NCBI GenBank assembly: GCA_965112735.1
Contig: OZ218952.1
Location: 4,898,001-4,962,000 of the forward strand
DNA from: Phaeosaccion multiseriatum
Taxonomy: Eukaryota; Protista; Ochrophyta, other classes
DNA: 64,000 nucleotides
Direction: 5' to 3'
Shown here: piece after piece, positions 1 to 64,000 of the stretch
How the letters are laid out: each line of letters opens with the position of its first letter
Position numbering within the stretch: position 1 is the first letter of the stretch
Translations under genes and position numbers: made by a program
The notes under the pieces: generated by a model
Told to the model about the DNA's origin: nothing
The model's database searches: none
Seen by the model: only the letters and a program-made list of their open reading frames with translations

Positions 1-198
1 AGAAGGGGTGGGGGAGGGGATGGTGTAGAAGAGAGACACCCAATCAATCGCCGACAAGCGCTGCACAAGCGCTGCACCAGCCACTCACTCGCGCAGCCAA
101 GTCCGGTAGCCCGCCTCCCTCCCTCCGCCCGCAGGACCCCCGCTGACGCCCTCTCCGTGCCTCTCCTCCTTCCTTCCTCAAGTCACTCACTCACTCAC

Positions 199-855
199 CT
201 GCGTGGAGCTTTCTGCGGTGCACCTTGGAAGGCAGCCCATCCGCGGCGGCGTTGAAGAGCTGCCCGAAGGACCCCTTGTAGGGCAAGTGCGACACACTTG
301 CCACGTACTCTCGAGCTGCGGCGTCATGCTCCCGCCTAAGGGAGGGTGATAAAAGAGCCGCAAAGCGAGGTTAGAGTGCAGAAGAGCGGCAATGAGAGCC
401 CAACCGTGGCCGCACCTCCACTCGTCGCAGACCGACAGCCTTCGCACGGCGATCTTGTGCGCCTTGCTCCGGAGCAGCCGCTGCCCAAGCTCATAGCACG
501 TGACTCCTGAGAAGGCCGCCTCTACAAGCCGCTTGGTTCCCGTATCGTCGATGTACACCACGCCTGAGAGGAGGCGACGATTTCAGCTAGGGCCAAACAA
601 ATCTCTCGCGAGTCGGGCCAAAGTCCCCATATCTTACCGAGATGATCCCACTCTGTGCTGTGCAGGAACTTGGTCGCGAGGCAGATCGCTCCACCCACGG
701 CACCCATTGAGCCGCACGGCCGACTGAAGAGCACAATGTCTCCAGTGTCCAGTCCGGCGACCACATTCTCCACAATCAACGTCTCACTTCTGCTCCTCTT
801 CATCTGCCTCCCCCCCCTGCTGCTCTTGTGCTGCTACTACTGCTCGTGCTGCTAC
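199..855 (-). CDS. Permuted papain-like amidase (NlpC/P60, YiiX/YebB-like) family protein; spliced, partial, continues past the left edge; first exon uncertain (possibly up to ~1304)
   Basis: Removing GT-AG intron 637-564 gives LDTGDIVLFSR...TKFLHSTEWDHLGVVYIDD...LVEAAFSGVTCYEL..RL...IAVRRL, the GD-xxx-F and H-x-G-hydrophobic pattern of permuted NlpC/P60 proteins. Donor with (GTGA)n at 198. Confidence 0.65.
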
Positions 856-1460
856 ATGCAGGAAGAAAGGATGCGGAAGAAAGAAGAGAGGGAAGAGAGA
901 AGAGAGGAGAGTGTGAGATGGTAAGTTAGTGACCTCAACATCCAAACCGCCATCTGTGATGAACCAACTCAGACCGTCCGTGATCAAATTGCCCGATCCA
1001 CCGACATCTCCTTTCTCATGAAATTCAATACTCTACTGCTTGCCTCTCTGAGTGTAGTTGCGCCTCGAGCCGGGTCTGCTTTCGGGATTGGATCTATATT
1101 TGGAATGGGAAACAGGATGAGGTAAGAGGAGGGAGGACAATGGAAAGGCGGGCAAGAGAGCGGGGCAGGGCGGGGGGGGAGGAGGTCAGTTGCAACTGAA
1201 GGAGGTGTGCCCCCTGGAGCCGCTGAGTTGCCTTCTTCCCTTACCAGCGAAGAGAAGGCCCTTGAAGGCCCTGAAGCCCCACTGCCCTGGCCAGGCTTGC
1301 TCATGCAGCGGCCGAGTCTCCTCCCCTCCCTTGTCCCTTGTGCGCCTCGGCCCCGCCGCGTGTGGTGGAGCCAGTCCCGTGCTGCTCCGCACGAGGAAAA
1401 GTTCGGCGACTCGGACAGTTCCAGATGGCCACCCGTCCCGCTTGATTCTGACTCAGTCCG

Positions 1461-2016
1461 ATGTTGTTGTCTGTTGTCTGGTCTCTCAGCTCTTCATCAG
1501 CGTCTTCGAAGTACCCCATCCAGTGTGAGGAGAGTGTTATGAAGCCCAAGGCGCACGGAACTTGCGAGACGCCCGTGCAGCAAAACCTGGTGAGTCGAAT
1601 GGAGAAGCGGGTGGTGGGGCCCGAGAGTTTGAGAGAGACGGATTGTTTTGAGATTGGGTGACATCGATGCAGCTCCGGGAATGCAAAGCCCGACAGCCTA
1701 TTTATACCCGCAAGTACCGGTGTAAACAGCATGCCGCGCAGCTGCTCTGAAAAGTCTCAAAAAGCAGTTGCGGCTTGGACTGTGCAGCAGCACCAGCACC
1801 AGGATAATGGCACCAAGCTGCTCCATCGGCCTTCGCCTCTCTGCCCATTCCCATCTGCCTCTGACCCTCTCCCCTCCCCGCTACCTGTGCTTAACCCCCG
1901 GGTCCTGCCTGCCTTCTTACCTGTGCTGCCGCGTGTGTGTTTGTGTCTCGCGCTCACGTGTGCTCGGACACCAACAACCACCAACAACAACAACAACATC
2001 AACCACCACCACCACC

Positions 2017-2048
<32 letters not shown>

Positions 2049-3214
2049 CAATAACAGAGGTATGGCGTGGACCGTGATCTGGCGGACCGCATCTGCTGCT
2101 TCAACAGACACTACGCAGAGCACTCGGGCTACTGGGAGCAGACCAAGTTCCTGTCGGAGGTGGACAAGACGGTGGAGACGACTTACTACGACCCTGTGTC
2201 CGGCAAGCCTCTCTTCACCGCCCCCAAGGAGCGCTCCTTCGACGACTTCGCCAAGGAGTCAAGGGCACACGGGTGGCCAAGCTTCAGGGACCAGGTTAGT
2301 TGCTTGCTCAGTCAGTCAGTCAGTCAGTCAGTCAGTCAGTCAGTCAGGGGGTAGGCAGTCAGTCAGTCAGTCAGTCAAACAGTCAGTCAGTCAGTCAGTC
2401 AGTCAGGGGGTAGGCAGGCAGTCAGTCAGTCAGTCAAACAGTCAGTCAGTCAGTCAGTCAGTCAGCCAGTCAGCCAGTCAGCCAGTCAGCCAGTGCATTC
2501 GCCAGAGGAGAGGGGCCGGGCGGGGGGGGGGGGGGACGTTGCTGTGCTGAATGAGGGAGAGTGGAGAGTTGGGGCAGCGGTGGTGAGTAGTATGTCTTGC
2601 TATGTATACCGTAGTGCTTGTGCCTCTCCCTTCAACGCTGACACGGCACGCGATTCGCCCCTACTTCTGGCCCCATCACACACACACGCGCGCGCACGCA
2701 CACAGGAGGTGAACTGGGACTACGTTCGCTGCCTTCCTAACGGAGAGTGCGTGTCTGTGGACGGCACTCACCTCGGCCACAACTTGCCGGACAGGAGCGG
2801 CAACAGGTGCGTTAGAGGGACATCGCTGAGTGTGCGGGACTGACTGACTGACGGACTGACTGACTGGCCCTCCGTCACGTCACGGCTTAGGCTACTTGTT
2901 GCTGTGTCTGTCTTTCTGCTGTCCTTCAGTCAATCCCCTCCTTGTAGGGCTTATGGCTGTGTCCTTCAGTCCAGCCCCCCCCCCCCCCTTGGTATCTGAT
3001 CGGTGCTCTTTCCACCACAGTCGTCTCTCTCTCTCTCTCGCCCGCGCTTTTCGCTTCTTGTCACTACCGCCTTTACGGGCCCTTTGTCCACCCTCCTATG
3101 GCCTCCCCATATGCCTCTAACCCCCTCCCTCCCTCCCTCCTCCCTCCCTCACGCAGGTATTGCATCAACCTTGTGAGCATGGCGGGCAACCCCGTCCCCG
3201 AGGAATCAAAGTGA
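1461..3214 (+). CDS. msrB: Methionine sulfoxide reductase B-like protein (algal Zn-free type); exons 1461-1589, 2058-2294, 2706-2806, 3157-3214
   Basis: Spliced translation contains YYDPVSGKPLF, HGWPSF, THLGH and catalytic RYCIN. All introns are GT-AG and keep frame. Confidence 0.85.
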
Positions 3215-3799
3215 TTCTGTAGTGAACGAGGAATCCAAGTGATTCTGTAGTGAATAGACTGTGTAGACCGGTGTGATTCTGTAGTGAATAGACTGTGTAG
3301 ACCGGTGTGGAGCTGTGTCCAAGTGACCTGTCGCTGTTGCTGGGGCGGATGGGGCGGATGGACGGAGGAGGGTGCGCGCTCGAGGATCAGCAGCCAGATG
3401 GAGCAGATGGAGCAGATGGAGCAGATGGAGCAGATGGAGCTGTGGGGAGGGAAGGGGAGGGGAGGGGAGGGGTAGGTGGTGTGGTGTATGAAAGCAAGCC
3501 AGATTGATTAATCGGATCACAATTTTTACATGAAAGCAAGCCAGATTGATTTTTTATTCAAAAAAAATATTCAGAAGGCATGAACAAGGATGGAAGGTGT
3601 ACAAGCACTTGTAAGGATGGAAGATGTGCTTATGTTAGACCCTTAAGGATGGAATGGATTGCCAAAAAAGAATGGACGGAAGATGTGCTCCACCGAAAAC
3701 GAATCACCAACTCCTTCAGCTGACGTCAGTTGGAGATATCGACCTCCGGCTCTGGAACATACAAATCGACCTTTTTGGGAGAGCCCCACAAGAGCGAGG

Positions 3800-5460
3800 A
3801 TGAGGGCACCGGAGCTGCTCGCCGCGGCTGCGGCTGTGTACAGCACACTGCTGAGTGTCGGCCACGTCGAGGGCTTCTTCGCAGCGGCGCCGGTGCGAAG
3901 CAGCAGCAGTGGGAGCTGGAGCAGGACCAGCAGCAGCAGTGCTGGCGTGAGGGGAAGCAGCAGCAGAAGCAGCAGCAGAGGCAGCTGGAGCAGCTCCCCA
4001 GCAGGGGTAGCAGGAATGGCGGGTCTAGGCCAACGGGGTGCGCTAGTGGCCCAGAGGGAGAGCGCTGTGCAGTTGAGAGGTGCGTGAGGTCTCTCCGCGC
4101 TCCACGTGCTGAGGCATCCTTCGCCGAGTATGATACGACGGCACCGCGGATGCAATTTGAGGGTGCCAGTGGGACTGCAGCGTGGCTGTTCTTACTCAAG
4201 AACGCCGAGCAGAACACCTCACTCCTTCGCGTAGCCTTGGCGATAAGAGCTTTGCTGTTGCTGCTTGCCGCACCCTCCCAACCTCCACAAACTTGGCCTC
4301 TTAAGGGGACGCATTTCACCACGTTATTCTCACCCAACCCGAACTGACAACCCAGTAAGATGCTTCTACTCTCTGACCGACCCACGCCCTCCTCCCTCCC
4401 CTTTCTCCATTGCCTTGTCTCTCACTCGCTCCGACAGCACTGTCCGATCTGACCATGCAGACGGGGGCGCAGGGGGAGAGGGAAAAGCGGATAAAGGGGG
4501 GCGGCATGAAGTACAGGGAGAAGCGCAAGCGGAGAAACAAGAGGAAGGACATGGAGAAGATTGTAAGTGCGCTGCACTGTCCATACTCAGTGCTTCCACC
4601 CACCCTTTCCCCCCACTCACCCTTTCACTTTCCCCCTCTCTCCCTCCCTCCCTGCCTCAACCCCCCACTCGCAGAGGAAGCTGAAGGAGAAGATGAAGAA
4701 GGACGACTTCTGGAGAGTCATCCTCCACAACGACGACGTGCACACCTTCGATTATGTCACCAAGAGCATCACCGAAGTGTGCAACTCTCTTACCATGAAG
4801 AAAGCCTATGAGGTGAGTGAGACAATAGGGCCACTCCCTCCCTCCCTCCCTCCCCCTCTCCCTCCCTCCCTCCCTCCTCGGTCTCTTCCTCCCTCCCTCC
4901 CTCCCTCTCTCCCCCTCCCTCTCTCCCCCTCCCTCCCTCCGCGTCTTCCTCCCTCCCTCCCTCCCTCCCCTCCCTTCCTGTCCCGTCCGCTCTCCTTGGT
5001 CAGCACTGCGTGTGCGCTCCTTCTCCACAGCCGTCCTATCCTGACACCACATACTCTCCTGACACTCCTGTTTGCCTCATGCTCTCCTGACACCCCTGTT
5101 TACTTCTCTTCCCGCCTGCCTATACCTATATACCTTCCTCTGCCCCTCCGCCTGCCTGCCCATATGCCTGCCTGCCTGCCCATATGCCTGCCTGCCTGCC
5201 CGTATGCCTGGCTGCCCGCTATCCGTCAGGTATGCATGGAGACTCACAAGGGCGGTAAGGCCACAGTGACAAAGTCGCACAAGGCCGAGTCGGAAACCTT
5301 CTGCATGAACCTTCAGCAGTGCGGCCTCACCGTGTCCATCGCCCCCGACAAGGACTTTAAGGGAGACGGAGATAAGGGAGGAGGAGATGGGGGAGGAGGG
5401 GGAGGAGGAGGGGGAGGTGGGGGAGGGGGAGACGGGGGAGGAGGAGGGGCCAGGGGGTGA
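3800..5460 (+). CDS. clpS: Plastid-targeted Clp protease adaptor ClpS; exons 3800-4079, 4438-4562, 4675-4812, 5230-5460
   Basis: WRVILHNDDVHTFDYV...KKAYEVCMETHKGGKATV...GLTVSIAPD is the ClpS core. Hydrophobic signal ending VEG-FF followed by a Ser/Arg-rich transit peptide; poly-Gly C-terminus. Confidence 0.9.
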
Positions 5461-5917
5461 GGATGGCAGTGGGTGGAGGATGGAGGGTAGAGGGGGGTGG
5501 AGGGGTAGAGGGGACGAAACGGATCAAAAGGCAGAGGACAGGACGGACGGGTGGACGGACGGAGGGTCTCTCGTGCCTCGCTCGTAGCGGCGCAGCAGAA
5601 GAGCAGTTGCAGTTTCGGTTGTAGTTGCAGTGGCAGTTTCGGTTTGAGGGGCTTTGCTGGTCAGTGGGGCCTCGGGGGGGAGGGGAGGGGCGGGAGGAGG
5701 CAGTAGGCAGGCAGGCAGCGGCCCGGCGAAACGGTACATAAACAAGGCTGAGAGGATTGCTTCATTGGCTTAGGGGTATGTGTAAGGTGAATATAGTGCT
5801 CTATAATGCACTTGAATTCGTTGACTTTTGCAACGGAGATGACCAAGAAAGAGCGGCGATCGATCATTCACTCGATGCCTTGTCCCCACTGCTGTCGGGC
5901 GGCTGCAGCTCAGCGCC

Positions 5918-14272
<8,355 letters not shown>

Positions 14273-14717
14273 CTCCGCCTTGGCTTTCTCGTCGTCTCGC
14301 TTGCTTATGAACCCCTCGTCTCTATGCCCTCCCTGCCCTCCTCAAGGCTCCCCCGCGTACTGCACCCCCATGCGGCCTGATCGGTGGGCACCTCCGTCCT
14401 GCCTGGAACGCGGCCACACTATCGATTTGTCGAATTTTTTCTGCCGTTTCATTCCGCGTACGTCCAACTCGCTAAGCCAGCTGTGACTCTCCAACGTCAC
14501 GTGCTGGGCGAAGAAGCAACAAGCAAGAAGAACAAAAATCAAAACAAGCTGAAGCTAAGCTTTTTTCAACCCCCCCGTCAAGGCATGCCATAGACCAGGA
14601 GTAGGAACACCAGGAGTAGAAACTACAGTAGATGCGCTGGGTGGAGAGGTGTTGATCTAGTGACAGGGCGTCAACAGAACAAACTCCTCATCAGAGTTAT
14701 CCGAGTGAAGGAGAGAG

Positions 14718-17494
14718 ATGGAGAAACAGCGCGAGCCGATTGGGAAGGTAGTGTTGGTGATTGTGTGCTACTGGATCATCAGCATGTCGATGGTGTTCCT
14801 CAACAAGTTCCTGATGAGCAGCGACGAGACCTCCATCCCGGCACCGCTCTTCGTTACGTGGTTCCAGGTGCGTGGCCTCTCCCCTCTCCTCTCCTCCTAT
14901 CTCCCCCCCCCCCAAAAGCATCTCCTCTCCTCTTTCCTTCCCCTTACAACTATATGCATCTTCCCTTCCCTTCTCTCCTCTTGCTCCCCTCCCCATAAAG
15001 TGGACACCCCCCCCCCCTCGCTTCACTCACGCACTCACTCGACTCCCTCCTTTCCCCCTCCCCCATGTCCCCACCAGTGTGTCGTGACATGCATAATTTG
15101 CATCATCTGTGGTAAGCTCGGGGGGAAGGCCGATAGCAAATCGTTCTTCTCGCAGTTTCCCAGGGCGACGTACAGTCTCTCCTCGGCGGTCCGCGTACTC
15201 CCCCTCTCCCTTGTTTTCGTGGCCATGATCAGCTGCAACAACCTGTGCCTGAGATACGTGGAGGTGAGCTTCTACAATGTGGCTCGGTCGCTGACTTTGG
15301 TGTTCAACGTGCTCTTCAGCTTTGTCTTTCTCTCCCAAAGGTGAGCAGGCGAAGGCGTGGGGGTGGCAAGGAGGTCGAGCAGGAAGACAGCGGGGGGGGC
15401 GCTAGGACTGGCGGCACTTTGCTCACACCAGTGGCCTACTTTTCCACTTTTTCTGCTGTCTCTCTCCCTCCTTCCCTCTCTCTCTCCCTCTGTCTACCCT
15501 GCTTTCTCTGTCCCTCTCCCTCGCCCCCTCTCTCTCTCCCTCCCTCCTTTTCTCCCTCCCTCCTTTTCTCCCTCCCCTGTCTTCCGTGCTTTCTCCCTCT
15601 CTCTCTCCCTCTCTTCCCTCACCCCCCCCCCTCTCCCCCTCTCTCTCGGTCCCTCATGGCGCAGAACGTCGAGCAAGACGCTGATGACGCTTGCCGTGGT
15701 CATCTTCGGCTTCATCATCGGAACCAATGGAGAGCTCAACTTCTCGCTGCTCGGCTCGGCCTTCGGGGTGCTGTCCTCCATGTTCGTGTCTCTCAATAGG
15801 TGAGAGTGAGTTACATTAGAGAGCGTTGGGCTCAGTAGTTTGATCGTGAGTGAGTGAGTGAGTGAGTGGGTGAGTGAGTGAGTGAGTGGGTGAGTGAGTG
15901 AGTGAGTGAGTGAGTCAGTGAGTGAGGGAGGGAGGGGGTGAGGGGGTGAGTGAAGGAGCGAGACAGTGAGTGAGGGATTGAGTGAGGGAGTGAGGGAGTG
16001 AGGTATGGAGTGTAAGTCAGTGAGGGACTGAGTGAGTGAGTAGGTGAGGGAGGGAGGGAGTGAGGGAGTGGGTGAGGGTGAGTGAGACAGTGAGTGAGGG
16101 ATTGAGTGAGGGACTGAGGGAGCGAGGTCTGGAGTGTAAGTCAGTGAGGGACTGAGTGAGTGAGTAGGTGAGGGAGGGAGGGAGGGAGGGAGGGACGGAG
16201 GGAGGGAGGGAGGGAGGGAGGGAGGGAGGGAGGGAGGGAGGGAGAGAGTGAGTGAGGGTGAGTGAGACAGTGAGTGAGGGATTGAGTGAGGGAGTGAGTA
16301 GGTGAGGGAGGGAGGGAGTGAGTAGGTGAGGGAGGGAGGAAGTGAGTGAGTGAGTGAGTGAGTAGGTGAGGGAGGGAGGGAGGGAGTGAGTGAGGGTGAG
16401 TGAATGAGTGACTGAGTGAGTGAGGGTGAGTGAGTGAGTGAGTGAGTGAGGGTGAGAGTGTGCGTGAGTGAGAGAGTGAGTGGGTGAATGAGGGTGGCAA
16501 TCTGATGCGTCTCTTCCAAACCCGTCTGTCGTCTGCGGTGACGCTTGGCTCCGCCTCGGCACCCTTCCCTTCCCTTCCCTTCCCTTCCCTTCCCTTCCCT
16601 TCCCTTCCCTTCCCTTCCCTTCCCTTCCCTTCCCTGGCCTTACCTTGCCTTCCCTTGCCCCGCCTTGCTTGGCCTCTCCTCTGACGATGGACCTGCTCTC
16701 CTTCTGCACTGCTGTCCTGCTGCCCCCGTCCTGTCTGCCTGCCTGCCTGCCCACCTCCCAGCATCTTTACGAAGCGAGTGCTGGCGGTGATGGACAACAG
16801 CCTCTGGCGCCTCACCTTCGTCAACAACGTCAACGCGTGCCTGCTCTTCTGCCCGCTCATCTTCCTGTTCGAGAAGCAAGCCATTATGGACAATGTACAT
16901 GTCCTCTACGTCCAGTCCTTTTGGATCGGAATGGTGAGTGAGTGAGTGAGTGAGTGAGTAAGTGAGTGAGTGAGTGAGTGAGTGAGTGAGTAAGTGAGTG
17001 AGGCAGTAGTCCAGTGAGTAGTCATCAGCTGTGAAGTCCTGTCAGTCTCCATGAGCTTTGAGTCCACGATGATGCGTCAAGCACACCTGCACCTCTCTTT
17101 CACACTCCTGCTGAGCATGTGCGCACGTCCTTCAGGGGGCTTCCTGACCTCGACCCGCCCCCCCCCCCCCTCCCTCCATCTTGCCTCGCATCGTCGGCTT
17201 GCCATGCCACAGGTGGCGGCGGGCGTCTTCGGCTTCTCCATCGGCATCGTGACCGGGCTGCAGATCAAGGTCACGAGCCCTCTCAGCCACAACATCTCCG
17301 GCACGGCCAAGGCGGGCGTGCAGAGCATTGCGGCCTTCTACATCTGGGGCAACACCCCCACGCTGGCGGGCCTGTTGGGCATCGCGCTGGTGCTGTTTGG
17401 GTCAGGGCTGTACACGTACATCAAGATCTCTGATTCGCAGAGGGTACAGGCGCCGCCGTTGGCCCACTACAAGGCAGTGCCGCTCAAAGCGTAG
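14718..17494 (+). CDS. GDP-fucose transporter (SLC35C1-like), multi-exon
   Basis: YWIISMSMVFLNKFL, PAPLFVTWFQCVVT, NNLCLRYVEVSFYNVARSLT and LQIKVTSPLSHNISGTAKA are GDP-fucose transporter signatures. Confidence 0.9.
15846..16495. repeat. Compound (GTGA)n/(GGGA)n satellite with higher-order duplications in a transporter intron
   Basis: Directly visible; ORFs here are repeat artefacts. Confidence 0.9.
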
Positions 17495-17792
17495 CGCCGG
17501 GCGGAAGGGGGGAGAGAGGCGAGTAGCGAGAGAGGCGAGTAGCTAGAGAGGCGAGTAGCTAGAAAGGCGAGTAGCTAGAAAGGCGAATAGCTCTCTTCCT
17601 CTCTCTGCTCATGACGAAGAGTTGCGGTGGCTCCATTCACTGAACGTCTCACACAGCTTCCCCTTCCCAAGGGCACAGCGTTATACACATCTTCTTTATT
17701 TTTGGAAGTTTAATTAAACCCTTCCTCGCTTTGTTACTTGCTTACCCCGACTCGTCTTTGATTCTCATGGCCCATGGGCGTTAGGTTAGAAG

Positions 17793-19971
17793 TTAATTAC
17801 TTGTGAAGTCACAAAGAAAAATGTACGAATACGAAAGTACCGCTAATCCAAGATCATATCTCCGCAGGCGCTGGAGAGATCGCTTCACGCTCTTGTACGT
17901 GCCCCTAGCCCCCCCTCCTCCCGCTGCTTTCCCCCCTCCTCCCGCTGCTTCCCCCCCTCCTCCCGGTGCTTCCCCCCCTCCTCCCGCTGCTTCCCCCCCT
18001 CCTCCTGCTGCTCCCCCCCCTCCTCCCGCTGCTTCCCCCCCTCCTCCCGCTGCTTCCCCCCCTCCTCCTGCTGCTCCCCCCCCTCCTCCCGCTGCTTCCC
18101 CCCCTCCTGCTGCTGCTCCCCCCCCTCCTCCCGCTGTTTCCCCCCTTCCTCCTGCTGCTTCCCCCCCTCCTGCTGCTGCTCCCCCCCCTCCTCCTGCTGC
18201 TTCCCCCCCTCCTCCCGGCCGTGTTACATGCCCCTCAGCCTTGTAGATTCTAAGTTCATACAGAGCGAGGAGAAGGGAGAAGGTCTTCCTAACAATAAAG
18301 CAGGCAGAGACCACAGCGACTCCCAAATGGAAACATCTCCACCACCGATTGGTTATCTCGTCCGCAAATAACCAAGCCCACAAAATAGCCAAGAAGACAA
18401 ACAGCATCATAAAAGTACTCCAGTATGTGTCCACATAGCCCCACTCGTGTTGCTTCCGTTTCTCTTTCTCATCCCTCCCGCCTAGCATCAAAACGCTTGT
18501 AGTCAATTTGTCGCCCCATGTTCCAGTTACTGTTAGTGTTCCCAAGAACTTGGCACCGCCTCTTCCTGCCTCGCTTGTAGCCGTAGTCGTGGTCATGGCT
18601 TCTTGTACGTCCGCCGCTTCTGCGGCACCGTCATCATCGGATACCGCCACCTTGTAGGCGCTGAAACAGCGCTGGCGGACCTTCAGCAGAATGTACTGCA
18701 GACCAAAAGCCAATGTGCAGACAACAAGAGCGACAAGCCAGATGAGGAAGAAAGGAAACCCGAGCACGCCTATGATTATGGGGGGCATGCCGCTGGAGAG
18801 ACAAATTGCCTCCGCTTCCAGTAGGCTTTCAATAGCGGCCAAGAAAATCGTCCTTGTTTCAAGAAATATCGTCGCGTCCTGGCTCAACTCCCTGATGATT
18901 TTCAGATCGGCGTCATTCGATACGGCCTGCAAAGTGCAATAAGGGGGGACGACACACACACAGAGAGAGAGAGAAGATACATGCAGACCGCTCAGAGGCA
19001 GAAATGCCATCGAGCAGCTAGCTAACTAAGCTACGCAGCCAGGCGGTCATGAGTACAGACGGGGCGGGAGTAGGACGCTTCTTGATCCTTTTGCGGCACT
19101 CACATTTGTCTTTGCAGGATCTTTGAGTTTCCACGTGGTGGGTATGGGAAGGGTAATCCCCTTTCTGTCATCCTCAAGCACTTTCTCCTCCTCCTCTCGA
19201 AAGCCTTCCCTCACATCAAAATGAGTGTTGCAGGGACAGTAGGCGTACGCCAGAAGCCGCTCCAACCTGCACCACGCTCTGTCATCGTAGTCCTCACACT
19301 GAAGAGAGACGAACATTTCGCTGGCCGCGATATACATGGGCAACGCGCAGATGCCTGGGCCGGTGTTGTCCTGATCGACGCAGGTATAGTCAATCCACAG
19401 ATAAATGTGTTTGCCTGTGGGCGAGTCTTCCGGCAAGAAAGTGAATCGGTAATGAAGGTACTGCTGGTACCAGTCGCAAAAGCACAGCAGAGTCTTCGCC
19501 TTGCTCGCTTCCTCGTCATCTGGGCTAGATGATTTTGGGTCATTGGATGGGCGCATCCATCTGTGGCTTACAAAGAGAATCGTGGCCAAAGGGCCTCCAA
19601 ACTCCGTATTCCGTCCGTGTCTCTCCACTTCAGTCAATGCATGTACCGAATGACTCTCGCTACTTCGAGGTATCCTACCCAGCTCCCGCAGTGTCTCAAG
19701 TGGGAGCACTTGCATTGGTGGTACACCTGGCGTGTCTCGAGCAAGTCGAAGGCGTTTGAGGGTGCGTCCCCGCGTAGGAAGCTGGGTTGGAGTATTTCCA
19801 TTCTCTCGAGCCTAGCGTGACTTGCACGGCCGCACGAATCTTCTCTTCTTTCGCGGGCCCTGCTGCAGCCGATGGCGCGGCCACCTCCTGCTGGGAAGAG
19901 AAGCCCCCCTCAAGGTCATCGAAATACGCATCAAACTCCTGCTGCTTTAGTATCATTCTCCCCCCACTCAT
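17793..19971 (-). CDS. HET/TIR-like domain protein with C-terminal transmembrane helices and a GGEAAGG repeat tail; spliced, start approximate
   Basis: FVSHRW..PDD..K, LWIDYTCVDQD, ICALPMYIAAS and YDDRAWCRLE motifs in 19715-19104. A GT-AG intron joins them to the hydrophobic ORF 18927-17793. Confidence 0.7.
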
Positions 19972-20601
19972 TCTCTTTCCTCAAAGTAACAAGACACTAT
20001 GCATGTGGGTGAGCATAGGTACTTATGTGGGTGAGCCCCGGCAGTGCAGCAGATCACAAGCTCACCAACTAACATGCATGTACCAACCAAGCAACAAGTG
20101 AAATGGGCCGGTGTTTGGCGTTTCAGATGCTCCTATTTCGTTCTCCCTTTCCGTGCTCCGGCGGCAGGTGAAATTCTCTATGTCAATGGCTTCTCCGTTT
20201 CTCCTTCTCTCTGGCTCCTGGCTTCTAGGCCACCCCCCGGCTCGCTGCTAGGCTTCTAGCCGCAGACCAGAACCTCTGGCCTATGGTTCTCGGGCTGAGC
20301 AGAAAGAATGAAAGAAAAGTTTGAGCAGTTCGGACGAAACCTGCATATCGACTCCCTCTGAGCATGCAGTTGCTTGTCACTACTCGCAGTTGCTTGCCAG
20401 GGGCAAAAATGTCAAGAGACTTGAGTAGTGAGAAAGTGCTTTTCTCTTCTACTGCATCGTAGCTAGTTGGGTGGGAAAAAGGAAAAAAAAAATGAAGTCG
20501 ATATCGATATTTTGATACGATCTAGAAAAATGAGCTGAAACTGAAACTGGTCTGCCTTCCAGAGGCTCGCCCGCGACACAAGGAAAAGCTCTCTCACCAC
20601 G

Positions 20602-21497
20602 ATGACGCTTCGCACTGAAGCACTCCCTCTTGTAGCCGTGGCAGTAGCGGCTGTTATGGTGACCACCTCCGCCTTCTGTGTGGGGGCGGGCCACTCCTCG
20701 TCGCTCGGAGTGTCCCAGTGGTCCCACAGCAGCCACAGGGTTCGAGCAGCAGCTCCGCGGACGCACGGCATTAGCAGTAAGAGGAGAAGCATGAGCGGGG
20801 GGAAGAGACGGAGGACTCCGCTGCACATGCAGTTCGAGGGGATGCGCAAAATTTACGACCCGACCGATGCCTCAGAGGACCCCAACCCCAACTACGAAGA
20901 AGACGTCTCTGCGGACCAGCAGCAGCAGGGAAAGGTAGCTGATATTCCTTCCGACCCCCGAGCCATATTCGAGCTTGAGAAGGAGTACTACGAGATGGAG
21001 AAGGCCGCGAGGGAAGGCAAGAGGCTAGATGCGCTGCGGGAGTCCATCGGCACTGTGCCCAGAGAGCGCCAGTGCTACAAGTACTCGTGGACGCAGGACA
21101 ACGACAGGTTCAAGGTGAGTGTATAATGGCAGGCTCAGGGTGAGTGGGGCGGGCGGGGAGGGGAAGGGAGAGGCCCAGAGGGAGTGTACCAAGGTGGTAA
21201 GGAAGGGGGGGAGATGATCAGGGTTAAGTGGACCAGGCGGGCAGAGGACGGATGGGTACATACCTCCCGGCAAGTCGTAAGTCGTTCAGGAGGGTGACAG
21301 GCGCGGGAGAGGAGGCCACGTATTGAGGAAAGTTTTTGCTGAGTTGGAGAGAGAAGCTTGTCTTGAGTATCGTCGACGCTGAACGCAGTATTGGATAGCC
21401 CTCTTACCCTTGGTGTGCCACAGTATTGGATAGTCCTGTGGGTGTGCGACGTGTACTCACCAAGTTGTCTTCTCCTCCTTGCCCCACGCCCCCCCTC

Positions 21498-21595
<98 letters not shown>

Positions 21596-21745
21596 GTGCG
21601 TTGCTCTGCTGCTGTCGCCTGCCTAGGTCAAGGTGCCCCTGTTCCAGCGCTGCGAGAACAAGGACCTCTATCTGGCGCTCAGCGAGGACAACCTGCAGGT
21701 GCCATCTTAGGAGGTGTCAGGACTGAGGGGGGGGCTGCGTACTCG

Positions 21746-21812
<67 letters not shown>

Positions 21813-23917
21813 CGTTGTTGCTGTTGTTGTTGTGGTTATTGTTATTGTTGTTGTTGTTGTTGTTGTTGTTGTGGTTGTTGTTGTAGTTGTAGTTGTTTGT
21901 TGTTGTTGTTGCTCTTCTTGGTCATGTGTTTGCCTCTTCATGTTCTCATCGCCCCTCCCCCCCCGGCTGTGCCCTCTTCAGATTGGGGTGAAGACAGACC
22001 CCGACTTCGCTCAAGTCGTTGGAAGCTTCCCCGGCAAGGTGCTCGTGGAGTCTTCAAGCTTTCAGGTGCGTGTGGGGTGCGTATGAGTGCGGAGTGAGTG
22101 AGTGGGTGGGGGGTGGGGGAGTGAGTGAGGGACGGACGGACGGACGGACGGACGGACGGACAGAGGGAGGAGCAGGGGGGATGTGGGCAGGCTGTTGCTT
22201 CCCTCTGGCTGTGCTCTAACAGTGCTGTCTATGTGTGTGTGTTGGATGTCTGTCGGCCCTTTCTGCTCACAGGTGGAGAGGGATCTGGAGACCAACCGTT
22301 GGTTCATCACCTTGGTAAGACAGGGAGGGAAGGGAGGGAGGTAGGGGGGAGAGCACAAGGTCCACATTCTCAACCAATGGAAAGAACGGATGGTAGATTG
22401 GCTGGACTTGGCTCGTCCTTCCCTCACGCGCCCACGCCACACGGGCACACGCGACCGGACTCGCTGCTGCTGCCCTCCACTCTCTCACTGCTCTCTTCTC
22501 TTTCCTAACAAGAAACAGTGGGCCGATGCTTGGAGAACAGTTCCCTGATGGTAAATACGTATGTAAATACGTATGTGTTTGTTCTTCCTGTGCCCCGCTC
22601 TCCTTGGCCACAGGAAATTGTCAAGAAGCCCCAGGAGGGGACGATGGAGCTCTGGTATTGCTTGTTCCAGGGGGAGCAGGAGAGGAAGACCATCTGCTTC
22701 CAGGGAGAGACCGAGGACGGGCCGTGGAAGCAGGTAGGTGCGGTGTAGGTGCGCCATCGGTAGGGTATCAGAGGGTGGACAAGCCGAACCGCAGGCAACA
22801 GTTGCCCTGAAGAATCCTGAAGAATGAGTTAGAGGCTGCCCTCTCTCTGTCGCTCCGACGGTGCGCGAGGGAGAGGTGCCCGCCCCGACTCTGCTGCCTC
22901 TTGAGAGGAGCCGCGCCGGATGGCACTGGGCGGCCGGTCCTTTGAGCTGAATCTGAATCTGAGCCCCCCCCCACCTCAACGCCTCAACGCCTCTTCTTTC
23001 GCAACCCCGCTTTTCTCTCCCTCTCCCTCTCTCTCTCCCTCTCTCCCCCCCTCTTTGCGTGGGTGTGTCTTCTGCGATCTCTTTCGACATCACCAATGGA
23101 CAATCACAAATGGCAGACCCCGGATGAGATTGAGCTCAAGTTCGCCGTGCCTGGCGGCACTCGTGGAAAGGGCGTGCATCTTGCCGTGGACGATTCAGGG
23201 GAGAAGATGACCCTCTCTGTGGACGGATACCCAAGCCTGGGCACCTTTGACAGGTCAGGCGGGACGGAGAGGAGGGAGGAGGGAGGGGGGAGGGGGGAGG
23301 AGGAGCGGGGGTGGAAGGGGGGAAGGGGGAGATATGGGAAGGGGAAATGGAAGGAAAGGGGGGGGGGGGAATTTTGGAGGAAAGCTCGTCGCCACCCCGC
23401 CCCCCGGGGGCCGTGGGGGTGGGAGGGGGGTTGCCAAACCTTTCCCTCCTTCCTCCCAGCAGCCCCCGGGGGATGGGAGGGGAGAGGCGGGGGGCTCCAG
23501 AGGCGAGGAGGTCAGCAGGGAGAGGTGTTGGCTCTCCAAGAGCCTCTGCTACCTGTGAATCTTTCTGTCCATGTGCCTCTATCCATCTATCACGTCATGA
23601 ATAGGGTGTGGCCCCTTTCGGTTTATCTGTCTGTCCACCCCAGCTAATCGATATATCAAATTTGTCGATGATTGGAACTGAAACTGAAACGAATACCTAC
23701 GTCGCACCGCCACAGGTACTTCTACGGCCCCGTGGTGCCCGGGGAGACGGTGTGGATGCTTGACGACAACGCCGACGGATCCAAAGACCTCACCATCACC
23801 CTCAAGAAGAAGCGCATCCGCAGGGGCAGGGCTGCTTGGTGGGCGGGGCCTTTCAGCGAGCAGAAGGAGGGCAGGAAGGAAGGGGAGCTGGACGGGTATG
23901 AAACGCTCAAGTTCTGA
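20602..23917 (+). CDS. Plastid-targeted protein with two CS (p23/NudC-like) domains; 7 exons
   Basis: Signal peptide ending TSA-F. YSWTQDNDRFKVKVP...LEIVKK and WKQTPDEIELKFAVP...ETVWMLD...LTITLKKK..WW resemble two CS domains. Last two junctions checked in frame. Confidence 0.75.
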
Positions 23918-25656
23918 GGAAGACGACGACGACGACGACGACGACGAGGAAGAGGAGGAGGAGGAGGAGGAGGAGGAGGAAGAGGGCTTGCGCTGTCAGG
24001 ATAGGGATCATCAAGGAATAGGGATCATCAAGGACCATAGGGATCATCAAGGACCAGGGGTGGGGTGGGGTGGGCTCTTGTCTTTCTTCGAGAGGTTATT
24101 TACATACACTAGAAGGACTGAAAGGACTGCTTTGTCTTGGGCATGATGAAGCAGGGACGGAGGTCTACAGGGCGGGCTACAGGGCGGGCTACTGGGCGAG
24201 ACGTGTGCCCCTTTTACCAAGGGGAAGATGCCTCGCCTCGGTGGCTACTCGTTGTGCATCTCTGGTGTGCTAACGAAGGGAAGTGCACTGCTGCCGAGGA
24301 GGGGTTTGGCGTTACATTGGCGTTATATTGGTTTTACAGTCTTCTCTCCGAAGGGGAAGGAGGGGCCCTCACTCGCACCTCGGGGAGGGGAAGAGCAATG
24401 CGAATAATATCGAGAGAGAGGCCCCCGGGGGGCACGACAGAGGCCGCGTTGCAAGGCCTCGGGATCGGCTTGCTCTAGCCCTTCACCTTCAGCCGAGAGC
24501 TCCACAACGCCATAGGACCATAGCTGTGGGCCTAGAACCACTACTTCTACCACTGCACTGTAAAGAGGAACGCTTCTCACAATATACTCCCTCCCGCGGA
24601 AGAGGCTCACCCCGTAAACGCAGCTTGTCTGCTCTCTCTTGTGCTTGGCTAGACTCTTTTCTTGTCTCTTCTCCCTTATGCTTGTGCTGCACTCTTCTGG
24701 CTCTTGTGTGTTTCCTCTTGTCTGTCTCTTCTCTCTTGTGCTTGTGCTGGGGTCTTTACTGAAGTGAAGAGAAGGACCCCCGCCAGGCGCCACCGCTCCT
24801 CATCCTCAAGGCCTCTCCCCTGAGGGCCTCTCCCATCGCCGCCCCGTTGCGAGCGTTCAACACGCACACACACCCGCACACACACACACACATACACATA
24901 CACACACACATACACTCTGAGAGGCCCACAGGCTCAGCAGTCCCCCCCACGCCCCTCACACGCCCTCACACGTCCCTCAGCAGGAGCCGGACCGCCATCC
25001 CTCCGGACTGCCGTCCTTCCAGACTGCCGTCCCTCCAGCTCTGGAGCTCCTGGCTGTTGCTCCTCACCCCACGGTACTTGCTTCTTCCTTCGCTGTGTGC
25101 GTCAGAGCTTTGGTCCTTGTGTGCTTCTCTCCATCCACTGCCATCCTCCTACCTGAGATACCACCACGTACAGCAGAGCTAGTAAGAGGCTGAACATGGT
25201 CTTCTGTGGGGTGAGATGAGACTACGCTCATTTGCCGAGGGGGACAGTCCCACAGGCAGGCAGAAGGTCCCTTCTCTTCGCTTCGGCTTCGGTCCGAGTC
25301 ACTGCAACTTCTCTTGTTCGCCGCTGCGGCCCTCTCTCTCTCTCGCACAGGTCGTGGGTCATTCCTCGAGAGACGGCCCTACCCTCCCATTGGTGCCACC
25401 ATTCGTGCTGCCGAGTGGGGTGGGGAGTATCTCCCCTCACCCTGTGAAGACTCACGCACACATATACACACCTCGCCTTTGGGTCAAGTGGAGACACAGT
25501 CTCTTTTTCTCCGTGTGCGCTGCCTGAATGCGACAAAAAGAGCTCCCCTGCTCTCTTTCGTTGGCTGTCTCGCATCTCCACCGCGGCCAAGCCACGGAAT
25601 GTCCTTCTTCTCTTCGGTGTAGTTTTCCTTCGCGCGGCAGCACACACACACACACC

Positions 25657-26754
25657 TCAGAGGCAGTTGATTGGGTTGGTGTCAGCCTTTGACAGATGCA
25701 GAGCAAGAGCAACAGGGGCAGCGCACTTTGCCCGAAGAGCCTCGAGTATAAGCAGCACCGCGAACTGCTCGCTCTCGTGCCGCCCCACATCGGCGAGCAC
25801 GATCTTCCCCTCGGCCTCCAGGAGGTACTGGCGGTGGGAGAAGTCCGCTGTGACGAGCACGTCGGCCCCTTGGCGCATGGCCTGGTTGAGTAGGAAGCTT
25901 CCTGCCCCCCCGCACACGGCCACTTTCGTGACGGGCTTGCCACGCAGGGCGGAGTGCCTCACACACGCGGCTTTCATGACGGCCTTGAGGTGGGTGAGAA
26001 AAGCGCCCTCGTCCACGGCCTCAGGAAGGTCCCCAATCATGCCCTCGCCGGCAGTCTGCAGTGTGTTGTCGAGCGCAAGCAAGTCGTACGCCACTTCTTC
26101 GTACGGGTGAGCGCCCTCGAGCGCCGCCACCACCGCCCCCTGTCTCCACGCGGGCAGCACCACTTCGATCTTGTGCTCGGCCTCGGCGTGCGTGGTCCCG
26201 GCCTCGCCCACGAAGGGGCTGGCCTTGTCGGACGCCCGAAACGTGCCGGTGCCCTGGCTGGAAAAGCTGCAATGGCTGTACTCACCAATGTGGCCCGCAC
26301 CTGCGCCAAACAAGGCCTCTTTCACCCGCTCGGCGTGATCGACGGGGCAATAGGTGCAGAGTTTCTTCAGCTGGCCCTGCTGGGGAGCCAGGATCCGGGT
26401 GTTTCCAATGCCAATGGCATCGCAGATGCCCTGGTTCACACCCGCGGACGCGCTGTCCAGGGTGGTGTGGACGGCAACGATCGCTACGTCGTGCTTGATG
26501 GCCTTCATCACCACTCTCTGCACTTGTGTGCTCCCGGTGAAGTGCTTCAGCCCCTCCAGGACGATGGGGTTGTACGCTATGACGAGGTTTACACCCAGAG
26601 CAATGGCCTCGTCAATGACAGCTTCCGTGCTGTTGCTGCAGAGCAGGCCGCCCGTGGCATTTGCATTTTCATCCCCTACAATGAGGCACGACTCCTGCCC
26701 CAAGCAAGAGGGAGTAGCGTCCTCCAGCTGGGCAACAATCTCGCGGATGATCAT
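25657..26754 (-). CDS. NIF3/YbgI (DUF34) family protein with inserted PII-like domain; intronless, bacterial type
   Basis: VIDEAI, HTTLD..GVN, ALFGAGAGHIGEYSHCSF..GTGTF, HPYEEVAYD, KVAVCGGAG and ESEQF motifs; first ATG at 26754. Confidence 0.92.
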   Translation of the reverse strand: MIIREIVAQLEDATPSCLGQESCLIVGDENANATGGLLCSNSTEAVIDEAIALGVNLVIAYNPIVLEGLKHFTGSTQVQRVVMKAIKHDVAIVAVHTTLDSASAGVNQGICDAIGIGNTRILAPQQGQLKKLCTYCPVDHAERVKEALFGAGAGHIGEYSHCSFSSQGTGTFRASDKASPFVGEAGTTHAEAEHKIEVVLPAWRQGAVVAALEGAHPYEEVAYDLLALDNTLQTAGEGMIGDLPEAVDEGAFLTHLKAVMKAACVRHSALRGKPVTKVAVCGGAGSFLLNQAMRQGADVLVTADFSHRQYLLEAEGKIVLADVGRHESEQFAVLLILEALRAKCAAPVALALHLSKADTNPINCL

Positions 26755-26936
26755 AGCGAGGGGCAAAGATCTTTTTTTTCTCTCCTTCTTCTTCTCTCCT
26801 GGTCAACACTGGCCGCCGCCGGAGATTTATTGACTTAGTTCACAAATCATCCCCCCCCCCTTTTCTTGCCTCTTGTCTCCCTCCCTGCACCTCTTCTGCT
26901 TCAAGGGCTGGGCCCTTCTCATGGTGCTTTGGAGAG

Positions 26937-28144
26937 ATGCGTGTACCACTGCGATTGGTGCCCCTGAGGAACTGCTTCGTCAGCCTCCCCAGCCGCGCCG
27001 CGCACTCTCTGGGCAGGGGCGAGGAGGGCGCCGTGATCCTTCGCATCGCGTGGGAGGCCCCAGTAGTACCAGCAGCAGCAGCTGGACACGATGATGCAAC
27101 CACGGGTGGTGGTGGGAATGGTAGTCTCGGGGCAGGGGAAGGGCAGCACCAGGCCTTTGTGTCTTGGAATGGAGGCATCAGCCGAGGGGAGGACGGCTCC
27201 CTGGAGCTCCCCGCAGCTCTAGCGAGGACGCTGTGTCTGGACTCTCTCCTCGACGCCGATCCGGACTTGTGGGTCACGGTGGAATGCGTGGAGGTGGGAG
27301 TGCCCAACGCTCGCAGGGTGCACGTGGAGCCATGTACCAGCGACGACTGGGAGATTCTCGAGACCAACGCAGAGGCCGTGGAGGGGGAGCTCCTGCAGCA
27401 GGTAGATCTGTCTGTCTGTATGTATGTATGTATGTATGTATGTATGTGCATGTCTTGCGTGTCTGTTTGTCTGCCTATCTACTTGTATGCCTTTTTTCTC
27501 TCTCTCTTCTCTCTGTGTGCCTGTCCGCATGCCGCTTGTCTGTCTGTGTGTCTGTCACTGCCGGGCTTGGCGGCCACACGTCATCCTTCATACTCTCTCG
27601 CCTTCAGGAATGGTCCTCTTCTCCCTCGAAGAGCTCGCTTACCTTGTGCCTCCTCCCTCCCTCCCACGTGCCTTTGGCCCCGCCCCTCGAGCTACTGCCG
27701 GTGCCCCTCTCCTCCGTCCCTCACCCTGCCCCATATGCCCCCCTCTCACCCATCATGAATGCGCTTGTCCCTCACTGTCGCTGTGCTTCTTTGGCCTCTC
27801 CATCGACTCGTGCAGCTGTCCGTCGTGTATATGGGGCAACTGATTCCCATCTGGGTCAACAACATGACGCTCATCACGCTCAAAGTGGTCGGGGTGACAG
27901 GGCTGCAGGATAGAGGCTCTGCCTTGCTTGGAGGGGGCGGGCCTCACAGCGGCATGCCCGTGCGCTGCATGCGTCTCACCTCCCAAGCAGAAGTGGTTGT
28001 GAAGCCCAAGCCCCGCAAGAGCGAGACCGCGGCGGAGAGCAGAGGCAGCGGCAGCGGGGGGACACCCTTCGCTGCGAGGTCCGTCCGAGTGCTGCTCGCT
28101 GCGGAGGACGTCAGCTTGACCGCGTTGGGTGCTCAGAGCAGCAG

Positions 28145-28192
<48 letters not shown>

Positions 28193-30173
28193 CAACAGCG
28201 CCGACCTGCCGAGAGAAGCGCGAGAGGCGCAAGTTGGGAGGGGTGGTGTGTGGGCAGACAGCGCTCTTGTCGAGAGCATGAGCGTGTGGACCCATCCATC
28301 CACCTGGGCCTCACTGTGCGGTATGGAGGGCCACTCGAGAAGCTCCGTGCTCGCCGCCTGCCGTCCCTCACCCCTCGCACTCCTGTGGTGGTCCAGCAAC
28401 CCGGATGGTAGTGTGACCGGGGGAGGCCGAGGCGGGCCGGGCGGCATGTCTCCTCGCCGACCTTCCACTGAAACACGTACAGTGGCGCAGGTGCGGCTCT
28501 GGAGCGGCGTGGTGCCTGGCCACGCCATGCTGTCGGGCCCCGTGGGGAGGCAGCTTGGTGCCAAGGCGCTGTCTATTCTCAACATGCGGCTGCTGGGCTC
28601 GCAGACAACGGGTCCTGTGTCTGTGCCCTCTTCGACAACAGCGGCGGCGACAGTGGGGGGTGCGGGGGGTCTGTCGGTAGTGTGTTGTCGTGTGCGGGGG
28701 CTTACAGAGCCGGGGGGCAAGCAGTTGGCCATGCAGCGGGAGCAGCAGCTGGCCTCTGCCTCTACTTCTGGCCGGATAGCACACGCCAACCCGCCACCGC
28801 CGGACGTGTGCAGACATACTGTCCAGAGAGCGCTGCATGATTGGATCAATCGGATGGCGCCCCGGGGGGGAGCAGACACGCCCCAGGGGGGGGGAGACAC
28901 ACCCCAGGGGAGAGCAGACACACCCATGGGGGGACAAGACACACCCCAGGGGGGAGCAGACACACCCCAGGGGGGGGCAGACGCGCCGCTGCCGAGTCCT
29001 GTGCTGCTCTCTCACGGAGGTATCGTTATGCTACATCTGCCGGCCGATACGGGACGGGAACGGACAGGGGCATTGCATAGGGCAGGGCCGAGGAGGGGTG
29101 CATGTGGAGACACGCAGGTGCGTGCGTGCGTGCGTGTGTGGAGAGAGGTAGACAAGAGTTTACGCTCGTTTGGTTAGGAAGTAGTGCTATGCCCATTTCT
29201 GCTTTGTGCTTGTTCCTTGCCTGGACCGACCCCCCGGGGACATGACTCGTGTGTGTGACTGCCCTCCCTTTATGTGACGGACGACAGATGAGCCCGGGCG
29301 GGCCGGCCAGCGGCGGCGAAGGAGGAGCGGAAAGAGAAGGGGGCGAGGGGGCAGGCGAGCAGGGCTTACAGCTTGTGGCGGTGCCGTTTCAGCTGCACTT
29401 GCAGGGACCGAGCCTCCCGCTCCCTTCAGGGCTGCGGCAGCACCGCTCTTCGGCACGCGACGCGAGAGGGGCGGGGGAGAATAGCAGCAATAGTATCAGC
29501 AGCAGCAGCGGCGGTATGGCGTGGGGCAACGGCCTGGGCATGGGCAGCAGCAGCAGCAGCAGCAGCAGTGGCGGTAGTAGCAGGAGCAGCAGTGGCGGTA
29601 GTAGCAGGAGCAGTAGTAGCAGCAGCCCATGCCCCCCTCCCCCCCCGCCCCACCTCGTGCTGAGCACACGGGCCCAGGCGGAGGAGTTGTGCGCGGCAGC
29701 GAATGTCGGGCCGGAAACCCCCGGCCCGTTGTCCATCGACGCCTTGTCGTCCCCCTCCCCTTCCTCGTCCTCCTCCTTGCTGCAGGGGGCATGCTCTCTC
29801 TCACAGCTCGGCGGGGTGCGCGCCGCAGCTGCCAAGGCCTTGAACCACTTCGCTCCCGTCCTCTGCCGACCCGTGGCCGCCGCCCTGGGCAGGCTCGGCG
29901 CAGGCCCAAGGGGGGGCTTGCTCGTAACGGGCTCCGGGGGGGTGGGGAAGACCGCCTTCGCGCTGGCGGTGGCTCTGCGTCTGCGTGTGTCGCGGGTCTG
30001 CCTGGCGCACACTGAGTACTTGGACTGCGGAGTGCTTGTGGGACAGGTGGGGAAGGTGGGATGGCAGTGGATGGCGGATGGGGGCATATGGGCAGGGCAG
30101 GGCAGACCATCAGACCCAAAGCAAGGCGCAACACTCCTCATTCAACAAGGCGGGGAGGGGCTCCTCCTCCTCT

Positions 30174-30213
<40 letters not shown>

Positions 30214-33200
30214 GAGGCATGGAGAGAAAGGTGGCGCTCTGACTCCCTCCTCGTTATTCTTGACCTTTCTGCCCCCTCACTGACTTACTGACCGACGGAC
30301 GGACGCCTTCCCACCCCTTCCCCTTCCCCCTGCACCCGCGGTGGTGTTTGTCGTCTTTCCCTCTCATCCATTCCACCCCGCCCACCCCACTCCACCCCAC
30401 CCCAACCCATCCACTGCCATCCCACGGGGGCAGAAAATGGGCTTTGTGTTGGAGACGCTGTCCAGCGCCTTCCACAGAGCACGCGCCCGCAGCCCCTCTC
30501 TAGTCGTGCTGGACAATCTTGATGCTCTCTGCCCTGCCGAGTCGGAGGAGGCAGGGTCGGCGGCCAATAGCCAGGCTACCAACATCGCCGAGCACTTGAG
30601 CAGGCTGCTGTGTCGCAGTGCCGACTCGGAGTCCTGTGTGTGCTCGTGCTGCCCCGCCTCCACTCACAGATCACGCCCCTCCTCCTCCTCTCGTAGCAAC
30701 AGCAGCAGCAGGAGCAGCAGGAGCAGCAGGAGCAGCAGGAGCAGCAGGAGCAGCAAGGAGGGGGGGGGCGGAGGTAGTGCTGTTCAGGCTGGAGAAGGAA
30801 GAGGAGGAGGAAGAGGTGAAGGAGGGAGAGGAGGAGGAGGAGAGGGTGCCATGACAATGAGGTGGTGCAAAGTGGCCGCGCTGGCCACGGCGAAGGCAGC
30901 AGACGGACTGCACGTACTCCTGCGGCAATGCCACATGTTCTCCACGCCCCTGCCTCTGAGCCCCCCCCGGCCTGAGGTGAGGGCCGAGGTGCTGCAGCGG
31001 CTGCTGGAGCGCTGCCTGGGCTTGGAGCTGGGGCAGGCTGATGCAGCGGTTGGTGATACAGCAGCAGGGGAGGACAGGGAAGCAGAAGAATTGGATGCAG
31101 CAGGGGCCGTAGAGGTGGCGGGTGGTGGTACAGCAGCAGCTAGTGATACAGCAGCAGTCAGGATCGACTTGGACTGGGAGGCGTTGTCCTCCCGCACGGA
31201 GGGGTGCCGCCCCAGCGACCTGTCCAAGCTCGTGAAACGCATCGTGCATCGGGCCCTGCTGAGGCGCCTCAAGTCGGCACGCAGGGAGGGGGGAGGAGTA
31301 GGGGCGCACCCGCAAGCCAGGAGAAGCAGTGGCGCGGCCATTTGTGACACCACGCTACCGTCGTCTGAGCTCCACTTTGCGCAGGAGGACGCCCTTGCCG
31401 CTCTGCGCGGCTTCAAGCCCGAGTCGCTGGCGGCGGCCAAGCTGTTCCAGTCCAGCGTATCTTGGAAGGATGTGGGCGGGCTGACCCTCGTCAAGAGGGA
31501 GCTCACAGAGCTGCTTGAGGTGCCTGTCAAGTACCGGAGACTGTTCGAGCATAGCCCCGCCCGCCTGCCCACCGGGGCGCTGCTCTACGGCCCCCCGGGG
31601 TGCGGCAAGACGCTTGCTGCGTGTGCGGTGGCCTCGGAATGCGGCCTGAACTTCATCAGCATCAAGGGGCCCGAGGTAAGCAAGCAAGAGGGCGTGTGTG
31701 CGTGCGTGCGTGCGGGTGTGGGGCTAGTGTCTCGTTTTCAGTTTCAATTTCTGTTCCTTGATACCCACGCACCGATCCTGAGATGTGGGGAGAGAGAGGT
31801 GTTGTGCTCATCGGGTGGGGGAGGGATTGACTGACTGATTGCTTTCACAGACAGACTTGCGCTCTCTTCGCTGTGGTCTGTCTGCTTCCCCAGAGCGTTG
31901 ACTGAAGCTGAAGCTTACCACTACACTGAAACTTCCCCTCGGCTCTCCCCTTGGCCCTAGACTGACGGATACACCACCCACCTGCACCACATCCCCGTCC
32001 ATACGCCTACCCATATGCCTGCCCATATGCCTGCCCACACACCCGCGTACCCACCCGCCCATATGCCTGCCTGCCCATGTGCCTGCCCATGCCACCGTAG
32101 GTGCTCGACAAGTACATCGGCGCCAGCGAGCAGGCCGTGAGGGCCCTCTTCGCTCGAGCCTCCTCCGCCGCCCCTTGCGTGCTCTTCTTCGACGAGTTTG
32201 AGAGCATCGCGCCCAAGAGGGGCAACGACAACACAGGCGTCACTGACAGAGTCGTCAACCAGGTGGGCGGGTAGTAAGTCAATGGGTGGATGGGTAGTAA
32301 GTCAATGGTCGGGTGGGTGGGTGGGTGGGTGGGGTTCCAGGTTGGGCCAAGGATTGGGCAGCAGATTGTGGGGGAGGGATGGGGTGGCCATCCATCAGTC
32401 GGGCCTCAGTCGGGTCCGTCCCCGAATTGAACTGAACGAGCTGCGCCTCCGCCCGCACACCGCTTCCCCGAAAGACATGACCATTCCTAAATTGGGGCCC
32501 CTCACCCTCCCCTCCCCTCTTTATCCCTCCCCTCCCCTCTTTATCCCTCCCCTCCCCTCTTTACCCCTCCCCTCCTGCCTCAGCTGCTCACCTTCCTCGA
32601 CGGCGTGGAGGGACGTGACGGCGTGTACGTGCTGGCCGCCACCTCTCGCCCAGACATGATCGATCCTGCTCTGCTCCGCCCTGGCAGGCTAGACAAGCAG
32701 CTTTACTGCGGCTTTCCGACGGCGGAGGAGCGGTTGGACATACTCCGGGCTGTGAGTCGCCAGGCACCCATGGAGGAGGGGAGGGAGATGCACGAGGCGA
32801 TGAGGCACATCGCGGGCTGTGCGGTGGCTGCTGGTGATGCAGGAGGCGAGGAGAGCCAGGCAGCAGCGGGAGGAGGAGGAGGGAGAGGAGGAGGAGGAGG
32901 AGGAGGAGGAGGAGGAGGAGGAGGAGGAGGAGGAGGCGAGGGGGATGATGCCCGGGGCGAGAGCGAATCCTTCACGGGGGCGGACCTACAGGGGCTTGTG
33001 AACAGCGCTCAGCTGCTCGCCATACAAGAGTATCTCGCCAGGCTGGAGGACCAACACGGCAAGGGCAAGCAAGGAGAGGGCGAGGGCGGAGAGGGCAAGG
33101 CAGAGAGCAAGGTGGAGGCGGAGGCGGGAGGGGTGGTGGGCGGAGTGGTGACGGCTCGCCATCTGTTGGAGACCTTTCGCCGCACTCGCCCCTCCATGAC

Positions 33201-33324
33201 CCCCAAGGACCGGCTGGAGTACCAATACGAGTACGACAAGTTCCGAGGGGCGCGCAAGGCGGACTTCAGGCCCGTGAGCTCCATGAACAATGAGGAGGGC
33301 GTGCAGCGCACCACTGTGCATTGA
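26937..33324 (+). CDS. PEX1: Peroxisome biogenesis AAA+ ATPase PEX1, multi-exon
   Basis: N-domain [10 protein letters not shown] and [14 protein letters not shown]1 GSGGVGKT / VVLDNLD. D2 [56 protein letters not shown]. Confidence 0.93.
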
Positions 33325-34532
33325 CTTACTGTTCATTGACTGACTGGGCCTTGATTCGTTGACGTATGTCATTGCTCACAGGATGCACTGGCTCTCTCGC
33401 TCGCTCGTTGGGAGGGACATGGCGCCTCGAGAGGAGGCTCCCTCCATTCGTTTTTTATACTCGATACATTCGATGTAATATGTGACTTACTGACTCACAG
33501 ATGGACGCAATCCACGCCTACAGGTGTACTACATATAAAGGCGAAATTGGCGCGATTCCCCATGCCCCTCCCCATATCCCCATCCCGTGTCTCCCCTTCC
33601 TCTCTTACGTGGTGATACGTAATATGACATGTGTTGGCGCCCCCTCGCGACCCCCTTCTTGTTCTGTGTACCCTGCTCTACACAAGTGACACTGACTGAC
33701 ATGAAATGGCAGTCTACGGCGTTGTGGGCCCTCGAGTCTTGCTCTATGCCGTTGTACCCCATCATCATACCATCACTCCGACGACAGACAAAGCTAAGGA
33801 AGGAAGGGCAAGGGCAGCATCTTGAGACCCCCCGGGTTTGAGGTTTGACAGCACTAACTAGGTCTGATTACTTGTGATAACTGAGGGGAGTTGGGGTCAG
33901 CCGGCCTGATTATTGATTATGGCCGGCGCCAGGCCTGTGATTAACATTATTTTTGTCGGCGCATACCACAATCATGTCTAGAGCCAACTCAGCCACTTAC
34001 TCACTCACGCACTCACTCACCCCTCACTCACTCCTCTCACTCCTTCGCTCACCCTCTCACCACTTAACCAACCCCACTCACCCACACCCCCCCTATACAC
34101 ACACACTGGATCCCTTTCTTTTACCTGCTGTGTAGGCTTTTCTCATCGGTGTGTGTGGGACGCGTCATACTCCTCACTCCTCCCGTCGACTCCCGTTCCC
34201 CCCTTCCCTTGCGGCACATAATAGGGCCGTATAGGCCGAGGGCCGTATAGGCCCTCGCTAGGCCGGGCAATTACCCCGCTAGGCGTGCATGGAGAGCTGG
34301 TGAGCGTCAACGTCAGTCCACCGGCTCAGCAAAAGTAAAAATAAAAAAGAGGGGTTTCGGAAATTTATCACGCACAGCATGGGGGCCCGCCATCCATGTA
34401 CATTACAGATGATGACATTTATAAAAAAAAAAAAAAAATGCAAGCGCGAAAGGTTTGCATTGTCACTCAAAACTCGTGTGTTCCGTCCTGCGTTGCTTGC
34501 CCGTCGGTCTGCCTTTGCTCTGTAAAGGTGGG

Positions 34533-35147
34533 ATGGATGCACGAGTTGGAGAGAGTGCTTGCCGCGTGAGCAGCAGCAGTAGCAGCAGCGGCGGCGGCGG
34601 CGGCGGCGGCTGCCGCGGCGGCAAGAAGCGCAGCAAGGAGCGTCCCTTACTTGTCCAAAAGCGCCCTCTGGTGGATCCGGCCTTACGGCAGCCTTTTGGT
34701 CTGCCGTCGTCGAGGCGGCGTACCACCATCGCCGGCACTGGGGGGCAGCCGCCACAGCTTCGCCACCTCTCTTTGGACCTGTCTGTTATCGACAAAACGC
34801 AGCAGCCGCTTGGAGGCCCACAGCCTCCTCAGTGTAGGCCGAGACGCGTTCGTGCCGACCACTCTGTGCCTTTGGCCCGCTTGGCAAATGGATCCTCTCT
34901 CCTCCAGTTTGAAGAACTGCCCTTCCTTGACGAGCCGCTGAAGCGGGATGCGAGGGAGGGGAGAGGGGTGAAGGGGGGAAATCAGCTGGGTGACAAAGAG
35001 GAGGAGCATTTTCCCGACGCCGCCCTCGTGTACCCATCAAAGCCGCCATGCAGTACTGGGCCACGGACGGAATCTCCAAGACGCTGTGGGGGGACTGAAG
35101 ATGACGATGGGGAGCGTTCCGCCAGAGCAAACAGTGCGTTCTTCTGA
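34533..35147 (+). CDS. Orphan low-complexity protein, copy 1 (paralog of 52338-52910)
   Basis: Aligns end to end with copy 2; several indels, all frame-preserving; same stop after NSAFF. Confidence 0.55.
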   Translation: MDARVGESACRVSSSSSSSGGGGGGGCRGGKKRSKERPLLVQKRPLVDPALRQPFGLPSSRRRTTIAGTGGQPPQLRHLSLDLSVIDKTQQPLGGPQPPQCRPRRVRADHSVPLARLANGSSLLQFEELPFLDEPLKRDAREGRGVKGGNQLGDKEEEHFPDAALVYPSKPPCSTGPRTESPRRCGGTEDDDGERSARANSAFF

Positions 35148-35199
35148 TGCAGCGCACCGTGCCTTCCCTCCCCAGGCCCTGCATAAAGTAAAATGGATT

Positions 35200-36934
35200 A
35201 AGGAAGAGGAGGAGGAGGTGTATGGGGTAGTGGAGAGGGTGCCATGACAATGAGGTGGTGCAAAGTGGCCGCGCTGGCCACGGCGAAGGCAGCAGACGGA
35301 CTGCACGTACTCCTGCGGCAATGCCACATGTTCTCCACGCCCCTGCCTCTGAGCCCCCCCCGGCCTGAGGTGAGGGCCGAGGTGCTGCAGCGGCTGCTGG
35401 AGCGCTGCCTGGGCTTGGAGCTGGGGCAGGCTGATGCAGCGGTTGGTGATACAGCAGCAGGGGAGGACAGGGAAGCAGAAGAATTGGATGCAGCAGGGGC
35501 CGTAGAGGTGGCGGGTGGTGGTACAGCAGCAGCTAGTGATACAGCAGCAGTCAGGATCGACTTGGACTGGGAGGCGTTGTCCTCCCGCACGGAGGGGTGC
35601 CGCCCCAGCGACCTGTCCAAGCTCGTGAAACGCATCGTGCATCGGGCCCTGCTGAGGCGCCTCAAGTCGGCACGCAGGGAGGGGGGAGGAGTAGGGGCGC
35701 ACCCGCAAGCCAGGAGAAGCAGTGGCGCGGCCATTTGTGACACCACGCTACCGTCGTCTGAGCTCCACTTTGCGCAGGAGGACGCCCTTGCCGCTCTGCG
35801 CGGCTTCAAGCCCGAGTCGCTGGCGGCGGCCAAGCTGTTCCAGTCCAGCGTATCTTGGAAGGATGTGGGCGGGCTGACCCTCGTCAAGAGGGAGCTCACA
35901 GAGCTGCTTGAGGTGCCTGTCAAGTACCGGAGACTGTTCGAGCATAGCCCCGCCCGCCTGCCCACCCGGGGGCTGCTCTACGGCCCCCCGGGGTGCGGCA
36001 AGACGCTTGCTGCGTGTGCAGTGGCCTCGGAATGCGGCCTGAACTTCATCAGCATCAAGGGGCCCGAGGTAAGCAAGCAAGAGGGCGTGTGTGCGTGCGT
36101 GCGTGCGTGGGCGGGTGTGGGTGCGTGCGTGCGGGTGTGGGGCTAGTGTCTCATTTTCAGTGTCAGTTTTGTCTACCTTGATACCCACGCACCGATCCTG
36201 AGATGTGGAGAGAGAGGTGTTGTGTTCATCGGGTGGGGGAGGGATTGACTGACTGATTGCTTTCACAGACAGACTTGCGCTCTCTTCGCTGTCTGTCTGC
36301 TTCCCCAGAGCGTTGACTGAAGCTTAAGCTTACCACTACACTGAAACTTCCCCTCGGCTCTCCCCTAGGCCCTAGACTGACGGATACACCACCCACCTGC
36401 ACCACACCCCCGTCCACACGCCTGCCCATATGCCTGCCCATATGCCTGCCCACACACCCGCGTACCCACCCGCCCATATGCCTGCCTGCCCATGTGCCTG
36501 CCCATGCCACGGTAGGTGCTCGACAAGTACATCGGCGCCAGCGAGCAGGCCGTGAGGGCCCTCTTCGCTCGAGCCTCCTCCGCCGCCCCCTGCGTGCTCT
36601 TCTTCGACGAGTTTGAGAGCATCGCGCCAAAGAGGGGCAACACGGCAAGGGCAAGCAAGGAGAGGGCGAGGGCGGAGAGGGCAAGGCATAGAGCAAGGCA
36701 GAAGGAGGGTCAGAGGTGGAGGCGGAGGCAGAGGCGGGGGGGGTCGTGGGTGGGGTGGTGACGGCTCGCCATCTGTTGGAGACCTTCCGCCGCACTCGCC
36801 CCTCCATGACCCCCAAGGACCGGCTGGAGTACCAACACGAGTACGACAAGTTCCGAGGGGCGCGCAAGGCGGACTTCAGGCCCCTTAGCTCCATGAACAA
36901 TGAGGAGGGCGTGCAGCGCACCACTGTGCATTGA
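35200..36934 (+). pseudogene. PEX1: Duplicated 3' half of PEX1 with an internal ~0.83-kb deletion and frameshift
   Basis: Near-identical to 30795-33324. At ~36640 it jumps from GGGGCAAC (32219-32226) to CAACACGGC (33052-33060) via CAAC microhomology. The duplicated 3' flank extends to ~37360. Confidence 0.9.
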
Positions 36935-37814
36935 CTTACTGTTCATTGACTGACTGGGCCTTGATTCGTTGACGTGTGTCATGGCTCACACGAGATGCAC
37001 TGGCTCTCTCGCTCGCTCGTTGGGAGGGACATGGCGCCTCGAGAGGAGGCTCCTTCCATTCGTTTTTTATATTCGATACATTCGATATAATATGTGACTT
37101 ACTGACTCACAGATATCCACGCCTACAGGTGCACTACATACACTCTGTCTACACGGCAAAATTGGCGCGATTCCCCATACCCCTCCCCATATCCCCATCC
37201 CGTGTCTCCCCTTCCTCTCGTATGTGGTGATACGTAATTTACATGTGTTGGCGCCCCCTCGCGACCCCCCCCTTGTTCTGTGTACCCTGCTCTACACAAG
37301 TGACACTGACTGACATGAAATGGCAGTCCACGGCGTTGTGGGCTCTCGAGTCTTGCTCTAGAGGCGGCTGCATCAAGGCAAGCACCGCACCAAAATCGCG
37401 ACTCTGCCCCCCCTCCCCCCCTGCCCCTCTCCCCCCCTCCCCCCCTCTCGCCCCCTGCCCCCCTCTCCCCTCTTCCGTGCAGCAGAGTGCCTCTGCTTCA
37501 CTCTCCACCCCCAAAAGACCAAAAGGACCAGCAGCAACAGCCAGACCAGCCGGAGGGACACGGCCTAACGACCCGAAGGACAGGACCTGTGATGATAACG
37601 ACCCGAAGGACAGGACCTGTGATGACCTTGAAGCAGCCTGCACCTGGCCGTGCCCTCACGAGCTCCTCACTAGCTGCTCACTAGTTCCTGGCTGATGCCC
37701 CTCCTTCCTTCTTGTATCCCCACTGCCCCCCCTCTGGCCCCACTTAACCACCCGGAGGGGGGGAGGAGGGAGGAGGGAGCGAGGTCTGCTCTCTCCTCGT
37801 CGGCTCCCAGTCAC

Positions 37815-37929
37815 TCACTCCTTCAGGGGCCGGGCTGTCGACTGCAGCGACGCGGAGGGTGCTGCCTTGCCGGTCTCCTGTGAGAGAGAGAGAGAGAGAC
37901 GAAAGGGAGAGAGGAGAGGGAGAGAGAGG

Positions 37930-37972
<43 letters not shown>

Positions 37973-40755
37973 CGAGAAATGAGAGAGAAGAGAATGTAAG
38001 ATGAGGCAATGGGGCGGGAGCAGACAGCAGGGTCAGCCGCACAGAACGCACTCCCCATGCTTCTGTCCGTCCTTGGGCCTCCCCTACCCCCCAACCCTCC
38101 CTCCGTCCCTCCGTCCTGTCACTGCTTCATCCTCACTCCCTTCCGCCCTCTCTTTCTACTACTTGTCGCTCCTTGTCGCTTCTCTGATACTCTGATAATG
38201 CTCAGCTCGCCAGGCAGGGAGGAGCAGGAGGAGGAGAAGAAAAGACGGGGGCAAAGGTAAGGCGTACCACGCCCTTGTCGAGTGGGAAGCACTCGTCGAC
38301 CACGATAGGGATAGACAAGACGCCTCCATTCAAGTCCAATCGTTCAAATCAGTCATTCAACCAGCCAATCAGTCAGTCTCGCGCGTGCCTACCTCACTGC
38401 CTCACCCACACCTCACCCACAGCCTACCCACCTGAAATTTGGCGATGCGCTTGGCGACGAACTCGTAAGTCATGAAAGTGATGGCCTGTCCGGGCATGAT
38501 ACGCATGAGGCGCGGGGTGAGGCCCTTCCACAGGGCACGCACACCCTCCTCTGTCGCGATGACACGCATCCCCTGCAGCAGACCTGTGTACTTGGGGGCC
38601 TCGCCAGGGAGAACCACCTGGGAAGGAGGGAGGGAGGGAGGGAGGGAGGGAGGGAGGGAGGGAGGGAGGGAGGGAGGGAGGGAGGGAGGGAGGGAGGGAG
38701 GGAGGGAGGGAGGGAGGGAGGGAGGGAGGGAGGGAGGGAGGGAGGGAGGGAGGGAGGGAGGGAGGGAGGGAGGGAGGGAGGGAGGGAGGGAGGGAGGGAG
38801 GGAGGGAGGGAGGGAGGGAGGGAGGGGAGGGGAGGGGAGGGGAGGGGAGGGAGGGAGGGAGGGAGGAAGGGAGGAAGGAAGAGGAAGAGAGGGAAAGACA
38901 GTGAGAAAAGGAAAGAGGGGCAGAGAGAGTGGGTGGCGGACGGGCGCACCCACTGCCTCACCAGAGAAATAGATGGCATTCTAAGGTGCCCGACAAGCCC
39001 TCAGTACCTGCTTCTGCAGCCTGGTCTTGACGACATCAAGGGGGTTGTTGACGGTAGGCCCCATGCCGCCGCTGAGGCCGCCCAGCAGCATGTGCTGCCA
39101 AGGCTGGAGCTCCGTGGTTTTGGAGTAGGCCTCCCACCGCCCCTTCATCATCTGCGGGCACGAAGAGGGGCAGGGATGGAGAGGGTTGCTTGCGCTTAGG
39201 GGTTGCAGCATCCTCTCTGTGTCTACAGCACTACCAGTCACTTGCAGCAGCTGTAGCAGAAGAAGGCTGATCCCCCCCCCCCCCCTTCACACTCTGGACT
39301 CGATGTGTGTGGTGTGGCGGCGAGGAGGAGGGGGGGCTGGAGAGGACGGCCCTCAACGGGCAGCACGGGACAGCACCGGATATGGACTCGCCCTCGCATG
39401 GGTCGGGTAGCGACAACCATTCACTCACTGACTCGCTCGCTCACTCACTCGCTCACTCACTCACTCACTCACTCACTCACTCACTCACTTACACACACAC
39501 TCACTCACTCACTCACTCACTCACTCACTCACGCACTCACTCACTCACTCACCCACCCACCCACCCACCCACTCACGGACTCACTCACTCACCCACCCAC
39601 CCGCCCACCCGCCCACCCACTCACTCACTCACCCAGCCCGACGCTCCTCCCTACCGTGAAGTCTGTCACCCTCTACCCACGAGCCATGGTGGCCGTGCCC
39701 TGCCTCGTACCCTGCCTGCGTTGTGCCGTTCCTTGACATACCTGATAGGCCGTGAAGTTGACGGCTTGGTTGCAGCCCTGCCGCAGGATGGTGGGCACCA
39801 CGCCCTTGTACAGCGCCGAGGGCCCCTCCTCTCTGGCCACGAGGAAGGCCGTCTGGATGACGTTGCGGTACTTGCGATTTGCCAACTCCGCGGGGTCCAT
39901 CATGGAGTGGAATTGGGCCTGCATGCGAATCTTGCACACCTGTGAGGCAGCAGGGCAGGAGAGGAAGAGCATAGAAGCAAGAAGGGTAGGGAGGGAGAAG
40001 AAGAAGAGGGGCGGGGGAGGAGGAGGAACGTGTAAGGCCAGGAAGAGGAGGAACGTGGGGCAGAGGCGGTCACTTTCTATCTTGAGAGAGGACCGGTTGC
40101 CCTTCTAAAGGCCGCCCTCCTCGCCTCCTGAGGTGTGTGAAGAGGCCCGAGCACTGCCTTCGAAGGCTCCATGCGGTGGTGGTACGTCATGGAGAGACAC
40201 TTTCAAGCAATGGAAGAGTGGCAAACGGCAGCACGAGGCCCTGGGGGAGAGGTCGCCATGCCCACCTTACCTCGGCGGGCGTGACGACGAGAATGGCCTC
40301 CGTGACGCCTGAGCCCAGGCCGGCCAGGAACACCCGGGACTTGCTCTTGCCGTCCGAGCAGCCCAGCCACCCCTTGTACGCCTCGAAGGAGGAGAAGCGC
40401 ACGGCCATCTTCGGCACGATGCCCATCACTACAGCGCTCAGGCCCTTGTACAACGCTGAACGGCGGGGGAGGCAGGGGGAACGAGAAGCGAGGAGGGGCA
40501 GTGTTTGGATAAAACCGCTCATAGAAAGAACCATCGCTGTGCCGTCCTACCTGTGGGCCCTTCCTTCCTCACGATTCTTTGAAATGTCTGGATGGGGCCA
40601 AAGCCCGAGCCCGCTTTGGCGCGGAGCTGCATACGCGTCTTGATCGTGTCCAAGGGGTGGCACACAGTGGACTCCACCAGTCCTGCGGCCCCACCCGCAA
40701 TTAAAATAGTACTGAACGGCTTCTTGGGCTTCGCAGGGGCCTTAGCGTCCGTCAT
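37815..40755 (-). CDS. SFC1: Mitochondrial succinate/fumarate carrier (SLC25), multi-exon
   Basis: Carrier repeats HPLDTIKTRMQ, TPAEVCKIRMQAQ, NPLDVVKTRLQ, plus GIVPKMAVRF, RQGCNQAVNFT and PRLMRIMPGQAITF. Last exon (ETGKAAP...) is less certain. Confidence 0.9.
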
Positions 40756-42381
40756 GGTTGGCTGAGCTTGTAAGAATAATATTAGCGGGCCCTGAAGGGG
40801 GAGCGAGAGGCTCGAAGGGTGATCACCCGTCACTCCTCTTCTAAAGCTAGGCGTATCCCTTCCTTCGGTTCAGCAGCAGTCCCACAGTACAGCCTATCGA
40901 TTGAAGGCTTCTCTTCTTCTCTCTCCCTTCTCTAATATCTCTTTCTTTTGTTCTATCCCCACCTCCGCCAGACAGTTGACCAACTTCAACCCAAACTGAA
41001 ATTAAAATTCCCACAATCTCACCCACTCACTCGCTCCCAACGACTCCTCCCATCCGCCCCTATCATCAAGAGAGGCACAGCAGCGAGGCCCATCAGTCAT
41101 CAGCAGCAGGGAGGTGGCTGAGACGTATGAGGGCAAAGGGAAAAGGGAGAGAGGGGAACTGGTAGAGGAAGAGGAGACGGAAAAAAAAAAAAAAAAAAAA
41201 AAACGCTCGCCCCCTCCTTTCTCCTCTTGAGCAAGGCCCAGAGCCCGCAGCCCCGTTTTAGTTCAGCCCCTTTTCCTCACAGCTCCACCACTCCAGCACT
41301 CCAGTCTGCCCTCTCCAAAATCAAAATAAATGAAGCACGGGCCTTCCCCAAGAAGCTCCTGCCTCGAAGCAAGCGTAATCGGCACTCCCCCTCCCCTTCA
41401 CAAGGCGCGTCGATCTCTCTCTCTACCCAGCTATCGGCCCTGTGTTAGCCTCCAAGCCAAGGGCAGTGACGACCCTTCCCGGAACAGCTCTCAGTAGCCA
41501 CCTAGTGGCCTACCGCTCACTCCAAGTTCTGTACGAGGTGCGTAGGACTGGCAAGGGAAGTTTCTTTTTTTTTGCTAGTGTCCAATACTATCCCTTGATG
41601 ATGTACTTGTCCTTACGCTTACCCCAATGTCCTGTATACCTTTGTCCTTATCCCATTTGGCCTACTACACGGCCTTGCTTGTCACTGCCCGAATTAGACC
41701 AAAATAGACTTTCTCGACACCCAATGTCGATGTCCGGCCCATACACCTACACCTGGCACTGGACGAGCGACCAGCCTGAGGTCTGCCGAGGGTTCCTCTC
41801 CCTTTGAGAATTTGAAAGCTGCATGCCGTCCCACCCCATCATCATACCATCACTCGGACGACAGACATAGCTAAGGAAGGAAGGGCAAGGTCAGCATCTT
41901 GAGACAAGGTATGATAGTGTAGGGTGTGATGGCGCTTCTCCTCGTCACTCGCTCACCCACTCACTCACGCACTCACCCCCCACTCACTCCTCTCACTCCT
42001 TCGCTCACTCACTCACCCACCCACACTCACTTAGCCAGGCCAACCACTCACGCCCTCTCCCCTCCCTAATATTTAACTACTAAGTACTATTATTTGGACC
42101 CTTGATGCGCTATCAATAGCTGATCACTGCCTGATAGCGTGTCGCGCGGGGGGGCTGCCGTCGCGTGCATGGAGGAGCGAGCGACTACTCAAAATCACGA
42201 ATCTGAGTAAGCTCGAATACGAATCTGTGAAAGTGTCGCTGAAACCTGAGTAGTCCGCGTGGAAAGTGAGTAAGCCGCTGGGTGCTTCCTGCCGGGAATG
42301 TACTGCCTCTCTCGTCTTCACGGCCCAAGCAACGTCCTTGCCTTCCCGCCCCCGCCCCCTAGCGCGGCACCGTTCCGTCAG

Positions 42382-42602
42382 TCGGCCCTGGAAGAGGTTG
42401 CTTATCAGATTACTGATTACGGCCGGCGCAGCCGGCCTGATTACTGATTACTGCCGGCGCCAGCCGGCCTGATTACTGATTATGGCCGGCGCCAGCCGGG
42501 TCTGATTACTGATTATGACCGGCGCCAGCCGGCCTGATTACTGATTGTGACGGGCGAAAGCCGGCCTGATTACTGATTATACGTAACCTCTTCCAGGGCC
42601 GA
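42382..42602. mobile_element. MITE-1: 18-bp TIRs (TCGGCCCTGGAAGAGGTT), 6-bp TSD CGTCAG, internal ~32-bp tandem array
   Basis: Perfect inverted ends 42382-42399 and 42585-42602; CGTCAG at 42376-42381 and 42603-42608. Confidence 0.85.
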
Positions 42603-42825
42603 CGTCAGCGTCATATATCTCGACAGACCCTGACGTAGACTTTATGGCCACCGGCTCTACCGAAGAGACATCAATTAGCTCTAATGAGCCGTACAGTGTC
42701 ACCTCGTGGTAGTCCATATGGCCACCGGCTCTACCTACCTTCTTTTGCGAAGAGACATCAAAAAATAAAGAACGTGAAAGAAACGGACAGAAACAACGGA
42801 TCGAAACGGCTGTATTGGCTGTGTC

Positions 42826-43011
42826 TGTTGCGATATCTCCTCTACGATGACAGGGACAAGCTAGAGTAGTGTCAACTCGTGTATTAATAATACCTACTGA
42901 GAGATGCGTTCAAGGAAGTGATGGCCGTGGCCATACATGAATATCGATATCCACATCGATATTGTACGTCGATATAGTGCTCAGTCACAAATGGCGATAC
43001 TTATCACAACA
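42826..43011 (-). repeat. Copia 3' LTR
   Basis: Identical to 48124-48309. Confidence 0.97.
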
Positions 43012-43148
43012 CCCTCCTATGACTGAATCACTATCTCTCTTGATAGCTGACACTCTACCACAAACACAATGAGGAAACACCTGACTTGTCCTAAAACCCC
43101 CCCGAGACAAAGTCCTGAAAACCTCATACTAAAACTACTGAACTAAAA

Positions 43149-44756
43149 CTAGTCCCCCCCTTTCCTGTCTCCCTTCTTGAGCATCTGCCCCGCCAGACCG
43201 CTGTGTACCTGAGGTGCCAATGCCTTGGTCATGATGTCCCCAAGCTGGTCCTTTGTGCTGATGTACTGAAACCGAACGTGTCCCTTGTCCACGTGGTACT
43301 GCAGGAAATGATAACGAATGTCGATGTGACGTACGCGCTTGGTGCCCGCGTTGCCATTTGCCATCTGAATGCACCCTTGATTGTCCTCGTGCACAATCGA
43401 CTCCGTCATGTTGGCTCCTGGAAACAGAAACTCCAGAATCCCTCTGTGAAACAGCAACTCCTTCACTGCTTCCGCTGCGGCCATGTACTCACTCTCCATA
43501 GAGCACTGTGCTATGACCTTAAATAGTGTTGCCTTGTGAGCAATCACTCCCCCGCCGAATGTCACGACGTATCCCCCTGAGCTCCTGCGCCTGTCGACGT
43601 CATCTGCCCAGCTCGAGTCTGCGTATGCCTCCAGATGAAGCCCCGCCTCTCGATCAAACTCAATTCCCAAGTCTAAACTACCTCTAAAGTACCCGAAAAT
43701 GCGCTGCAATGCTGCCCAGTGTCGAGGCCCCGGCCTCTTCATAAAACGAGCACACTGCATGATGGCGAAGGATACATCAAGCCTCACCCAGTTGGCAACC
43801 CATAGGATTGACCCTACCGCTGAGCAGTATGGTTTGTCCTGCATGAATTCCTCCTCCTCTGTGGTGCTTGGCTCCATACCCACTGACAAATGTACCCCCT
43901 GCTCTGCTGGTGAGCCGTACACAGGTACCTCCGTCATGTCGAACTTCTCAAGCATCGCTCTAAGATACCCTCCTAGCGAAAGCCTGAGCTGTCCCGCCTC
44001 GAATGCGTAGTCAACTTCAACTCCCAGAAATTTCCCCACATTCGACCCCAAACGCTTCAACTTGAAACGCTCGTCAATCTCCTTGAAAGTGCAGTCAATG
44101 AGATTTCCCTCCCCTGACCCTCCTAGGTCGTCTACATATAGAATGATGAGCCCTATTAGCTCCCCCTCCTCGAACCTGGCGAACAGACACGGATCCACTG
44201 GGCACTGTACCCACCCCATTGCGAGTAGAAATGCCACCACTGTCTCGTTCCACCTCTTGGGAGACTGATGAAGACCGTACAGACTCTTCAACAGCCTCAG
44301 CACCTTCCCGAACTTTCTCATGCCCTCTGGTGCTCTAATGTACACGTACTCCCCCTCATGCAGAGGTGCATGCAGGAAAGCCGTCTCCACATCTGCAAAC
44401 TCCAATACCCACTTCTTCTGGCACGTGATAGCAAAGAACATCTTCATCGTCGAGCTCCCCACCACTGGTGCAAAGGTATCAAAGTAATCCTCCCCCTCGA
44501 TCTGCTCGTTCCCCATCACGACAAATCGACACTTGAGCCTATCCACAAGTCCCCCAGTCACCTTTGCTCTGAATAGCATGACTGTATGCAGCGCATTCAT
44601 CCCCTCTTGATAATCAACCTCCTCCCATACCTGGCGTTGCTCGATCGCGTTGAGCTCTGCCCAGTACGCCTCCGTCCATTGCTCCGCGTACTCTCCTGCT
44701 TGAGCCTGGGCCAGAGACCGCGGTATCGGTACCTCGCTCTCCTTTAGGCCTGGCAT
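43149..44756 (-). CDS. Copia reverse transcriptase-RNase H (ORF3)
   Basis: KCRFVVMGNEQ, ADVETAFLHA, LLKSLYGLHQS, LYVDDLG; RNase H YADSSWA, ESEYMA, EDNQG, RHIDIRYHF. Confidence 0.95.
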   Translation of the reverse strand: MPGLKESEVPIPRSLAQAQAGEYAEQWTEAYWAELNAIEQRQVWEEVDYQEGMNALHTVMLFRAKVTGGLVDRLKCRFVVMGNEQIEGEDYFDTFAPVVGSSTMKMFFAITCQKKWVLEFADVETAFLHAPLHEGEYVYIRAPEGMRKFGKVLRLLKSLYGLHQSPKRWNETVVAFLLAMGWVQCPVDPCLFARFEEGELIGLIILYVDDLGGSGEGNLIDCTFKEIDERFKLKRLGSNVGKFLGVEVDYAFEAGQLRLSLGGYLRAMLEKFDMTEVPVYGSPAEQGVHLSVGMEPSTTEEEEFMQDKPYCSAVGSILWVANWVRLDVSFAIMQCARFMKRPGPRHWAALQRIFGYFRGSLDLGIEFDREAGLHLEAYADSSWADDVDRRRSSGGYVVTFGGGVIAHKATLFKVIAQCSMESEYMAAAEAVKELLFHRGILEFLFPGANMTESIVHEDNQGCIQMANGNAGTKRVRHIDIRYHFLQYHVDKGHVRFQYISTKDQLGDIMTKALAPQVHSGLAGQMLKKGDRKGGD

Positions 44757-44792
44757 CAGAAAGAGTGGGCCTAGTATGGAGGAGACAGCATG

Positions 44793-46751
44793 TCAGTGCT
44801 TGCCGCTACGCGTGCGGCCCAGGCTGGGATCGTGGCCCCAGTCGTGCTCCTTGGCTCCCTTGTCGCCATCTTTGGCCACCTCGTATGTCCAGAGTTTGCC
44901 TCTCTCTGGCGGCTCAGCCTGCTGCGTTGGCTCTTCCTGCTGCTGCTCTGCCTGTTGCTGCTCTGCCTGCTGCTGCTGCTGCTCTTGCTGCTCTACTTGC
45001 TGTTTCTGCTGCTCTCTCTGTTGCTGCTTTGCCGTCTGCTCCCTCTGTTGCCGCTCGGCGTGCTGACGTCGCTCCAGGCCTTCTCCTTCGAGTTGTAACT
45101 TCTCCACGAACTCTCGGGTGAGAACCTGTTCCCAGCGTGATGTCTGTTGCTGCTGTGGGGCTGGCTGTGCCTCCTCTAATCTCGTGTTCCATGTGACGGT
45201 TCCACTCTTGGTCCCGCCCCCACCTCCCCCGCTCGCGCTACTGCTGCTGCTCCTGCTGCTGCTCCTGCTGCTGCTCCCGCTGCTGCTCCTGCTGCTGCTC
45301 CTGCTGCTGCTCCCGCTGCTGCTCCTGCTGCTGCTCCCGCTGCTCGAGGGCTGGTCCTCGTCCTCGCTGTCATCCTCCTTCTCCGCTGTCTCTGGTAGCT
45401 TCCCCTTCTCCACGTGACTCCCGAACACCGTGCCGTCGTGTCTGCGGTTCGTCACGAATGTGTAGGACGAGCTGGAGATGAACCGCTTCTGTGAAGGGAT
45501 GTAGAAAAGGAGACAGGCTGATCTGTGGTTGGGGCTCTGTCCCACGTACACTGCCGAGTGCGTCTTGTCGTTGTGCCACTGCTTGTGCTTCTTGTTGCCC
45601 ACCCGCACCTTCGCCTGCTCTCCGAAGATGTGTAGGTGCTGTAGGTCAGGCTTGCGCTTGAAATACAGCTCGTAGGGGGACTGCTGCTGCCCCCTCCTGC
45701 ACCTGGTGTTGTAGAGAAGCTGCGCCAACTTGTACGCTACGAACCTCAGCTGCTTCGAGTGCTCCTCCAGCTTCGCCTCCTCAATGAAAAGAATAGACAT
45801 TCGCGCCAGCTCCTTGTGTCGAGCCTCGTTCAGTCCGTTCTGCGCTTGACAATTGGGGTCCGTCAGCTTGACCTCAATGCCCTGGGAGTAGAGCATCTTC
45901 TTCGCTGCCTTCGTCTTGATGAGCTCCGATCCGTTGTCTGCTGACAGACACTGCACCTTGTACCCCGCTGTCCTCTCCCCTGGAATGAATACTGTGGTGT
46001 TGAGGTCGTCATACACGCTCTGGAAGTGCGCCTCCGTCTTTCCCCCCACCTTCCTGCACCAGCCCATACCCGTGTGCGGGCAGCACGCCTGCAACACGTG
46101 CTCTCCTTCGAGAGGAATGGTGTCGAGCGTTACCTGTGCCAGCGGTGCCTTGGGGTAGTCGATGAACTGCTTACTCTGAGCTGCCTTCGTCATCTTCACC
46201 TCTGCGCAAGTCTTGCACGGCGCCCTCTTCCCGCACAGTGTCACGCCCTCCAGCTTGGCCTGTCGCCGTAGTTCTTGATCGTTGCGGTGGCCCTTCTTGC
46301 AGTGGTAAGTCATGTAATCACTCCACTGCTCCGTGGCCTCCTCGATCTTGAATTGTAGCATGTCAAGCCCCAGCTCTGGGTCCTGCGTCGTGTGCACCGT
46401 CTCTGGTGCGTCTGCTGAGGGGCCGAAATAGACTGGCTTCCCCGCTGGCCTTGCGCTCCCCCCCAGTAGGTCTGAGAGGTTCTTCTCTGCAAAAATGCAG
46501 AAAGGTACGTCTGGCGACACCACTACCTCCAGCCCCTTCAGTCCTCTTTTGCCGTCGTTGGAGACGTAGCTGATGTTCACCTTCCCTTTGCCCATTATCT
46601 GCGCGTGCGACTTGCCGTCTGCGAGTTGCACTAAACTCTGATGAGCGCAGAAATCGTACAGTCCATCCAAGTTGGGCCACACATTGAGCGCCGATCCGCT
46701 GTCTGCGAGCCCCTGCCGTGTGCCATCCGCCCCCGACTTCAGCTTGGACAT
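44793..46751 (-). CDS. Copia protease-integrase (ORF2) with Ser/Gln-rich tail
   Basis: ADSGSA protease site; YHCKKGH..PCKTC Zn finger; TLDT / ADNGSE / QNGLNE as the DDE core. Confidence 0.9.
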   Translation of the reverse strand: MSKLKSGADGTRQGLADSGSALNVWPNLDGLYDFCAHQSLVQLADGKSHAQIMGKGKVNISYVSNDGKRGLKGLEVVVSPDVPFCIFAEKNLSDLLGGSARPAGKPVYFGPSADAPETVHTTQDPELGLDMLQFKIEEATEQWSDYMTYHCKKGHRNDQELRRQAKLEGVTLCGKRAPCKTCAEVKMTKAAQSKQFIDYPKAPLAQVTLDTIPLEGEHVLQACCPHTGMGWCRKVGGKTEAHFQSVYDDLNTTVFIPGERTAGYKVQCLSADNGSELIKTKAAKKMLYSQGIEVKLTDPNCQAQNGLNEARHKELARMSILFIEEAKLEEHSKQLRFVAYKLAQLLYNTRCRRGQQQSPYELYFKRKPDLQHLHIFGEQAKVRVGNKKHKQWHNDKTHSAVYVGQSPNHRSACLLFYIPSQKRFISSSSYTFVTNRRHDGTVFGSHVEKGKLPETAEKEDDSEDEDQPSSSGSSSRSSSGSSSRSSSRSSSGSSSRSSSRSSSSSASGGGGGGTKSGTVTWNTRLEEAQPAPQQQQTSRWEQVLTREFVEKLQLEGEGLERRQHAERQQREQTAKQQQREQQKQQVEQQEQQQQQAEQQQAEQQQEEPTQQAEPPERGKLWTYEVAKDGDKGAKEHDWGHDPSLGRTRSGKH

Positions 46752-48004
46752 ATGGTAGAGAGAATGGCCGCTCCCCTAGCAAAAGTACGACTTCTAACAC
46801 TCTCCTGTAGCGTCCACGGAATGCTGAAAATGGCGCTGGTGGAGCCTTCCACATGCTCGCCATCTTTCTTCTTCCTGCTGTTTGGGCAGTCTGCACGCTG
46901 GTGCCCCGGCTTGTGGCAGTTGAAACACAGCTCCTCCTTGGACGGACACGTCGTCCGCATGTGTCCCTTTCTCCCACACCTGTAACAGCGTGTGTTGGAC
47001 CGATCTTTCTCTCCTGCCCCTGTGGTGGTCTGTCTACCCCCCCCTGCTGGTTGCTGTGTCTTCTGCCTTTGCTGGTAAATGTGGAAAAGGCCCCGCTCAA
47101 GGTCCTCTCCCGCCTCCCTCGCTTGCGCTTGGAGGTCACTGTCAAACCGCTGCACTTGCTGTTTGAACCGATTAAACTCGTCCTCTGTCTCTACCGAATG
47201 ACCGTGCACTTGGCCGAACGACTCCCATCTCTGCCCCATACGCCTGAGGAACTTGTCCTTGATGATGGAGTAGGACATAGGAAGCTGCTCCTCCGTCATC
47301 AACACGTTGAGTTGGAGAAACTTGTTGAGGTAGGCAAGTCCCGTCTCCCCCACCCCTGGCCTCAGATCGTGCATCTCGGAGGTGAGAAACTCTTGTCGCT
47401 GTGACTGCGTGCTCCCCATCACTGCCTCCTTGATTGCCTGCATCAATAGTACCAGGTCCACTTGGAACCGCGCTGTGCGAGTGCGTTCTTCTATGGCATC
47501 CCTCATGTCCGAGGGAATGGCCTCCAAAATCTTGAGGCCCGTCTGTTGGTACAGACTGAACGTCAGGGCATACTTAGAGTCCCGGGAGGCGTCGTCTGCG
47601 TTGGGGATCTTATCACTATCCACCAAGAATGCCTTTGCCCCCATCCCCCCTATGTGATCCGTGACCGCTCGCATAAATCGCAAGAGAGGCATCACTCCCT
47701 CCGATTCCAACTTCTTGTCAAACTCATTGTTCTTCGGCTTGAACGTGAGTTCTAGCAGCTGCTGTGCTGTACTCCCCCCCCCGCTGGGGGTCACTGTTCC
47801 TCCGACTGAGGAGATAGTGACTGGTGCTGCGGCCGCTGCCGTGGGCACTCCTTGCTGTGTGATGTGTTTGGCCAACGCTGCCGCTATCATCTTTTCCATC
47901 ATTTCAGCCATCTGCTGCTGTGCGTCTCCTTCTATCGCGGAACTCGCACTGACGGGCGCCGCTGCGTCCGCCTTTTCAACGCCTTCTTCTTCCGCGCCTG
48001 GCAT
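46739..48004 (-). CDS. Copia Gag (ORF1) with two CCHC knuckles
   Basis: CYRCGRKGHMRTTC and CFNCHKPGHQRADC, directly downstream of the 5' LTR. Confidence 0.9.
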   Translation of the reverse strand: MPGAEEEGVEKADAAAPVSASSAIEGDAQQQMAEMMEKMIAAALAKHITQQGVPTAAAAAPVTISSVGGTVTPSGGGSTAQQLLELTFKPKNNEFDKKLESEGVMPLLRFMRAVTDHIGGMGAKAFLVDSDKIPNADDASRDSKYALTFSLYQQTGLKILEAIPSDMRDAIEERTRTARFQVDLVLLMQAIKEAVMGSTQSQRQEFLTSEMHDLRPGVGETGLAYLNKFLQLNVLMTEEQLPMSYSIIKDKFLRRMGQRWESFGQVHGHSVETEDEFNRFKQQVQRFDSDLQAQAREAGEDLERGLFHIYQQRQKTQQPAGGGRQTTTGAGEKDRSNTRCYRCGRKGHMRTTCPSKEELCFNCHKPGHQRADCPNSRKKKDGEHVEGSTSAIFSIPWTLQESVRSRTFARGAAILSTICPS

Positions 48005-48123
48005 GGCTAACGAAAGGACTCCTTCTCTCTCACTTGAGTTATCCGACCAAAACTCGCCTGTGTGCCGTCGCCGACTACGTAGAACCAGCTAGCTGTGAAG
48101 TGTCGCGACAGCGACAGCTGTCG

Positions 48124-48309
48124 TGTTGCGATATCTCCTCTACGATGACAGGGACAAGCTAGAGTAGTGTCAACTCGTGTATTAATAATACCTACTGAGA
48201 GATGCGTTCAAGGAAGTGATGGCCGTGGCCATACATGAATATCGATATCCACATCGATATTGTACGTCGATATAGTGCTCAGTCACAAATGGCGATACTT
48301 ATCACAACA
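48124..48309 (-). repeat. Copia 5' LTR
   Basis: Identical to 42826-43011. Confidence 0.97.
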
Positions 48310-48440
48310 GTGTCACCAACACGGGGGACGGGGGCGGGAAGACTTCCGTCTTCCTTTTCCCAAACGTTTAAACCTTTTTCCCGCTCCGTACGTTTGTGCC
48401 CTGATGTCCGTCCTGAGTCCCCACCGAGCAATAGGTGCGG

Positions 48441-51400
48441 AAAGAAAAGAAGAGTTCCGGCACGCAACACCGTGGAGACTGTCGGCACGCAACACCAGAC
48501 ACAGTCTCCCTAGCTCTTCCTCCCTCTTCCACGAGGATCCCGGCTCGCAACACCAGGCGGATCCCCTTGGCCAACACAAGCGCTTTGTCCGGGCCCAGGA
48601 CAAGAGGCTCGCTTTCCACCACACCAGTATCTACTCTCCTCCTTGACAGTGTGTTCCACTCTTCCTGGGCTCTGTCTCCGCCGCCTCAGTAAGTGACAGC
48701 ACACGCCAAGGTCTCTCCTCTTCTGAAAAATCTAAATTCCCTGCTTCACTGACATACTGTACATCTCCCCAGAGGGGACCCCCCCCTTGGGGCGGTACCA
48801 AGCACCTACGCTGACGCTTCGCCCTGCTGGCTCCCATGTCTCCCACCTCGTCCTCGTCTCTGTTCCGCGAGAAACAAAGTTCCGTTGCTGCGCTGCTGAA
48901 CAGGCTTTCGCGCGGTCGCGGCGCTCGGGCGAAGGTGGGAAGCCAGTGAGAGGCCTCCTCCCTTCAGTCGTAGGCGAGGGCCCGGGAGATGTCCGACTCC
49001 CGCTCCAAGGCGTCGCGGTATGCATGCTGAGGACTATCCACATCCACGCCGTGTTCGAGGCCAAGAGGAATAGGGCTGGACTCCCAAGTGCCCACCTGCT
49101 CCGCAGGTGGAGAGGTCGTGGACCAGGGGTAGCTAACGTTGGGGGAAGGACTCATCATTAGTAGGGGGGGGCAGTCCCGTGAGGGAGTCCCACCTCGGGA
49201 GCGCAGAGCGCCTCCAAGGGGGCCGCCTCCATGGAGGGAGGCGGGCACCGGGTTTCGGATGTAGTGGAGCTTGGGGTGCCACCGCAGTGAGCACCCCAAG
49301 TCCCGCTTCACCCCCACCCATCCGAGTACCCACCGGTGCGCTGCGAGGGTGCAGCAGCACCTGCCCCAGCCTAGTCGAGAGCCCACTCTCCCGATCGTAG
49401 TCGGCCGGTACACAAAACACAAAGATACACAAACATTCATACGCACACAGACATAATAATACACATACAGGGGCACCAGTAGACACAGACGCACACCAGT
49501 ACACACACACATACAAACACCCGCCGCGTGTACCGGTGTAGGGCTGCTGGTGCTGTTGCCAAGGGCTGCGCTCCCCGCTGCTGGGGGAGGAATGATGGCG
49601 AGGGAGGAGCCGCTGGTGTCGCCACGGGCAGAGTCAGTGTCCTTTGAAGAGGTCCCTTCGCACGTCCCCTGCTGACCATCACACACCCCCCACTCGCTTG
49701 GGATGGTGTGCTGGGGGGAGGCGAGCCACTGAGCGAAATACACTGCGCAGTCCTCTGGCACGGCTGGTGGAAGCAGCAAAGCGCGCCCAAACCAGCAAAT
49801 TCGGATTCTTTCCGGAATCACAGATCCAGAAGTGTCCATATATCCAACCCCTGTAGAAAAGCCGAAAATGCCCTCACAGAAGCGCTCATGTTTCCGCTCC
49901 AAGCTCTTTGAACATCAACTCGTAGAAGTTACCCTTCTGCACACGCCGTACCAAGACCACTCCGCTGCGATTCCAACCGTCCGCCGCGGACTTCCGCTGT
50001 ACCAGCTGAGCAATACAACGAATGCAAAACACCTCGGTGCTGCGGGCCCGAAAAATGAACAAGTCCAATATCTCAAGCGCGGCGGCATCAATCCCTCGAC
50101 CACCGAGCACGATAGCAAGAGGGTAGTCCATCCATACTACTGCAAGTGAGTCGTGCAAGCAGAGCGAGCCACAAGCCCTGTTCTCTCCCATCCTCCATGT
50201 TCACACCGCTCACGAGCCCCAACGCCGAAAAATCCATCACCTTCTCTTCTGCATCACAGGCAGGCCCCGACTTCCACTCCATAGCTGTGGTGAACGACCA
50301 AACGTCATGCTTCCGCCGTCCATTACAGATAAGTAGCCAGATTGCTCAATGCCCCAATTTCCTTCAGCACCGGACGACGTACATCGCCGTACACTCCGTA
50401 GACGGTCACCAAACGCTGCCGTACCTCCCGAAATGCGAGTACCGTGCACTCCCAATGCCGCCTTCCAATTCCCAATTCTCCCTCGTATGCTGTGCCTCTC
50501 TTGTCGCCCATCGGTTCGCTGTTATGGCCACAGGTCCCATATCCGCTCCACACGCAAACTAGAGGCGCCAACCACCATCAAAGGGCTCTCCGGTTCCTTC
50601 CAACAGCCCGAATAGCTGCCTTCGCATCCATGCTGCCACCTTTGACGCTCGTACTAACTGCCTGGCGGTTGCTGTTTGTCCTGAGAGCTGAGCCTCCATC
50701 GGACCCCCCCCCTCCCCCTCCCATGCGTTCGAGATGGTGAGGGAGGTACAGCTGTAGTCCGTCTCCTTCCCTTCGCCGCTCCTCGGCCCGATATGTCTCT
50801 CGGATGTAGCTGCCGGAGGTGAGCCGTGCGAGCTCCCGTATCGAAGGTCAGCTACGCCCCCACCCATCCAGAGAGACTGCAGGCAAGCCCAGTGGCGACC
50901 ACGTACGCCTCCTTCTGGCCATACTGCTGTTGTAGGTGGGAGACACTCCAACAACAAGGGAGGTACACTTAAACACGCAGACGTACACAAACATTCACAG
51001 GCACACAGACATAGACAAAGGCACAATACAGGGACACCAGGACCCACAAACGCACACTAGCACACACAGACGCAGACCAGCACACACAGATACAAACACA
51101 CATCGTGTGTAGGGGCAGTGACCACGGCTGCTGTTGCCTGGGACTGCCCCGCCCCCCGCTGAGGGCCGGAATGGCGAGGGATGAGCCGCTGTTGTCACCG
51201 CGCGCAGAGCCAGCCTCCTTTGTGGAGGAGGCCCTTATTCGCACGCCAAACACAGGAAATACGCACCCTACACACAGAAACACCGTCTGGACATACACAC
51301 ACAAACATACAGACAGACACCTGGAAGAGCTAAGGGGCCTGCCGTCACCCGGGAGCCCCTTTCGCCTCGCAAAAAGACAAAAAATGCCGTGGACCACCCC

Positions 51401-52078
51401 CCCCAAACCTTGGGCCACGGGAGAGAGGAGAGGGCGGAGAGATGAGTAGGGCGTCGGCCTCAACACCGGACGCGGATCCTACGGCGATACCAGCAAGGAA
51501 GAAAGGGCGCAGAGGGCAAAAGGCGCCGGCACGCAACACCGTGGAGGCGGTCGGCACGCAACACCAGACACCGCTTGTCCCAAGCCATAGAGCCCCGCAA
51601 CACCGGCAAAGGAAAGAAAAGAAGAGTTCCGGCACGCAACACCGTGGAGACTGTCGGCACGCAACACCAGACACAGTCTCCCTAGCTCTTCCTCCCTCTT
51701 CCACGAGGATCCCGGCTCGCAACACCAGGCGGATCCCCTTGGCCAACACAAGCGCTTTGTCCGGGCCCAGGACAAGAGGCTCGCTTTCCACCACACCAGT
51801 ATCTACTCTCCTCCTTGACAGTGTGTTCCACTCTTCCTGGGCTCTGTCTCCGCCGCCTCAGTAAGTGACAGCACACGCCAAGGTCTCTCCTCTTCTGAAA
51901 AATCTAAATTCCCTGCTTCACTGACATACTGTACATCTCCCCAGAGGGGACCCCCCCCTTGGGGCGGTACCAAGCACCTACGCTGACGCTTCGCCCTGCT
52001 GGCTCCCATGTCTCCCACCTCGTCCTCGTCTCTGTTCCGCGAGAAACAAAGTTCCGTTGCTGCGCTGCTGAACAGGCT
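48441..52078. mobile_element. Unclassified 3.6-kb insertion with 466-bp terminal direct repeats (48441-48906, 51613-52078) flanked by a 232-bp duplication
   Basis: Repeats appear identical at offset 3172. Flank 42720-42825 plus 48315-48440 equals 52079-52310. No recognisable enzyme ORF inside. Confidence 0.75.
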
Positions 52079-52337
52079 GGCCACCGGCTCTACCTACCTT
52101 CTTTTGCGAAGAGACATCAAAAAATAAAGAACGTGAAAGAAACGGACAGAAACAACGGATCGAAACGGCTGTATTGGCTGTGTCACCAACACGGGGGACG
52201 GGGGCGGGAAGACTTCCGTCTTCCTTTTCCCAAACGTTTAAACCTTTTTCCCGCTCCGTACGTTTGTGCCCTGATGTCCGTCCTGAGTCCCCACCGAGCA
52301 ATAGGTGCGGCCAATCTATCTCCTCTCCTCTAGGAAC

Positions 52338-52910
52338 ATGGATGCTGAAGCTGGAGAAAGAACTTGCCGCGTGAGCAGCAGCAGCAGTAGCAGCAGCAGC
52401 GGCGGCGGCGGCAAGAAGCACAGCAGGAAGCGTGCCCTAATTGTCCGAAAGCGTGGCCTGCCGTCGTCGAGGCGGCGTACCATCACCACCACCATCGCCG
52501 GCATTGGGGGGCAGCCGCCACAGCTTCGCCGCCTCTCCTTGGACCTGTCCGTCATCGACAAAACGCAGCAGCCGCTTGGAGGCCCACAGCCTCCTCAGTG
52601 TAGGCCGAGACGCGTTCGTGCCAACTCTGTGCCTGTGGCCGTCTTGGCAACAAGTGGATCCGCTCTCCTTCAGTTTGACGAACTGCCCTTACTTGAAGAG
52701 CAGCTGAAGCGGGATGCGAAGGAAGGGAGGCGGGTGAAGGGGGATAATCAGCTGGGCGACAAGCAGGAGGAGCCCTTTCCCGCCTCCCTCGTGTACCCAA
52801 TAATGGCGCCATGCAGTAGTGGGCCACGGACGGAATCTCCAAGACGCTGTGGGGGGACTGAAGATGACGATGGGGAGCGTCCCAACAGAGCCAACAGTGC
52901 GTTCTTCTGA
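52338..52910 (+). CDS. Orphan low-complexity protein, copy 2
   Basis: Frame-conserved paralog of 34533-35147 (LSLDLSVIDKTQQPLGGPQPPQCRPRRVR shared). Confidence 0.55.
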   Translation: MDAEAGERTCRVSSSSSSSSSGGGGKKHSRKRALIVRKRGLPSSRRRTITTTIAGIGGQPPQLRRLSLDLSVIDKTQQPLGGPQPPQCRPRRVRANSVPVAVLATSGSALLQFDELPLLEEQLKRDAKEGRRVKGDNQLGDKQEEPFPASLVYPIMAPCSSGPRTESPRRCGGTEDDDGERPNRANSAFF

Positions 52911-53545
52911 AGCAGCGCACCGTACCATCCCTCCCCAGGCCCTGCAACAAGTAATGGATTGTAGCCCGGGAAGAGAATGTAGGCCAAGTGGACAACGGCA
53001 AGGCGAAGATGGCACCAAGCCGCGTCCAGAATGACAAGACAGAGAGAGCGCCGGGTGAGGAGCTGAGCAGCTGGCGCGTCACCTGTAAGCACTCACTCAC
53101 GTATTGTACAGGGGGTTGGGTAGGGATGTATTCGATGATTCAGATAGAGGAAGCGGGAGGGGAAGAACGCGCCACCGCATTTCGGGAGGCAGAAGCAACT
53201 GCAGTACCACCAGAGCGGCAGACTCTTCCTTTGGGGGCGGGGGGGTTATGTAATGAAGTATGTATGGGCTGCCAAGTTTTATTTTACAATGGCGTGTATG
53301 TTGGACGGAAGTCAAAAGGCGAAATCAATTGGGCAATGGAAGAGGCAAGGCAGCGGTGCGGCAGCAGCAGCAGCAGCAGCAGCAGCTGCAGGAGAAGGAG
53401 GACGAGCTCCATCACCAGCCAGCATCAGCGCCAACAGCGGCAGCAGTTGGTGATACAGCAACAGCCCGCTGACGATGAGACATACTGCAGTGGAACTTTA
53501 GACTCTCCAAGAAGTCGCTCTTCAAGTTTCGTGGCTATATCGTGA

Positions 53546-53778
53546 TCGACCCCTGACACACTATCCGCTATCCGCTATCGCCGGCGCCAGCCGGCGCGCT
53601 ATCCGCTATCGGCAGCGTCAGCCGGCTTTGGGGGGGGGGGGGGGGGTTGTTGGGGCGTGCTATCCGCCAGCCGGCGCGCTATCCGCTATCGGCCGGCGCC
53701 AGCCGGCACGCTATCCGCTATCGGCCGCGGCCGATAGCGCGCTATCGAGAATGTGGGCGATAGTGTGTCAGGGGTCGA
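53546..53778. mobile_element. MITE-2: 20-bp TIRs (TCGACCCCTGACACACTATC), 6-bp TSD TCGTGA
   Basis: Perfect inverted ends 53546-53565 and 53759-53778; TCGTGA at 53540-53545 and 53779-53784; internal CGCTATC and GCCGGCGCCAGCCGGC repeats. Confidence 0.85.
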
Positions 53779-54523
53779 TCGTGACTGACTCACTCTCACC
53801 GCGGCAGAGGGCCCCTCAGCGGCGATGGGGCCCTAGTCCCGACGTGCAGCACCGGCAAGCAACAGCAGACAGGCAGCAGGCAGAGCCAGGGTGGCTGCTG
53901 GACGAGTGAGCTTGTGGCGTCCTCGTCCTTTTTTTATGTTATATTTTTTCCATTCGTGTGTTGAGGTAGCTAAGGGGCTCTTTTTGTCTCTTTCTGTCTG
54001 CGCCTGCTGGAATCGAGAGGGAGGGCCGCAGGTAGGAGCTCTTGCTGTAAGTAGCGCACCTAGGACATACATCAATGGCCCCAACGTGTAGGCAACATCG
54101 ATGCAAGCAGGTGCAGCTAATGGCACTCGATATTTTCCCGCTCCCTGGTCTGTTCGCACGCAGCCAAAACTCTCACTACCGAGCTTCTACGCCCAAGACT
54201 GCGATTGTGATTTTCCCTTCCCTCTTCCATCATGAAAATAGAAATAGTTGTAGAGAGAGGAGGGGGAACAACGAGAAGAGAAGTTGAAGAGAGAATAATT
54301 TGAACTTCGAAATTCGAAGAGAGGATGGCACCAGACGGTGAAAGGGGGTGTCAATCGATGGCGACAGCCTCCTCACCGTGAGAGAGGCGGGACTTTATTC
54401 AGGAAAGCATGACCCCCAAAGGTCGAGCAGCTGCAGGAGGCAGTCAAAAGAACGAAGGGAGGGAGTGGAGAGCTTTCTGTATCGAGTAGGGCTCAGAAGA
54501 GGAGGGGTAGGGGGGCAGGGGGG

Positions 54524-57500
54524 ATGGAGGACCGTAGGCAGAGATGGCTGGTGGTAGGAGGGATGGCCATCGTCCTCTTCCTCATGCGGAAGCATCGCAA
54601 GGCCACCCACATGAAGCAGCTCGAGGAAATTCGGAGGGCTGCAGCGGGACGTGGAAAAAGTTCGCGCAGTAGACGCCGGCGGAGGCCGCGCGAAGGTGAG
54701 AGGGGCGAAGGCGCTTATCGTTGTCTATTGATGTATCCGCAGGTCCTCACGCGCTTATCGTTGTCTATTGATGTCTGGCGCTTATCGTTGTCTGTTGAGT
54801 AGCGCCAGACACGTCGTCAGGTCCTCACGCGACGGCCCCGTATGCCTTCACTCCCCCCCTTCCGTCCCTTCCCTTCAGGCGCAAGAAGTAGAAGTGGGAG
54901 TGTGCGATCGCGAGAGGTGGTGGAGGAGGATGAGGATGGGGAGGAGGAGGAGGAGGACAGGGACTCAGACCAGAGTAGAAGCAGGAGTAGAAGCAGGAGC
55001 CCGCCTTCGAGGAGGCGTGGAAAGAAAGGCCGCACGCGAGGCATATCGCCCTGGACCATACCCACGCATATCGGCTTGGGTGGTCCCCTTCCTACGCCTT
55101 CGTCCGCTTCCAACGCGACGGGCTCGCCCTTCCCCGCCAAGGCCAAGACTGCCAAGCACCATACACACGGGTCCAAAGCGGTGGACATTGGAGCTGTGCT
55201 GGGTGAGTGATTGGAGCTGATCGCTTTTGGTTCGTACCACGATTGGATTCGGCGATTTGGCGGGCAAGGGAGGGAGCGGGTGAGGGAGTCGATGAGAGTG
55301 AGTGAGTGAGTGAGTGAGTGAGTGAGTGAGTGAGTGAGTGAGTAATTTGTGTCATTCTGCGCCCTCTGCGCCTCTGCCCGCCCTAATCCTCCCCTCGGAA
55401 CATTCTCCCGCCCTAATCCTCCCCTCGGAACATTCTCCTCGCCCCTTCCGGATGGTGCCATGCGGCCCCTTCCCTCAGGTATGGACATCGGAGGCACCCT
55501 GTGCAAGCTCGTCTACTTCGAGAGGGAGGCCACCCCGCCCGAGACCAATGTGAGTACACACCGCACCGCCTTGCCGCTGCCACTTGGCACCTTACAGGGC
55601 CACCTCCACTGCCACTTGGCAAGTTTCACTGACGGTTTGGGTCTGGCGTGAATTACGACAGTACCGCAGCACACTGGTTAAGAGAGATGGCAGAAGATGG
55701 CAGCAGAAGGCGGCACTGGAAAGGGATTGTGTTGGTGATATTGATTGGTGTTGTGACGAAGGTGGGCTCACCTGCCCACAGATGTGAGCGGCCAGGTGAG
55801 GTAGGTGAGGTAGGTGCGACGCCGCCTCGGTCTCCCCTCTCGAACAAGCGCAGTGCAATCCAGTCGCAAGTGGAGGACTTTTTTTTTGTACACTTCGTTC
55901 TCCCTCACTGTACATGTACTAGCGCCCGCTCAACGCCCTCTCCTCACACACCACTTCTTTCTTTCTTTTTTGTATTTTTGTTCTCATTTTTTATTTATAT
56001 TTGTTTTTTACTGTACATGTACTTGCACTCAACGCCCTCTCACTTCCCATACTCCCTCGCTCGTGCTGTGCGGTGTCACCCTCCACTTTCGTCTGCAGCC
56101 CCAGCACCAAGCAGCCTTGGCCTCGGCAAGGGCGGCAGCGGCAAGCGCGGCAGCGGCAAGGAGAGCAGCCGCGGCCCGGTCAAGAGAGGAAGCAGTTGGT
56201 GATACGGCAGCAGTAGTAGCGGGAGCAGGAGGAGGAGGAGGAGGAGGAGGAGGAGGAGGAGGAGGAGGAGGTGGGGATAGCGCGAGAGATAGGCAGGACC
56301 CGCTGGAGGGGCATGGGGCTGGCGAGGAGGGCGGAGGGCTCAAGAGGGCAGAGACGCCGACCCCCAGCGTTCTTGGCAGCACGATGCGGCGCAGCAGGAG
56401 CCTGTGTCTGCTCACAGAGGACCTCGAGAGGAGGCAGGCCCTGCAAGCCTTCTATGACTTTATGGAGAACGCAGGTGAGTGAGTGAGTGAGTGAGTGAGT
56501 GAGTGAGTGAGTGAGTGAGTGAGTGAGTGAGTGAGTGAGTGAGTGACAAGGGGAAGACTCTGGGGAGGTGGGCACATGGCCAAGGGTCGGGAGATGGGTA
56601 CATGGGCATGGTGACAAGGGGCAGTGACACATGATGTCGTGTGAGGTGAGGACGGGCAAGTTAGTGACGAGGGTGGGTAAGTGGGAATAGCACTGAGGTG
56701 AAAAGGGGCACGTGAATGAGAAGGGTGGGAAGGGGCAGGGGGGAGGTCGGAAGGCACTGAACTTTGACGGGTACATGGCCAAGGCAGTGCAGGTGGTGTG
56801 TGTGAGGAATCGGGGCAGTGCAGGTGGTGTGTGTGAGGAATCGGGGCAGTGCAGGTTCTCGTGGTGTGTATGGGGAGCAGCACGCTGAGCTGACGGCTGA
56901 TGGGCAGGTAGGGAGCTGATGATGAGGCCTACTGCGGAACGAGTGATGATGAGGCCTGCGGAACGAGTGATGATGAGGCCAGACTGCGGAACGACTTTCG
57001 CCGCTCTGCCCCTGGCCACAATTCTCTCTCCCTCTCTCTCCCTCTCTCTCCTTTTCTTCTTCTGTCCCGCCCTTCTCTCACCCTCTCTCTCTCTCTCTGT
57101 CCTTCCCCCCCTCCCTCCCTCTGCCCTGTACCGACTCTCCAGGCGACATGGGCGTAAGCAGCGTGAAGGATGACCACCTCGCCTGCCACAGCCCCATTCT
57201 CGGCGGCCGCCTCCACTTCTTCAACTTCGAAACGCGCCATATGGACCACGCTGTGGAGCTCATTGCCAAGAGCACCATACATCACAGCATACAGGGCCTT
57301 GGCTGCACGGGGGGAGGTGAGGGAGGAGGGAGGGAGGGAGGGAGGAAGGAAGGAAGGAGGGAGGGAGGGAGGGAGGGAGGATGGAGGGTGTTCGCATATC
57401 TTCCACATGGCGGGCTGCCGGTGTTGTGTGTATATGTGTGTTTGCGTGTGCGTGTGTGTGTGTGTGAGCGTTTGTGCAAGTGTGTCCAAGTGTGTATACC

Positions 57501-59487
57501 TGCGTCCCCCCCCCCCCGCCTTATCGTCTCCTCTCCCTCATACCTCAATCCTTCAACTCAAACTACCCCCCCCCCCCAACCCACAGGCGCCTACAAGTTC
57601 GAAGATTTCTTCATGCGAGACCTTGGCGTGCAAATGCACCAAATGGATGAGATGGGCTGCCTCATTAGGGGCCTGCAGTTCTGTTTGGCCAACGTGGGCG
57701 GCGAGTGCTACACCTATCGCCCCCCGGGGGAGGGTGGCAGCTGCCCCCCCGGGGAGGGCCGGGACGACGACTCTGACCTGCGTGTGTCCGACGACGAGGA
57801 GCTTGTGGACGCCTCTGACACCTTCCGGAACATGCGCATGAGACAGGTCCGTAGGCCTCCATCTAGCTGCCCGTATGCCTCTATCTGTCTATCTGTCTAC
57901 TCGTATGCCTCCATCTGGCTGCCCGTATGCCTCTGTCTGTCTATCTGTCTACTCGTATGCCTCCATTTGGCTGCCTGTCTGTCCATCTGTCCACTCACAT
58001 GGGCTCTGTGTGTCTTCAGCTGTCCATCCCCTTCCACCCCCCCACAGCACCCGAGTGCACCCCCCCCCCCCTGGAGCTCCCGTCCCCTGCGCTAAACAAT
58101 GCACCCCATCAATGAAACGCCCAATGCATCAATCCAATGCCCTCTCTGTATGAATCACAGATGTCGAAGCGGCGCGAGAAGGTGGAGTACAGCATCAAAG
58201 TGTCAAGGTCTAGCGAGGAGCTTCTCTCCGCCTACCCCGCCCTCGTTGTGTCCATCGGCTCCGGTGTTTCTATCCTCAAGGTATACGATCAGTGTGTGTG
58301 TGTGTTTGTCTTTTGTCTAGCATACTGAAACTGAACCCGAAACCGAAACCGGCAGGGGGGACTAATGAGCTGAAATTGTACCTTGACCAGGTGGACGGCC
58401 CCATGAAGTTCGAGCGCGTGTCGGGAAGCTCCATCGGCGGGGGCACGTACTGGGTGAGTAACGGGTGTCAGGACAGGGGGTGGGTGAGTATGGTAGCGGG
58501 TGTCAGGTCCGTCAAAGGCTATAGCACTAGCACTCACACTCCCTTCCCTCCCTCAGGGACTGTGCAAGCTCCTCACGCACGCCACGAGCTACAATGAGTC
58601 TCTCGAAATGGCCAGTAGGGGGGACAGCAACAAGGTCAGTGAGGGAAACTAGGGGGGGAAGGTTCGGCGATGGGTCTTGAGTTGAGCACTCTCTCTCTCT
58701 CACGCACGCACGCACGCACCCGCACCCTCCCACACTCACAGCGCATTCCTGCCCTCCCCTGCCCGTACGCCTGCCTGCCCATATACCTGCCTGCCCTCTG
58801 ACTGCCTCAGGTGGACATGCTTGTGCGTGACATATATGGCAAGGGCTACACAAAGTTCCAACTTGCAGAGGACACCCTCGCCAGCAGCTTCGGTAAGTGC
58901 TGCTCTGAGGAGAGCCCTAGAGACACAATGGAGGATGAGGACCTGGCCAGGGCGGTGGTCAACATGATCACCATGAACATCGGACAGGTCGCGTACCTCA
59001 ACGCCAAGGTGGGTGGGTGTGTAGTATGTCAATTGGTGGGTGTATAGTGTGTCAATTTGGTGGGTGTGTAGTATGTCAATTGTTGGGTGAGGAGGTGCGT
59101 TTGTGTGTATTTTTGTGTGCATGTGCGTATGCGCTTTTGTATGTGCGTGCGTGCGTGCGTATCAACCTGTCCCGCACCCTCGCCGCCCTGCCCCTGCTCG
59201 CGCAAAGTGAACCCACGCACCCGTCCGTCCCTCTCTCCCCCCTCCCCTCCCCTCCCCTTCCCTCCCCTCCTATCCTATCCTCCCTCCAGCTGTACGACAC
59301 ACGCCGCATCTACTTCGTCGGCAACTTCCTTCGCAAGAACGGCATCTCGTCTCAACGCCTGTCCTTCTCCATCGACTACTGGAGCTCGGGAGAGATGGAG
59401 GCCCTCTTCTTCGAGCACGAGGGCTATCTCGGAGCGCTCGGAGCCTTCCTCATGTCCGGCAATGACGAGGAGATGTCAGGGAGATAG
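54524..59487 (+). CDS. PANK: Type II (fumble) pantothenate kinase with N-terminal hydrophobic segment, multi-exon
   Basis: GMDIGGTLCKLVYF, TGGGAYKF, DEMGCLIRG, VSIGSGVSILKV, GSSIGGGTYWGL, VDMLVRDIYG, ASSFGK, FVGNFLR, HEGYLGALGA. Start codon less certain. Confidence 0.92.
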
Positions 59488-59813
59488 TAGAAGGGAACAG
59501 TATGGATATCTGTAACGGCAACGTAACGGTATCGATGTGACGGTGGTCATCAGAGGTCAGCCCCATCCTGTGACCCCCACCCCTCCCCCATTTGGAGGGG
59601 CAGAGGGAGGGGGGCGAGTGGATGGAGTGGGGCATAGGGAGGGAGAGAGGTAAAGAGGAGCAGGGAAGTGATGAGTGGTGAGCAAGGAGCAAAGCCGTAC
59701 GCACGCCCTCCTTGTCATCGTTCACTCGGTGCAAAGGGCTCTATAGCCTGCGTCCTTCCCCGTCGTTTGCCCGTTAGTCTTGAGCTCTTGAGCTTCATCT
59801 CTCACGCTCCCTA

Positions 59814-60085
59814 CTCCATGATGATGCCTCTTATGTTTGGGGAGGGATCTCACGCTGCCTCCTCCATGATGATGATGATGCCTCTTATGTTTGGGGAGGG
59901 ATCTCACGCTGCCTCCTCCATGATGATGATGATGCCTCTTATGTTTGGGGAGGGCTCTGGTCTGCTCGGCCTTGGTGCTTACCTTACGATAGCGCCGGTC
60001 AGGGATGGGCAGCAGGGAGCAGAGTGCCTTGGTGCTACCTTACGATAGCGCCGGTCAGGGATGGGCAGCAGGGAGCAGAGTGCTT
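59814..60085. repeat. Two adjacent minisatellites (~60-bp unit x~2.5; ~56-bp unit x2) between convergent genes
   Basis: Directly visible. Confidence 0.85.
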
Positions 60086-60620
60086 GCCTGGATATCGGCC
60101 ATGCGCGACAGTTACAGTTTTGCCTCTCCTTTCATCAGGGGGTCAAAATGGCAGAGCAAGCAGAAGAGCAGAAGGGTGTTCCCATCACGGCTCAGTAAGG
60201 CAGTGAGGCAGCAGAAGAGTGCGGGCAGGCCGTGCCCTTCACGCCTACCCCAGACATCCTTGCAGACTTGGCGTAGTCTCTTCGCCCCGTGTGGGTGGGT
60301 GACCGAGAGCCCCCCTGGGTGGCGAAGGCTGCCTGTCCATGAGGCGAGAGTGCTTCATCCCACAAAAAGAGTGAGGAGGCTTAGCCTGGCTTTCTGGCCT
60401 GGCTTTGTTTGGTCATATGGTAAGCGCGTTTTCTACAAGTAAATAGAGGCCAAATATGTAGACATCTTCTCGTTAAAAAAAAAAAAAAAATATTGTTATA
60501 ACAATGTAATTATCGTTTATGACAATACAATTATCGTCATGCTCTACGCATTACTTCACCCCTGCTGTTACAGCCAGCTCTGCTGCCCCTGCCCCCCCCC
60601 CCCCATCCCCTTCACTGTTG

Positions 60621-62099
60621 CTACCGCTGCCCAGCCGCCAGCTGCTGCAGAGAGTGCACTGTGCCCACCACCGCGGCAAAGAGGCCCGCCACAGCAATGG
60701 CCACGAGGCCGCCGGAGTGCAGGGCAGGCAAGCGGCCGCTCTGTCGCCGGAGGGAGCGGTAGCACAGAGGCGGGAGGATGAAGGCCAGCAGGCTGCAGCA
60801 GCTGCTGCCGATGAGGGAGATGAAGAGACCGAAGTTAGGCACAGAGGCCGCTGTGAAGCCTGTGCCCATCACCAGCCCTGCCCGAAGCAAGTTCCGGCTC
60901 CGTTCGTAGGAGGAGCTGCTGGCATCCAGCCACTTGAGCTCCAGCACCTCCCACACGGGGATCATCATTATGGGGAAGGTGAAGAACAGCCCCACGCAGA
61001 AGGAGAGCTTGACGGTGGTGGCGTAGGCCGAGCCGGGCAAGTTGCTGAGGATGATATCTTCCGTGGCGCTGCCAAAGGCCATGTAGCCCAGTGCTCCCGA
61101 CGAGATGCACAGCGAGGTGTAGAGGAACATTACCAGAGAGAGGATGGGGAAGAAGCGCTTCTTCTCGCGCATGCTGGCCTCGAGGGGGAGGACCATCCCC
61201 ATGCCCTCGAAACAGTACACCGCCACTCCGAACACAAAGGGCAGTGCCCCGATCTTCCACGAGTCGATTTCGGGGTGGTCGAGTTGGTAATACTCCACAT
61301 CCTTGCCGTAGATCACCGCCAGGCCTGTGAGGTTCACCACCTCGGCGAGCAGCGAGAACGGCGCGAGATACTTGAGATGCTTGAGGAGGCACAGCGCAGT
61401 GATGAAAGGCAGGCAGCCCAGGATGACCGGCACCTTGGGCAGCCCGAACAGGTCGTTGAGGTTGCGTGCGATGAAGATGAGGTAGGCGCTGCTGAAGCCC
61501 GACTGCGTGACCACGAGGGCCCCCTCCACGGCCAAGAAGCCCGTCCTTCCGAGCGCTACCTGACATATCCTGCTATATGTGAGCGATCGGTGCTGCTGGT
61601 GCTGGTGCTGCTGCCGAGGATCCCCCTCTTCATCCCCCGCCACCTCCTCCCCCTGGCTCTTCATGATCATGTACTTGCACTGGATGAGCATCCACATGCA
61701 GCCGAGGCTGACCACGCCGACAATGGCCAGCACCACCCCAGAGAGCACCAAGCCTCCCTCCATGAAAGCCTTGGGTATGCCTAAAATGCCCGCTCCGACG
61801 AATGCTATCAAGGTGTTGACAAAGGTCCGGCCCACGGAGCTCAGGTGCCCCGATGCGCCCCCATGGCTACCACTCAGCCCCTCTGTCTCTATTTCTAGCG
61901 GCTCTAAGCCCTTCCCGTGACTAGTTGGTGTGCTGCTGCTGTTTCCATTCGCCTCTCGCAACAGCTGTTCCGTGGCTGCGGCTGCGCTCTCCTCGAAATC
62001 ATCCGTGCTGCTCAGAGGCGCCGTCGCCCCATCATCATCCTCAACGGTACCTCCCTTCATAATAGAGGACACGCGCCGCTGCAGCGGGATGCCTTGCAT
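60621..62099 (-). CDS. Proton-coupled amino-acid transporter (Aa_trans; SLC36/AVT3-like), intronless
   Basis: NTLIAFVGAGILGIPKAF, YLIFIARNL, FGVAVYCFEGMGMVLPLE, GYMAFG and FISLIGS motifs; many hydrophobic segments; first ATG at 62099. Confidence 0.93.
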   Translation of the reverse strand: MQGIPLQRRVSSIMKGGTVEDDDGATAPLSSTDDFEESAAAATEQLLREANGNSSSTPTSHGKGLEPLEIETEGLSGSHGGASGHLSSVGRTFVNTLIAFVGAGILGIPKAFMEGGLVLSGVVLAIVGVVSLGCMWMLIQCKYMIMKSQGEEVAGDEEGDPRQQHQHQQHRSLTYSRICQVALGRTGFLAVEGALVVTQSGFSSAYLIFIARNLNDLFGLPKVPVILGCLPFITALCLLKHLKYLAPFSLLAEVVNLTGLAVIYGKDVEYYQLDHPEIDSWKIGALPFVFGVAVYCFEGMGMVLPLEASMREKKRFFPILSLVMFLYTSLCISSGALGYMAFGSATEDIILSNLPGSAYATTVKLSFCVGLFFTFPIMMIPVWEVLELKWLDASSSSYERSRNLLRAGLVMGTGFTAASVPNFGLFISLIGSSCCSLLAFILPPLCYRSLRRQSGRLPALHSGGLVAIAVAGLFAAVVGTVHSLQQLAAGQR

Positions 62100-62295
62100 C
62101 TCAAGGGCAACGCCCAGCGGCCTCCTCTCAGGAGCAATCACAGAAAAGTCGAGGAAGCAAGCTCATTTCAAGTAGCGTTGCCTACTCAAGACAAGACCTT
62201 ATCCGAGGTGATGCGAGGGAGCTGCGTAGCTATTCGATGCGCACTCTATTGAGGTTGGTTAAGCAGCCGGGCAGCGAGAGAAGGAGGCGTGGAAT

Positions 62296-63328
62296 ATGTC
62301 AATGGCCCAGGCGTATACGATCCAGTCGCGAGAAGGGCAGAAGTGGAAAACCCGAATGATGAAGACGATGCACTGTCGCAGAGGAGGGCAGCGACTCGTG
62401 TCTATTCTCTCCCAGGCTCCCACGGGAGGGGGGAGGCGTCTGTGCAGCAGCAGCGGAGGGCTTGCAGCGGCCGCAGGGCCTGGGGCGGGTGCGTCCACCC
62501 CTTCGAATCCTGCCCCAGGATGTGCTTCGGGCCAGGAGAGGGGCTGCTCTTCGCGAGCAGAGGGGGAGACGAGGGAGGGGCAGAGGGGATACGGCAGCGT
62601 GTATAGCGGCGGTGGAAGTAGTACTGGTAGCACTGATGGTGGTGACAGGAGGAGGAGTCGAAGGAGGCCAAGGTCGTCTGGGCAAGGCACACAGGATACC
62701 GTCGGCGACAGGCTCGAGACAAGTGCAGCAGCGACGAGGGGGCGAGGAGCAGAGTGGTCCGGAGATACATATCCCCGCCGCCATTATCACGCCCTCGCGC
62801 ACGGAATCGGGGGCGGTTCTCGCGGCTTTAGCAGCAAGAGCAGCCCCGCTCTCCACTCAGAGGCGCAGGCCAGCGCCTTTGTAAGTAAGCACTTTGTCCT
62901 GGAGCCGGAGGAGATCACGGAATACCTCGATTCCCGTGGAGTTGACTACAAAGTCGTGTCGGTATGTGCGGGGGAGGAGTGCGGAGGGAAGGCTCTGCCC
63001 ATCCCTTTAGATTGACTAGGATAACCAGAGAGAAAGAGTTTGCCATAAAAGAGGAGAGACAGAGAAAGAGAGCCGTTGTCCCTCGACCACCTACCCACCA
63101 GACACTCCCCGCTGTGCTGTATCTAAACAGGGAGAAGCGCAGCTCAAGGAGTGCCCCTACTGCCACGAGACGCGAGGGATGATCGACAACCTCTGGAAGC
63201 TCTACGTGGGGCTGCATAAGGGTGGCGCCTTTTACTGCCATCGCTGCGGCAGTAAGGGCTCCTGGTTCGACTTCAAGCGGGCCATGGGGGGCATAAGCGT
63301 GAGCTCGAGTGTCAGCTTGATGGGCAAG
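62296..63328 (+). CDS. Twinkle-like organellar primase-helicase, 5' part (exons 62296-62961, 63131-63328); continues beyond the window
   Basis: Arg/Ser-rich presequence, then ECPYCH...DNLWKLY...GAFYCHRCGSKGSWFDFK, a T7 gp4/Twinkle-type Zn-binding domain. Confidence 0.75.
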
Positions 63329-63612
63329 GTGAGGCGGTCGGTGTCCTGTACATGTGTGTGTGTGTGTGCGTGCGTGTGTGCGTGTGTGTGTGTGTGTGTG
63401 TGTGCGTGTGTGAGAGAGAGAGTGTGTGTATGGAGGGAGGGGGGGAGGGCATAAGGATTTTTGTGTGATGTGTTCAGTCCCCATTCCTTTTGTGAGGTAC
63501 ACAGAGAGGGAGGGGGGTGGAATGTTGAGGTATAGTCTGTCGCCAGAGGCTCTTTCGTCGAGCAGAGAGAGAGGACGGACACACACACAGCGGAGACGAT
63601 GGCCCGAAACAC

Positions 63613-63994
63613 TTGCTTGCGGGGACGGCTCTCTTCTCGCTCGATCCAAGCAAAGGCCATACATTCAGATGGAGAGAGACAACGCGGGCGAGAGAGAGAG
63701 GAACGGAGAGGGAGAAGGAGGGGGAGGGGGAGGGAGAGGAAGAGGGAGGGGGAAGGAGGCACATCACTCCACCCCCCCGTCTCCATTGAATTGGATTGAA
63801 TCGTTGCTTGCGGGGACGGCTCTCTTCTCGCTCGATCCAAGCAAAGGCCATACATTCAGATGGAGAGAGACAACGCGGGCGAGAGAGAGAGGAACGGAGA
63901 GGGAGAAGGAGGGGGAGGGGGAGGGAGAGGAAGAGGGAGGGGGAAGGAGGCACATCACTCCACCCCCCCGTCTCCATTGAATTGGATTGAATCG
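63613..63994. repeat. Tandem duplication of a 191-bp unit in a Twinkle intron
   Basis: 63613-63803 matches 63804-63994. Confidence 0.9.
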
Positions 63995-64000
63995 AATCCA

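Follow-up and report, generated by a model that had tools for sequence, protein, structure and literature searches.

Translational recoding is classically illustrated by LTR retroelements and retroviruses. In the cases described, the enzymes are rationed at the gag/pol border or, for certain retroviruses, at the pro/pol border. In betaretroviruses and deltaretroviruses (enzyme order PR-RT-RH-IN), gag-pro-pol is read with -1 frameshifts at gag/pro and at pro/pol, such that, as proposed for the element described below, recoding takes place within the enzymatic region and the enzymes are made at different levels; to our knowledge, no member of these groups puts integrase (IN) on the abundant side and reverse transcriptase (RT) on the rare side. 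Within the Ty1/copia superfamily, which includes the present element and faces the same problem of producing structural protein in excess over the enzymes, a spliced subgenomic gag RNA is used by Drosophila copia and by Arabidopsis Ty1/copia elements, and a +1 frameshift by Ty1. These solutions act at the gag/pol border, whereas the division in the present element falls between IN and RT and is accompanied by no conserved splice signal.

Three further systems have an in-frame stop codon. In Tca2, a Ty1/copia element of Candida albicans and the nearest precedent within copia, an in-frame UGA is bypassed on the full-length RNA for synthesis of the downstream Pol (PMC2194720), and a comparable bypass is proposed here. 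When the Tca2 junction sequence was placed by itself in a reporter in yeast, it did not drive readthrough of the UGA (PMC2194720); therefore, a conserved in-frame UGA is no proof of simple readthrough. The Tca2 codon occupies the classical position between gag and pol, whereas gag, protease (PR) and IN lie upstream of the UGA here, and only RT and RNase H (RH) lie downstream. The gammaretrovirus MuLV (gag-UAG-pol) is likewise an LTR retroelement in which stop codon readthrough, as we propose for the present element, yields a minor polymerase fusion polyprotein; however, the MuLV stop is UAG-G, with a compact pseudoknot 8 nt further 3', and the site marks the gag/pro-pol border (PMC3159437), whereas the site studied here is UGA-CA, gave no consistent folding signal and falls within pol, separating IN from RT. 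In alphaviruses (nsP3-UGA-nsP4) and in plant viruses with type I/II readthrough (UGA-C; UAG-CAR-YYA), a leaky stop precedes the polymerase and no other product, which keeps the amount of polymerase low. The UGA followed by C is common to these systems and to ours, and one of our copies (L053) has the exact CAR-YYA. Nevertheless, these are RNA viruses, in which the UGA is usually followed by CGG or CUA and by a stem-loop of ~140 nt with strong covariation, whereas covariation here is suggestive only in the L054/L053 lineage and absent in the window/L033 pair.

Structure of the element

The window, i.e., the whole stretch of 64,000 nucleotides analysed (Phaeosaccion multiseriatum, contig OZ218952.1), contains a young Ty1/copia LTR retrotransposon of 5,484 bp on the minus strand (48309-42826), to which all features given below refer. 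The 5' LTR (48124-48309; TGTTG...CAACA; direct repeat family D3) and the 3' LTR (42826-43011; TG..CA) are both 186 bp long and identical (100%, 0 mismatches), and the 5-bp target site duplication (TSD) GACAC is present at both ends of the element (48310-48314 on the 5' side and 42821-42825 on the 3' side), in agreement with the initial annotation of this locus. The TG...CA ends, the 5-bp TSD and the polypurine tract AGGAGGG (43012-43018), which abuts the 3' LTR and whose function we assign by position, are the terminal features of a Ty1/copia element. In copia elements, the primer-binding site pairs with a tRNA, most often that for initiator Met. The corresponding position here, directly following the 5' LTR (48105-48118), is occupied by the palindrome CGACAGCTGTCG and a 6-nt GCTGTC duplication, bears no resemblance to TGGTATCAGAGC and is a putative primer-binding site only; no tRNA genes were found within the window. 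The duplication is private to the window copy, being a gap in the alignment in all 8 other copies and missing from the read-derived contigs as well.

The domain order gag-PR-IN-RT-RNase H fits Ty1/copia (Pseudoviridae), and the catalytic motifs, which had been reported as intact, can indeed be read in the window translations (DSG, HX4H..CX2C, D..D..E and YVDD). The gag ORF of the window copy (46739-48004) encodes 421 aa with two CCHC knuckles. The PR-IN frame, ORF2 (44796-46775; 660 codons), contains the protease DSG, the HHCC zinc finger of IN, the DDE core and an SH3-like domain (SH3_retrovirus), and ends in a long Ser/Gln-rich low-complexity tail. The poly-Ser, Gln/Glu-rich tail of IN is encoded by CAG/AGC-type repeats (repeat family D1, 44889-45369), the length of which differs among copies by indels of 12, 48 and other numbers of nucleotides, all multiples of 3. 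The RT-RNase H frame, ORF3 (43152-44792; 547 codons, with a TAG stop at 43149-43151), contains RVT_2 (E=6.5e-43) and, behind it, the motifs of RNase H, and extends for 12 codons ahead of its first ATG (44756).

The gag/PR break and the proposed splice sites

The initial annotation described the element as three separate cistrons, each with its own ATG, expressed through alternative splicing from a donor in the leader. The three-ORF layout is present in the window copy, where ORF2 is shifted to the -1 frame relative to gag, the two ORFs share 34 nt and, as had been stated, the overlap lacks an X-XXY-YYZ heptamer; however, this layout is found only there. The break results from a 23-nt insertion, TGTTAGAAGTCGTACTTTTGCTA (46777-46799), which is absent from L002-L009 (8 of the 9 aligned copies) and from the read-derived contigs, and the last ~20 codons of the window gag ORF, together with its TGA stop, are out-of-frame products of this insertion. 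Sister copies carry a continuous gag-PR-IN ORF: the three domains form a single frame in two of the eight other copies (L007 and L009) and in the read-derived contigs, a result that runs counter to the three-cistron interpretation. The ATG at 46751 exists but is an internal Met in L007 and L009. Shifted by one base, the 23-mer occurs 156 + 163 (~319) times in the genome, compared to 0 occurrences of a control, and corresponds to the outer arm of a perfect palindromic repeat of ~88 bp. Judging from the aligned copies, the gag/PR frame break is a private lesion, a fragment of the palindromic repeat, and is outside the design of the element. Because the break is a private 23-nt insertion and the frame is continuous in L007 and L009, -1 frameshifting at gag/PR was ruled out. 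With regard to the genome itself, the insertion shows that its abundant palindromic repeat leaves partial copies within coding sequence. The usual layout of the family, as predicted from its copies, is a gag-PR-IN frame of about 1,075-1,090 codons and an RT-RNase H frame of 547 codons in the same phase, with one UGA between them, 12-13 codons ahead of the point at which the conserved RT region starts.

The same insertion holds the first of the two proposed acceptors. Under the splicing model, the leader donor (48033) would be joined to acceptors at 46775 and 44770, producing separate PR-IN and RT-RH mRNAs with their own AUGs. The donor-like and acceptor-like strings are literally there in the window copy (CAA|GTGAGA for the donor; GTACTTTTGCTAG|G and CTGAC..CTAG|G for the acceptors), and Drosophila and plant copia elements adjust their Gag/Pol ratios by splicing (PMC5580714). 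However, neither acceptor is conserved. The first is lost with the insertion in 8 of the 9 aligned copies and in the read-derived contigs, and the second (CTAG|G) reads CTCGG in L033 and L032; despite the loss of this AG, L033 keeps the TGA and an intact RT-RH ORF. The AUG at 44756, which is present in the window as claimed, is not conserved across related families (it is absent in L054 and L055), and the codons between the UGA and this AUG are subject to coding constraint (see below). Contigs from public runs contained no 48034->46775 or 48034->44770 joints, an observation that has low power and says little because the runs are probably DNA. We therefore rejected the splicing model on comparative grounds, namely, the lack of conservation of both acceptors and the AUG, and the coding constraint past the UGA, and consider it extremely improbable.

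With respect to the public data in general, the runs in which the element occurs appear to be DNA, and the one metatranscriptome contained short pieces only.

The in-frame TGA at the IN/RT junction

At the second break, RT-RH is in frame behind a single TGA (CAC-TGA-CAT, 44793-44795), exactly as first described. Each of the 11 family copies that span the site has this TGA, as does a sister family (L033, plus the fragments L031 and L032), where the amino acid identity between L033 and the window element is 89% for RT-RH, 48% for PR-IN and 29-41% for gag. It is also found in a distant family (L053, L054 and L055), at 43% identity in RT and 27% in PR-IN. In all three lineages, the TGA lies 12-13 codons ahead of an invariant Pro-Gly and has CA directly 3' of it; the difference in length of the UGA-to-PG stretch between lineages is one whole codon, and no TGA-less copy was found in the three lineages. 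An assembly error was ruled out, as contigs derived from independent public reads carry identical letters, with no variant at 44793-44795. The initial annotation had raised the conservation of both breaks and both acceptors in other copies: the TGA is kept, whereas break 1 and acceptor 1 are private to the window copy, and, by this comparison, the TGA alone is conserved among the flagged features. In L056 (58% identity in RT), the junction is too decayed for scoring.

A conserved stop codon may be an inherited null mutation, in which case the families would be non-autonomous or dead for RT, and either trans-mobilised or immobile. It should be noted that none of the full-length assembly copies is free of lesions in gag-PR, and that decaying copia copies in metagenomes sporadically carry in-frame stops close to the IN/RT junction. 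However, in the metagenome control family, such stops were found in 3 of 13 members, at three different codons and of mixed type, whereas here the stop occupies one and the same position in every copy of all three lineages, even at an RT identity of 43%. Furthermore, the RT-RH frame behind the TGA contains 0 stops and 0 frameshifts over 545-556 codons, and its dN/dS is 0.086 at a dS of 0.81 (window versus L033) and 0.10 at a dS of 0.33 (L054 versus L053), i.e., about 0.09-0.10 across the dS range of 0.33-0.81, values that are indicative of strong purifying selection. In five full copies, the two LTRs are identical (0 mismatches) and the 5-bp TSDs are distinct and fresh (those of the five other full copies are five 5-bp sequences that differ from the GACAC of the window copy), which shows that UGA-carrying copies inserted recently and independently. 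In view of these observations, an inherited null mutation is very unlikely.

The UGA could also be decoded as sense by dedicated means (selenocysteine, a suppressor tRNA or a context-dependent sense code) or be removed with a tiny in-frame intron. Marine algae often possess selenoprotein machinery, but the element gave no match at E<=1 to any Rfam family, including SECIS, and selenocysteine was rejected. A UGA with sense meaning in the host was rejected as well: the host NIF3 gene ends at a TGA in the expected place, four residues past the end of the Pfam profile; the junction TGA is the sole in-frame TGA within about 1,630 codons of the element; and in copia lineage L060 of the same genome, rve-SH3-RVT_2 is a single unbroken frame with a stop-free junction. 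As to an intron, inspection of several lineages does reveal candidate in-frame GT..AG segments, 39-60 nt long, that include the UGA, but their boundaries are unconserved, the segment in L053 is 44 nt long and out of frame, and excision would take away codons that show coding constraint. We consider this group of explanations highly improbable.

The coding constraint begins directly behind the UGA. Between the UGA and the first AUG (44756), taken as a stretch of 13 codons that includes the AUG, 6 changes are synonymous and 1 is nonsynonymous; these codons are therefore, in all likelihood, translated. In L054 and L055, there is no AUG for 42 codons downstream of the UGA, and residues L10, P14, G15, K17, S19, E20, P22, P24, A30, G33 and W39 inside this AUG-less stretch are kept across the three lineages. 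These data bear on the possibility that RT-RH is made separately, without readthrough, by internal initiation (AUG or non-AUG), by termination-reinitiation or from a subgenomic transcript driven by an internal promoter. In the window lineage, an AUG follows the UGA at a distance of 12 codons, and minor promoter activity has been observed at the gag-pol junction of Tca2 (PMC2194720), both of which are compatible with a separate product. Conversely, the AUG is unconserved, residues between the UGA and any AUG are conserved across lineages, the synonymous substitution pattern begins directly after the UGA, and a free RT-RH protein would not be linked to Gag, the link through which Pol enters particles. 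Separate production of RT-RH is thus unlikely.

Probable readthrough and its place in the retroelement world

The best reading of these comparisons is programmed readthrough of the UGA, giving abundant Gag-PR-IN and rare Gag-PR-IN-RT-RH, and we regard it as probable. Readthrough at UGA-C had been named in the initial annotation as an alternative for the second break, and the comparative evidence favours it over the splicing originally proposed. We infer ribosomal readthrough as the means of bypass of this UGA. Most ribosomes would stop at the UGA, yielding Gag-PR-IN, whereas a minority would decode it with a near-cognate tRNA and produce the full Gag-PR-IN-RT-RH polyprotein, which the protease would then cut; RT would therefore be the rationed component.

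The nucleotide context of the UGA is in part favourable to readthrough. The C at +4 and the A at +5 are invariant across lineages, and the UGA tetranucleotide with C at +4 is the leakiest one in yeast (PMC4748822). The downstream readthrough motif CAR-YYA / CAR-NBA (PMC3159437) is matched exactly in L053 (UGA-CAA-UCA), and CAR-YYA is matched at 5 of 6 positions in L054 and L055 (UGA-CAU-UCA). The hexanucleotide of the window lineage, CAU-GCU, counts against readthrough, matching at the first two positions (CA) and at the B of CAR-NBA only. As to RNA structure 3' of the UGA, minimum free energy (MFE) z-scores range from -1.75 to +1.0, and the predicted pairing partner of the +4..+22 tract is unstable, shifting with the folding window. 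In the L054/L053 comparison, the first 200 nt contain 5 compensatory pairs and the overlapping next window contains 4, compared to 0-2 in the other 200-nt windows, which are clear of the first 250 nt, whereas the window/L033 pair has 0 compensatory changes. Thus, no consistent structural signal was found by single-sequence folds, alignment folds or a sliding-window count of compensatory changes. The failure of the Tca2 junction in the reporter, mentioned above, also weighs against simple readthrough, as do the frame lesions in gag-PR of all six full-length assembly copies; if these lesions, for which G8/G6 and G7/G6 runs (47044 and 46464) are candidate sites in the other full-length copies, are real, the source copies of the proteins are in question.

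The same architecture was sought elsewhere. Identity did not exceed 45% in a word-indexed protein search, and a search with PR-IN gave no matches at E<=1e-10. A first metagenome scan found no instance of the architecture; the second returned 80 copia loci, 69 of them informative, and the IN-RT frame was continuous in 53 of the 69, the rest having scattered stops. In an exhaustive search of representative sequences, the best identity was 38%, and RT was deep inside a long polyprotein in about 139 of the best 150 hits; among 11 RT-only hits inspected on their contigs, none (0/11) had a conserved junction stop. Two single, putative cases differ in layout: in L064, RT-RH is in another frame with an overlap of ~190 nt, and L066 has an in-frame TAA after the SH3 domain.

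A full-text literature search found no description of recoding or of a stop at the IN|RT junction in copia and, as far as we could find, rationing between IN and RT has not been described earlier in LTR retroelements. We think it somewhat likely, with less assurance than for readthrough as such, that in an algal clade of Ty1/copia, translational rationing has shifted away from the gag/pol border and now takes place between integrase and RT, by means of a conserved leaky UGA. For genome annotation, pipelines that need one intact pol ORF would score these active families as dead, and gene callers would list orphan RT-RH genes. The IN/RT site is short, and the host alga is small and culturable. 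If the proposed shift is true, integrase and protease would be stoichiometric with the capsid protein, and the polymerase alone would be limiting; a rationing site at IN|RT would bear on particle assembly, on the role of bulk integrase and on the range of solutions to the Gag:Pol ratio problem.

Element organization and the gag/protease frame

The copia element (5,484 bp, minus strand, 48309-42826) ends in an identical pair of 186-bp LTRs (TGTTG...CAACA); the pentamer GACAC lies on both flanks, and AGGAGGG adjoins the 3' LTR on the minus strand. Frame analysis of this strand gave a gag frame with two CCHC knuckles (ATG 48004, stop TGA 46741-46739), a PR-IN frame in the -1 phase relative to gag (open at 46775-44796, with DSG, the HX4H..CX2C finger, the DDE core and an SH3_retrovirus domain), a single in-frame TGA at 44795-44793, and, in the phase of PR-IN, an RT-RH frame open at 44792-43152 with RVT_2 (E=6.5e-43) and RNase H motifs. 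The initial annotation, which proposed three cistrons expressed by splicing from a leader donor to two acceptors, described this copy accurately, and the donor-like and acceptor-like strings are literally there. The expected place of a primer-binding site, directly 3' of the 5' LTR (48105-48118), is occupied in this family by the palindrome CGACAGCTGTCG and not by a TGG-type tRNA match; the window copy is alone in having a 6-nt GCTGTC duplication there.

Using the element in a DNA search of the genome (67 Mb, 22 contigs), we found five further full-length copies and several partial ones, with 97-100% identity. Five full copies have no LTR mismatches and each has a different 5-bp TSD, indicating that the family moved recently and repeatedly. 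Contig 14 of the P. multiseriatum assembly contains, at about 2.30-2.73 Mb, a cluster in which copies and fragments of the three copia lineages lie together with solo LTRs and numerous arrays of a palindromic repeat, which looks like a TE-rich island and is possibly pericentromeric. In a metatranscriptome run (X1), a 161-nt contig identical to gag 47817-47977 and diverged pieces matching RT hint that the environmental sample contains this family or relatives of it, perhaps in transcribed form.

When nine copies are aligned, 23 bases at 46799-46777 (TGTTAGAAGTCGTACTTTTGCTA) are found only in the copy of the window; this insertion shifts the frame and provides the TAG (46778-46776) that bounds the PR-IN frame. 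The first proposed acceptor (GTACTTTTGCTAG|G) sits within this insertion. Two other copies, L007 and L009, are free of the insertion and have gag-PR-IN as one continuous frame (1,075 and 1,090 codons, knuckles and SH3 domain included), so that the gag/PR break does not belong to the element's design. The 23 nt are likewise missing from public-read contigs, seemingly of the same organism, in which the G runs are as long as in the window copy; these contigs thus again give a continuous frame. Shifted by one base, the 23-mer has 156 forward and 163 reverse genome matches (about 319), compared to 0 for the reversed control; at the loci where its surroundings were read, L033:177-520 (in a sister-family locus), L025 and L062, it is the outer arm of a perfect palindrome of ~88 bp (TGTTAGAAGTCGTACTTTTGCTAGACTGATACC...GGTATCAGTCTAGCAAAAGTACGACTTCTAACA) that forms arrays. 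The arrays have ~254-bp spacing, and many 23-mer copies lie on contigs 5 and 14. The arm end left inside coding sequence at 46777-46799 is either an excision footprint or a partial copy.

The other full-length copies vary at two G runs (window 47037-47044, 8 or 6 G; 46458-46464, 7 or 6 G; variable in L002-L008, in mosaic combinations), and one has a 2-nt deletion; each of these differences breaks the frame in those copies. Three copies have the 6+6 combination, which amounts to a net change of -3 nt; zinc knuckles and protease site would then no longer be in frame. The G runs could vary because the sites are truly hypermutable, because co-packaged RNAs recombine, or because homopolymers were misassembled. 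In the C-terminal tail of IN (44889-45369), AGC/CAG-type repeats encode poly-Ser followed by a Gln/Glu-rich stretch; tail lengths differ between copies by multiples of 3 (12, 48, 6 and 9 nt), so that the frame is always kept.

The in-frame UGA between integrase and reverse transcriptase

The TGA is present in all 11 family copies that cover the site. The sister-family element L033 (contig 14), with protein identities to the window element of 89% in RT-RH, 48% in PR-IN and 29-41% in gag, has the junction ...GRGAARGTR*HAVSSLLGPLFLMPGLKESE (CGC-TGA-CAT), and two contig 9 fragments read the same. In the distant family L053, L054 and L055 (RT 43%, PR-IN 27% identical to the window element), the junction is ...KPQQKSDT*HSAALHALLSLAPGTKVSEVP (ACC-TGA-CAT-TCA) in L054/L055, and its codons are CAG-TGA-CAA-TCA in L053; rve and SH3 lie upstream in phase, in a frame open over 492 codons or more, and RVT_2 lies downstream in a frame of 545 codons, with the reading of the more distant lineages confined to 1.5 kb around the match. 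All lineages have CA directly after the stop and an invariant Pro-Gly 12-13 codons downstream of it; the upstream linker varies in length, and positional homology of the stop is therefore best defined from the RT side. When L033 (G000:C14:2413546-2418700) is compared to window 43149-48004, the well-conserved block begins about 20 codons before the TGA, and this identity pattern suggests that modular recombination between copia families may have occurred at or near the stop.

Alignments were made from the sequences as read, with stops retained as X. For RT-RH, dN/dS was 0.086 at dS 0.81 (window versus L033) and 0.10 at dS 0.33 (L054 versus L053), with no stops or frameshifts in either comparison. 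In the 13-codon stretch running from the UGA to the end of ATG 44756, six synonymous substitutions and a single conservative one separate the window element from L033. This ATG had been proposed as the RT-RH start; L054/L055, however, have no ATG in the first 42 codons after the stop, and eleven residues invariant in all lineages fall within this stretch. Where the window element has the second proposed acceptor, CTAG|G, L033 and the sister-family fragment L032 read CTCGG. Taken together, the constraint, the ATG-less stretch and the lost acceptor rule out that a start codon or an acceptor is conserved here, and they indicate that ribosomes read the stretch after the UGA in the IN phase.

A general sense reading of UGA in this host is contradicted by three findings: the host NIF3 gene in the window ends in TGA, four residues past the end of its Pfam profile; each element has exactly one TGA in frame over about 1,630 codons; and L060, which belongs to another copia lineage of this genome, encodes gag_pre-integrase, rve, SH3 and RVT_2 without any break in the frame. 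An Rfam search of the element matched no family, SECIS included.

Junction stops in other copia elements

The best RT identity in protein collections was 45% by word-indexed and 38% by exhaustive search, and the PR-IN query had no match at E<=1e-10, placing the family remote from anything in these collections. As a control, 80 metagenome copia loci were collected, 69 of them informative. The RT phase was open for at least 200 codons upstream in 53 of the 69, and the other 16 had stops of mixed type at scattered positions. In one well-sampled metagenome family, a stop interrupts the junction region of 3 of 13 members, each time at another codon, which is the pattern that decay would give. Eleven RT-only gene calls, checked on their own contigs, yielded no second conserved junction stop. 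Compared to these scattered stops, the fixed stop in the lineages of the alga is unlike copia decay.

The metagenome contig L064 (1-6873) contains a tandem pair of copia elements, each with a 914-aa gag-PR-IN ORF and an RT-RH ORF in different frames, overlapping by ~190 nt with no slippery heptamer; the pair may share a 1-nt indel, or pol may be divided at IN|RT in another way. In four copia loci on lake metagenome contigs (L070, L081, L083, L084), the pol frame extends for about 820-860 codons ahead of RT; it is preceded by an in-frame TGA, with a further 250-490 open codons upstream. These loci are candidates for Tca2-like gag-UGA-pol readthrough elements.

Proposed readthrough and the position of the stop

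The most economical reading of these sequences is that the UGA between IN and RT would be bypassed by programmed readthrough. UGA-C readthrough, offered initially as an alternative to splicing, is favored by the conserved TGA and the coding constraint beyond it. UGA with C at +4 is described as the leakiest UGA context in yeast (PMC4748822). The hexanucleotides CAR-YYA and CAR-NBA raise readthrough in yeast and in plants, CAA-UUA doing so behind UGA as well (PMC3159437); L053 matches fully, L054/L055 at 5 of 6 positions, and the window lineage at the first two (CA) only. Folding energies of the RNA 3' of the UGA are unremarkable, and predicted pairing partners change with the window chosen. 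For L054 against L053, compensatory pairs number five within the first 200 nt, four in the overlapping next window and 0-2 beyond the first 250 nt; the window/L033 pair has none 3' of the UGA. The case of Tca2 cautions that local context may not be enough for a UGA conserved in a copia element (PMC2194720).

The readthrough stops of MuLV and of the copia element Tca2 lie at the gag/pol border, whereas the stop here lies at IN|RT; other copia elements either have a single ORF and produce gag from a spliced RNA, or use +1 frameshifting. The placement of RT-RH behind UGA-C resembles that in alphaviruses, in which UGA-C rations the polymerase alone. Since gag/pol readthrough is known, and the full-text literature search brought up no copia element described as recoding between integrase and RT, we count, on comparative sequence evidence, the position of the stop as what is probably new in this otherwise ordinary member of its family.

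Follow-up and report, generated by a model that had tools for sequence, protein, structure and literature searches.

The array locus and its surroundings

The window, that is, the whole stretch of 64,000 nucleotides that was analysed, is eukaryotic nuclear DNA with a G+C content of ~58% and is very rich in simple repeats (345 rows of Tandem Repeats Finder output). The genes that were recognised in it by Pfam encode an amino-acid transporter, NIF3, a pantothenate-kinase-like protein and PEX1-like AAA ATPases. The best relatives of the transporter are those of the brown algae Pylaiella, Ascophyllum and Ectocarpus, at 56-58% identity, followed by those of oomycetes, and the host is therefore a stramenopile alga that is related to the sequenced brown algae but falls outside them. 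The features of the locus studied here are the following, with positions numbered along the window:

51451-51776, + strand: motif array, eight copies close to CGGCACGCAACACC (from motif counts and self-comparison)
51611-52078, + strand: segment S, 468 bp, comprising the array's right half and the bases downstream of it, including a GTAAGT donor-like site at 51861
48439-48906, + strand: second copy of S, 100% identical, with motif units 5-8 at 48457-48580
52078-52310, + strand: segments P and R, contiguous, ~233 bp, which hold the empty copia target site (52180-52184)
42826-48309, - strand: Ty1/copia LTR retrotransposon (zinc-knuckle, integrase SH3-like and RVT_2 domains)
49771-50688, - strand: non-coding repeat relic in Z, the spacer between the S copies, 84% identical to Logan contig L122
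51861-52333, + strand: putative intron of the 5' leader, running from GTAAGT to a pyrimidine tract and AG (sequence-only model)
52338-52910, + strand: probable orphan gene, 190 aa, of low complexity (from the ORF and comparison with a paralogue)

The array lies about 90-410 bp upstream of the GTAAGT donor, its end being 85 bp from it, and ~560-890 bp upstream of the 190-aa ORF, and its + strand is the sense strand of this downstream gene. The putative splice acceptor AG ends at 52333, 4 nt before the ATG at 52338. Comparison of the ORF with its paralogue (34533-35147, 204 aa) showed ~81% identity from the ATG to ~70 bp past the shared stop. The six indels that separate the two ORFs all have lengths divisible by three, and two of them fall in triplet repeats; codon positions 1, 2 and 3 carry similar numbers of substitutions (19, 17 and 20, respectively). 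A full HMMER search of 1.84 billion representatives returned no relatives of the 190-aa protein, no Pfam domain was found in it, and the motif of the array is absent upstream of the paralogue. The segment at 52338-52910 is probably a fast-evolving orphan gene, and the array would then be located in its promoter or in its leader, the sequence being compatible with either.

Comparison of the window with itself showed that the two copies of S are direct repeats located 3172 bp apart, with a spacer of ~2.7 kb between them. The bases of P (52078-52184) are identical to 42719-42825 and those of R (52180-52310) are identical to 48310-48440, and these left-hand copies of P and R flank the copia element. 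Taken together, the ~700 bp of 51611-52310 have a 100% identical counterpart 2.7 kb to the left, in a circularly permuted order (P-R, then S), and the junctions show microhomology of 1-2 nt. The higher-order unit of the array is cut by the left edge of S, which leaves motif units 1-4 outside S, so that the right-hand locus holds the complete array and the left-hand one a truncated exact copy. An earlier sequence-only reading of this DNA had reported that four of the units recur in a repeat to the left, and they do so within the 468-bp copy of S; since this copy is 100% identical, it adds no independent evidence for covariation. Either the permuted duplicate arose very recently, by rearrangement through a circular intermediate or template switching, or it is an artefact of the assembly. 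A degenerate copy of the first 17 nt of P and of the 13-nt block that follows them was also observed at 42645-42680, 74 bp upstream of the full copy.

The LTRs of the copia element are 186 bp long and 100% identical, and a 5-bp target duplication borders the element. Two interruptions, one change of frame and one internal stop, occur in its coding region, and an exact look-up of one of its ORFs found no record. In the right-hand, complete copy the target (52180-52184) is uninterrupted and the element is missing. Since it has LTRs and a target duplication of its own and is missing there, the copia element is a separate and very young insertion into the left copy, a neighbour of the array rather than a part of it. 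The sequence-only reading had suggested that the array is a packaging, replication or decoy signal of an undescribed mobile or non-coding RNA; a packaging or decoy role tied to a mobile element finds no support, the only intact-looking element nearby being this independent insertion. The insertion lies ~150 bp from the left array copy. The inner 7 nt of one copia LTR terminus are the same as the core of the array motif, an observation made post hoc that may be due to chance.

The relic in spacer Z matches bases 187-1097 of contig L122 (run SRR29999183) over 922 bp of DNA. Minus-strand ORF pieces in Z are protein-like, one of them having a 76% identical Logan relative in a search that covered one putative exon. 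A gene in Z was rejected on account of substitutions that are even over the codon phases and by frameshifting indels, as is found in a repeat relic. Diverged direct repeats (49298-49652 and 50844-51228, ~71-83% identity) flank this 0.9-kb segment, which, with its repeats, looks like the relic of an old repeat element. No Pfam domain was found in the ORFs between 48964 and 53545, those of Z included, and no Rep-type gene, as would be expected beside a rolling-circle origin, was found among them.

The array and S were also searched for terminal inverted repeats, such as those of a DNA transposon or MITE, and no inverted copy of the array or of the ends of S was found. The only inverted repeat near the array is an imperfect one of 19 nt (51323-51341 and 51674-51692, 84% complementary), which brackets motif units 1-6 and may be a chance occurrence. 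Further downstream, a 237-bp MITE-like element is located at 53544-53780, with terminal inverted repeats of 22 nt that are perfect; it is the sole copy in the window, and its interior contains four to five copies close to CGCTATCCGCTATCGGC and a long G run.

Motif copies, hairpins and searches for relatives

The motif array is real. In its full form the motif is CGGCACGCAACACC, 14 bases long, and eight copies centred on CAACA are located at 51461-51748, within ~300 bases. The CAACA sequences start at positions 51461, 51534, 51559, 51598, 51637, 51662, 51720 and 51744 of the + strand. Four of the eight units are exact, one has a single mismatch, one has three mismatches and two are degenerate CAACA copies. 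The 9-mer CGCAACACC occurs nine times in the window, compared with 0.49 occurrences expected from shuffled sequence, a count of nine being reached in none of the 100 shuffles. All of its occurrences are confined to the array (51461-51748) and to its exact partial copy (9-mers at 48463-48554), so that the motif is over-represented and clustered, at one locus and its duplicate, in the manner of a homotypic cluster of sites. Every copy is on the + strand, in the array and in the duplicate alike. The copies are spaced by 73, 25, 39, 39, 25, 58 and 24 nt, in which no helical phasing was seen over the eight copies. These spacings are not multiples of three, which rules out a coding or peptide repeat.

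The array also contains a higher-order tandem duplication with a period of 103. A 46-nt doublet made of two motif copies is present twice, 103 nt apart, and is identical at 44 of its 46 positions (2 differences). In both units a purine-rich stretch stands before the doublet and a third motif copy, with the same core in each, comes after it; outside these blocks the two units cannot be aligned. Identical motif blocks between diverged spacers look like footprints, as judged from the sequence.

Four hairpins of the array are listed here:

51545-51576, + strand: hairpin I, stem of 7 bp, one of them a G-T pair, and loop of 18 nt bearing the motif
51646-51681, + strand: hairpin II, perfect 9-bp stem with the same 18-nt loop as hairpin I
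51707-51736, + strand: hairpin III, 6-bp stem with an 18-nt loop that differs at 2 positions
51451-51473, + strand: variant hairpin, 5 + 2 bp with a bulge, a degenerate motif copy, weakly matched by the covariance model (E = 0.46)

Hairpins I to III, described in the sequence-only reading as a common core closed by different complementary stems, are present with the stems that it quoted. They have a common architecture, in which the stem abuts an 18-nt loop and 16 of the 18 loop positions are invariant. The stem of hairpin III is unrelated in sequence to those of hairpins I and II. Hairpin II is a tandem paralogue of hairpin I, from which it differs by two fully compensated pairs and by one change that gives a G-T pair. 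All five differences between the two are located in the 16 arm positions out of 55 and none in the other 39; if differences were spread evenly, the chance of all five falling in the arms would be ~0.002. The G-T pairs, which are the only pairs that are not Watson-Crick, occur on the + strand and would read A-C on the opposite strand.

In an alignment of hairpins I to III, standard pairs occupied 89% of the pair cells, compared with 69% after column shuffling and 43-56% after sliding of the partners, and only 0-1 of 500 shuffles reached the observed pairing scores. Five of the nine stem pairs were changed on both sides. Pairing is thus kept through two-sided changes, as in a hairpin array, on the basis of three paralogous units at one locus. 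Compensated pairs in three units are hard to obtain by chance and would fit a function of the single strand.

The other copies gave a different result. For each CAACA, we determined the longest perfect stem enclosing it, with the loop limited to 24 nt, and obtained 9, 6, 5, 5, 4, 4, 4 and 3 bp for the eight copies. Among 4000 random positions of the window, stems of at least 4 bp were found at 42%, of at least 5 bp at 15%, of at least 6 bp at 5% and of at least 9 bp at 0.35%. The stems of the remaining five copies of the array (3-5 bp) are therefore at the chance level, and there are three or four true hairpins rather than eight. With 3 stems of 6 bp or more in 350 nt, the array region is ordinary in its stem density, 21% of windows reaching this number. 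The count of about eight stem-loops in ~320 bp given in the sequence-only reading was thus too high, three hairpins having stems of 6-9 bp. Its description of a conserved loop on stems that differ but stay complementary holds up for these three units, with their five compensated pairs, and fails for the remaining copies.

Folding was no better than that of dinucleotide shuffles, either for the 341-nt region (z = +0.83 for the + strand RNA, -0.19 for the - strand RNA and -0.19 for DNA) or for any single hairpin (z from +0.9 to -1.5). The sequence-only reading had staked its case on folding beyond that of such shuffles, and this was seen neither for the region nor for any hairpin. It had also proposed searches with Rfam and with a covariance model, and these returned nothing beyond the locus. 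Rfam gave no match over the whole window at the gathering score and none over 42500-52400 at E <= 1, a search that included the iron-responsive element (IRE), ribozymes and snoRNAs. A covariance model of the 36-nt hairpin unit, searched against the 64-kb window, retrieved the three units and their exact duplicates only, with the next match at E = 0.27.

Scans of metagenomic and viral contigs for the motif gave only unrelated tandem repeats or chance matches. Two motif copies 11 nt apart were found in four metagenomic contigs, which represent one high-GC bacterial locus where a 25-bp tandem duplication lies between flanks unrelated to the array, and this was rejected as a chance match. In viral contigs, the 14-mer gave isolated chance matches only. 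Three 9-mers gave 27 matches, all simple tandem repeats with different flanks and unrelated to the array; most of their periods are multiples of three, mostly 9-48 nt, and they are probably coding repeats. A word-based protein search with the ORF spanning the array returned no relatives, and a literature search for the motif strings found nothing relevant. As no independent copies were found in the window or in the searched collections, the covariation is supported by three paralogous units of a single locus.

Explanations for the array

The reading that we prefer, with a rough probability of 0.35, is that the array is a lineage-specific cluster of cis elements on host DNA that docks one sequence-specific factor. 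One recognition sequence of 14-16 nt would have been multiplied by local duplication to eight same-strand copies within ~300 bp. Located in the 5' flank of the orphan gene, these copies would hold several molecules of this factor at once, and the activity of that locus would be set in this way. We infer that a protein would bind the motif on double-stranded DNA and that the target would be the downstream gene; the complementary arms of three copies would be kept by replication template switching and not by selection. The excess of the motif, its single orientation, the identical blocks and the confinement of the differences between hairpins I and II to the arms argue for constraint on the motif and for a protein that reads it. 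The motif is common to all eight copies, five of which have no stem beyond chance, so that the motif, not the hairpin, is the common denominator. A cluster of DNA sites fits all eight copies, and such clusters are the commonest kind of array. The excess of the 9-mer, found only at the locus and its duplicate, its presence on a single strand and the footprint-like blocks favour this reading, as do the GTAAGT and the pyrimidine tract with AG in front of an ORF that keeps its frame, the ordinary folding and the lack of an Rfam family. However, binding to double-stranded DNA leaves unexplained the complementarity of the arms, in which five of nine pairs are compensated, and the location in the arms of all I/II differences, with none in the other 39 positions. 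The paralogous gene at 34533 also has no copy of the motif in its upstream region. Both the intron and the transcription start are putative, the coding status of the gene is only probable, and its ORF is without relatives among the 1.84 billion representatives and has substitutions that are even over codon positions.

The arms are better accounted for if the array works in single-stranded form. The likeliest such form would be + strand RNA, within a leader or upstream transcript in which at least three hairpins would form a multivalent platform for one RNA-binding protein. We consider this possible, and it is nearly level with the cluster on DNA. Equal loop lengths, 16 invariant loop positions out of 18 on unrelated stems, the pairing of 89% that shuffled and slid controls do not approach, with five of nine pairs compensated, and paralogous hairpins that differ only in their arms are what such a platform would show, and the strand on which G-T rather than A-C is read is the sense strand of the downstream gene. 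This support nevertheless comes from three sequences only, which are paralogues at one locus and have no further copy in the 64 kb or in the searched collections. The region and each hairpin are no more stable than shuffles, five of the eight motif copies have stems at the chance level, no Rfam family matches even at E = 1 and the transcript is a predicted one. Moreover, compensated hairpin arms can arise from replication template switching, in a single mutational step and with no need of selection (PMC8794818; PMC8604942). A narrower version seems to us unlikely: a stramenopile-specific hairpin array, unrelated to described RNA families, in which the 18-nt loop is shown at least three times on covarying stems and further copies stand in smaller loops, and which, as part of a + strand transcript upstream of the orphan gene, would dock an RNA- or ssDNA-binding protein.

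Template switching, together with local duplication, could also have produced the whole array as a neutral, minisatellite-like sequence devoid of function in an unstable stretch full of repeats, and the permuted copy may be an assembly artefact. The higher-order tandem duplication, the circularly permuted 700-bp duplicate at 100% identity, a window extremely rich in simple repeats (the 345 rows noted above), folding at the level of shuffles and the failure to find relatives in the window or in the searched collections are all in keeping with such an origin. We regard it as doubtful, since the motif blocks are identical between spacers that have diverged beyond alignment, all five I/II differences fall in 16 of 55 positions (chance of ~0.002 when spread evenly) and complementarity is kept in three stems. 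The hairpins do resemble those made by template switching in being short inverted repeats with arms that change together, at a locus with other signs of template-switch or end-joining rearrangement, but this mechanism alone leaves unexplained an invariant 18-nt spacer between arms that differ.

Least probable, in our opinion, is that the array is part of a repeat, such as an uncharacterised non-autonomous retroelement, of which S would be the long terminal repeat and the motifs U3-type enhancer repeats, as in LTR U3 regions, TRIM-like elements or retrozymes. Two direct repeats of 468 bp, identical and starting with motif repeats, do enclose an internal region (48439-48906 and 51611-52078, 3172 bp apart). 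A 19-nt purine run is located at the left edge of S, and P, which starts right after S, begins with a primer-binding-like TGG; a degenerate second copy of its start precedes position 42719 by 74 bp. A copy made from a circular intermediate would show the circular permutation seen in the 700-bp unit, and the surroundings are rich in repeats (the copia element, the relic in Z and the MITE-like element). But S has no TG..CA termini and no target duplication, its left edge cuts an array unit and leaves units 1-4 outside, and the sequence that follows the left S is unlike P. The purine run is inside the repeat and is one kind of run that occurs 65 times on this strand of the window, and the junction microhomologies of 1-2 nt are those of end-joining or template-switch rearrangements. 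No Pfam domain was found in the ORFs of Z, and no hammerhead, other ribozyme or other RNA family was detected; a retrozyme was rejected on the lack of an Rfam match at E <= 1 over 42500-52400. A tRNA-related element was likewise rejected, no tRNA gene being present in the window.

Known systems and significance

As a cluster of cis elements, the array is closest to homotypic clusters of transcription-factor sites and to promoter tandem repeats. In both, a few hundred bp of the 5' flank of a gene contain one motif repeated many times on the same strand, growth occurs by local duplication and conserved motif blocks are separated by diverged spacers. Three copies of the array are enclosed by covarying inverted repeats, however, which such clusters need not have, and the factor, the transcription start and the target gene of the array are putative.

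The transferrin-receptor mRNA contains five iron-responsive elements, which are stem-loops with a conserved loop on variable stems. The array can be likened to it in presenting several hairpins within a few hundred nt, a conserved loop on free complementary stems and a possible multivalent docking of one protein. It differs in that its loop is 18 nt long rather than short and apical, that no Rfam match to the IRE was obtained at E <= 1 and that three units qualify.

As matters stand, the value of the finding is local, to one locus in one genome. This locus records very recent genome dynamics, with a copia element bearing identical LTRs beside its own empty site and a permuted 700-bp duplicate. 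To our knowledge, very few cis-regulatory elements have been defined in brown-alga-like stramenopiles. If it is functional, the array would provide a ready-made 14-nt recognition sequence in eight copies, and it would be a small natural test of whether the complementarity of hairpin arms results from selection on a transcript or from template-switch mutation.
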